A stretch of DNA of 43,808 bases, from positions 1 through 43,808 of IMG/VR virus record IMGVR_UViG_3300028843_000092; one strand, 5' to 3'. The notes below the pieces were generated by a model. The model did no database searches. It saw nothing but the letters and a program-made list of their open reading frames with translations, and was not told where the DNA came from. This document shows positions 1 to 43,808 of the stretch, in pieces. Made by a program: the position numbers and the translations under genes. This stretch comes from a virus (lineage: Duplodnaviria; Caudoviricetes). The first letter of the stretch is position 1. Every line of letters begins with the position of its first letter.

Positions 1-65
1 GTCTTTCTGCTTGTCTTTCTGCTTGTCTTTCTGCTTGTCTTTCTGCTTGTCTTTCTGCTTGTCTT
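1..65. repeat. Tandem repeat (GTCTTTCTGCTT)x5 plus a partial copy; encodes (KQKD)x5 on the minus strand
   Basis: Read directly at 1-60, and again at 43710-43769. Confidence 0.97.
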
Positions 66-99
66 CGAGTAGCCAGGCAGGTTGAGAGGCAGGAAAAGG
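1..99. repeat. Terminal direct repeat, identical to 43710-43808 (circular assembly overlap)
   Basis: Exact 99-bp match. The primase reading frame continues through it, which favours a k-mer overlap over a physical terminal repeat. Confidence 0.93.
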
Positions 100-153
100 T
101 GAGTCAGGCGGTTGAGAAGTCTGGTTGATAGGTTCAAAGGTTAGTTTAGGCAT
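1..153 (-). CDS. N-terminal segment of the primase, joined across the junction to 41226-43709
   Basis: Manual translation from ATG at 153 gives MPKLTFEPINQ...WLLED(KQKD)5RDIAFLYSFQGRHLFV...IVLTNAENG with no stop, in frame with ORF 41226..43571. Confidence 0.8.
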   Translation of the reverse strand, partial: MPKLTFEPINQTSQPPDSPFPASQPAWLLEDKQKDKQKDKQKDKQKDKQKD

Positions 154-210
154 ACAGTGGTACTCTTGGAACAGAGAAACCACCGAGGCACCCCCTAGTA
201 GAATCTCTCA

Positions 211-264
211 GTGGTTGTTGTGAGTGGTTGGGAGGGGTTGTTGTGAGTGGTTGTTGTGAGTGGT
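211..264. repeat. 13-bp iteron-like repeats GTGGTTGTTGTGA (about 3 plus partials) beside an AT-rich tract; candidate replication origin
   Basis: Copies at 211-223, 234-246 (one mismatch) and 247-259; AT-rich 271-420; directly upstream of the primase. Confidence 0.55.
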
Positions 265-293
265 ATCTCAGAAAAAAAAAATTTCCACCTCTC

Positions 294-302
294 ATTATAT
301 CA
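294..302 (-). promoter_or_regulatory. Extended -10 promoter (TGATATAAT) for the primase operon
   Basis: TGnTATAAT on the minus strand about 140 nt upstream of ATG 153; no clear -35. Confidence 0.55.
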
Positions 303-499
303 GATAAATTGATAGAATGATATAGATAGAGAGATATATTAGAGATAAAAGATTTTATAGGCATATAAGTTTTATTTATATTAGAATAGTAGAATATTAG
401 AATAGAAGAATGTGAGAGATGCTACCAGAGTTGAGGTGGTTATTGAAGTCGAGTGAGTGCTCCTGAGTGCAGAAGCGAGTTGGTTAGTGGAGGCCCGAT

Positions 500-605
500 A
501 TCATTTGGTCATTCAGGTCATTATGCTCACTATAGGCGAGATCATTCTATCATTCATGTCAGTAGGCCATTAGTAGGCGAGATCATTCGGTCATTCGGTC
601 ATTCG
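500..605. repeat. Cluster of short TCATTC/GGTCATTC repeats with TAGGCGAGATCATTC x2
   Basis: 15-mer at 533-547 and 574-588, plus several TCATT(C) units. Confidence 0.7.
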
Positions 606-875
606 CGCTACATCGCTCTCTTGGCAAGGTATACCACCTAAGAATGAAAAATCGAAAAGACGAAATGATGGCCTCTATATATATATATTGATATAAAGAG
701 ATGATAGCCCTTATATATTATCTAAGACATTATGTCATCATCGATATTCATTCTTCGAAGGTATAACCGGCACATTAGAGATTTTCTCTCTCAGTGTAGG
801 TGGAATAGCGATAGGCAGGTAGTATGAGCGGCGCCCAACTTTTTGTCGCAACCAATAGTAGCGACTAATAGAGGC

Positions 876-907
876 AAAAAAAAACGAGAGACCTTTTCAG
901 GTCTCTC
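876..907 (-). terminator. Rho-independent terminator for the small leftward genes
   Basis: 9-bp stem GAGAGACCT/AGGTCTCTC, GAAA loop on the minus strand, followed by a U9 tract; lies just after the stop at 913. Confidence 0.88.
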
Positions 908-912
908 ATCTT

Positions 913-1005
913 CTAGCAGAATAGTGAGTGAAGTAAGGCATCGACCCATAGGTAGCTCGAAGTGAGGCCGAAGGCGGCAATTGCCAGCCAGGCTAGCCTA
1001 GTCAT
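913..1005 (-). CDS. 30-aa hydrophobic peptide MTRLAWLAIAAFGLTSSYLWVDALLHSLFC
   Basis: Manual translation; GGAGG RBS; overlaps the upstream gene; ends at the terminator. Confidence 0.6.
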   Translation of the reverse strand: MTRLAWLAIAAFGLTSSYLWVDALLHSLFC

Positions 1006-1153
1006 TTTTCCATGCCTCCCGAGCCTTTCGCTCAGCTAGTTTTAGTCGAGCTTCTCTGGTCGAATCTTCTAGCTTCTCCTTTCTGGTCTTGACATCACAG
1101 GCCGGCCTATTCTTAGTCGGGGCCAGTCTGTGGAGCAACTCTTTGAATTTCAT
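998..1153 (-). CDS. 51-aa basic hypothetical protein
   Basis: Manual translation MKFKELLHRL...AERKAREAWKND; GAGG RBS. Confidence 0.65.
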   Translation of the reverse strand: MKFKELLHRLAPTKNRPACDVKTRKEKLEDSTREARLKLAERKAREAWKND

Positions 1154-1327
1154 CAGCGGTACCTCAGGTGGTGATTCTCGGTCAGAAGGGCCTCTATATG
1201 GCCCTCTGACATAGGTAGACGGGTTTTAAATCTCCGATTGATATCATCATATCGATTCTATCGAAGTCCCGTCAGGGGGCCTCTCAGGAGCATATAGGTT
1301 TTCACTAATATACTCCTGGAGAATAAG

Positions 1328-1462
1328 CTATCTGCTGGGCCGGGCCTTATACCGGCCCTCATCGACAGGCTGGCCGAAGTGGCGCCAGAGGTCGACATCG
1401 ATATCCACGAATGGGGTAGTCTCGGTTTCACCTTTCTTGGTCAGTTGAAAATATTGGGCCAT
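1328..1462 (-). CDS. 44-aa hypothetical protein
   Basis: Manual translation MAQYFQLTKKGETETTPFVDIDVDLWRHFG...; AGGAG RBS. Confidence 0.55.
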   Translation of the reverse strand: MAQYFQLTKKGETETTPFVDIDVDLWRHFGQPVDEGRYKARPSR

Positions 1463-1465
1463 TAT

Positions 1466-1633
1466 TCATTCTCCTAATTGGGGTTTAGAGAGGATGCAAT
1501 CCTCAATCATGACAATCAGACCATCATGGTCTTCCTCTTCTCCGAGTAGGTGGGCGACAACGATGATGTCTCTGAGTTCAAGGCCATAGCGCTCGGCCAA
1601 CTCGGTCAGATATTCTTTTCTTTCGGTATTCAT
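1466..1633 (-). CDS. 55-aa acidic hypothetical phage protein
   Basis: Manual translation MNTERKEYLTELAERYG...LLGEEEDHDGL; GGAG RBS. Confidence 0.7.
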   Translation of the reverse strand: MNTERKEYLTELAERYGLELRDIIVVAHLLGEEEDHDGLIVMIEDCILSKPQLGE

Positions 1634-1721
1634 TTCATTCTCCGGTTTCGGTCATTCTAGACCATCGTCAGTGAGACTCGAATTAGCCTCAGACCGGGTG
1701 GCCATCCCTGGCCGATGGTGA

Positions 1722-2045
1722 TTAGTCGAGTTCTTCGCCTCGGGCATACGCGATAATCGGACCGTAGTGGTTGACGATATACTTCGGGTTCGAGGTTAAG
1801 TCTCTCATCCTGTCAATCAGGTCGGCCCTGGTGAGGCTATCCTCTGTTCCCATCAAGTCAGCGAGGAGGATGGGCAGAGGCTTGGCATTTTTCGACCGAC
1901 CGAAAGAGATACCAAACTCTTTCAAGGTCTGTGGGATTTTAGAGAAGGTCACCCCATTGGTCAGCAGAATGACCGAGATCTCGTCTTTTGATTGGCCGTC
2001 CGCTTGGGCGGATAGGCAAAGGTCGCGCAATTCAGAATGATTCAT
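1722..2045 (-). CDS. 107-aa hypothetical protein, probable paralog of 39594-40250
   Basis: Start moved to ATG 2045, which has a GGAG RBS and lies downstream of a promoter. Confidence 0.75.
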   Translation of the reverse strand: MNHSELRDLCLSAQADGQSKDEISVILLTNGVTFSKIPQTLKEFGISFGRSKNAKPLPILLADLMGTEDSLTRADLIDRMRDLTSNPKYIVNHYGPIIAYARGEELD

Positions 2046-2080
2046 GGTATAACTCCAGGGCAAGATGGCCCATCTGGTCC

Positions 2081-2104
2081 GGATTAGAGAAGATTCTCTA
2101 ATCC
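2081..2104. promoter_or_regulatory. Perfect inverted repeat GGATTAGAGA-AGAT-TCTCTAATCC near the transcription start (operator or leader hairpin)
   Basis: 10-bp arms read directly. Confidence 0.6.
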
Positions 2105-2112
2105 ATAGTGCG

Positions 2113-2141
2113 ATTATATCGTATCTGAGATTAAAAATCAA
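2113..2141 (-). promoter_or_regulatory. sigma70 promoter TTGATT-N17-TATAAT (leftward small genes)
   Basis: -35 at 2141-2136, -10 at 2118-2113, 17-nt spacer counted. Confidence 0.8.
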
Positions 2142-2441
2142 AGTTATTTTCTGATTTTTGAAGATATTTTTCGGCCGTATTCGAGAGCCGAGCCGAGACA
2201 TCGAACCACGGGGCCGCCAGGGGGGCCAGGGCCGTTAAAAATATTTTTGATAGCAGACCGAGATAAAAAAAAATAACTCCACCAGGGTGGTCTCAGGAGC
2301 TCGTGGGAAAAAATCGTCGGGCTCGATTATACTTATAGACCAAATCTCCATTACAGTGATTTTTCTACATTGCAAGGTATAACCGCTAGATATAGTAGCA
2401 CCCGCTAATACACGGATACTCGCTTTTTATCGCCTTATCTC

Positions 2442-2470
2442 TTGACATCGCTCTTCGACTGTGGTATCAT
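2442..2470 (+). promoter_or_regulatory. sigma70 promoter TTGACA-N17-TATCAT for the morphogenesis arm
   Basis: Consensus -35, 17-nt spacer, TGn-extended -10. Confidence 0.82.
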
Positions 2471-2517
2471 TCATAGAGGGTGTCAGAAGGGGCCTCTCAT
2501 TCTCTGAAGGTATAGCT

Positions 2518-3960
2518 TTGCAACCTCAGGCCAGTCTACCGCTACCGCATGATTTAACCTTTCGGGACTATCAATGTCCCGTGTGGGATTACTTTACGCA
2601 GGATAAGCCGGGCTTGCGTGGCATGACCGTTTGGCCGCGTCGAAATGGCAAAGACCTAGTCGCACTGAACATACTCGTAGCCAAGGCGATGCAACGAGTA
2701 GGTTTATATCTGTATCTTGGCCCTCTGCAAACGCAGGTCAGGCAGATTGTGTGGATGGGCGGCACAAACGAAGGTAGGAAGTTCCTTTCCTACATTCCGC
2801 AACAGCTTATCAAGGCTAAGCGGAATAGCCAGATGGAGATTGACCTTGTCAATGGTTCCATGATTAAGCTGGTCGGTAGTGACCAATACGACAGTCTCAT
2901 GGGGCTGAACGCTATTGGCGCTGTATTTACTGAGTTCTCGCTTCAACGGCCTGAAGCTTGGGAGTATATTCGACCTATGATGGCTGGCAACGGTGGTTGG
3001 GCTCTGTTTAACGGTACCCCCAGGGCCTTGAACCATATGCATGCCATGGCAATGATGGCTGAGAGGAACCCTAAGTGGTTCTACCAGTACCTTACTAGGG
3101 ATGATACTGGCTACCCTGACTTGCAGACCGTTAAGGAAGAGCGAGAAGCAGGGATGAAAGAATCCCTGATAGAGCAGGAGTACTATTGCTCTTGGACTAG
3201 CTCCAGTGAGTCCACCTTTATCCCTCTCGACTACGTGGCTAAGGCCCTTGAGAATCCACTAGAAGTTGAAGATTACAACTTCGAGCCGAATATTCTCGGT
3301 TGTGATGTAGCCTATTCGGCTAAAGGTGATAAGGCTTCGATAGCTCACCGACAAGGGAGAAAGTTACACTTTGTCAGGTGGTATAGGGGCATGGATAACA
3401 TGGCCTTTGCCAGTGAGATTGCTAGGTACATTGACTTATTGAAGCCTGAGGCTGTTTGTATTGATGCTGGTCGTGGTGAAGGTGTAATCTCTAGGCTGGA
3501 ACAGCTAGGGTATGCGTCTGTTATCTATCCTGTTCACTTTGGCGGTAAGGTTTATCAGGAAGGTATTGCTGATAAGAAGGCTTTGATGTGGAGTAGGATG
3601 CTCGAGTGGTACATGGCTGCCAATGGGCCTGATATTGCTGGCCTTGATGACCACCCTCATGCTAATGAATTGGTCGAAGAAGAGCTTATTAAGGAGACTA
3701 CCACTCCTAATATGATACTGGATGAGAAGAACAGGGTTAAAGTAGAGCCGAAGACCTCTTTGAAGTCGAGGGGGGTCAACTCGCCTGATCTGGCCGAAGC
3801 AGTTGGTTTGACTTTTGCTGAGGACGTGGCTACTGGGGTTGAGGTTCCGGCTTCGTTGGCTCAGTATGGGGTTACTGCTGAGATTCTTGCTCAGATGATC
3901 ACATATCAACAGCCTTACGACCCTTTGAACTATATGGACAGGCTGACGGCTCGTGTATAA
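2518..3960 (+). CDS. terL: Terminase large subunit
   Basis: Walker A WPRRNGKD, Walker B-like AVFTEF, FNGTPR, nuclease GCDVA/IDAGRG and SPDLAEA. Start placed at TTG 2518 (GAAGG RBS) because GTG 2461 lies inside the promoter. Confidence 0.93.
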   Translation: MQPQASLPLPHDLTFRDYQCPVWDYFTQDKPGLRGMTVWPRRNGKDLVALNILVAKAMQRVGLYLYLGPLQTQVRQIVWMGGTNEGRKFLSYIPQQLIKAKRNSQMEIDLVNGSMIKLVGSDQYDSLMGLNAIGAVFTEFSLQRPEAWEYIRPMMAGNGGWALFNGTPRALNHMHAMAMMAERNPKWFYQYLTRDDTGYPDLQTVKEEREAGMKESLIEQEYYCSWTSSSESTFIPLDYVAKALENPLEVEDYNFEPNILGCDVAYSAKGDKASIAHRQGRKLHFVRWYRGMDNMAFASEIARYIDLLKPEAVCIDAGRGEGVISRLEQLGYASVIYPVHFGGKVYQEGIADKKALMWSRMLEWYMAANGPDIAGLDDHPHANELVEEELIKETTTPNMILDEKNRVKVEPKTSLKSRGVNSPDLAEAVGLTFAEDVATGVEVPASLAQYGVTAEILAQMITYQQPYDPLNYMDRLTARV

Positions 3961-4465
3961 GGCTACTCTGGCCAAAGATCTCGATAGCACTCTGGTAGTG
4001 GCCTATTGGAGTGAATTATACCATGCGGACACTCTTAAGTATCGATTCCCTGAGGGGGCCAGTCCTGGTATTGAGATTCCACTTAGTAAGTTAGAAGACA
4101 CTACTTGTCTTACTTACCTGGTGCAGGGTGCCGGTGGCTCGGTTATCGCTGAGTTCACATTGGAGAACTTCACCGGTAAGTCTGCTATGATTCACTTTAG
4201 CACCAGCCCTACACTGTCGCCGAAGGTGAGGCTTTATCTGGCCTCGATGTTAGCGCATGAGATAGTAAATACTTGGAGGCAACCGAACGGGGAGCCCTAT
4301 CTGGATTCCTTGTACGGTATGACTCCGTCAGACAACCGAGTGGCTTGTATCTTCGTTCAGAAAGCTGGCTTTAAGAAACTTGGGGTTCTCCCCAGCGGTT
4401 CGAAATATTTAGGTGGTGTATGCGACGCCATGATTACTGTGAAAACTTCTGAGAGACTTCAATAA
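3953..4465 (+). CDS. GNAT-fold acetyltransferase-like protein
   Basis: C-terminal GMTPSDNRVACIFVQKAGFKKLG fits the GNAT N-x-x-A...GF motif. Confidence 0.6.
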   Translation: MYKATLAKDLDSTLVVAYWSELYHADTLKYRFPEGASPGIEIPLSKLEDTTCLTYLVQGAGGSVIAEFTLENFTGKSAMIHFSTSPTLSPKVRLYLASMLAHEIVNTWRQPNGEPYLDSLYGMTPSDNRVACIFVQKAGFKKLGVLPSGSKYLGGVCDAMITVKTSERLQ

Positions 4466-5022
4466 TGGGCGGTAAGAGCAATTCGACAGAGCCGGTTCAA
4501 GCTCCGGCAGCAGTGCCCTTAGTGGCAAAGCCGCCAGCCGCTCCTCCTCCTCCGCCTGTCTTGACGGGACCGACTTACGAAGAGCAAGTCGCTAAACAAG
4601 AAGCCCTGACTGAGCAGAATCGAATTAATACTGGGCTAAATGCTCGGGATAAGCTCTACTCTACTTATCTAGATGCTTCTGACAGTTCGATTGACTTTGT
4701 CAATACGTCAGTGGACCAAGAAAGAGCCAATGCGGCTCTTACCGGGGTGGCATACGAGCTATCAGATAAACAGAAGGCTGAGAGAATTAATAATCACTTT
4801 GCCACTGTGTTTGATGCTGGTTCGCAAACTCGATTGGAGGCTCTGTTCGCAGATTTTGGGGAACCCACTGGGTTTGAGGGGTTCCAGGTCACTCGCGGTG
4901 TTGAGCCGGCATCGACTAAGGCAAAGAGCGGTACTACTACTGAGACTACGACTCGGGGTAGGCCATCTGGAACGATTATCGCCGAAGAAACTCTCGGCAA
5001 TGCCACACTGTTGGGAGGCTGA
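4465..5022 (+). CDS. Virion/assembly protein, MGGK-start, Pro-rich
   Basis: Pre-portal position; ends GR.SGT...TLLGG as in small podovirus pre-portal proteins. Confidence 0.55.
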   Translation: MGGKSNSTEPVQAPAAVPLVAKPPAAPPPPPVLTGPTYEEQVAKQEALTEQNRINTGLNARDKLYSTYLDASDSSIDFVNTSVDQERANAALTGVAYELSDKQKAERINNHFATVFDAGSQTRLEALFADFGEPTGFEGFQVTRGVEPASTKAKSGTTTETTTRGRPSGTIIAEETLGNATLLGG

Positions 5023-5024
5023 AC

Positions 5025-5336
5025 ATGGGCGGTAAAACATCCAGTACTCAACCTCCGGCTATTGCCCCTGTTACTCCTACTGAGTATCCGGGACCTAGCT
5101 TGATTGCCCCTGCCGCTCCAGAGGCTATCGCTCCCCCGCCTCTCCAGCCCCTCCCTGAGGTTGCGAGAACTCCTGAAGTCGACTGGTCAGCTCGGCAGTC
5201 TGAGATTCTGGCGAAGGCTAGGGCAGACTATAGGACTGAAGTAGCAAGTCAGAAAGGTCGAAGGAGTACTGTGCGGACTGGCTCTGCCCTTGACGATAAA
5301 GACCCTGAAACTACCACCTCGCTGTTGGTTGGCTGA
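5025..5336 (+). CDS. Small virion protein (T7 gp7.3-like position), MGGK-start
   Basis: GRRSTVRTG...SLLVG C-terminus; immediately before the portal. Confidence 0.6.
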   Translation: MGGKTSSTQPPAIAPVTPTEYPGPSLIAPAAPEAIAPPPLQPLPEVARTPEVDWSARQSEILAKARADYRTEVASQKGRRSTVRTGSALDDKDPETTTSLLVG

Positions 5337-5338
5337 CT

Positions 5339-7054
5339 GTGGATCGCCTCAAGAAAAAGTTCAGCTACGAGAAAGTTCAGCAAATTCAGGCTGAGCTTCT
5401 CCAAGAGCGCTACGACTGGGAACAAGAGTGGGTCGACATCAGCAACTATCTCTTGCCTGGCCGTGGGATCTACAATGCTTACACGAAACCGAAGAAACGT
5501 AAGCTGACCAATGAGAAAATAATTAATACTGTAGGTGAGGATTCCCTATATGTGTTGACTAGCGGTATCCACGGTCGCTTGACCTCTCCTGCCCTCCCGT
5601 GGTTCGAGCTGGCTTGGGCCGAAGAAGCCATCAACAAGATTGAAGAGTTGAAGGCGTGGTTGCAGCAAGCTGATGTGATTCTGAAAGACGAATTGCAGAA
5701 GAGTAATTTCTACCGTATCATTAACGGCTTCTATGTCGAATACACTGGTTTCGGTACTGGTTCCATCTTTGTTGGGACAGCCCCTAAGGGTAACCGATCT
5801 AGACTCAGTTATGAGCTCCTGACTGCTGGCGAGTACTCTTTCGCTTACGGTACTGACAACGAGCCTACTGTCTACACTCGTATCATCTACATGTCACTTA
5901 GGCAGATGGTCCAGAAGTTCCCTGACGGTGTTTCTTCGGATGCGAAGGATAAGGTAGAGCGTAATGCGTCTGGCATCGACAAGGTCGAAGGTCTGGTGCT
6001 TGAGATTGTACAGAAAGAGAAGTATCAGGACAAAGACTATGTCCAAGTTTACTATGAGGTCACTGGCCTAGCCGCACAGAAACCTAGGCTTCATAAGACT
6101 CCTCTGAAGGTTAAAGGGTTCTATGAGTGGCCCTATCCCACTGCTAGGTGGTCTGTCATTGGCTCAGATACCTATGGTATCGGGCCCGGTTCCCGTGCAT
6201 TGCCACAGATTAAGCGGTTGCAGGAGATGGAGAAGGCATTTTTGATGGCGACACATAAGTCCATTGATCCGCCTTTGAATGCTCCTGGGAGAATGCGGGG
6301 TAACTTGAATACGCTCCCAGGTGGTCAAAACTATTACAGTAACCCAGCAGAGCAGGTCACAGAGCTCTATCGGGTGAACTTTGACTATGCTGGTGTGAGC
6401 AACGCTATCGAGAGAGTGGAAGAACGCATTCAGCGAAACTTCTATAATGATGTGTTTCTTACATCTTCCAGAGATCCTAATGCCTCTCCTTTGAGGACGG
6501 GGCAGGTGAATGTCCAGGAACAAGAAAAGCTGCTCAGGCTGGGGCCGGTCGTCGAGGGTCTGCAATCAGAGTTCTTTACACCGGCCATTGGTCGCAGCTT
6601 CAATTTGTTGCTTCGAGCTGGAGCATTTCCACCTCTCGACCCACAATATGCCGAGCTGGTAGCTCAGGTCGGTATCACTCTGACAAGCCCCATGGCGAAA
6701 GCCCAGAAGAGTGCTCAGATTCAAGGTACTGATTCGTTCATGGCATTCCTAGGGCAGGCCGCTCAGTTCGACCCGACCATTCTGGATAATGTTAACTCAG
6801 ACGCAGCAGCAAGGCAACGTGCTGACATCGAAGGTGTCTCCATCGGCGTTCTACGCCCTGAGTCTGAAGTAAAAGCGATGCGTGCAGCAAGAGTCGAACA
6901 GAGGGCCGCTCAGCAGAAGGCTGAACAAGACGCTCAGCAGGCTCAGCTGGTTGCACAGGGTGGTCAGATAGGCGCCGATACGGCGAAGACCCAAGCAGAG
7001 GCCGGTCAGATTCTGGCTGAGACTCAGCAGACTACTCAGGAGACTGGGCTGTGA
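5339..7054 (+). CDS. Portal (head-tail connector)
   Basis: 571 aa; LTSPALPWF, GFGTG, RW....DTYG.GP, EKL..LGPV motifs of BPP-1/T7-type connectors. Confidence 0.93.
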   Translation: MDRLKKKFSYEKVQQIQAELLQERYDWEQEWVDISNYLLPGRGIYNAYTKPKKRKLTNEKIINTVGEDSLYVLTSGIHGRLTSPALPWFELAWAEEAINKIEELKAWLQQADVILKDELQKSNFYRIINGFYVEYTGFGTGSIFVGTAPKGNRSRLSYELLTAGEYSFAYGTDNEPTVYTRIIYMSLRQMVQKFPDGVSSDAKDKVERNASGIDKVEGLVLEIVQKEKYQDKDYVQVYYEVTGLAAQKPRLHKTPLKVKGFYEWPYPTARWSVIGSDTYGIGPGSRALPQIKRLQEMEKAFLMATHKSIDPPLNAPGRMRGNLNTLPGGQNYYSNPAEQVTELYRVNFDYAGVSNAIERVEERIQRNFYNDVFLTSSRDPNASPLRTGQVNVQEQEKLLRLGPVVEGLQSEFFTPAIGRSFNLLLRAGAFPPLDPQYAELVAQVGITLTSPMAKAQKSAQIQGTDSFMAFLGQAAQFDPTILDNVNSDAAARQRADIEGVSIGVLRPESEVKAMRAARVEQRAAQQKAEQDAQQAQLVAQGGQIGADTAKTQAEAGQILAETQQTTQETGL

Positions 7055-7302
7055 TTGATGAGGAATACGACAAGATTGTCGAGGCCGTTGCTAAGGCTCT
7101 TCAAAACGAGTCTTGCCGAACTGTCCTCTGGGAAGTTCTCGGTATGACTGGTTTATATACTGTCAATTACGACCCTAACCTTCGCGGTCATTATGAGGGC
7201 CGTCGTTCTGTTGGCCTCGAGATTCTGCAATTGCTCGAAAGAGCCGACAAGAAAGCTTACATTAACTTACAACTCGAACATTTAGGTGAAAACGATGACT
7301 GA
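7051..7302 (+). CDS. Bbp19-like small protein
   Basis: EGRRSVGLEI motif; lies between portal and scaffold. Confidence 0.7.
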   Translation: MIDEEYDKIVEAVAKALQNESCRTVLWEVLGMTGLYTVNYDPNLRGHYEGRRSVGLEILQLLERADKKAYINLQLEHLGENDD

Positions 7303-7876
7303 AGAAGCCGTTACGGCCCCTATTGGCGAAGGGATGGTAGGTGAGACTGCACCGCCAGCCGAGGCTCCCGCCCCAGTTGAGACTCCGGTAGAAGCTCCTA
7401 CTGTAGAAGCTGCTCCGGTACCCGTTCCCGAACCTGCGGAGGTGGATGTCTCCGCCTTCAAGTTTCCCGAGAAGTTTGCTGGACAACTTCAAGCATTTGC
7501 AAAGAACTCTGGCGTTACGCAGGAGGCGTTGACTCAACTCTTTGAAGGCTACACCACTGCCGATACTGAAGTCAAAGCAGCGGCTTGGGCTGAGATGGCG
7601 AGTAAGGGGCAAGAGTATGTCGCAAGTTGGGGTGAGCAGAAGGACGCCAACCTTGAAGTGGTCCGACAGACTCTGAAGCGTGTTGACACTGATGGCACTG
7701 TGTCGAAAATGCTGAACGAAACCGGGTACGGCAATCATCCAGCAATCCTCAAGATGTTTTTGGAGATTGGCGATACTTTCAAAGAAGGCGGGTTCTTGGA
7801 ATCTGCTGGTAACCCCTCGGCTGCCCCTCAAACGGCAGCCCAACGTATGTTCGGCTCTTCGCATCCGACTGATTAA
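7295..7876 (+). CDS. Capsid scaffolding protein
   Basis: Acidic Pro/Glu-rich N-terminus, WG, L..TG.GNHP...IG motif; precedes the capsid gene. Confidence 0.8.
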   Translation: MTEEAVTAPIGEGMVGETAPPAEAPAPVETPVEAPTVEAAPVPVPEPAEVDVSAFKFPEKFAGQLQAFAKNSGVTQEALTQLFEGYTTADTEVKAAAWAEMASKGQEYVASWGEQKDANLEVVRQTLKRVDTDGTVSKMLNETGYGNHPAILKMFLEIGDTFKEGGFLESAGNPSAAPQTAAQRMFGSSHPTD

Positions 7877-7887
7877 AGGAAAAAACC

Positions 7888-8916
7888 ATGGCTTATGTAC
7901 CATATGCGGGAGGCGAACTCCCCAATCTCGTCAACGTTACCAAGCGGCTGGACCCCGATGGTTCCATCGCAAGTATCGCTGAATTGCTGGCTCAGTCCAA
8001 CCCCATCCTTCAGGACATTCCGCTAGTCGAAGGCAACCTGCCTACCGGTCACCGTACCACGGTTCGTTCGGATACCCCTGACCCCACCTGGCGCATGCTC
8101 AACTACGGTGTTCGTCCCACCAAGTCCACTACCGCCCAGGTCGATGACACCATCGGTATGCTGGAGGCCTTCTCCGAGGTCGACAAAGATTTGGCCATGC
8201 TGAATGGTAATACCGCTGACTTCCGCCTGTCTGAGGACATTCCTCATCTGGAAGGCATGTCGAATACAATGGCAGAGACCCTGTTCTACGGCGACACCAA
8301 GACCAACCCTGAACGTTTCTTGGGCCTGGCCCCTCGCTATGGCGTGGTTGACCTGTCCCCTACCAAGCCCGATGCTCAGACTGAGTCGGCTCATCTGCCT
8401 CATGTCATTGACAACGGTGGCACCGGCAATGACCTGACCTCCCTGTATTACATCGTATGGGGCATGAACACCGTTCACGGTATCTACCCCAAGGGCTCTA
8501 AGGCTGGCCTTATCTCCGAAGACCTCGGCGAGATGACCCTGCATGACAACGACGGCGGCCGCTTCCGCGGTTACCAGAGCCACTACCAGTGGAAGATGGG
8601 CATGGCCGTTCGTGATTGGCGTTATATCGTTCGCGTTGCCAACGTCGACCTGAACGGTATTGACACTTCTGCCAATCAGATCGCTCTGTACAACGACATG
8701 ATTAAGGCCATGCATGCTGTCCCAGCTGCCGGTCGTAATCGTGGTTCGTTCTACTGCGGTGCCGCGGTTTCCGCCATGCTCGACTTCGCCTCTACTGAGA
8801 AGCACAACGCTGCCCTCGGTCTGACTGAAGTCTTCGGTGAAGAAGTCCTGGCTTTCCGTCGCCGTCCCATTCGCGAATGCAACGCCATCCTTGAGACGGA
8901 GACGCAAGTCGTCTAA
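7888..8916 (+). CDS. Major capsid protein
   Basis: 342 aa; EGNLPTGHRTTVR, WR.LNYGV, GIYPKGSKAGL, VRDWRYIVR; strong codon bias; AAGGA RBS. Confidence 0.93.
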   Translation: MAYVPYAGGELPNLVNVTKRLDPDGSIASIAELLAQSNPILQDIPLVEGNLPTGHRTTVRSDTPDPTWRMLNYGVRPTKSTTAQVDDTIGMLEAFSEVDKDLAMLNGNTADFRLSEDIPHLEGMSNTMAETLFYGDTKTNPERFLGLAPRYGVVDLSPTKPDAQTESAHLPHVIDNGGTGNDLTSLYYIVWGMNTVHGIYPKGSKAGLISEDLGEMTLHDNDGGRFRGYQSHYQWKMGMAVRDWRYIVRVANVDLNGIDTSANQIALYNDMIKAMHAVPAAGRNRGSFYCGAAVSAMLDFASTEKHNAALGLTEVFGEEVLAFRRRPIRECNAILETETQVV

Positions 8917-8947
8917 GCCCCGCCTCAACAATATTTGGAGAAACAAG

Positions 8948-9232
8948 ATGATTTTGGACAATGAAGTAAAACTGACGAATAATGTTACTTTCGATCTGGG
9001 AACTAAGAAGCCCGGCCCCGGCCAGTCCATCAAGCTGTTCGCCTCGGGCGTTGGTTCTTTTATCTCGATTGATCACGGCGCTACCGCCGGGGCTCTTAGC
9101 CTCCTCCTCAGCCTGGATGCCATCGACGACGTGGAGTTCGAGCTTCCCTCGAATACTCGCCAGTATATCGTCGTCAAATTTACTGGTGGCTCTGTCACCA
9201 TGAGTCTCGGCGGTAACCAGACTGCCACTTAA
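8948..9232 (+). CDS. Capsid cement/decoration protein (Bbp16-like)
   Basis: MILD start, DLG, LP...RQYI; directly after the capsid gene; GGAG RBS. Confidence 0.65.
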   Translation: MILDNEVKLTNNVTFDLGTKKPGPGQSIKLFASGVGSFISIDHGATAGALSLLLSLDAIDDVEFELPSNTRQYIVVKFTGGSVTMSLGGNQTAT

Positions 9233-9266
9233 CCGATTGGGGCTTCGGCCCTACGAGGAACCTACC

Positions 9267-9587
9267 ATGAAACAAGTATGTCGAAAAACCTGCCAACTTC
9301 GTATCAACGACCGCATCATTTTTGTGCGTCGTGGTGAAGTGGTGGAATATGCTGGCACACACAAAGCTATGGAGCCAGTAGAGGGTGAGGACTATGTTTT
9401 GAGCCCCTTGACGGCGTCCTTTGACGAATTGATGGAAGCTGAGTGGGAGCTCAATGATTTGCGAAAGTTTGCTCGTGAGAATTTCGGTGTGGCACTGAAG
9501 ACCAGTAGCACTGATTCTCGAAAGATCCAACTGGAAGCTTTTCTCGATGCTCGCTATCGCTCAGTAACGGCTAAGGCAGACGCATGA
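9267..9587 (+). CDS. Hypothetical protein
   Basis: GAGGA RBS before ATG 9267; ATGA overlap with the next gene. Confidence 0.7.
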   Translation: MKQVCRKTCQLRINDRIIFVRRGEVVEYAGTHKAMEPVEGEDYVLSPLTASFDELMEAEWELNDLRKFARENFGVALKTSSTDSRKIQLEAFLDARYRSVTAKADA

Positions 9588-10213
9588 GTTATTCGCCAGT
9601 CAGTATTTCGAATTTGGCTCTCGCTACTATTGGCGAGACTGCCATCAGGGACTTTAATGAGGACAACAAGAGGGCTCGCATGTGCCAGACCTTTTTTGTT
9701 CCCACTAGAGATTACCTGCTGTCGAAGTTTGACTGGCCGTTTGCTCGTAAGTTTGCAAAGTTGAATGTTGCAATCTTGCCTGAAGATGCGAGAATCGAAG
9801 GCTATAGCTACTACGGTCTGCCGCAAGACTACCTAGTGGCCCGCGATTTGCATCCTCGGAATGGCAGGAATAGCTGGGAGATTATGGGGGAGTACCTTGT
9901 AACTTTTCAGCCAGTGCAAGGATTGTACTACACCTCACAGATCTCCGATACTGCCCGTTTCTCGGATGGTTTCGTTAACTTATTGGCCTTAGGAATGTCA
10001 GTCAGATTAGCCCCAGTGCTTACTTCTGACAAAGCCCTTGCTAAGGCCCTTTATACTCAGTATCAGCGAGAGCAAGTCAATACCTGGGAGTCGGAAGCTA
10101 ACGTCGGTAATGCCTACCGTCACCCAGACAACGACCCTAACCTCGACACTTTTGTTAATGTCGAAGGTGAGAGGCTTCCTTACTGTACCGTGCTTGAGCA
10201 GACTAACTCCTGA
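9584..10213 (+). CDS. Tail tubular protein A / head-tail adaptor
   Basis: ISNLAL..IG, RD.LL...W.FA, Y.LP.D, LA..L motifs. Confidence 0.85.
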   Translation: MSYSPVSISNLALATIGETAIRDFNEDNKRARMCQTFFVPTRDYLLSKFDWPFARKFAKLNVAILPEDARIEGYSYYGLPQDYLVARDLHPRNGRNSWEIMGEYLVTFQPVQGLYYTSQISDTARFSDGFVNLLALGMSVRLAPVLTSDKALAKALYTQYQREQVNTWESEANVGNAYRHPDNDPNLDTFVNVEGERLPYCTVLEQTNS

Positions 10214-12045
10214 TGGCTACTTATCGTTTAACTCAGTCGTTCTCAGCAGGGCTCTTTAGCCCTCTGATGGGCGCACGAGTTGATTTCGCTCGGTACCCCA
10301 ACAGCTGTAAGCAACTGCACAACATGATCAGTCTAGCTCAGGGGCCTGCCGCTCGGCGTCCTGGAATGCGGTTTATTTATGATATGACCGCGGTTAGCAT
10401 GTCCCTGATAGACCCTAAGATAAGACTTGTTCCGTTTATCTTCAACGAAGAGCAAGCTTATGCTCTGATATTTTTCAAGCACATTGATGGGCTGATTCAT
10501 CTGGTATTCGGAGACCAAAACGGGTTGATTGTTTACCCTAGTCCTCCTCCTACTGAATGCCCCTCCGGTACCCCCTCAAATCCCTTGCCAGTAGCCGGGG
10601 AGGTTATGTCTCTTTCCCTAGTGGCTGGCTGGGACATTAAAAACTTTGACTATGCACAGTCCGGCGATGAGCTCTACATCACTCAATCGGGTTTAGCTCC
10701 ACGAGTTATCACTAGGCACGATCTGTATTGCTGGTCGTTGGCCTCTATTACCTTTACAGACGCTCCCTCAGACTGGTCTAATGCGAACGGCTGGCCTGAG
10801 AGGGTAGCATTCCATCAGCAAAGGCTTGCCTTTGCAGCCTCAAGCTTGAAACGTCAGACTGTGTGGTTGAGTAAAGCTGGCGACTTCTTCGATTTCGGAG
10901 TATCAAGTCCATTGATTGACTCTGATGCTATTACTTTCACTCTTGATAGCGGTACCCAGAACAAGATTGTTTGGATGGTGTCCACCAAGACTCTGAATCT
11001 TGGAACCATCGGTAACGAGTGGACTGTTTCAGGTTCGACTCGTGCTGCTCTGACTCCTTCCAATGTGCTGGCTCAGCGGCAGACAAGCCGAGGCGGAGAG
11101 CAGAATAAACCACTCCTGATTGACAGTGCTCTCTTGTTCTTGGAACGTCATGGCCGAGTTCTTAATGAATTTATCTATAACTTTTCTGACGATAACTTCG
11201 CCAACTCAGACATCTCAGTTCTCTCGTCTCACCTGACCGACCCAGCCCCGATCGTCGACTGGACGTATCAGCAGTCACCTTCTAGTATTGTGTGGGCCAT
11301 CCGCGGTGACGGTGAAATGCTCGGGATAACCTACCAACGAAGGCAGAAGATTGTCGGCTGGCACTCTCACTCTACTGCCGGTGAGTTCTTGGCGATTACA
11401 AGTGTGCCAGGCGATGAGCGAGAGGACGAAGTTTGGTTCGCTGTCCAGCGGCCCAACGGTAAGATCTACATCGAGAAGATGCATCGCGAATTCATCCATG
11501 ACTCATTAGACACTTCTGCTAGATTCCTTGATAGTTTCTCAGAGTACTCTGGTGTGCCGGTCGACTCGTTGTCTGGCCTTGACTATCTGGAAGGTTTTGA
11601 GGTTGTCGGCTATGTCGACGGTTCGGCACACCCTCCCATGACGGTGGTCAACGGGACTGTTCAACTTAACGGTTTCTACTCTCAAGTGGCTATCGGTCTG
11701 CCTTATGTCTCGACTCTCGAACCTAATTTGAAGGATGCCTCTGATACCAGTGGCACCTCTATCGGTCGTACACAGCGAATCATCGATGTGTATATTGACT
11801 TCTATAGGACGGTTGGTGGTTACTTCGGTAAGACCGGCCATACTGACTCCGATGATACCATCGAGGAAATACCTTTCCGAGTACCTACTGACTTGACAGG
11901 GCAACCCGTTCCTTTGACCACTGGCATTATCAAGCTCAGTTTTCCAGAAGGGTTCGACTCTGAGTCTAACTACTTTCTACAACAACGGCAACCATTGCCT
12001 ATGACGGTCAGGGCTGTCACTGATTTGGTGGAAGTAAATGACTAG
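10213..12045 (+). CDS. Tail tubular protein B / nozzle
   Basis: SFSAG..SP...R.D, P..V.FHQQRL.F, W.S..GDF.DF, GWH.H, GLPY. Confidence 0.88.
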   Translation: MATYRLTQSFSAGLFSPLMGARVDFARYPNSCKQLHNMISLAQGPAARRPGMRFIYDMTAVSMSLIDPKIRLVPFIFNEEQAYALIFFKHIDGLIHLVFGDQNGLIVYPSPPPTECPSGTPSNPLPVAGEVMSLSLVAGWDIKNFDYAQSGDELYITQSGLAPRVITRHDLYCWSLASITFTDAPSDWSNANGWPERVAFHQQRLAFAASSLKRQTVWLSKAGDFFDFGVSSPLIDSDAITFTLDSGTQNKIVWMVSTKTLNLGTIGNEWTVSGSTRAALTPSNVLAQRQTSRGGEQNKPLLIDSALLFLERHGRVLNEFIYNFSDDNFANSDISVLSSHLTDPAPIVDWTYQQSPSSIVWAIRGDGEMLGITYQRRQKIVGWHSHSTAGEFLAITSVPGDEREDEVWFAVQRPNGKIYIEKMHREFIHDSLDTSARFLDSFSEYSGVPVDSLSGLDYLEGFEVVGYVDGSAHPPMTVVNGTVQLNGFYSQVAIGLPYVSTLEPNLKDASDTSGTSIGRTQRIIDVYIDFYRTVGGYFGKTGHTDSDDTIEEIPFRVPTDLTGQPVPLTTGIIKLSFPEGFDSESNYFLQQRQPLPMTVRAVTDLVEVND

Positions 12046-13006
12046 TGGAGCAGCGTCAGGAGCAGTGTCAGGAGCTGCCTCTGGGGCAGCGGCAGGGGCT
12101 GTTCTGGGGCCTTGGGGAGCGGCTATCGGAGGCATAGTAGGCGGTGTCGTTGGCCTATTTTCAGGAAAGTCTGCTGACGACCAGCAAGAGAGCCAGGCTG
12201 CCTGGGCGCAGTACAACAGTGTGGTTCAGTACAACACCTCTATTGCCAATGCACAGTCCCTGTATGACCTCTCAACCTACAATGCAGTTCTCTCTAAGCA
12301 GCTCACTGAGGCCAATGTAGCCAGCGGTCTGAGCAAGTCAAGGTATAATGCTGCCCTTGTTCGTGCCACTACTCAGTATAACTCTGACTTGCTTGACATT
12401 CAGCTCGGGGCTATCTGGGAAGACTTAGACCTAGACCTTGTCCACCTTGAGAATTACAGACAACGTGAGAAAGGGGCTATAGTAGCTGACCAAGGTGCCT
12501 CTGGCACTCTTATTGGCGAAGGCAGTAACTTCGAGGCAGTGAGCAGCCAGACTGCCCAACGGGCTCTGGATGCCAACGCGCTGATGTTCGGCGCTGAGCG
12601 GCAGGCAGCCAATGTCGAGAATGCAAAAGCCAAGAACAATTGGGAAGGCAGTGTTGCTACTCAGAACTTGCTGTACGAAGGCCAGCAGGCAGCCCAATCA
12701 GCTCGACTCTCTAACTTCTATCAAACCCAGGGAAGTCTCGCTACGGCCGCAGTTACCGCGAATGCTCAGACTAGGTCGGCTCAGAATGCTCTTGCTGCTG
12801 GCGGCACTTCAATCCAGCTGAACTCTGAGTATCAGAGCTTGCAGAATACTCAAGACTTAACTGCCGGGCTGTTCCAAGCAGCTGGGAGTGGTATTAGGAG
12901 TCTTCAGATTAATTCGCAATATGACCCTTCGGTATCTAACTTCGTAAAGACTGGGAACTTCTTGAAGGCCCCTGAAACTCCTCCCACTGTGGCGGTAGGC
13001 TCCTAA
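12038..13006 (+). CDS. Internal virion (ejection) protein with N-terminal glycine zipper
   Basis: GAASGAAAG..GPWGAAIGGIVGG; ASG...GS motif; follows the nozzle. Confidence 0.7.
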   Translation: MTSGAASGAVSGAASGAAAGAVLGPWGAAIGGIVGGVVGLFSGKSADDQQESQAAWAQYNSVVQYNTSIANAQSLYDLSTYNAVLSKQLTEANVASGLSKSRYNAALVRATTQYNSDLLDIQLGAIWEDLDLDLVHLENYRQREKGAIVADQGASGTLIGEGSNFEAVSSQTAQRALDANALMFGAERQAANVENAKAKNNWEGSVATQNLLYEGQQAAQSARLSNFYQTQGSLATAAVTANAQTRSAQNALAAGGTSIQLNSEYQSLQNTQDLTAGLFQAAGSGIRSLQINSQYDPSVSNFVKTGNFLKAPETPPTVAVGS

Positions 13007-14637
13007 TGGCTGAATTTACCCTAGCCTCGTCGGGTATCAGCACCAAGCCCGGCGGCGGCAGCCTGAATCCTCAACTACGCCAAGGTTCCACCTTGGTAGC
13101 AGCTGGCACTGGTGCGATTAACCCCTATGCCGGCCTTGAGAGGTTCACTCCTGTTAAGCCTGCCCGCCAGACTCGGGATCGAACCCCCGCTGCTGTGAAC
13201 AGCTTTCTGGGTACGGTGTCGCAGGCTGCAGTCAATGTCTTCCAACAGGAAGCGGCTGTACTCAGCCAGAGAACTGCCAGCGATTATGAGCTCGGCCTTA
13301 TCAAAGCATTCGGCGAGCTCGGAGACGAAAGAGCCACTAATAACAATCTCCCCTCTTTAGCGGCTTTTGAAGCCCAGGCAGAGACAAGGTTTAACGGGGC
13401 TCTACAGAATCTCTCGCCGGCTGTGCGACAGCAGGCTGTGGTCCCTATGTTCGCCGCTAGGTCTAAGTATCTGCTTAAAGCAGCTGACCGCCGTGCGGCT
13501 GCCCACGCGCGGGCCGTGGCTGACCAGCGATTCGAGAACCTTAAAGTAGTGCGAAGCTCGTTTCTAGCTGACCCTACCTCTATCCACAATGTCGACCCTG
13601 TCACTGGCACCACTCTCAAGCAACGCCATGATGCTCAGTTTGAGAGTAAGGAAGCCGCAGCTAAGGGATGGTATGAGACGGTACAGGCAGTCGGTCAGTT
13701 AACCTACCTGGCTAACGGTGGCGGTGTCAATGGCTATCGAGCTGCTCAGAACTATTACACTGCAGTGGGCAACCAAGAGCTCCTAGGTGCTCCTGAGGTT
13801 TTAGCTAAGGCTCAAGGTAACCTTAAGAAGTGGTCTGAGAATGCAGTTCGTACTGCTAGTTCTGAGCTCTCGGCTTCGATACGTCTAAACGCTGCTCAGA
13901 CTAAGCAGACTCAGGAAGCCAATGAGGCTACTCTGATAGGCGAAGAACTCAATGGTAAGGTGCAGAGTCAACAAGATATAGCCTTTATGACGCTGCGCGG
14001 TGATCTTGACCCCGACATAGCCTCAGGCTATGTTGCCCGTAACTTCGCGGATAAGCGCACAGTAGCTGACCCCGAGGCTATGGTTAGGTATCGTAATCAG
14101 ATTCTTAGCACTGCTCCTAATGGATTCCGCACAGATAGAGGGATTTTGGTAATGTCAAACTTTCTTGCTGACCCTGCTGTGAATCGGGATGAAAATGCAA
14201 TTGCTGAAATAGGGGCACTCCAGAAGCAGATTACTAATCCGGCCAGTCTTGGCAGGTACAAGATGTTGAATGAGCAAGCTAGTGTAGCTATTGCTGGCAG
14301 TGTCTATACCCAGGGTTTCAGAGCCGAAGATATTGCAGAGATGCAGAATCAGGCAAGTCGCGATATCTCAACTATGCTTCGAGGAGGTATGTCTGAAAAG
14401 ACAATCTCCGAGTATATCGATGCATCTTATAACTTCAATAAAATACCTATTAATCGGTTACCTCGGCCTACTCTGGTCGCTAAGCCAGTTCAAATGATAG
14501 ATGTCCACAAAGCACGTGTTACCTACTTCGAGGCCTTCCAGTCTGGCCTAATTTCAAGGCCTCAGTATAATGCTGAAATGAGAAACCTGAGACGTTATGA
14601 AGCAGCATTTAATGAGCAGGCAGGAACTACTCCGTGA
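13006..14637 (+). CDS. Internal virion (ejection) protein
   Basis: 543 aa, Ala/Gln-rich helical composition; synteny only. Confidence 0.6.
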   Translation: MAEFTLASSGISTKPGGGSLNPQLRQGSTLVAAGTGAINPYAGLERFTPVKPARQTRDRTPAAVNSFLGTVSQAAVNVFQQEAAVLSQRTASDYELGLIKAFGELGDERATNNNLPSLAAFEAQAETRFNGALQNLSPAVRQQAVVPMFAARSKYLLKAADRRAAAHARAVADQRFENLKVVRSSFLADPTSIHNVDPVTGTTLKQRHDAQFESKEAAAKGWYETVQAVGQLTYLANGGGVNGYRAAQNYYTAVGNQELLGAPEVLAKAQGNLKKWSENAVRTASSELSASIRLNAAQTKQTQEANEATLIGEELNGKVQSQQDIAFMTLRGDLDPDIASGYVARNFADKRTVADPEAMVRYRNQILSTAPNGFRTDRGILVMSNFLADPAVNRDENAIAEIGALQKQITNPASLGRYKMLNEQASVAIAGSVYTQGFRAEDIAEMQNQASRDISTMLRGGMSEKTISEYIDASYNFNKIPINRLPRPTLVAKPVQMIDVHKARVTYFEAFQSGLISRPQYNAEMRNLRRYEAAFNEQAGTTP

Positions 14638-17600
14638 GTAACACTCTCATCCCCACACGTCCAATTGACAACTATCGCTCTGAACTAGAGCTGAGAGAAG
14701 ATCGTGCTATCGACGCCGACTACGAAAGGTCTGCAGCGGCTCTCGCTGAGGAAGAAGGGCCAGCGGCGCCAGTTAAGCTTGCCGCCGACTTTCCGCCGGC
14801 TCAGCCTACTGCTGACTGGCCGATTGACGTGCCACGCCAGCCAGACCTACCTCCGAATGATTTTATAGCTAGTCTGCCGATTGACGTGCCACGCCCGGAA
14901 GGGGTCATAGAGGCCCCACCGGTCCCTCGTGAGGCCCCTGCACCCTCCTGGTACGACGACTTCGTTCCCACCGCTGAAGGAGCCCTGGGCTTCCTGATGA
15001 AGGCCACAGGCCCTCTCGCAGCCCCTCTGGAAGGGGTCTTGGGCGGTTTCGCACATAGACCTGAGGAAGGCACCCCCATCGGCCAGGCCGTCGCTGAGAA
15101 ATTCGGTGCGGCTATCGATACCGGGAAGCGTCGTCTGTTCAACCTCCCCCCTGAGGGCGGTGGGCAACCTCGGGATGTGGCTCTGGAGGCTGTCCAGAAC
15201 TTGCTCCCTAATGCTCACCCCAGGTTCCAAGAGCACCTGAGTAAGGTGCTAGGTGTCAGCGACATCGCGGTTGGCGCTGGTCTGGCCAGCGTTGTCGGAA
15301 AGGGTATTGAGTCTGGCACGCGAGGTGCAGCAGGCCCTATTGAAGCTGGCCTACATGAAATATTCGGCGTCGGTCTCGCACGGCCAGTAGGCGCAGTCGA
15401 TAACGCGGTAAGAGCCCCGGCTCCTAAAGTACCTACCGATGAAGAACTCGGTGTGGTAAAGGCTGCCGACTTTGTCGAGGATGGCACTGAGACTTTTGTC
15501 CAGAATATTCCACCAGGTGCTGGCGGTCCAACCCCAGGACGAGCGGTCGATGGGTCCCCTATCAGTGCCACTAATGCTTATGTCTTTGCAAGTGCGTCTA
15601 ACCCTAACCGTGCTATCGGGGTGCCGTCTGTTCAGGCTAAGGTAGAGATTAGGGGGCCAGCTTACGCCGGCGAGAGTAGGTCTACCGGGGCTAATGTTGT
15701 CTATTCGCCGCAAGCCTACCCTAGCTATGCTGAGCTCCAGGCAGCTTTTGAGGCAAATCATCTTGAGTCTGGAGCAGGCAGAGCTGAAGGTTTAGTTATC
15801 GTTAAGAGGGGAGAAGACCCTACCGCTGCAGACCCTGTAGATGCTTTTGCTGCTGCTCGGGAGGGAGTCCCTCTCAGCGAGCTTGACGTCTATAGTGCGA
15901 AAGACATTAAGGCTCTTACTAATGCTGACGTAGATTACCTGCGAGATGCCGGCTACGATGGATTCTACCTAGGTAATCATGAAGGTACTCAGGGAGCTGT
16001 TGTCTTCGATAAAGCTCAGATTAAGCCGGTGCAGTACTCCGGCAAAGCTAAGCTCTTAGAAGACCCAGAGATAGCGGCTAAGCTCGAAGGAACCCAAGCC
16101 GTAGATGCTGATGGCATTCCTTTGATGCTTTGGCACGGTAGGCAAAGGCCTATTGAAAGGATTTCTACGGCTTCTGAAAGAGGCGAGACTAGCTCTTCTG
16201 CTAGGTATGATGCTGCTTTCTTCTCGACTACTCCTCAGTTTGCTAATAGCTATACTGGCTTTAGAGAGACTGTGGGAGGGAGCCTTACTCCGGTTTTCGC
16301 TAAAGTCAATAAATTCTTAGACACTGCCAACGATCCTCAGAGTCTTGAGGATTGGAAAGAAGCGTTTATGGAAGTCAATCAGTCACGGCCATCTCCTGCT
16401 CATATTGCTATGGCTAAGGGGAGCGATAACTGGACTGCTGTCGATGAGTTAGGTCAGGCTGGAGTGGACTATCTGACTGCCCAGATGGGCTATGATGCTC
16501 ATAAGATGTACGAGGACGGAGCAGAGCAGTGGGCTCTCCTCAGCCCTAGGACTCAGGTGGTACCTGCTCTTTCCAAAGGCGAGGAGCTGCCGGTTCCGGG
16601 ACCTTTGCCTGCCGCTCTGAATACTTCACCTGCTTGGCAGAAGGCTGTTGAGGAACTCAGCTCTGCTGACGTAATCACCATCGCTAGACTCGCTGAGAAG
16701 GGCGATGCAGAAGCGATGCAGAAGCTCGATGAGATTCTGGAGAGTGCCAATGTAAAGCCTGCTATCGACGAGAAGCTACAGGCCGAAGCAGACGCTATCA
16801 TGAGTAGTGTTGATGAGACTCTCGGCGACCCTCTCAAGCCCTCCTTCAATGTAGGGCAACTACCGCCTTCTGAGATACTTGATGGCAGAGCTGATCTTGA
16901 CCAGAAATATACTGTCAATATCAATCTATCAAAGCAAAATTCTCCAGAAGATGTGCAGACCCTGTTTGTTAACGTCTCTGAGTTCTTCCGTAAGGAACTC
17001 GAGGCTAGCAGAGGCGGGAGCACTGATGCAGCAGTTAACACTGCAGCCGAGACTGAAAAACTATCTGACCTACTTCATGTGCCGGTGTCTAACCTGCTGC
17101 CTCATCAAGCTAAGGCACTCAGGATTATACTGTTGTCTTCTGCTGAGAACCTTCGCGGTCTCGTTCTTAAGGCTAATGCAGGTAGTAAGCTTGACAAGAT
17201 AGCCGCACAGAAGGCTTTCGTGGTCCACACTATGTTGAACGAGAAGGCTGTTCAAGGCGCTGCTCATGCCGGTCAACTTCTTCGGTCGTATAGCCTGACA
17301 GCTACTGCTAATGTGGAACGTATGTCTGAGCTGAAACGGCTCTACGGTCAGATTCCTGACGGTGAGCTCGATCCTCAGCTATACGAAATGTTCATGATGG
17401 CCCCGGATGCAGCTACCTTGGCTAGGACTATGGCTACGGGCTCTAAGACCGGCTTGGCTAAGATGGGAGAGTTTAACTTCCAGAATGTTGCCTTTGAGAT
17501 ATTCGCGAATAATATCCTTGCCGCTCCCATTACTCATTCTGTTAACATTGCTTCTAACTTAGCGGTTATGACAATGTCACCGACTGCGGCTTTTCTCCGG

Positions 17601-19487
17601 TCGATGAATGCCACCGTTCGGAGCGATTACATTGAAGCTGTTGCTAACTACTCCGATGGTATGGCTCAGATAATTGGAGTCACTAAGGGAGTCTCTGACG
17701 TATTCCGTTTAGGTTTAGAAACTTCTGGCCTAGCTAAGCTAGCCTACGATAAAGGCTTCCCTGGCATAGGTCGCTTGGGAGCCACTCCTAGTCAGCTCGG
17801 GATACCTGCCGGCCTCTACAGCACCACGGTAGAGCAGCAGCTTAAGCATCGGATTATCACGGCTGAGAAGGCTGGCCTACCTACCCTATCTAGTCGAAAG
17901 GCGGCTATAGCGAATGGCAGTACTGAGGACCTAGGAGCGTCTGCTCTAGGCTCTTTCATAGATTTCTCTGGGCATGTGATTCGTATACCCGGCTCTGCCT
18001 TGATGGGAGCTGATGCTGCTTTCAAGACCATCACCTATCGTATGAAGATTAATGGTGATGCAGCTAGGCAGGCTTTCGGGGCCCCCTACCGGCCTGCTGC
18101 CCGTCGAGAGATCTACAATGCCTTGAAACAGAACCCTAGTACTGATGCGGCTGTGCGAGCCGTTCAGTTTGCCGACTTGAATACCTTTACGAACATGCTA
18201 GGCGATACTGCTAGTAAGTTCCACCAAGGCATCATCAGCACTCCTCTCAGGTTTCTGTTACCGTTCTTTCGTACTACGACTAACATCCTGAAGATGGGAG
18301 TCAGAAACTCGGTAGTAGGCAATGTCTTTAACGACTTGAAACCGCTGATGAGCCCGAAGTCAACAGGACCTGAGCGAGACGAGGCTATGGCTAAGATAGC
18401 CATGGGAACCCTCATCCCTGCTGCCGTGGTCTCCAGTCTAAGTGATAACATCACTGGTGGTTTTGACATGACTACCCCTGAGGGGAGGTTCAGAGCCAAG
18501 CGGCAACCCCCTTATTCTATACGAATTCCAGGTACTAATGAGATAGTCAGCTATGCCAAACTAGAGCCACTTCGTATGGTGCTAGGTATGATGGTGAACT
18601 ATAGAGATGCTATCCAGAGTATGGAGACAGTCAACCCTAAGACTGGCCAGCCTACTGAGGCCTTTCAGCAGCTCGCTACAGTTACGATAGCTCCCTTTAC
18701 TCGTGTCTTGCAAGATGCCTACATATTAGGCACTATCGGAGAGCTGATGTCGACTCTGGAAGCTATCACTGTCGGCAATCCTGAGCAAGCCAAGAAGAAG
18801 GTTTATAGCCTTATGACCTCACTATCTATTAATTCATTCGCTCGACAAGATGCCTGGCAGAATGACCCGGTCGTTCGGAGAGCTGACGGCTACATCGACT
18901 CAGTAAAATCAAGCCTCCGAGGGTGGTCTAAGGACCTTCCCGCATACAAGACTTTCTGGGGCGATGACCAGATTAGGCCAGCAGGTTTAGGGCCTGACAT
19001 GATATCCCCATTTGCTTCGTTAACCTACGAGGAAGATGCTCTGTCTGACTTGATGATTAAGCTTGAGGTGTCCACTCCGATGGCCCCTAAAGAGTTCGAG
19101 TATAAAAATGCGGTGGTTCCTCTTACCACTCAGCAACAAGCTGACTATGAAGTTCTTCGCGGTAAGGGCATTGAAGATGCTCCATCTATGCGAGAGGTTC
19201 TGACTGAGATTATCAGTGACCCTGAGTTCAAAGCAGCTGACCCTATCACTCAGAGGTCAGTCCTATCCTTGCAGATTGAGAGGATGAGCACGAACACTCG
19301 CAATTACATGATGGGGGCTTACCCGGATCTTCAAGCTAAGTATCAGGACTACCTCGAACAGCAACTGATCTACCAGCAACACGCACGGGGTGAGAAAGGT
19401 GTACCCACTTTCGTGCCTCGTACAACAAGGGAGCCTCATATTTCTGAGCTCCCCCGTGGTTTCCCCACTACAGGACCTAAGCGATGA
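14634..19487 (+). CDS. Large internal virion/ejection protein with ART-PolyVal-like inserts
   Basis: 1617 aa; PFFRT..N and SY..LEP C-terminal motifs; VDADG.PL..WHG...FFS...A.SY...GYD motif. Confidence 0.75.
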   Translation: MSNTLIPTRPIDNYRSELELREDRAIDADYERSAAALAEEEGPAAPVKLAADFPPAQPTADWPIDVPRQPDLPPNDFIASLPIDVPRPEGVIEAPPVPREAPAPSWYDDFVPTAEGALGFLMKATGPLAAPLEGVLGGFAHRPEEGTPIGQAVAEKFGAAIDTGKRRLFNLPPEGGGQPRDVALEAVQNLLPNAHPRFQEHLSKVLGVSDIAVGAGLASVVGKGIESGTRGAAGPIEAGLHEIFGVGLARPVGAVDNAVRAPAPKVPTDEELGVVKAADFVEDGTETFVQNIPPGAGGPTPGRAVDGSPISATNAYVFASASNPNRAIGVPSVQAKVEIRGPAYAGESRSTGANVVYSPQAYPSYAELQAAFEANHLESGAGRAEGLVIVKRGEDPTAADPVDAFAAAREGVPLSELDVYSAKDIKALTNADVDYLRDAGYDGFYLGNHEGTQGAVVFDKAQIKPVQYSGKAKLLEDPEIAAKLEGTQAVDADGIPLMLWHGRQRPIERISTASERGETSSSARYDAAFFSTTPQFANSYTGFRETVGGSLTPVFAKVNKFLDTANDPQSLEDWKEAFMEVNQSRPSPAHIAMAKGSDNWTAVDELGQAGVDYLTAQMGYDAHKMYEDGAEQWALLSPRTQVVPALSKGEELPVPGPLPAALNTSPAWQKAVEELSSADVITIARLAEKGDAEAMQKLDEILESANVKPAIDEKLQAEADAIMSSVDETLGDPLKPSFNVGQLPPSEILDGRADLDQKYTVNINLSKQNSPEDVQTLFVNVSEFFRKELEASRGGSTDAAVNTAAETEKLSDLLHVPVSNLLPHQAKALRIILLSSAENLRGLVLKANAGSKLDKIAAQKAFVVHTMLNEKAVQGAAHAGQLLRSYSLTATANVERMSELKRLYGQIPDGELDPQLYEMFMMAPDAATLARTMATGSKTGLAKMGEFNFQNVAFEIFANNILAAPITHSVNIASNLAVMTMSPTAAFLRSMNATVRSDYIEAVANYSDGMAQIIGVTKGVSDVFRLGLETSGLAKLAYDKGFPGIGRLGATPSQLGIPAGLYSTTVEQQLKHRIITAEKAGLPTLSSRKAAIANGSTEDLGASALGSFIDFSGHVIRIPGSALMGADAAFKTITYRMKINGDAARQAFGAPYRPAARREIYNALKQNPSTDAAVRAVQFADLNTFTNMLGDTASKFHQGIISTPLRFLLPFFRTTTNILKMGVRNSVVGNVFNDLKPLMSPKSTGPERDEAMAKIAMGTLIPAAVVSSLSDNITGGFDMTTPEGRFRAKRQPPYSIRIPGTNEIVSYAKLEPLRMVLGMMVNYRDAIQSMETVNPKTGQPTEAFQQLATVTIAPFTRVLQDAYILGTIGELMSTLEAITVGNPEQAKKKVYSLMTSLSINSFARQDAWQNDPVVRRADGYIDSVKSSLRGWSKDLPAYKTFWGDDQIRPAGLGPDMISPFASLTYEEDALSDLMIKLEVSTPMAPKEFEYKNAVVPLTTQQQADYEVLRGKGIEDAPSMREVLTEIISDPEFKAADPITQRSVLSLQIERMSTNTRNYMMGAYPDLQAKYQDYLEQQLIYQQHARGEKGVPTFVPRTTREPHISELPRGFPTTGPKR

Positions 19488-20884
19488 CAGTTCAAGACAC
19501 TACCCCCTTTGACTCCTATGAGTACATGGTCCCGTCTGTCTTTCCTTTTAATTTCAAGATACAAAAAGACGAGGACCTGACAGTCACGCATATTGATGGC
19601 GGCTCTAATGCCGAGACTCTTCTGACCCTTGGCATTGACTATACGGTCACTATCAACGACGATACAGATGGAGGCTCGGCTGAAGTCAGCTACGTTGGCA
19701 CTGTCGGCACCCTCAATCTGGCGAGATCTATTCTAGCTAATCAGCTAGTGGACTGGGTAAATAACACCCCCTTCGACATGGAGATCCTAGAGAATGCTGT
19801 CGATAAGCTCACAATGATGGTGCAACAGCTCTCTTGGCACATCTCGACAGAGCTCGGTATTCCACTAACCGAGGTCGGTGATTTACTCGCTTATAACGGG
19901 CTTTCTCTCGACAGGCTCCCTGTAGGTGTCCTAGACCAAGTGCTGACTGCTGACCCAACTTCGCCTCTAGGGCTAGCATGGAAAGCAGCATCTGGTGATG
20001 GTGGCCTCATACCCACAACTACAAAAGGCGATTTGTCCGGCTATAGCACCCTACCAACCAGGGTCCCAGTCGCTGGCGACGGTCTCGTGCTCTCGGGGGA
20101 CTCCTCATCACCTACTGGCGTGAGTTACCAGAAGCTGACGGACCTGCCTTGGGACCCCGACAACCCAGGCACGGGCCCAGGCACGGGCCCAGCTTCGCCT
20201 TTAACCACCAAGGGAGACATTCTTACGCGGGATTCAGCAGAAGAAGTTAGACTCCCGGTTGGATCTGACGACTTTGTGCTGGTTCCAGAAGCGGCTAATC
20301 CTAATGGCATCATATACAAAAAGCTAAAGGACATCCTTCTCGACCCTGATGATCCCGCCGCGGGCTACCCAGGAAGCGGGCTTCCTTTAGGCATAGCCCA
20401 GCCTGATGAACCACCATTAGCGGCCAACCAGCTTATTGCCTACAGTGACACCAGCGGCACGCAGGCAGCCAACCCAGCCGCAGAGACAAATTTCCCTGGT
20501 GTGGCTACCACTATCGGCGATATGCGGATCTATACGGATGCGACCGGTACAGTGCATTTTGAATCCATCGGCGTCGGCCCTGCCAGCATCGTCGTGCATG
20601 GAGCGGGCGGGAGCATTACGTTGGAATCAGGCGCAACGGAAAACACGATCACAGCAACCGGCTTGCCGCTGGCGTTGGTGTCGGATACGCCATATCCATC
20701 ACCACCACTGCCATCTTTCGAGCACGCGATGCAGATGGACGGCCTGTTCTTTCCGCCCGGTAGCAAGGCGGTCAGCGGGTTGAACTTGCAAGGCAGCGAC
20801 AGCGGTAGCGCATGGCTGGTGTTCGACGGAAACAGCGCAGCCAATCCAGGCAAGGCGTTCGGCCACAGTGTGGTTGGCCCCTGA
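19484..20884 (+). CDS. Tail fibre with T7-like N-terminal anchor
   Basis: FPFNF.I....L.V, DYTV, E.A.DKLTM..QQL; three T.KGD(L/I)...R.PV repeats at about 19865-20320. Confidence 0.82.
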   Translation: MTVQDTTPFDSYEYMVPSVFPFNFKIQKDEDLTVTHIDGGSNAETLLTLGIDYTVTINDDTDGGSAEVSYVGTVGTLNLARSILANQLVDWVNNTPFDMEILENAVDKLTMMVQQLSWHISTELGIPLTEVGDLLAYNGLSLDRLPVGVLDQVLTADPTSPLGLAWKAASGDGGLIPTTTKGDLSGYSTLPTRVPVAGDGLVLSGDSSSPTGVSYQKLTDLPWDPDNPGTGPGTGPASPLTTKGDILTRDSAEEVRLPVGSDDFVLVPEAANPNGIIYKKLKDILLDPDDPAAGYPGSGLPLGIAQPDEPPLAANQLIAYSDTSGTQAANPAAETNFPGVATTIGDMRIYTDATGTVHFESIGVGPASIVVHGAGGSITLESGATENTITATGLPLALVSDTPYPSPPLPSFEHAMQMDGLFFPPGSKAVSGLNLQGSDSGSAWLVFDGNSAANPGKAFGHSVVGP

Positions 20885-21852
20885 TGGGCACTTGGTCGGG
20901 AAACTTCGAGGGCGAAGGTCAGCATATTTGGTCACCAGCCAATGGCGGCGAGTTTACGATCAGCGACGACCCGACCTATGGTTGGTCGATGAAAGTGCCT
21001 GCTCAGAGCGGCGATGCTCCGGGGTTGCTTGTAGGTGGCTCATCCGAATTGGGTGGCTCAGTAACGCGGCCACGCGACGTTGAAGGCACACCGCTGGTGA
21101 TCTCCGGCGTTGTGCTGCGAAACGGCAACCTGCAAGCACGCTTCGGCGCAGTTGATGACGCGCGGAGTCGTGGCTACGTGCTCAGTTTCGAGACCAGCGG
21201 CTCCGAGGGGCAACGCGTGGTGCTGTACTACGTGGCAGGCAGCGCCTACACGGTTATAGGCAGCGCTGCGGCGATCGGTTTGGCGTACAACCAACAGTAC
21301 GAATTCAAAGCCATAATCACCGCCTCAGGCACGCCAGAGCTACCGGCCTATGTCATTAAGCTTGACGGGTCAGAGGTGGCAAGCGGGACATCGCCAACCA
21401 GCATACCTGATGCCGATCTACTGATGACAGGCTTCATTTGTAGCGGCGACCCGAACGGGGCATTCCTCGCTGTGTTCGACTACCTGTTTTTGTCTGGCGA
21501 CCTGTCGGACACGGGCGCGCCGCCGGATAATGGCGGCGACGCAAGCATAGCAGCGTGCATGGGCGGCGCAAGCATAGCAGCGCGCGCGGCACTTGAGGAG
21601 GCGCAGATTGCTGCGGTCAGCTTGCCGCTGAATGTGGTTGTGCCGTTCACCGGTGCCGTGTCGCTGAACGGTCTAAAGTTGCCGAGGGGTTTGCCGGTGT
21701 CAGGTGCCAGCCTCGGCGGATCACAGGCTGAAGCGGCGCAACTGGTGTGGACGTTGACCGGTGCGTCTGGGGGTAGTACGACTGTTAGGGGTTTTGAAGG
21801 TATTGAATTTATCCCGGAAGTGAACACGGGCTTTCCGGTAACAGGAAAATGA
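20884..21852 (+). CDS. Tail fibre-associated beta-rich protein
   Basis: Start moved to ATG 20884 (TGATG coupling); Gly/Ser-rich; lies in the fibre cluster. Confidence 0.55.
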   Translation: MGTWSGNFEGEGQHIWSPANGGEFTISDDPTYGWSMKVPAQSGDAPGLLVGGSSELGGSVTRPRDVEGTPLVISGVVLRNGNLQARFGAVDDARSRGYVLSFETSGSEGQRVVLYYVAGSAYTVIGSAAAIGLAYNQQYEFKAIITASGTPELPAYVIKLDGSEVASGTSPTSIPDADLLMTGFICSGDPNGAFLAVFDYLFLSGDLSDTGAPPDNGGDASIAACMGGASIAARAALEEAQIAAVSLPLNVVVPFTGAVSLNGLKLPRGLPVSGASLGGSQAEAAQLVWTLTGASGGSTTVRGFEGIEFIPEVNTGFPVTGK

Positions 21853-21853
21853 T

Positions 21854-23731
21854 ATGACAACAGTAATTGGCGCAACCACCGCGCTGTATAACCGCTACGC
21901 GATAGCTGGGGTGTCCGACACCGCCGATCTCTATTCCGAGGCCAAGCGGCTTGGGATGGTTCTTGGCGGATCTTCTGTCACGGTTGACGGGGCGCTAATC
22001 CCGACCACGCGCGGCACCAACGACGCCACTGACCGCGTATTATCCGGCACGTGGACGCAGATAGCAGCAGGCACGTTGCCCGCTGATGTCTCGGACGGTG
22101 CTTTGTGGATTATGGGTGTGGCTGAGGCGCTCGGGTCGGGTGGGCTCGAATACGGCATCAGCGTTGATGCTGGCACTGACCCTGTAACCCGATTCCAGAC
22201 AACGGCTATCCCTGCTGACTACGCCGCACAGGCGGCGTTCGGCGGGTATCACCCAGACCCTATCCCGGCTGGTACTGACACCATCTACCTGTGGGCCAGG
22301 ATTTCATCCGGTGCGATCACGCTGCAAGGCGCGGCGGTTGACCCTACCCGGTGGGCGTTCGGCGTTCAGGCACCTGATAGCCAACTGCACAGCCACCTAT
22401 CCACGGCTGGCAAGCAGGTGCGGGTTATCGATGGTGCTGGCAACTTGGTCGGTGCGATGCAGCACACCAGCGCGCCCGGTGTTGCACTGTTCCATTCGCC
22501 AGACGGCACCTATAGCCCGGCGAGCGGTGGTTTTTCGGCGGACGCGGCCACGGCTGAGGTACACGGGACCACGTTCACCATCCCCTCCCTGGCAGGCACT
22601 GAGACGCGCGGGCTACACATCACGGATAAGGGCGATGTGTTTGCCGTAGACCTTCCGGAACCTGGGTGGTCGCTCAGTGACTCGGACACCCTGATTGACA
22701 CGCCGCTATCCGCTGCTTGGGCAGATATCGGCCTGCTGGTGACGACCACGGCGAGCGAGCCAGCGGTCGAAGGCGACTCGATTTATTTTCAGGTTATCGC
22801 GCAAGCCTCGAACCTGCTCGGCAACATAACCGCGAGCATAGCGGTTGGCATCGGTGTAGATGGTGCAGACCCAACAGGGGCGGGCGTCCCTTGGACCATT
22901 CCAAAAGGGGCAATCGCGACCCCGATATCAAGCGTAACGCTACAGGCACCGGTTGGCGGTTATCCGACGGGCACCGTGTTTCGAGCCTACGCGCAGAAGG
23001 TCGGCAACGCTGGCACGCCGATTGTTGATGCAACGCTCGGTGCTGGCAACAGCCTGTTGGTCCAGAAGCAGACCGGTGGAGGTGCGGCGTCCAATGTGGA
23101 TACTACCTGCCTTACTGGCATGCAAGGGTCTGTGTCTGCCAACTTTTACCATAGCGGGACGGGCGAGGTGTCTTTGCCAAGCGGGCAGATATTGAAGTTT
23201 AATACCAGCCTGGATGTGTTCGGGTCTGGTACTGCTCCTGAAATGCTGTATGCGTATGCGTACGACAACAACGGTACGCCTGCTATCGAGGTCAACAATA
23301 CGCCACCGGAACTGTATTTTGGTTCGGCGCGGCAGAAAACCGGCGACCCGTCACGCAGATTATTGGATGCACTACCGCTGAATGGCAGCGGCAACATGAT
23401 GGATATTAGGAGGGATGGAAACGCTGTTTATCTTGTCGCCAACACTGTTGACACTGCTGTACTTAGCGCAGGAACAAGCCTTACCGTAACGGCAGTGTCG
23501 TATGCTCAATACGCACCAGCATGGGCAAGCCCGAAGCTGTTTTTCTCAGGCGGCGGGTCTGGTACGATTTGTAACCTCGGACCAGCTACCGCACCGTCAT
23601 ATATCTGGACTGATGGCGCGCAAGTATCAGCAACAATTCCATCAGACGGGTCCGGTGAGTTTGTCTATCACCTTAGTCAGGCCGGTATAGGGCTATCTGT
23701 TTACGTTAAAGGATTCGAGTCAGCACGATGA
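21854..23731 (+). CDS. Putative receptor-binding/tail protein
   Basis: 625 aa, Gly/Ala/Thr-rich; position. Confidence 0.55.
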   Translation: MTTVIGATTALYNRYAIAGVSDTADLYSEAKRLGMVLGGSSVTVDGALIPTTRGTNDATDRVLSGTWTQIAAGTLPADVSDGALWIMGVAEALGSGGLEYGISVDAGTDPVTRFQTTAIPADYAAQAAFGGYHPDPIPAGTDTIYLWARISSGAITLQGAAVDPTRWAFGVQAPDSQLHSHLSTAGKQVRVIDGAGNLVGAMQHTSAPGVALFHSPDGTYSPASGGFSADAATAEVHGTTFTIPSLAGTETRGLHITDKGDVFAVDLPEPGWSLSDSDTLIDTPLSAAWADIGLLVTTTASEPAVEGDSIYFQVIAQASNLLGNITASIAVGIGVDGADPTGAGVPWTIPKGAIATPISSVTLQAPVGGYPTGTVFRAYAQKVGNAGTPIVDATLGAGNSLLVQKQTGGGAASNVDTTCLTGMQGSVSANFYHSGTGEVSLPSGQILKFNTSLDVFGSGTAPEMLYAYAYDNNGTPAIEVNNTPPELYFGSARQKTGDPSRRLLDALPLNGSGNMMDIRRDGNAVYLVANTVDTAVLSAGTSLTVTAVSYAQYAPAWASPKLFFSGGGSGTICNLGPATAPSYIWTDGAQVSATIPSDGSGEFVYHLSQAGIGLSVYVKGFESAR

Positions 23732-24669
23732 AATACGCAATAATTGAATCAATGCCGCCATCGTACCGCGGTGTTTACGACGGCGCTGCGCTGGCCGATG
23801 ATGAATACGTGGAGGATGCCGGCATCACCGATCAATGGGTCTGGGACAGCGACAGCGGCGCTCACCGGGCACCAACGGCAGATGACGAAGTGCGCCGCCT
23901 TCGGCAAGACAAATCAGACCAAATCACAGCCCAAGTCCCGGTCAACATGCCTCGCGATCCAGAGCTTGCCGCAGCGGCGCAGGATTCTGCTGATCAAGCT
24001 GAAACAGCGCTGCAAGCGCTGCGGGATACGGCGGACATAGATTTACCGGCGTTCGACACCGACCTCGCGGCGTATCTGCCATCGTCGTTTGCTATCAGCC
24101 GCAAGTTGCAGGAGCAGGCGGCGAAGGTAATCTCTGAAGATGCCACAAAGGTCGTGAGTGGGAGCAGTACTGCTCTGGCACCTCAAGGCCGGAACGACCT
24201 GGAGGTGTGGGCAAAATCCGTCAATGAAGGCGGTACAGACGCACCACCAACGGCAGTACGTCAGCGGGTTCGCGTGCCGCTTGAGGCGCACGGTCGGGTA
24301 AACATTGAGCGGGCGGAATTCCCAGGCGATGCTTCCGGCACGCATGGATTCCGCTATACTATGATTTATGACGACCCGGCCTTGGCTGGTGTTATATCTT
24401 TGCGGGTATACAATGATGCTGGATCGTGGCTTGGGTACAGCATAAATTTCTCTGAGACCGACGACCCGACCGTCTACACGGATGTTACACCGCCAGGGTT
24501 TTATACTCAGGTGGCAGTTGAACGGCAACATGAAGAATTTGCCGGAGCCGCTGCTATCAGCGGACTGTTCCCGATACTGGCGAGTCAAAACAGCCAGTCA
24601 GAAGACATCCGGTGGGCAGGCGAGCATATTGGATCAGGCAGCGCGCGGACACTACGGCGAAGGCGTTAA
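23728..24669 (+). CDS. Putative tail fibre assembly/accessory protein
   Basis: W.WD...R...K...I N-terminal pattern reminiscent of fibre chaperones; ATGA overlap. Confidence 0.45.
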   Translation: MKYAIIESMPPSYRGVYDGAALADDEYVEDAGITDQWVWDSDSGAHRAPTADDEVRRLRQDKSDQITAQVPVNMPRDPELAAAAQDSADQAETALQALRDTADIDLPAFDTDLAAYLPSSFAISRKLQEQAAKVISEDATKVVSGSSTALAPQGRNDLEVWAKSVNEGGTDAPPTAVRQRVRVPLEAHGRVNIERAEFPGDASGTHGFRYTMIYDDPALAGVISLRVYNDAGSWLGYSINFSETDDPTVYTDVTPPGFYTQVAVERQHEEFAGAAAISGLFPILASQNSQSEDIRWAGEHIGSGSARTLRRRR

Positions 24670-24778
24670 ATCAATTCACAGGCAGTACCGCCCTTTGGCC
24701 CTGAAAAGGTGCTGCCTCGCTACCGTACCCGAGAGGGGCAGGGCCACCAAACACGCTTAAATAGCGAGGAAATATAGT

Positions 24779-25372
24779 ATGGATAATCTGCACCAAGTAA
24801 ACATCAAAAAAGCGATATCTGAGTATGCTGCCGTCCTTGGTGCGCGGATAAGCTATGCATCAGGCGATCAGAAGGCTGTTTTCAGCAGCCTCGTCACACT
24901 CTTTCTTGTGGTTATTTTGGCACCGTTTCTGTCTGGTTGTACGACTGCTGAAAAGCCGGATCCGGTGGCCTCGGCTGCGTCTGAGGCGGCGCGGCGAGAT
25001 CTGGCTGTTGCTAAATACCAATGGATGGCATCGGTAAAAGACCCGGCGGCACAGGTGGGCATTGCGGCCATTGATGCTCTAGCAGATGACAAGCAGTGGG
25101 CGACGGATTACGGCAGGTACGTTGATTCTGTGATTGCGCAAAACAGAGCGCAAGGCAAAGTCGCCGGGTCTTTGACCGCTGGGCTGTCGAAGTTTTCCGA
25201 GTGGTTTGGAATAGCCAAAATTGTAGATTCCGCTGGTGTCACCAGCATCGAGAACACGACCAACGGCGACAACAACGATACCGCTGGCCGCAACCAGATT
25301 GCCGACCGCAGCAGGCCGGTTGATTTCGGGCTGAATAACGCTGTCGGAACGCCGGTGGAGGTGTTGAAATGA
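24779..25372 (+). CDS. Predicted lipoprotein in the lysis cassette
   Basis: Hydrophobic stretch followed by lipobox LSG|C; GAGGA RBS. Confidence 0.65.
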   Translation: MDNLHQVNIKKAISEYAAVLGARISYASGDQKAVFSSLVTLFLVVILAPFLSGCTTAEKPDPVASAASEAARRDLAVAKYQWMASVKDPAAQVGIAAIDALADDKQWATDYGRYVDSVIAQNRAQGKVAGSLTAGLSKFSEWFGIAKIVDSAGVTSIENTTNGDNNDTAGRNQIADRSRPVDFGLNNAVGTPVEVLK

Positions 25373-25950
25373 TTGACGAAACAACGCTGTTGATATGTGG
25401 GGTGAGTAAAGACCTGTCGAACTATTGGGGTCCGCGCTTTTCGGTTAAGCTACCAGAGCACGGGATCGAGGGTATCACCAGGGAGGCCGCTTTCCTTGGA
25501 CAGGTTTTGCATGAGTCTGCGCTGTTGCGCAGAACGCGGGAGAACTTGAACTATTCAGAAAAAGGATTGCTTGCCACGTTTGGCAAGTACTTCACCAAGG
25601 CGCAAGCAAAAGACTATGCGCGCAACCCGGAACGCATCGCGAACCGGGTTTATGCGAACCGCATGGGCAACGGCGACGAGGCCAGTGGTGACGGGTGGCA
25701 TTACCGGGGAGAGGGGTTCATCCAGTTGACCGGGCGCGACAACCAGGAAACATATAGGATGTGGGCCGGTGACCCTGGGCCTATCAATCCGCTTCTGTCG
25801 GCTATCTGGTTTTGGCTCGACAACGGGCTGAATGAGTATGCAGACCGTGGCGATATGCGGGGGATGACGAAGCGCATCAATGGTGGTTTCAACGGGTTCG
25901 ATGACCGGCTGGGCCTAACGAGAAAGGCTAATCGCGCGCTTGTGGCTTAA
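25369..25950 (+). CDS. Endolysin, glycoside hydrolase family 19
   Basis: AAFLGQ..HES, ENLNYS, RMGNG...GDGW.YRG.G.IQLTG.DN, INGG.NG..DR. Confidence 0.95.
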   Translation: MIDETTLLICGVSKDLSNYWGPRFSVKLPEHGIEGITREAAFLGQVLHESALLRRTRENLNYSEKGLLATFGKYFTKAQAKDYARNPERIANRVYANRMGNGDEASGDGWHYRGEGFIQLTGRDNQETYRMWAGDPGPINPLLSAIWFWLDNGLNEYADRGDMRGMTKRINGGFNGFDDRLGLTRKANRALVA

Positions 25951-25969
25951 TCGTATCAGCGAGGCAAAC

Positions 25970-26497
25970 ATGGATCAGGAAATTATTATAAACAGCATCA
26001 ACGGGCTGCTGACTGCGGTTGACAATCAGCGCGGCGAGTTTGAGCGAGCCATCAAGCGGACCGAAACAGCGATACTTGACCGCATAGGTGCGAAAATAAT
26101 GATGTGCGGCGAGGATATAGGGCGGCTGAAGGAGCGGACTAAAACCTTGGAGGGCGATGTCAAGGCGATTGCTGACAAGCTACGCGACGTTGACGGGACC
26201 GCCAAAGACAACAACCGAAAATTGCTGTTGGCCGGGAGTGTCATCGGGGCGGTTCTCGCCACCGGTGGAACCCTATCTATCGGCGATTTCATCGGCAACC
26301 GTGCCGCTTCTGCTGGGTATGAGGAACGGGCATCAGCAATCGTTGACGCCGCTGCGAGGTGCAATAGGGATGCTGATATGGAAGAGCGCGACGGCAAGCG
26401 GCTGGTGAAGGTGCAGTGCGTGAACCGGCACTTGGCCGGGCCGCACGCATCGCGGTTCGAGATACTGGTTGCTACGGAGTGGGCCGACAGTCAGTAG
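25970..26497 (+). CDS. Coiled-coil plus single-TM protein (lysis-associated?)
   Basis: Heptad region followed by LLLAGSVIGAVLATGG; GAGG RBS before ATG 25970. Confidence 0.55.
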   Translation: MDQEIIINSINGLLTAVDNQRGEFERAIKRTETAILDRIGAKIMMCGEDIGRLKERTKTLEGDVKAIADKLRDVDGTAKDNNRKLLLAGSVIGAVLATGGTLSIGDFIGNRAASAGYEERASAIVDAAARCNRDADMEERDGKRLVKVQCVNRHLAGPHASRFEILVATEWADSQ

Positions 26498-26861
26498 CCG
26501 TACCTCCAAGCAGATCAATAATCTCTTTCGCCGTCTTATCGTCAATATTAACTAATGTTTCTGTATCACTGAACCAGTGATCAGACGAGTGTTCAATATA
26601 TTCAAGATAAAGATCCGGCGGCGTGTCGTGAGCATATACTACACGCACAATCCGGCATGACGGGCTAAGTTCAATTCTGCTTTCCGTCACTCCCCCCACC
26701 TCCAATTTGCCGCCACAGTATGGGCATGACGCATAGTAATCGTGACCGTCAGCGAACGTGTGTATTTGATCGCACTCAGTTAGCCAATAGTGCTCGTCAT
26801 TCCCTGGCGCTACGTTCCACACACAAACTCGCCCCAACTCATCCGCCGCAAACTCGATCAC
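26472..26861 (-). CDS. Hypothetical protein with CPYCG zinc ribbon; possibly fused or degraded
   Basis: ORF track; internal GGAGG..GTG at about 26690 suggests two original genes. Confidence 0.5.
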   Translation of the reverse strand: MIEFAADELGRVCVWNVAPGNDEHYWLTECDQIHTFADGHDYYASCPYCGGKLEVGGVTESRIELSPSCRIVRVVYAHDTPPDLYLEYIEHSSDHWFSDTETLVNIDDKTAKEIIDLLGGTATDCRPTP

Positions 26862-26967
26862 CTAGCCAAGCTTTGTCGCCGCTGCCTGGTCATCCAGCCA
26901 CCCGTTCTCAGCCCCCCTCGCCGCCGCTCGTTATGCCGCCTTAGCGCTGCCGCCGCCTGCTGTCGGT

Positions 26968-27432
26968 TCATATCTTTTGCTCATAGCACGGGCAATCTGT
27001 GGCGATACTTGTATCCTTTAACCAAATTTCGCTACAGGGGCTCGCAGAAGCAGGCAGTTCGGCAGATAATGCCCACTCACAAGTATCACCGCTATCGCTA
27101 ACTAAGCTGTAAAATTTGCAGGATCGGCAGGTCTTTTGGTTGAGTATCTCCCTTGCCTCAGCAATTACGTTCTCAAACACATCGCTAATGTAACAGTCGA
27201 ACTCGTCAACAATAGCCTGCAACGCCTCCCGCAGTTCTGCATTAGTAGCTGTCCCGTCGTCTTGCGGTGTAGCGTTGTCAACTGCCGTTAGTATCTGATC
27301 CAGCACCGGTCCACCGATGTAAATATCACTGTCGCCCGTTGCTGTCTCTACTTCCCATGTCCCACGCGGCTTTCTTGTGACTGTCCACCCGTCCAGCCCG
27401 TGCACAATCAACCCGTTCGTTTTTGTCTTCAT
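26968..27432 (-). CDS. Hypothetical protein with C-terminal CxxC...C...C domain
   Basis: AAGGAG RBS; TGATG coupling to the RNA ligase. Confidence 0.7.
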   Translation of the reverse strand: MKTKTNGLIVHGLDGWTVTRKPRGTWEVETATGDSDIYIGGPVLDQILTAVDNATPQDDGTATNAELREALQAIVDEFDCYISDVFENVIAEAREILNQKTCRSCKFYSLVSDSGDTCEWALSAELPASASPCSEIWLKDTSIATDCPCYEQKI

Positions 27433-28379
27433 CACAATATCTCCTTCGAAAAGAACCATTCCCGCCCACGGATAGACATCGGATTACCAACATCCTTCAT
27501 CGTCAGGCCGCTCGCCTCCAGCACGTCAGATTCCTCCTTCACCACGTCCGTCGATACCCACTTGAGGAACGCGCTAAGATACTTCCGGTCTGCATCGCCG
27601 CCGCACACCTCGGCCAAGCCCTGCTGCAAGCGCTGCTCAGTCACTGCGTATTCAAGGAACTTCTGCACGCTGGCGACCTTCTCAGGGTCCACTTGCGCCA
27701 GCTTCTTGACCTTGCTGACAGAATGCTTCTCGCCCTTGACCTTGAACATGAGAAGCTGACCGTCATCGGTCAGGTGTCTCCATACGATGCCCTCTCCAAC
27801 GCCCTCGATGCCGAGCGCATGGCCGACCGGGCATTGTGCTTCTACCGCCTCGGTCAACTCGACCAGTTTGTTTTGGCTGGCTTCGGGGTGGGCGAAGTCG
27901 ATGTCTATCTCAGCTAAGCCAAAGTCCTCGGATACTCGAAATACCTCTCCGGAGTTTACGCCTGCACCTTGATATATCTCCGGCAACCAGTTCACGGTCC
28001 CGTCACCATGCCCCATAGCGGCCTCGAACAGGTAGAAGAACCTATCAACTGCGTTGACCGCAACCCTCCTCTGTATCCCGCGCCCGGCAAACTCACCGAA
28101 CAACACAACATCGCATCCGACCCTCACAAACTGTGAGAGATCCACTCCGCTGTCTCTCACCCAAGCAGCAAATCCTAGATTATCATCGTCTACCGTGATA
28201 ATCCGACTGCGTGACTGGCAATGGTACGACCCGTCAGGATGGACAACGATAGCCGCATTGGTGCCATGCACCTTTACGGTGCCGGTGAACGTCAGCTTTG
28301 CGGCTGGGTCGAAGTGCCACACGTCTTTGACGATGTTGCGGAACTGGCCGATTGATGGGAATTTGTAAAACACATTCAT
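27432..28379 (-). CDS. RNA ligase, Rnl2-like nucleotidyltransferase
   Basis: Motif I KVHGTN, FGEFAG, GEGIVW, FKVKG; start moved to ATG 28379. Confidence 0.85.
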   Translation of the reverse strand: MNVFYKFPSIGQFRNIVKDVWHFDPAAKLTFTGTVKVHGTNAAIVVHPDGSYHCQSRSRIITVDDDNLGFAAWVRDSGVDLSQFVRVGCDVVLFGEFAGRGIQRRVAVNAVDRFFYLFEAAMGHGDGTVNWLPEIYQGAGVNSGEVFRVSEDFGLAEIDIDFAHPEASQNKLVELTEAVEAQCPVGHALGIEGVGEGIVWRHLTDDGQLLMFKVKGEKHSVSKVKKLAQVDPEKVASVQKFLEYAVTEQRLQQGLAEVCGGDADRKYLSAFLKWVSTDVVKEESDVLEASGLTMKDVGNPMSIRGREWFFSKEIL

Positions 28380-28392
28380 CACAACAACTCTG

Positions 28393-28707
28393 TTAGTAGT
28401 CAACTCGCCTGTCTCTGACGACAGGCATATCCAAAAACATCTTTCCCATAGCCGTAACAGGCGTGAACTCTCGCTTCTCAACAACCCTCGGCTGCCTGCT
28501 GCCTTTGCTGGCGCTGCCGGAGCATGACCGGTTACAGTAGAGCCGCGCCCTGAATTGGGCGTTGCCCTCCTGCTTCGTCTTGCCTCGCCGCGGCCTCGGA
28601 ATCAGCTTTTTGCCGCAAGCCAAGCACGGTGGTTTTTCTGCGATCAGCCTCGCCCGGCGCGCTTCTGCTTCCAGCCTCGCCCGGCGCGCTTCTGCTTCAG
28701 TTTTCAT
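28393..28707 (-). CDS. Basic zinc-finger protein (CLACG...YCNRSC)
   Basis: GAGG RBS before ATG 28707; Arg-rich. Confidence 0.65.
   Translation of the reverse strand: MKTEAEARRARLEAEARRARLIAEKPPCLACGKKLIPRPRRGKTKQEGNAQFRARLYCNRSCSGSASKGSRQPRVVEKREFTPVTAMGKMFLDMPVVRDRRVDY
28645..28698. repeat. 27-bp perfect tandem duplication encoding EAEARRARL x2
   Basis: CAGCCTCGCCCGGCGCGCTTCTGCTTC twice. Confidence 0.92.
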
Positions 28708-29113
28708 CAACTGGCACCTCAAACGGCAGCCACGGTCCAGTCTGCCCGTCGCTGCCGATGGTGCGGCGGAGGTATTTGTACATTTCGTAAACATACCCGT
28801 ACAACGACGGGTTAACTGCACCGTCGGGTAGATCGCGCGTCTTGACCTGATGGCCATTCGCACCGTCGTTGTATGCCCAGCCTAAAGCCCCGGCTCTCGT
28901 CATAAGCCGCATATTCGGGGCGTCGTCAATGTCTTCGCAGTGGTCCCAGCAAAGCCATTGTCCGCTGTTGCCAAGCAACTCAATCCATAGATTGGCCCCA
29001 CAAGCTGCTATTGCCCCACCATCACATTCAGCAAGCACAATCCGACGCTGTTTAACGCCGTCCCTTCTGTTCCAAACCCACATCACGCGGGGTAGTGTTT
29101 TATCGCTGCTCAT
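28697..29113 (-). CDS. Hypothetical protein
   Basis: AGGAG RBS; overlaps both neighbours. Confidence 0.7.
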   Translation of the reverse strand: MSSDKTLPRVMWVWNRRDGVKQRRIVLAECDGGAIAACGANLWIELLGNSGQWLCWDHCEDIDDAPNMRLMTRAGALGWAYNDGANGHQVKTRDLPDGAVNPSLYGYVYEMYKYLRRTIGSDGQTGPWLPFEVPVDEN

Positions 29114-29282
29114 CAATTATCTCCTGTGCGCGTTTCCACGCTTTGTGCGCCTCAATGTCGGCGCGGTTTTCGGCCTGCTCGCGGCGGTGTGCAAGGCATA
29201 TCGCCGCGAAGTACACCACGGTTCCGATGCCCACGGTTCCGACTGCAAGCCATGTAAAACAGTAAAGTAGTTGTTCGCTCAT
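29100..29282 (-). CDS. Small single-TM protein
   Basis: Hydrophobic N-terminal half, charged tail. Confidence 0.6.
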   Translation of the reverse strand: MSEQLLYCFTWLAVGTVGIGTVVYFAAICLAHRREQAENRADIEAHKAWKRAQEIIDEQR

Positions 29283-29428
29283 TAATTTTTACACCGTGCC
29301 TGCGCTTGGCTAGCCGTCTTCAATCTCCTGCAGCAGTTCGTGCAGGCGTTCTTTTGGTGCACCACGTGCCAAATAAGTCGGCGGCGAGCAAGACGAGCAG
29401 GCAATACATTGGGTCTTCGGGGGTTCAT
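29282..29428 (-). CDS. 48-aa Arg/Cys-rich peptide
   Basis: Manual translation MNPRRPNVLPARLARRRLIW...CTNCCRR; GAGGAG RBS; TAATG coupling. Confidence 0.55.
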   Translation of the reverse strand: MNPRRPNVLPARLARRRLIWHVVHQKNACTNCCRRLKTASQAQARCKN

Positions 29429-29439
29429 GGTTCTCTCCT

Positions 29440-30654
29440 CTAAATATCCAGCTTATTATAGACCCGCTTAATGCGGGGCAAGAATAGGCTACTATAGGCG
29501 GCCCCCTCTGCTTTGACCACGTCATTGTAGCTTACCTCTACGGTCTTTCCGATATAATCGCCAGGTTGCCTAGCTCTGTCGAAGTCCGAAAGGCCAGAGC
29601 CCACGTTCACCGTAACCTCTTTTGTTTCTACTCTGCCGATACACTCAAGAGCCCCTATCATTCCAGCGTACTTTCCCTTACCTTCGGTGACTCCTGAGAC
29701 CACCATCATGGCATCTTTGATAGCCTTACGCTTAATCAATCTGTCAGACCGTTTCCACACATAGGGGTCGTCGGGGTAGCGAAGGATAAGCCCCTCCCAA
29801 CCGGTGGACAAAGCTGCGTCAAACATGTCAGTCACTTGATCATCGTTGTGCACGGCGGTCTGTGCAGCTATCTGAATGACTCCACCAGCCACTGCATATG
29901 CCGCGGCCAGCCTGTCGACGTATCCCATGCTGCTCTCTTGATTATCCCACGAATTCAGTGGAACCCAATCGAACACCACGTAAGAGTAGCCGTCAAAGTC
30001 ATTCAGACCTCCCTTGAGGACCTTGTTAACCCAGCCTGTGATGCGAGTCCTCCCTTCCTGATGCCCCTCACCCCAGACGAGCTCACCGTCATAGACTCCA
30101 TCAGGAGCTCCTGCGAAGCCCTCTACGAGCGATTCGAGAGGGAAGGACTTACCCGCCCTAGTCATCGCCGACGGGACCCCCTGAGAGACTCTGACGAGGA
30201 TACGGACCCCGTCATATTTGATTGAGGCGAGGAGTGGGTACCTCACATCTTTGACTTCTTTGGCCAGCATGAGAGGATAGGTCTTGATTAACCCAGGCAT
30301 TATCTTGTTCAAGGTGGTGATGTTGACACCAGCTTTGAGAGAGCCGTCCAGGATGATGCGGAACATCTCGCCATGTTCTTGTGAGGCCTCCATGGCGAAG
30401 CGCCTGGCCGTGTTACCTGAGAGACTCGACCTAGTAAGCTTTAAGGCATCAATCAAGACTTGTTGAGGGTCGGCCTGCAGTCTGAAAGTGCTGTCTTTCG
30501 GGGCCGAGACACCGTAGTTGATGCCAGTATCGTAGACCGCCGACAAGAATGCCCGCCACTCCGCATTGCCAGCATGGAGCTTCAGGATATTCTCTTTGTG
30601 TAATCTGCTGTTGGACATGCGTAGCGCATGAACAATCTTCATTATGTCAGTCAC
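29440..30654 (-). CDS. ATP-dependent DNA ligase
   Basis: KYDGVR, YDGEL, VFD, WEGLILR, VGSG, SLFLP. Confidence 0.95.
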   Translation of the reverse strand: MTDIMKIVHALRMSNSRLHKENILKLHAGNAEWRAFLSAVYDTGINYGVSAPKDSTFRLQADPQQVLIDALKLTRSSLSGNTARRFAMEASQEHGEMFRIILDGSLKAGVNITTLNKIMPGLIKTYPLMLAKEVKDVRYPLLASIKYDGVRILVRVSQGVPSAMTRAGKSFPLESLVEGFAGAPDGVYDGELVWGEGHQEGRTRITGWVNKVLKGGLNDFDGYSYVVFDWVPLNSWDNQESSMGYVDRLAAAYAVAGGVIQIAAQTAVHNDDQVTDMFDAALSTGWEGLILRYPDDPYVWKRSDRLIKRKAIKDAMMVVSGVTEGKGKYAGMIGALECIGRVETKEVTVNVGSGLSDFDRARQPGDYIGKTVEVSYNDVVKAEGAAYSSLFLPRIKRVYNKLDI

Positions 30655-32065
30655 TTTGTATTCTCCTCATTAGGTTAAGACTAGCTTTATCCCACAGGAT
30701 AGGCTGACCGTGCGCATTCAGCGATGTGTTAATGGCGATGCCATTCACTCGGCCAACAATATCAGGATTCGTGTGTTCATCCATTACTTGTAATCTGCCT
30801 GTGTATACTCCTCTCTCATTGTCGATGTGAGCTGCTCCCAACCACTCGTGCCTTGGCTCGATGTAGTCAAGTGAAGCTACCATAAAGTGTTTACATTTGC
30901 CTAGCTTACCATAATCGGCGAAGTACTTTCTAGCGAACTCCTCGGTGACGATAGGAGCCATCGGCATTACCGCTGAACGTTTGTTTAGCTTATTGATTCG
31001 AGCCACGTTCTCCAGAGTAGGTGATGCTATGGTGGAGGTATTGCCAAGAGCTCTAGGGCCAAACTCCATGGGACCGGCCATGACTTCAGACCAGTGCGCC
31101 AAGTCCTGACAGTACGTTACATCACGTGGTCCCCAGAATACGTGGTCGTACCTGACGTCAACCATGCCCAGAGCACAGCCTTGGTCACCGCTCAATGGAT
31201 TAGCCTCGAACGAATCCACCGAGTCTAAACGTATCAGAGCATTGTTCAACTTCACATTGTAGAAGACTCCACCGCTCACTTTGAGTTTGTGAGCTCCATC
31301 AGCAAATGATAGCACTGCTCTTTCAAGGAGGAACTGCACGAACTGGCTAAGCTCTACTCGGTCGCACCTCGCTCTGCTGAAGATGCGATACCAGTGTTCT
31401 CTCGCTTTTTGCAGGACAGCTCTCATATCGCATGCTTCCTTAGGTTCTCCTACCTGGTTGAGAGCTGCAATCTGCTGGTCGCTGACCCGAGTAGCCATGT
31501 CTACGTCAAACTTTCTCAGAGAGAGCTGTTCATAGCCGAGGAGTTTATACTCGTCTCGGTTCTCGTGCATGCCTAAGAACGAGGTAGCATATTGGTACAT
31601 CAAACCGAGAGACCACTCGGTGGAAAAGCTTCGATGCGACAGCTCTCCATCCTGATAGAGCGACAAGCATTCTCCATTGCTCCCGAAGCCGTCGGCTACG
31701 ATAGTCAGACCAGAGTAGGCACCGTCGCAGAAGTTCCAGACACTCATTGCATGAGCATCGTGGTGAGTCAGAGATTCGTGCAATGAGTGGATACGAGCTT
31801 CTCGAAAGTTAACCGAGAGAAACCGTAGGTCAAGGAAGATACTGTTCTTGAGCTCGAAGTCCCAGAACCAATGGCTGATATAGATGGCAGTCACTCTGGA
31901 CCTAGCCGATGGGAATAGACGCAGTAACTGATTGATAGCTAGAACTGGGAAGTGCTTATCAGACTTGACGTATGACAGTCTTTCCTCCTCGTAGCCAGCT
32001 ACAATCACCCCCTTATCAATGAGAATGGCCGAGGCATTATGCCCCAAAGTCAGCAGTAGTTTCAC
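30647..32065 (-). CDS. Carbamoyltransferase (NodU/CmcH/TobZ family)
   Basis: GHNASA, EEERL...K, HHDAHA, DGFG, SLG..Y, EYKLLG, SGGV.YNV..N, GDQG, MEFGPRALGN, NTSLN.HG.P. Confidence 0.93.
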   Translation of the reverse strand: MKLLLTLGHNASAILIDKGVIVAGYEEERLSYVKSDKHFPVLAINQLLRLFPSARSRVTAIYISHWFWDFELKNSIFLDLRFLSVNFREARIHSLHESLTHHDAHAMSVWNFCDGAYSGLTIVADGFGSNGECLSLYQDGELSHRSFSTEWSLGLMYQYATSFLGMHENRDEYKLLGYEQLSLRKFDVDMATRVSDQQIAALNQVGEPKEACDMRAVLQKAREHWYRIFSRARCDRVELSQFVQFLLERAVLSFADGAHKLKVSGGVFYNVKLNNALIRLDSVDSFEANPLSGDQGCALGMVDVRYDHVFWGPRDVTYCQDLAHWSEVMAGPMEFGPRALGNTSTIASPTLENVARINKLNKRSAVMPMAPIVTEEFARKYFADYGKLGKCKHFMVASLDYIEPRHEWLGAAHIDNERGVYTGRLQVMDEHTNPDIVGRVNGIAINTSLNAHGQPILWDKASLNLMRRIQSD

Positions 32066-32738
32066 TGAATATCTCCTTTAGGCCTTTCCAATGACGGGAG
32101 TAAAGATGCAGAGTTGAGACATTCCAGACTATCTTCCCTGGCACAACCCCAACTGCTTGTGCAATCTTGGTGAGCATATGAATCTGCCAGCTGAGGTCAG
32201 CCCCGATGAGGCCGTACCTAACATCGTTAGACCTCATGTGAACATCAGCATGTAGCACCCCGTCTCGTTGCAGGTAAGCGACAAAGCAGGTACAGATGCT
32301 ATCCTTACCTGAGGTGAAGTGCATCATGGGGTTGGTGTAGTAAGCCACGGCTCTCTTGGTGTCAGGATTGGCCGCTAGTTTCGATACGACATTGTCGTAC
32401 TGATATCCATTCTGAGGTGAGAACATTAGGAATCCATAGTTTGAATTCACCATCCCTCGGTGGTCAGCTATAATGCCCCATGTCGAAGCACTCTCGGCAA
32501 TCTTGGTGGCATTAGGATTCTGACTGTAATACCAATTCATCTCTGCTTCCACATAGCTCCTGGAAGTCTTATAGATGCCGTCAATATCGATGAACCCCAT
32601 GCCTTCGGCGGTGAACTCGCACTGAAAGAAAAGGAGCTCAACCACTCGCTTACTCCCCTCGGCCACTATCTCGCCATTCATTAACTTGGCGTGAAGTGGC
32701 CTGAGTATCTGCTCTTTAATGATTTCTTCGTTAGTCAT
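32037..32738 (-). CDS. Thymidylate synthase-fold enzyme, probable dCMP hydroxymethyltransferase
   Basis: VNSNYG, NPDTKRA, catalytic DSICT, MRSNDVRYG...D..WQ (Asp at the specificity position, as in T4 gp42), LHLY.RH; start ATG 32738. Confidence 0.88.
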   Translation of the reverse strand: MTNEEIIKEQILRPLHAKLMNGEIVAEGSKRVVELLFFQCEFTAEGMGFIDIDGIYKTSRSYVEAEMNWYYSQNPNATKIAESASTWGIIADHRGMVNSNYGFLMFSPQNGYQYDNVVSKLAANPDTKRAVAYYTNPMMHFTSGKDSICTCFVAYLQRDGVLHADVHMRSNDVRYGLIGADLSWQIHMLTKIAQAVGVVPGKIVWNVSTLHLYSRHWKGLKEIFSETTADFGA

Positions 32739-33009
32739 GAGCTTCGTCCTCGCCGCTCTGTTCCATCCACTCCTGAAGTCGGTAAGCATAGCCCTGAATG
32801 TCAACGATGTTGTCAAGCAGCGAGAAGTCACCGCAGACAGCACGACTCATCTTCTGCAATATCATGTGGAACACCTCTTTATGAATGTCAGGCATCAGGT
32901 CATAATTCGGCTGAGCCTTGAGAATCTTCTCCATCTGCTGAGTCGCTTCAGCATTACACTCCAAGGTGCCGTACACCGACCGCTGTTCAACCACTTCTTT
33001 AATATTCAT
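32731..33009 (-). CDS. Small helical protein, DUF6378-like
   Basis: R...YG, MI..K.SR...GD....DN..DI.GYA pattern. Confidence 0.7.
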   Translation of the reverse strand: MNIKEVVEQRSVYGTLECNAEATQQMEKILKAQPNYDLMPDIHKEVFHMILQKMSRAVCGDFSLLDNIVDIQGYAYRLQEWMEQSGEDEAHD

Positions 33010-34744
33010 CGGGCCATAGTCCTCTTTCTTTCAGTTCGGCATCAGTCTCGTCGACACCGGGATAAACCTGAGCTAACTTAGCTTCAGGAGGCATCGGTAG
33101 GTCAGGGATAGCTGAGTACTGTACCACATATTCCCATGCATCTACCATACATTCATTCAATCGCGGTAGCCACTTAGCAGCTTCTTCATCAGGCTGTAAT
33201 AATGTGATAGAGTCATGCACTACATTCACTATGCCTGGGCCACCGTACCTCTCATAAAGGTAATGCACTGCATACTTGGTAACCTCTGCGGCTGACCCCT
33301 GAATGGGGTAGTTGAAAGTATCGTTTATTCTAGATGCTCTCAAAGTTCTGCCTAATAAAGTCTTGGTATCTATATAACCATATACTTGCATTACTCTACG
33401 ATGCATATTGTGCCACTCTTTGAAGTAGTGATACAACTCAAACCACCGCTTGCTGATTTCTATCACCTGCTCAAGCTCCATCAGGATTCGGCCCTTCGCC
33501 TGCAATTGGTTCTGCAGTTCCACTGGCCCAGCCCCGTAGGCATTAGAGAAGGTGAACACCTTGGTGCACCACCTCTGCTGCTTGGTTAAGCCCTCTTCGG
33601 TGGTGTCGAAGATAAAGGCACCTGTATAGGTATGCATATCTACCCCTTCCTTCATCAATCTGGCCATGGTAGGCTCGCCGACATAGGCCGTTACTGTTCG
33701 GAGTTCAAGGCCAGCGTAATCACTATAGACTAGCTTGGAGCCTCGCGGTGCCTGGAACACGGGGTAGAGAGTTCTTGCAGGATTCTGTAGGTTATCATAG
33801 CCTATCCTATCTCCGCCTGAGCAAGTCATCCTAGAGGTTCGAGCCCCGCAAGAGTTATGGAAGGCTCTCATCACTGGCCTATCGTACTTCTCTATGAACT
33901 GCAAGGCCTTCTCAGCCTGTCTAGATTTAACCAGATGCTCTGCATCCGTGTTACCCTTGAGGGCCATGGTCCCGATGGTGTATGCGGCACTATCAGTTGT
34001 CCCTAGCCATTCACAACACTGCTTAGATGAGTTGATGTTGACAGGGACATGAGCCAGATTGGTCTCTAGCTTAGTCAGCATCTCTCGCCTTAGGATAGCC
34101 ACAGCCTTCTCAGACACTGGCATACCCTTCCTATCGTACTGAGTGGCGTACCTCATATTGTCGTGGTCCAACCGGCAGGGCTCGTCCATGCCATGCTTTA
34201 CCTTCTCGTAGAGTATAGCGAGATAAAGTACATCAGCGGCAGCATAATCAAGCTGCTCGGGAGATAGAGCCTTGCCCCAGTCTGACTTCTGCTGCGTCTT
34301 CTTGTCGATGCTCCTGATAAAGTCGTCTTCTGCACCGCACCACCGCAAACAATCGTAGAAGCCGAAATTGTCTCTGCAGGTATACACTGCCTTCGAGAGG
34401 TAGAAGGTATCAGAGACTTCTCTTGGATACCAATGCTCAGGGGTGTGGCAGTTGATGGTATGAAGGTCATAGCTGGCATTATGGTAGACATGATGCAGAT
34501 GCTCTACCTTAGCCAGTACATCCGCAAGATCCACGAAGTAGCAGTCCACCAGATAAGCAAACTTCTTATCAGTCTGGTAGAACTGATAGAGCCTGACCTT
34601 TCCGTACAATCCTCCCGGCTTCTTACTGAGGTCAGTGGCCCCGTAGTCTCGGCAGGTTTCAGTGTCACAAAACAGAGGCAAGTCAGGGTCAAACTGTATT
34701 GCATCCCATTCTTCTAAATCTCTAATTAGCTTATAAGGCATCAT
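32999..34744 (-). CDS. polA: DNA polymerase family A with 3'-5' exonuclease
   Basis: Exonuclease DTET, HNASYD, YAAAD; motif A DYAGLELR; motif B R...K...F...YG; IQGSAA; motif C VHDS. Confidence 0.95.
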   Translation of the reverse strand: MMPYKLIRDLEEWDAIQFDPDLPLFCDTETCRDYGATDLSKKPGGLYGKVRLYQFYQTDKKFAYLVDCYFVDLADVLAKVEHLHHVYHNASYDLHTINCHTPEHWYPREVSDTFYLSKAVYTCRDNFGFYDCLRWCGAEDDFIRSIDKKTQQKSDWGKALSPEQLDYAAADVLYLAILYEKVKHGMDEPCRLDHDNMRYATQYDRKGMPVSEKAVAILRREMLTKLETNLAHVPVNINSSKQCCEWLGTTDSAAYTIGTMALKGNTDAEHLVKSRQAEKALQFIEKYDRPVMRAFHNSCGARTSRMTCSGGDRIGYDNLQNPARTLYPVFQAPRGSKLVYSDYAGLELRTVTAYVGEPTMARLMKEGVDMHTYTGAFIFDTTEEGLTKQQRWCTKVFTFSNAYGAGPVELQNQLQAKGRILMELEQVIEISKRWFELYHYFKEWHNMHRRVMQVYGYIDTKTLLGRTLRASRINDTFNYPIQGSAAEVTKYAVHYLYERYGGPGIVNVVHDSITLLQPDEEAAKWLPRLNECMVDAWEYVVQYSAIPDLPMPPEAKLAQVYPGVDETDAELKERGLWPDEY

Positions 34745-36318
34745 AGTCGGCTATTCACCACAGTTGGGTATTTATCTGCAAAGTCTACACAGATTTGAGA
34801 GGGTTGAGCTAGAGTATCCACGACAGTATACACATCTCGTACTTTCATTGGACCTTTATAGCCCAGTTGTTTCACGATATGAGCAGCCTTTGTTCCAGGA
34901 TAGCCTTGATGTTCGAGGCACCACCAGTCTTTCACCACCTTGAGGCCACAGATATAGCTGACCTCAATGCTAGTTGGCTTACCTGCCTTGTGATGTAGTT
35001 TATACTTCACATTTCTCACGTCTAACCAGCGCTTCTTAGAAGCAGCCTTAGTCACTATGGGAGAAGAAGTGCCTGCAGTGGTCTCTATCTTGACTTCAAA
35101 CTTAAATTCAGTGCCGCATGATGGACAAGTCTTGGTAGCCGGCGGTACAAGAGTGGCACACTCAGGGCAGGTCTTCATCCTCTGCTCACCATCACCACCA
35201 CCTGACTGCTTCTCACCTGGAATACTGACATCATTCAATGGTCCGAGTCTTTCGAAGTTACCAGCATAGTCAAGGGCTAGACAGTGGCTCTTTCCAGGAT
35301 ACGGCCTTAGACCGCGACCCCACATCTGGACATGCAGCACTGGTGACTCAGTTGGCCTAAGCATTAGGATCAGGTCAATCTGTGGAACATCAAACCCGGT
35401 GGTAACCATGCCGACTGCCACCAATGCTCTGAACTCAGACTTACGAAAGCCCTTTATAATCTCGTCACGGTCACCCTCGATGTTTGAGTGCAGAACCTTG
35501 TTAGTTACCCCTAGCTTCTCTAGCTCTTCGCCGATGTGGTCTGCATGGTCAGTGTCAATTGCGAAGACTAACCATGACTTGTATCGCTTCCCGTAGACGA
35601 CGGCCTCCTTAAGGGCAGCTACCGTTACTGATTGCTTGTCATGCTTAGCGGCTAAAGCCTTCAGATTGAAATCGGCAGCGGTCTTCTTAACATCGCTAGA
35701 ATCCATTTGAACACTAGGCTTAACTGCTACCAAGGGCGATAACCACCCATCATCAATCAACTGGTTAAAGCTATCAACAGAGGTGAGGTCATGCGACAGC
35801 TTGTTAAACATGGCTGTCTCGCCTTTGTAAATATAACCGTGGCCAGCCCTAAAGACTGTGGCTGACATACCTGCCACCTTGCCGAACATCTTACTCAGGA
35901 AGGTCCTATACATTCCCTCAGCTTTGTGACTGACGGCATGAGCCTCGTCAATTACGATAAGGTTAGTAAAGGCAAACATCGTAGCTTTCTGGTAGATGCT
36001 TTGTATGCCTGCTACAGTTATCTGAGCGCGGTCCCGGAGGCCAAGGCCAGCACTATGGATGGCCACCGGTATCTCAGGTAAGAACCTAGTGATGGCATTG
36101 AAGTCTTGTTCTACTATCTCCTTCGTGTGCGATAGCACCAATACCTCATTATGAGGGTTGTCCTTCAGATACATATCAAGCATCAGACAAAGTATGATAG
36201 ACTTTCCTGAGCCTGTCGGTGCTGCGATTACTGGCGAGACCCCCTTAGTTAGTATGTCTTGGTACCACTCAGTGGCGCACTTTAACTGATACGGCCTAGA
36301 GGTTATCTTCATTGCCAC
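34741..36318 (-). CDS. SF2 DEAH helicase with zinc ribbon (RadD/YejH-like)
   Basis: PTGSGKS, DEAH, SAT, TTGFD.P, QM.GRGLR, CPEC..CPSC. Confidence 0.93.
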   Translation of the reverse strand: MAMKITSRPYQLKCATEWYQDILTKGVSPVIAAPTGSGKSIILCLMLDMYLKDNPHNEVLVLSHTKEIVEQDFNAITRFLPEIPVAIHSAGLGLRDRAQITVAGIQSIYQKATMFAFTNLIVIDEAHAVSHKAEGMYRTFLSKMFGKVAGMSATVFRAGHGYIYKGETAMFNKLSHDLTSVDSFNQLIDDGWLSPLVAVKPSVQMDSSDVKKTAADFNLKALAAKHDKQSVTVAALKEAVVYGKRYKSWLVFAIDTDHADHIGEELEKLGVTNKVLHSNIEGDRDEIIKGFRKSEFRALVAVGMVTTGFDVPQIDLILMLRPTESPVLHVQMWGRGLRPYPGKSHCLALDYAGNFERLGPLNDVSIPGEKQSGGGDGEQRMKTCPECATLVPPATKTCPSCGTEFKFEVKIETTAGTSSPIVTKAASKKRWLDVRNVKYKLHHKAGKPTSIEVSYICGLKVVKDWWCLEHQGYPGTKAAHIVKQLGYKGPMKVRDVYTVVDTLAQPSQICVDFADKYPTVVNSRL

Positions 36319-37132
36319 CTAGCTCCACCATTAATGAATGGTCTTTACAACCTTTTCGTTGGGCCTCCTCGGTCAGCCGGCGGTCGTCCAACCCACACTT
36401 CCAGCCTCCGGTAGGGGTAGGACCGCTGTGCATACAGGTGCGGCAATTGGTCATAGCGACTTTCCTACCGTGATGGCAGATATCGTTACAGCTACACCAC
36501 TTACACTCGAAGTGAGAGCGACTGAAGGCAGGGGCAGGAGGAGCTGCACTGAGTATAATCTTCTCTCCCTTCGCTGCCAGTTGTTCTGCCTTCATCTTGT
36601 CATAATAAATTCGCTCGATGTAATAGGCATCATCGTTCTTGTTGACCATGACGAATAAGGCCCTGGACAACTTGAGATGGTGCATGTAGAGCTGACACTG
36701 AGCATAGTAGACTGGCTTAGCCACCTCGCAGCGATTGTTCTGCATATCCTTGAACATCTTATCTGAAGCAGTCTTAATCTCCAGAAGATGCTCTGTATTG
36801 GGAGCCTCTACAACCCCTTTCACCTTGCCGTCGCAATGGCCCTTGACATGCCCCCAAGCAGCTTCTACTTCTTCCTGAGCATCGTTGACCACCATGCCAA
36901 TCCGTTCTAGGTCAGCGATAACCGAAGGTTCTTCACGGTGACCACGGTCGAACAGACGACGAAGGCGACGACTGTGAGTCTCCGAGTAGCACCACCTGAA
37001 AGAGTACCACAGATAGCGACTACAGGGATGGCCGAGTATTGACATGCCAAGATAAGGTCTTAGGTCCTCTGTGACAGGTTCAGCCTCCAGGGCTGAAGCT
37101 GTGGTATTACCGAATTCTGTGAGTTTGACCAT
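36296..37132 (-). CDS. Cas4-like PD-(D/E)xK exonuclease
   Basis: C.R.LWY, GH.DG, LEIKT, YY.Q.Q.Y, CKWC...IC, CRTC. Confidence 0.88.
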   Translation of the reverse strand: MVKLTEFGNTTASALEAEPVTEDLRPYLGMSILGHPCSRYLWYSFRWCYSETHSRRLRRLFDRGHREEPSVIADLERIGMVVNDAQEEVEAAWGHVKGHCDGKVKGVVEAPNTEHLLEIKTASDKMFKDMQNNRCEVAKPVYYAQCQLYMHHLKLSRALFVMVNKNDDAYYIERIYYDKMKAEQLAAKGEKIILSAAPPAPAFSRSHFECKWCSCNDICHHGRKVAMTNCRTCMHSGPTPTGGWKCGLDDRRLTEEAQRKGCKDHSLMVELGGNEDNL

Positions 37133-37167
37133 TCTACTTTCTCGTTTAGCTGACAGTTGCAGAGTTA

Positions 37168-37190
37168 GTGCCTGTCTTTCCAGACTGTCA
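37168..37190 (-). promoter_or_regulatory. Repeated hairpin element, copy A: TGACAGTCTGGAAAGACAGGCAC
   Basis: Intergenic; matches copy B with compensatory stem changes. Confidence 0.65.
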
Positions 37191-37291
37191 GGGGCTACCT
37201 ATCCTGCCCCTTGATGATAGTGGGGATGCTCGATGCGTTCCGAGTAGCCTACCTCGAAATGCCCCGGCTCCCTAGTCTTTCAGGCAGCATC

Positions 37292-37744
37292 CTACACCCA
37301 GGGTTTGATCACTTCCTCAGCAGCCTCCTCCTCCTCGGCCACCTCGCCGTCATAGGGGTAATAGCCGCTGATCTCATTACTCGGTGGATACTGAGCATTG
37401 CCGGGGGAGATAGTCACGGCCAGTTCCATCGGGATACCGTGAAGCTCCTCGCTGTCTTCGACATCGGTAACCCCGAAGCCGCAAGCCACCTTGATAGAGT
37501 TAAGTTGCTTGTTGGCAATCTCGACAGCCACCGGATTAGGGTTGTCCAGATTCAGGTTGGTGAACACGAGGCGACCCTTCTTCGGTCCCTCCGCGACCTT
37601 GAACCGGAGCGACAGATAGTGACCGGTATTGGCCTTGGTCTTCTTCATTTCGCTCTTAACGATAGTGGCGACATAACGACCAGGCTCCAGAGGAGTACGG
37701 TCATCATCGGTTTCAGTGGTGGTCGGTGTTGGCAAAATAGCCAT
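37292..37744 (-). CDS. DUF669-like single-stranded DNA-binding protein
   Basis: P.G.Y.A.I, YL.L.F....G...GR, NEI..Y, acidic tail ending PWV. Confidence 0.82.
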   Translation of the reverse strand: MAILPTPTTTETDDDRTPLEPGRYVATIVKSEMKKTKANTGHYLSLRFKVAEGPKKGRLVFTNLNLDNPNPVAVEIANKQLNSIKVACGFGVTDVEDSEELHGIPMELAVTISPGNAQYPPSNEISGYYPYDGEVAEEEEAAEEVIKPWV

Positions 37745-37798
37745 AGTGTTTTACTCTCAGTTAAGTTGACGGACTATCCGATCCCTGTGAGGGTAGTC

Positions 37799-38494
37799 TT
37801 AAGCGGCCTTGCTTAAGAGTTTTTCAAAGATGTACGACAGATCTGGTTTCTCTTGCATGGTCAAGGCTGAGTTGCTTGACTTGGCAATCCACCCTCGCTC
37901 GGCACTGGTCTGCAGGTATCGGTAGAAACCTTTGGCCTTGGTACCGCCTTGCCGCATTGCGAAGACTGAGTCCATTTCGTAGGGCGCCGAGTTGCCTAGC
38001 ACTCGACCTGGAAAGCTCGGTTCGTATGAAATAGAACCAGTAGACTCATCCTCAGTTCGCTTGAGTCGAGCGATTGAGTAGAAGTGCTTGGGAACGTGAA
38101 TCATAGTCTTGAGCAGAGCCGCCATGTCGGCTGCCATGTTACCGTAGGCCTTTCTCGGGTCTATACTACCAGAGCGGCTATTCTCAGTCAGCACCTTTAG
38201 GTGGTCATTGAGCAGAGTCTCGGCCAAGTCAGTCAGGGAGTCGACACAGACAGTGGCATACTGATTGGCTTCTTTCGACGAGGTGACCCATACAAGCACC
38301 TCCTCAACATCGGCCCGAGTCTTGCAGAAGAATACTGGCAGGGCCTTGTCTCGCAGAGCCAGCAGTCGTTTCTCACTACTGATAATGATGGGGTCTGGTG
38401 CAGTCCCTATCAAGGTGGTCTTGCCTATCCCGCTCTCCCCATAAACCATGAGGTTCACATGGTGTGAGATAGTCGAAGTGTTCTGTGGTTTCAT
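37799..38494 (-). CDS. AAA_24/Sak4-like ATPase (recombinase)
   Basis: YGESGIGKTT, VDSLT; synteny with SSB and nuclease. Confidence 0.88.
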   Translation of the reverse strand: MKPQNTSTISHHVNLMVYGESGIGKTTLIGTAPDPIIISSEKRLLALRDKALPVFFCKTRADVEEVLVWVTSSKEANQYATVCVDSLTDLAETLLNDHLKVLTENSRSGSIDPRKAYGNMAADMAALLKTMIHVPKHFYSIARLKRTEDESTGSISYEPSFPGRVLGNSAPYEMDSVFAMRQGGTKAKGFYRYLQTSAERGWIAKSSNSALTMQEKPDLSYIFEKLLSKAA

Positions 38495-38496
38495 AG

Positions 38497-38592
38497 CTAT
38501 ACCGGGGCATTGAGTAAGAGGCAGAGTAGCAAGGTTGCTACCCCGCCTAGGAGAAGTGATAGTATCACATCACCGGGTTGGGGCTTTCCCAT
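38497..38592 (-). CDS. 31-aa single-TM peptide MGKPQPGDVILSLLLGGVATLLLCLLLNAPV
   Basis: Manual translation; TAATG coupling; fills the gap almost exactly. Confidence 0.65.
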   Translation of the reverse strand: MGKPQPGDVILSLLLGGVATLLLCLLLNAPV

Positions 38593-38921
38593 TAGTTTTC
38601 GCCTGCTTCAGTTACGAGAACTTCGGCCAGTGCCCTTGCCTTCGCATCGATAGCTTCGCAGAGGGCCACATGGACCACCTCAGCGAGGGCGCAGAAGACC
38701 TGTTTGTTGTAATCGGCCCGTGTCAAGTGAGAGGTCATGATCTCAAGAGCCGGTATGTCGAACTCTCCGACAGTCGCCTCGAACATCAGTTCGTCCAGCT
38801 GTTCAGGGTCATTGACCACCATCTCACGAGCAGCGTCGAAGTAGGCCTCACTTGCAGCATCGAACCTGGCGGCAGCCTCACCGGCGGTGTCGCTGGTCTT
38901 CCAATTGTCGTAGGCATTCAT
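38592..38921 (-). CDS. Hypothetical acidic protein
   Basis: MNAYDNWKT start; ATGA overlap. Confidence 0.75.
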   Translation of the reverse strand: MNAYDNWKTSDTAGEAAARFDAASEAYFDAAREMVVNDPEQLDELMFEATVGEFDIPALEIMTSHLTRADYNKQVFCALAEVVHVALCEAIDAKARALAEVLVTEAGEN

Positions 38922-39298
38922 AGTTCTAGCTCCACTTTCAGCGTCGGCATAGCCGGCTTAGAGGTGACCACGTCATGCAAGACGCTGTCGGGGCTGATCT
39001 TGTTGAAAAGAGGCATCGACAGAGTCGGGGTCCACTTGATAGCGCACTGTTCCAGTGTATCGAGGTCGTCCCAGATACTCTGAAGAGCTTCGGGGTCTAC
39101 CTTGAACGAGAGAGCCTGAGCGGCTTTCACCTTGAACCCGGGGTAGGCTTCCGAGACAGACTTACGAGCCCCAGAATACGTGGCCTGCTCCAAGAGTTCT
39201 TCGGCGATAGGTCGGCGCATGTCAACTTCTTTGGCCTTCAACATCTTGAGTTCAGCCGCTACATCAGCCCACTCCATTATCTGGTCACTAGTCAACAT
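38918..39298 (-). CDS. Hypothetical protein of the recombination module
   Basis: AAGGAG RBS; LK..E...R..I and KP..PTL.V pattern. Confidence 0.75.
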   Translation of the reverse strand: MLTSDQIMEWADVAAELKMLKAKEVDMRRPIAEELLEQATYSGARKSVSEAYPGFKVKAAQALSFKVDPEALQSIWDDLDTLEQCAIKWTPTLSMPLFNKISPDSVLHDVVTSKPAMPTLKVELEL

Positions 39299-39497
39299 TG
39301 CTACTCTCCTTTAGCTCATATATCCCGGGAGGGAGCATCGTAGCAAGTACTGCTCTAGTGGAAAGGACTAGTAGGGCAGTGTCACCAGTGAGATCTTGAA
39401 ATTCAAGCTGCTGGTAACTTCCATTAGCAAAGCTATACTGCTTGACAGCTCCAACGGTGATAAGAGTCAACTCGTTCAAAGCGGTGTACATTTTCAT
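39288..39497 (-). CDS. Hypothetical protein
   Basis: AGGA RBS; overlaps the next gene. Confidence 0.6.
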   Translation of the reverse strand: MKMYTALNELTLITVGAVKQYSFANGSYQQLEFQDLTGDTALLVLSTRAVLATMLPPGIYELKESSNVD

Positions 39498-39522
39498 AAT
39501 GATTATCCTATGGTTAAGGGAT

Positions 39523-39545
39523 GTGCTTGTCTTTCCAAGCTGTCA
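39523..39545 (-). promoter_or_regulatory. Repeated hairpin element, copy B: TGACAGCTTGGAAAGACAAGCAC
   Basis: Intergenic; stem GCTTG/CAAGC, loop GAAAGA. Confidence 0.65.
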
Positions 39546-39593
39546 TGGTATAGTTTAGATTCTTTACCAATAGAATATCACACCACTGAGCGA

Positions 39594-40250
39594 CTAAGCG
39601 GCGAACAGCTCCAGACCACCTTCGCGCAGCTCAGGGTCAGCCGGCACAGGCTGGGCAGCCATCTCGGTGGACAGCTCCATGATAGAGATCCCGAGAACAG
39701 CGGCCTTGGCCAGCAAGAAGCTGGAGTTGATGGTGTACAAGGTATTGGAATACCGAGCCTTGCCACCGATAACCGGATAGAGCACATTGAAGGCCTCGGT
39801 GCGAGTGGCATTGGGGTTCTCTTTCAGCAAGGCTAGAACCGCGTTGTGAACCTTAGAGCCGCTGGTTGCACGGGCTCCGCCGGAGCTCTTCGGCTTGGTC
39901 GGCAGAGCGATCTCCTCGTTCTTGCAATATGCCCGAGCCTTGCTGATGACGTTGGCTTGCGTGGCACCATCGACCTCTGCCACGATACGGCCAGCAGCTT
40001 CTACCAGGTCGCCCCATTCATTGATGCTGGTCCAATCAGCCTGTTCCACAGCGCCCTGGATACCTTTGGAGACCACCTTGGGGTCTACCATGAGGCCAGA
40101 GTCAATGCTGAGCTCTTTGAAGGAGCTGTTCAAGTCGCTGAAAGGAACGCCGGCCGTGAACATGGCCATCTTGATGTTGTCTTCGCTCTCCTCGTTGGCG
40201 TAGCCCTCTTCTATGATGCCTTGAATCTTCAGTTTGAGTTCTTCATTCAT
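39594..40250 (-). CDS. Hypothetical protein, probable paralog of 1722-2045
   Basis: First gene after a promoter; GGAG RBS; ATG at 40248 is the likely start. Confidence 0.8.
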   Translation of the reverse strand: MNEELKLKIQGIIEEGYANEESEDNIKMAMFTAGVPFSDLNSSFKELSIDSGLMVDPKVVSKGIQGAVEQADWTSINEWGDLVEAAGRIVAEVDGATQANVISKARAYCKNEEIALPTKPKSSGGARATSGSKVHNAVLALLKENPNATRTEAFNVLYPVIGGKARYSNTLYTINSSFLLAKAAVLGISIMELSTEMAAQPVPADPELREGGLELFAA

Positions 40251-40312
40251 TTTGTCTTACTCCAGTGGTGGACGGTGCCCCGAAAAATTCAGAATCACCT
40301 AATTGAAAATCT

Positions 40313-40340
40313 ATTATATCATCTTTTTTCAGAAAAAGAT
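40313..40340 (-). promoter_or_regulatory. Extended -10 promoter (TGATATAAT) with an adjacent near-palindrome ATCTTTTTTCAGAAAAAGAT
   Basis: AT-rich intergenic region 40251-40433. Confidence 0.65.
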
Positions 40341-40433
40341 ACCTTTCTTGATATGAATGATTCTATATCGTCATAAATAATTTCTATATTAATAGTCATT
40401 AATATTCAGATATACCTGCAGGGTATAGGGTGA

Positions 40434-40811
40434 TTATTCACTCTGCTCTTGGAGTCTCTGCTCTCCCCACATGAGGAACTCCCTCTGCTCTAGCCGAATA
40501 AAACCGTTTCTTAGGCCCATCCACTTGGCCGACACTAAGAAGTGCCAGTCCTTGTAATTCTTACGGTACATAACGACTGGGACGTCGTCTCCGCATGCCC
40601 CCACTATCTGCAGCCAAGCACCTCTGAGGTCTAGTTTCTCTTGGCGCTTAATCTCGAAGGCGAATGGAGGAAAACCAATCAGGTCCACACCACCGTTACG
40701 GTATTGTTCCAAGTTCCTGAGAGGAGTATTGACCAGTTTGAAATGCTTCTGCAACCACTTGGCCGCATCCCTCTCAGCGTTGGCCCCTTTGTTCCTGCCA
40801 TTAATCGCCAT
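40434..40811 (-). CDS. Holliday junction resolvase-like PD-(D/E)xK endonuclease
   Basis: RNKGANAER, D.....FEIKR; start ATG 40811. Confidence 0.85.
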   Translation of the reverse strand: MAINGRNKGANAERDAAKWLQKHFKLVNTPLRNLEQYRNGGVDLIGFPPFAFEIKRQEKLDLRGAWLQIVGACGDDVPVVMYRKNYKDWHFLVSAKWMGLRNGFIRLEQREFLMWGEQRLQEQSE

Positions 40812-41226
40812 CTTTGTGCTCCAGGACCTTAGCCTCACTAGCCCCACTAGCCTCACTAGCCTCAGCCGAAGTGAGGACCACCACCTGAAAACTATTACCG
40901 CCAGCAACACCAACCTTATCGGCTACATCTATCTTCTTGGCCGACTCGTACAGCGTCATCAACTGCTTACCCTCTTCAAAGGTACATTTGCCATCAGTCA
41001 CAGCTTTGATAACATCAGCAGCTGATTGCACATCGAGTTCAATACGGTCAGATGAGTTAATCATCATTTGCTTCAGGGCATCCCACACCTCAGCTCTCAC
41101 CTCTGAGTTATTTGACTTCAATTCAGCCCTACCCAAGGCCACATCAACATAGTTCTTTACCAGCTCTTCTGAGCCTTCCAGCAGTAGCCTCTTCAGAGCC
41201 TCTGCGTTCTTCCTTACGTCACTCAT
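40801..41226 (-). CDS. Hypothetical protein, possible terminase small subunit
   Basis: Helical body and a C-terminal beta strand FQVVVL; 9-bp repeats at 40831-40864; function inferred. Confidence 0.35.
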   Translation of the reverse strand: MSDVRKNAEALKRLLLEGSEELVKNYVDVALGRAELKSNNSEVRAEVWDALKQMMINSSDRIELDVQSAADVIKAVTDGKCTFEEGKQLMTLYESAKKIDVADKVGVAGGNSFQVVVLTSAEASEASGASEAKVLEHKDGD

Positions 41227-43709
41227 TACTTCTTCCTCAGTGTAGAAACGGAATGTTGTAGACTATCCTGGTACTTCTGGATGCCTTCGATATTAACGAA
41301 ATAGACCTTGTCGCCTGGGTGGACCATTTCATTAGGTACGCCTGCATTAAGCTTACGTGGTACTTCGCCATCATAAACCTTAGACTTGAGCCAGCCGTGC
41401 TTTTCCAGGGCTGGTATCGAAGCCCCTAGGTAGGTTCTAGCAGCAGGAGTGAAGAGTGACTGACCACCAGCATGAAACCCCTCGTCAAGTACACCATTTA
41501 GAGCTTTTTTCAGAAGGGTGTTCATAATCTTCATCGCCCTATCTGGCATGCTCTTACTCTCAATGTATTCGTCTGAGTGCAGGCTCTGGTTCAGGAGTAC
41601 TGTTACATAGTCCTTTGCCATGTTGATGTACTGCGGGTCCAAGGTGTAATCATTCACATTAAGATTAGCAAACTTAGCTTGAAAATCAACACTATCCATA
41701 GCTGCGAACACGGTGGCATACTTCAGGCACATGCTAACGAACTTATTAGTCATGCGATACTGCCCTACCCAAGCTCCCTCAAGCAGATTGATAAAACTTG
41801 TCTGCACTCTGAATAGGACAGCCTTTCCTGAGGCATCCAATCGTATGTGAAGCGGTCTGTCGTGGCGTTCAACGCTAGCAATAGCCAAGGCAGTGTAATG
41901 AGCCCTCATCTTAGACTCGTCTAATGTACTAGCCTGCCTCAACTTCAACATATTGACCGGGTCTTCGTCGTACACAAACATAGGCAGGCGGGCAGCGAGA
42001 CCACTGGCCAGATACGAGATACCACCAGAGATATCAGCTATCATATCGTCCTGGACCATCATCAACACATTGAGGCAGGGATGAGGTATCTCAGCATCTT
42101 CTCCAGATACTCGATGCCGTCGGATTGCATCTCCAGTGATACCATTGATGTAGGTAGACTCAGAAGTGTGACCTTGAGCATTGTACCTGCCCATGATATT
42201 GGACAAGACTTTACGAGCATCAGGCGAAAACACAGCAACTCGACCGTTGTTCTGCGACAACTGCAGGTTTAGGGCCTCCTCAGTGGTATCGTCCACAATA
42301 ATAGCAGGACACTTCTCAGGTGGTAGGTTCTCGATAGCATCTAACCAAGGCCGAGTAGCAGTAGCCTGATGCATAATCTCTTGAGGCGATGGACTCTTCG
42401 ACTTCTGCTTCATTGCATTGTCGACTGCTTTCTGTAACTCTCGTCTCTGCATGACCACAGTAGGGGCATTGTCTTTCCACTCTTGCACCATCCTGTCGGC
42501 ATGGTCGACGAATGGCTTGTTCATCGATCTGTAAATAGCCGATTTACTTAGGCCAGTGCCCATGACTAGGACCACCCCAAGGCTACAGAAGTGGTCTAAC
42601 ATGCCGCCTTCGTCTTCGTGTATCACAACACTCTTGTTCAAAGCAGCAGACATCATAGAGGCCCCTGAGACATACATCGGGGTAGGTTGTAGACCGCACC
42701 ACTCGCCAACAGCAGTAGCAGCATCGACCAGAGCCTTCGGCATCATGTCTCTATTGAACTTAGCATACATCTTCGAAGGCTCTGCCACTACAGTTGTGAC
42801 CTCCTCAAACTGCTCGGGCGGTCCCCAGTTACCCTTGTGGGCTGCTTTTGCAGAGTCTACCTTCCGTCTAGCCGTAGCAATAAACTTAGGCATCTGTTGA
42901 AGAGCTGCAGTATACCGGTCTTTGTGCTCTTCTCGCACCGCGTCAGGAATGTTAGCAAAGATGTTCTGTATTCGTTTAGTTATCTTAGCAGCTGAGTCAT
43001 TCCAGGCCCACGACATGATAAGCTTATTCATGTTCGAGGTTATCATACCCGGCTCACCCTCCTTGAACTGGGTTATACACAAGTTTTCGTTGAACTCAGA
43101 CTTACCTTCAGGTGTACCAACAGCAGCAGTGGCAGTGGCCTTAGCATCATCAACGATAGGTGGGAAGGCAGTTACAATGTCAGACCAAGCATAGACCTGG
43201 CCTGCACCTCCGACCACATGAGCAACAGGGTTTCCAGGATATTTAGTATTGGCAAATCCAGGAAGACGAAGAAACCTTGAGATATCACACGAGTTAGTAT
43301 CACCTTCGTTGACAATCGCTATTGCCTTGTTGACTTTTTCGGCCAGCTCAAACAAACTGGAGTTAGTCAACCAATAGTAATGATACTTACCAGGCGAAGA
43401 CTGGACCACCCATGAAGGCACAAGAGGCCAGACAGCGATAGGCTTGTCTCTAACTCGGTCATCGTCCATCCAAACGGCTCTGACACGGCAGATGTCTGCT
43501 TTCGTTCGACTCTCGCCTTTCACTTCATTGACAGTAAAGTAAGTAGCCATGCCATTCTCGGCATTAGTCAATACAATCTGAGGTGGACCACCAGAGCGCG
43601 GGTGAGAGTCGGGCAGTTGCTCGACTGGGTATTGGTAGGTCTGACCTTGAATACCTTGGTTTACAAATAGATGCCTCCCCTGGAATGAGTATAGAAAGGC
43701 AATATCTCG
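41226..43709 (-). CDS. RepB-like AEP primase fused to a DUF3987/YfjI-like P-loop domain (about 878 aa including 1-153)
   Basis: VWMDDD, SSPGKYHYYW, D.SR.LRLPG..N.KY; GTGLSKS, DTTEEAL, SGLAAR. Confidence 0.88.
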   Translation of the reverse strand, partial: RDIAFLYSFQGRHLFVNQGIQGQTYQYPVEQLPDSHPRSGGPPQIVLTNAENGMATYFTVNEVKGESRTKADICRVRAVWMDDDRVRDKPIAVWPLVPSWVVQSSPGKYHYYWLTNSSLFELAEKVNKAIAIVNEGDTNSCDISRFLRLPGFANTKYPGNPVAHVVGGAGQVYAWSDIVTAFPPIVDDAKATATAAVGTPEGKSEFNENLCITQFKEGEPGMITSNMNKLIMSWAWNDSAAKITKRIQNIFANIPDAVREEHKDRYTAALQQMPKFIATARRKVDSAKAAHKGNWGPPEQFEEVTTVVAEPSKMYAKFNRDMMPKALVDAATAVGEWCGLQPTPMYVSGASMMSAALNKSVVIHEDEGGMLDHFCSLGVVLVMGTGLSKSAIYRSMNKPFVDHADRMVQEWKDNAPTVVMQRRELQKAVDNAMKQKSKSPSPQEIMHQATATRPWLDAIENLPPEKCPAIIVDDTTEEALNLQLSQNNGRVAVFSPDARKVLSNIMGRYNAQGHTSESTYINGITGDAIRRHRVSGEDAEIPHPCLNVLMMVQDDMIADISGGISYLASGLAARLPMFVYDEDPVNMLKLRQASTLDESKMRAHYTALAIASVERHDRPLHIRLDASGKAVLFRVQTSFINLLEGAWVGQYRMTNKFVSMCLKYATVFAAMDSVDFQAKFANLNVNDYTLDPQYINMAKDYVTVLLNQSLHSDEYIESKSMPDRAMKIMNTLLKKALNGVLDEGFHAGGQSLFTPAARTYLGASIPALEKHGWLKSKVYDGEVPRKLNAGVPNEMVHPGDKVYFVNIEGIQKYQDSLQHSVSTLRKK

Positions 43710-43808
43710 GTCTTTCTGCTTGTCTTTCTGCTTGTCTTTCTGCTTGTCTTTCTGCTTGTCTTTCTGCTTGTCTTCGAGTAGCCAGGCAGGTTGAGAGGCA
43801 GGAAAAGG
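43710..43808. repeat. Terminal direct repeat, identical to 1-99
   Basis: Exact match. Confidence 0.93.

Follow-up and report, generated by a model that had tools for sequence, protein, structure and literature searches.

A two-gene route that likely leads to 5-carbamoyloxymethylcytosine in a small podophage

The genome of a small podophage carries two adjoining genes whose products, judging from their sequences, likely make 5-hydroxymethyl-dCMP (5hm-dCMP; a T4 gp42-type enzyme of the thymidylate synthase (TS) fold) and likely carbamoylate its hydroxymethyl group (a NodU/CmcH-type carbamoyltransferase, CT). We consider it quite probable that 5-carbamoyloxymethylcytosine (5cmC) thereby takes the place of some or all of the cytosine in the phage DNA, where it would probably protect against host nucleases. 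Both the base and the chemistry of the enzymes have been published before; the distinctive feature is a stripped-down, probably swapped-in gene pair that comes with no recognisable helper kinase.

Gene organisation

The window (the whole stretch of DNA analysed, 43,808 nt) ends in an exact 99-nt terminal overlap, indicating a circularly complete assembly of a 43.7-kb podophage genome. The ORF calls give a minus-strand run of four overlapping genes followed by a DNA ligase gene, with the span given in the first-pass annotation:

29440..30654, minus strand: ATP-dependent DNA ligase, 404 aa, a backbone gene closing the variable slot (Pfam PF01068/PF14743)
30647..32065, minus strand: predicted NodU/CmcH-type O-carbamoyltransferase, 472 aa, short subclade of a TS-linked phage clade (Carbam_trans_N and Carbam_trans_C above the Pfam cut-off)
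32037..32738, minus strand: predicted T4 gp42-type dCMP hydroxymethylase, 233 aa (best match PDB 1b49, alignment, tree)
32731..33009, minus strand: DUF6378-family four-helix protein, 92 aa (Pfam, ESM Atlas, homologues, AF2 model)
32999..34744, minus strand: family A DNA polymerase (PolA) with 3'-5' exonuclease, 581 aa (Pfam PF00476/PF01612; DNA_pol_A E 4e-29)
34741..38494, minus strand: upstream replication backbone, comprising a Sak4-like ATPase, DUF669 SSB, Cas4-like nuclease and SF2 helicase (genomic context)

Overlaps measure 11 nt (PolA/DUF6378), 8 nt (DUF6378/TS), 29 nt (TS/CT) and 8 nt (CT/ligase). A further 4-nt overlap joins the helicase gene to PolA, which extends the coupled chain beyond the four genes. 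For the TS gene, ATG 32738 is the most likely start, giving 233 aa, a GAGG upstream and the 8-nt overlap with the DUF6378 gene; a start at GTG 32843 was set aside in its favour. Elsewhere, an unassigned 218-aa ORF (39594-40250) had no ESM Atlas match above 0.79, and no RNA dataset carrying the sequence was present among the sequencing runs listed (four DNA rows, one study).

A predicted dCMP hydroxymethylase

All TS motifs named in the first-pass annotation (MRSNDVRYGLIGADLSWQ, NSNYG and D..CT) were found, and its call of a gp42-type dCMP hydroxymethylase passed every sequence test run (motifs, alignment, PDB match and tree). Residues E66, S99, Y101, D146, C149, D172, D181, H211 and Y213 align with T4 gp42 E60, S94, Y96, D145, C148, D171, D179, H216 and Y218, and T4 Arg168-Ser169 with R169-S170, while Lys128 occupies the T4 Arg123 position. 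The dCMP-specificity Asp is thus present at the ThyA Asn177 position (D181, aligned with T4 D179), and its spacing to MRS.D is one residue longer than in T4, a one-residue insertion common to all close relatives. The published hydroxymethylation signature combines Ser-x-Tyr with an Asp at the third position ahead of the catalytic Cys (Asp145/Ser94/Tyr96; PMC6400193) and is complete here (D146/C149, S99/Y101). T4 gp42 was also the best PDB match (1b49, E 9e-31), with MilA and ThyA at 7e-10 or weaker. In a tree, which had been proposed as a check with gp42, dUMP hydroxymethylases and ThyA, the protein grouped with gp42, in a clade of eight rows (100/98) joined to the T4 gp42 group (99/98). Across the CT loci, the 113 distinct TS sequences all have Asp at position 179.

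Two other enzyme types were tried and rejected. The mark of 5hodCMP synthases (RB69 gp48 type), an Asn at the ThyA Asp169 position (PMC13326640), is absent (D172 here, Asn in RB69 gp48), as are those of ThyA and dCMP methylases, namely Leu at ThyA 143 and Asn177 (dUMP), both positions being Asp. In the same alignment the dUMP enzymes and ThyA have Asn179 and RB69 gp48 has Asn171, with Asp at both in our protein. A TS search of 50%-representatives returned 2,520 matches (best 52%), indicating breadth and adding no names; a viral-contig scan with TS alone as the query returned no match.

A predicted 5hmC carbamoyltransferase

The carbamoyltransferase call is likewise supported by the sequence. 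The catalytic His and four iron ligands are kept (H9, H101, H105, D125 and D294, equivalent to GdmN H27, H133, H137, D156 and D333). The Arg of the GPRALGxR motif is replaced by Thr and the Lys of the next KxR motif by Asn, the same two changes as in the validated enzyme of PMC8670742 when compared by eye; they recur in 169 of 174 and 180 of 184 pattern-matched sequences, respectively (216 examined). The same comparison by eye shows LLLTLGHNASAI, SLGLMYQYATSFLG, EYKLLGY, GDQG, MEFGPRAL-xNT, YTGRxQV and INTSxNxHGxPI in both our protein and the validated enzyme as printed. By our own count, TobZ W408, G421 and R423 correspond to V328, G341 and T343 here, and to I, C and T in the printed enzyme; two of the three follow its direction, and the Gly of G421 is retained, as it is in 69 of 174 relatives. 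In a tree without the validated enzyme, which was compared by eye only, the protein falls within a phage clade of 30 rows, most of them TS-linked (SH-aLRT 99). No stored protein had a motif unique to the validated enzyme.

That the chemistry was probably known had been anticipated, and this was borne out. In the sections of Yang et al. (eLife, PMC8670742) on which we draw, the 5cmdC route of uncultured phages was described in 2021 and a 5hmC carbamoyltransferase was shown to make 5cmdC, in vitro with a metagenomic enzyme, its presence in phage DNA being deduced. There, CT and TS co-occurred exclusively on those contigs that had been selected for modified cytosine, and PolA, ligase and RNA ligase were enriched on modified contigs as well. 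CT and TS also co-occur in cultured phages, namely Xanthomonas Xp15, Acinetobacter Effie, HHU4 and MD-2021a, and Bacteroides BF503P1 and its kin. Our literature search found no report of the DNA bases of these phages and no later 5cmdC measurement; with the gene pair in culture (Effie, Xp15, BF503P1), 5cmdC in phage DNA is directly testable.

In the route we propose, the TS enzyme would convert dCMP, CH2-THF and water to 5hm-dCMP, a step for which the residues are in place and the activity is extrapolated from T4 gp42. Host kinases would then presumably raise 5hm-dCMP to 5hm-dCTP, no phage kinase having been found, and dCTP would be removed, with the DUF6378 protein as a candidate. From ATP and carbamoyl phosphate the CT would form carbamoyl-AMP and transfer the carbamoyl group to 5hmC, either at the dNTP stage or in single-stranded DNA at the replication fork; its residues are in place and its activity is extrapolated from the enzyme of Yang et al. 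PolA would incorporate the modified dCTP, followed by ligation.

Probable exchange of the TS-CT module

We counted 71 dereplicated CT loci with flanks of at least 3 kb, and a TS gene lay within 7 kb in 67 of them (TS-linked loci). None of the six distinct backbone relatives (PolA 43-51% identical) carries TS-CT, from which we infer that the pair was probably swapped into the PolA-ligase slot, as a two-gene module from another phage group. The ligase is 37-47% identical to those of the backbone relatives; TS and CT are 43-53% identical to those of loci L005-L007 and L059-L061, whose PolA is 26-31% identical. The incoming pair, which by its sequence belongs to a short-enzyme subclade, would have taken the place of a block of NDT, HD, ThyX and deaminase genes that lay between PolA and ligase. 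GC (0.48-0.50) and GC3 (0.55-0.57) of TS and CT are the same as in the neighbours, so composition shows no sign of recent transfer.

The four-gene cassette envisaged by the first-pass annotation is therefore retained in part: TS and CT form a module, but PolA and the DUF6378 gene are part of the replication backbone, since relatives that lack TS-CT have both. The compact order, which had been thought possibly new, also occurs as PolA-X-TS-CT in loci L061, L066, L067 and L088.

Helper enzymes and extent of modification

P-loop kinase, MazG/PRA-PH, dCMP deaminase and ThyX were all without a match in the whole genome (narrow local profiles; about 20 ORFs have no assignment), suggesting that substitution of cytosine may be incomplete; nor was a known dCTPase or dNMP kinase recognisable. 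A kinase was present in 62 of the 67 TS-linked loci; by enzyme form, it was found in 64 of 67 long-type loci versus none of four short-clade loci. It is possible, though we lean towards the contrary, that 5cmC is only sprinkled among normal cytosines, with no dedicated kinase or dCTPase and with restriction blunted rather than abolished. GATC is depleted genome-wide (76 seen versus 185 expected, O/E 0.41) and more strongly in L005-L007 (O/E 0.00-0.15), which points to some continuing GATC-directed pressure on cassette-bearing phages; any protection from restriction or CRISPR, as envisaged in the first-pass annotation, may thus be partial. The TS-CT module itself has no GATC (8.3 expected), weakly below the genome-wide depletion. 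However, GATC avoidance has other causes, such as cutters insensitive to C5 groups and mismatch-repair nicking, and palindrome avoidance, a weak test, did not separate cassette-bearing from cassette-free phages (O/E 0.85 here versus 0.88-1.02). The DUF6378 protein or an unassigned ORF may also fill the kinase or dCTPase gap. Partial modification is compatible with the chemistry proposed above.

A candidate role for the DUF6378 protein

The DUF6378 label fell below the Pfam cut-off (E 0.009) and is backed by ESM Atlas (0.93; TM 0.89) and by six of six phage homologues matching PF19905. A profile of the protein's homologues returned mostly PF19905 proteins, in a family of at least 4,920 homologues; a single-sequence search with the 92-aa ORF returned only itself. 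The invariant columns (R10, Y13, G14, M49, K53, R56, G60, D70, G73 and Y74) do not include the MazG-like metal motif ExxE...ExxD. An AF2 model reached pLDDT 92.5, and a fold search with it over 48,161 chains gave a best Z of 6.8 and no MazG chain among the best 50, the comparison being incomplete; a single-sequence model was poor (pLDDT 61) and its fold search uninformative.

In relatives, the slot before TS holds MazG (L066, L067, L088) or DUF5664 (L005-L007, L060, L061, L068), which makes the DUF6378 protein a candidate dCTPase or dNTP pyrophosphohydrolase, a role for which our confidence falls a little short of even. One DUF5664 (PF18909) protein hydrolyses dATP, dUTP and dGTP to dNMP (Poubanne et al. 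2026, PMC12884076). It resembles the DUF6378 protein as a small helical phage protein in the same slot, but differs in its tested substrates and in having no profile similarity (probability 0.2%).

We at first favoured a kinase role, in which the DUF6378 protein would supply the absent hm-dCMP kinase activity as a nucleotide kinase without a P-loop, and now judge it unlikely because a DUF5664 protein is a pyrophosphohydrolase. DUF5664 or DUF6378 lies directly before TS in five of five TS-linked loci without a P-loop kinase versus 4 of 62 with one (Fisher p 1.3e-5, from only 2-3 independent events). DUF5664 also occurs alongside MazG/PRA-PH (L005-L007, L061) and in the kinase position (L166, L132), and in Vibrio phage K300 a DUF6378 homologue comes after PurZ-DatZ. 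Against a kinase, MazG occupies the same slot in three loci, and hhalign gave a probability of 1% for DUF6378 versus T7 gp1.7 (one gp1.7 sequence); DUF5664 versus gp1.7 was also negative.

TS lay within 3 kb in only 8 of 80 DUF6378 loci, and 65 of 80 had none of nine marker families, so DUF6378 is no marker of base modification. A bolder and doubtful proposal is that the two-gene 5cmC module can move from one small phage to an unrelated one and needs just a single helper. DUF6378, a very common phage family, would then represent a novel dNTP pyrophosphohydrolase (or kinase) class and would here clear dCTP; if true, this would be the smallest known full cytosine-hypermodification system. A route reduced to TS, CT and one DUF6378 gene offers a sharp test for this large family, and the three genes are candidates for a compact toolkit that introduces 5cmC into DNA.

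The shortened carbamoyltransferase

At 472 aa, the CT falls 60-110 aa short of the validated type, has four gaps of 6-20 residues relative to Xp15 and sits on a long end branch (0.85); moreover, it has Asn at the position of the TobZ shuttle lysine. We nevertheless give little credence to a weak or redirected enzyme that would leave 5hmC without carbamoyl in the DNA: the short form is a conserved clade (invariant H9, H101, H105, D125, D294 and N446-T-S in a 45-sequence alignment), with translational coupling to TS in every case with a visible flank, and the validated enzyme has Asn at the same position. Scarcely credible is a TS-fold dCMP methylase, dCMP hydroxylase or ordinary thymidylate synthase beside an unrelated CT, for although Pfam, PHROG and NCBIfam label the protein only 'thymidylate synthase', the published ThyA, methylase and 5hodCMP synthase signatures are ruled out by its Asp in place of Leu at the third position ahead of the Cys and by its Asp179 and Asp171, and TS linkage of the CT loci argues against chance neighbours.

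Comparison with known systems

The predicted route shares with the T4 gp42 pathway (PDB 1b49, 6a9a) all catalytic and specificity residues and a tree group, but this phage lacks the glucosyltransferase, gp1 kinase and gp56 dCTPase, and its TS has the insertion before Asp179 and Lys for Arg123. GdmN, TobZ and NovN likewise combine Kae1-like and YrdC-like domains with the catalytic His and iron ligands, but act on antibiotics and retain the Arg and Lys that are replaced by Thr and Asn in the phage clade. The system of Yang et al. (PMC8670742) similarly joins a TS with the Asp177 equivalent to a NodU-type carbamoyltransferase; here, however, the CT has 472 rather than about 550 aa, TS is of the gp42-proximal type and lies upstream of CT, and PRA-PH/MazG, dCMP deaminase and P-loop kinase are missing. 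In the cultured phages, CT is 31-36% identical over 96-98% and an Asp179-type TS is nearby, in genomes larger than this one. Their CT is of the long type, followed by PRA-PH, P-loop kinase, TS and deaminase in Xp15 and the Acinetobacter phages, and by a kinase and two TS genes in the Bacteroides phages; Xp15 also has a DUF6378 gene.

Genome setting

The assembly is circularly complete, bases 1-99 being an exact repeat of 43710-43808. By PHROG and Pfam, the plus strand encodes terminase, a podovirus-type portal, protease, capsid protein, two tail-tube proteins, internal virion proteins and endolysin, and the minus strand carries a replication arm. Even the annotated phages whose portals match best (Limnohabitans DC33, phiV10, BPP-1) reach just 29-32% identity, and the phage therefore lacks a close named relative. 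A 12-nt tandem repeat (GTCTTTCTGCTT; 1-61 and 43710-43770) lies at the assembly join upstream of primase and is possibly an origin. A short spaced repeat (13-23 nt) occupies 210-266, and the ORF at 28393-28863 contains an in-frame 27-nt duplication (28636-28689). The replication arm is closed by an Rnl2-family RNA ligase (27432-28484); RNA_ligase was likewise enriched on the modified contigs of Yang et al. (PMC8670742).

A compact, probable modification cassette

The first-pass annotation described four overlapping genes followed by a ligase, and the ORF coordinates bear this out:

32999-34744, minus strand, PolA
32731-33009, minus strand, 92-aa ORF (DUF6378)
start ATG 32738, minus strand, thymidylate-synthase-fold (TS) ORF, 233 aa
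30647-32065, minus strand, carbamoyltransferase (CT)
29440-30654, minus strand, ligase

Successive overlaps are 11 nt (PolA/92-aa ORF), 8 nt (92-aa ORF/TS), 29 nt (TS/CT) and 8 nt (CT/ligase). ATG 32738 is the most likely start of the TS gene (233 aa); a GAGG lies upstream of it, and it agrees with the start in relatives. Every motif quoted in the annotation was found in translation. Its reading of the pair as a dCMP hydroxymethylase and a 5hmC carbamoyltransferase agrees with the gp42 residues, the TS tree and the CT catalytic and ligand residues, and judging from sequence the proposed chemistry, carbamoylated 5hmC, is very probably right. That chemistry was expected to be known, and it has been published (Yang et al. 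2021, PMC8670742). The suggestion that the compact arrangement might be unknown did not hold, as PolA-X-TS-CT recurs in related phage loci with DUF5664 as X (L061; also L005-L007, L060 and L068, plus exonuclease or GNAT) or MazG as X (L066, L067, L088), and the order is therefore not unique.

TS-fold enzyme

The best solved match of the TS protein was T4 dCMP hydroxymethylase (1b49, E 9e-31), with MilA and ThyA at 7e-10 or weaker. Hydroxymethylases are marked by Ser-x-Tyr and by an Asp at position -3 relative to the catalytic Cys, and cytosine specificity by Asp179 (Park et al. 2019, PMC6400193, in part). In a 118-row alignment, E66, S99, Y101, D146 and C149 of the window TS correspond to T4 E60, S94, Y96, D145 and C148, and D172, D181, H211 and Y213 to T4 D171, D179, H216 and Y218; the sole replacement among the compared T4 residues is Arg123 to Lys. 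Asn179 was present in Bp7 ThyA and in two references of dUMP hydroxymethylase type, functional labels that derive in part from annotation. The tree with gp42 and ThyA proposed in the first-pass annotation (29 rows: 23 of 113 locus TS sequences chosen by hand, plus references) placed the window TS in a clade of eight rows (100/98), which joins the group containing T4 gp42 (99/98), while RB69 gp48 and ThyA formed long branches of unsure placement. 5-hydroxy-dCMP synthases carry Asn at ThyA 169 (PMC13326640, in part); unlike them, and RB69 gp48, the window TS lacks this Asn.

Pairing of TS and carbamoyltransferase

A tblastn search with the CT returned 85 annotated phage records, 12 at 31-36% identity over nearly full length, among them Xp15, four Acinetobacter and six Bacteroides records; a TS gene was nearby in all four inspected. 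Dereplication of CT loci at 90% gave 93 clusters, and 71 were kept after leaving out 22 with flanks <3 kb. TS lay within 7 kb in 67/71, and a P-loop kinase within 7 kb in 64/67 loci with long-type CTs versus 0/4 with short-type CTs; Xp15 gp37-like proteins were counted as kinases from their GxDxSGK and DR motifs. Xp15 gp37 is annotated 'putative DNA polymerase subunit', yet has P-loop nucleotide-kinase motifs (L001; also L002, L004), and Xp15 gp33, whose annotation reads 'DNA polymerase', belongs to DUF6378. In Bacteroides-type loci (L003:11456-12262, L013, L020, L025, L035, others), the CT is followed directly by a P-loop kinase and then by a second TS-fold gene without Glu60 and often with Asn at Asp171.

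When the entire window was searched with local profiles for MazG, PRA-PH, deaminase, the two kinase groups, ThyX, GNAT and DUF5664, no hit fell below E 0.2, and neither Pfam nor PHROG assigned these families. The closest relatives encode a GNAT acetyltransferase of 107-110 aa between dCMP hydroxymethylase and CT, overlapping both and absent from the window:

L005:8258-8581, L006:9681-10004, L007:9672-10004, L068:5051-5374, GNAT acetyltransferase

This enzyme could add an acyl group, giving a base beyond 5cmC.

A probable module exchange

Six distinct phages share the window's replication backbone (L264; L263/265/266/271/272; L267/268; L269; L270; L273), having in common, where covered, Sak4, SSB, Cas4, helicase, PolA (43-51%) and ligase (37-47%). 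TS-CT occurred in 0/6. Between PolA and ligase, five of the six carry NDT-HD-DUF6378-(MazG)-ThyX-(deaminase), and in L270 the slot is empty:

L263:1464-4093, L264:5299-8241, L267-L269, L273, NDT - HD hydrolase - DUF6378 - (MazG) - long ThyX-like (about 300 aa) - deaminase block

This conserved block is possibly another base-modification route. The window TS and CT are 43-53% identical to those of L005-L007 and L059-L061, and the PolA and ligase of these loci are 26-31% and 25-27% identical to the window's. Most simply, TS-CT would have been inserted into the PolA-ligase slot next to a DUF6378 gene already there, with the probable direction of transfer coming from identities rather than a rooted tree. 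Among 185,579 species genomes the sole match was a 4-kb TS-CT-MazG-ligase contig (L170, = L059) in a MAG titled Epsilonproteobacteria. CATG and GATC are strongly avoided in L005/L006, and together with this MAG that may point to Campylobacterota as hosts of the donor clade; alternatively, the MAG holds a mis-binned phage contig.

In a separate set of loci (L274-L278, L281, L282), all seven ThyA-like genes after PolA combine PCCH with QRS.D..IG.PSD (Asp at ThyA Asn177), and the five covered there have Leu three before Cys, a predicted dCMP methylase (5mC) signature; their neighbours are DUF6378 or DUF5664 and usually dCMP deaminase.

Possible roles of DUF6378

Homologue and cluster comparisons support the DUF6378 assignment of the 92-aa ORF, and its function is a testable lead. 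DUF6378 has a gene of thymidylate-synthase type beside it in the backbone relatives, follows ThyX in a Faecalibacterium phage (PMC13432834, in part) and ends a PurZ - DatZ - unassigned gene cluster in the Z-base Vibrio phage K300 (L179:2923-3258). It also occurs in phages without thymidylate-synthase or PurZ-DatZ-like neighbours, and at 65/80 IMG/VR DUF6378 loci not one of nine marker families lay within 3 kb. Published passages naming the family state no function. The predicted model has four helices (pLDDT 92.5) and found no convincing match among solved structures.

A pyrophosphohydrolase (dCTPase/dUTPase) is a tentative candidate, with somewhat less than an even chance: MazG occupies the same slot in related loci, and a DUF5664 protein turns dATP, dUTP and dGTP into dNMP (PMC12884076, excerpts of which do not mention DUF6378). 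However, DUF6378 and DUF5664 share no profile similarity, and the argument is therefore guilt by position only. That DUF6378 is a kinase seems unlikely, even though DUF5664 or DUF6378 directly precedes TS in 5/5 TS-linked loci without a P-loop kinase versus 4/62, a comparison comprising few independent events.

GATC avoidance and protection

From T4 and the discussion by Yang et al. (PMC8670742, in part), we infer that the modification would serve defence against restriction. GATC is depleted in the window (76 observed, 185 expected) and nearly absent in L005-L007 (O/E 0.00-0.15), compared with O/E 0.66-0.98 in cassette-free relatives (15-20 kb stretches). The depletion in cassette-bearing phages counts against full protection; avoidance may stem from GATC cutters unaffected by C5 groups, or from cytosine being only partly substituted.

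Comparison with the validated carbamoyltransferase

Both Pfam domains of the CT scored above cut-off. Counted along the HMMER alignment to GdmN, H9 corresponds to the general base H27, and H101, H105, D125 and D294 to the iron ligands H133, H137, D156 and D333 (roles from PMC9633730, in part); all five are invariant across 45 close relatives. The window CT has 472 aa, with gaps of 13, 14, 6 and 20 residues relative to Xp15. A 34-row quick tree, built without the enzyme of Yang et al., placed it in a 9-row short clade (SH-aLRT 99) inside a 30-row, mostly TS-linked clade. Within a literature coverage that stopped short of subscription journals and patents, we found no paper on the short subclade and no measurement of 5cmdC in virions.

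Yang et al. (2021, PMC8670742) report that a CT from a TS-bearing contig converted 5hmdC to 5cmdC on ssDNA, 5hmdCTP and RNA, while 5mdCTP and 5hmdUTP were not converted. They found CT together with TS exclusively among contigs that had been selected for modified cytosine. Compared by eye, their enzyme and the window CT have long motifs in common over the whole length; they also share two unusual replacements, of Arg after GPRAL-x-x by Thr and of Lys in the next KxR motif by Asn. Of 216 relatives examined, all distinct and full length, those fitting the pattern had the same Thr in 169/174 and the same Asn in 180/184. What is particular to the window is a minimal, kinase-less layout for what is very probably this published chemistry.
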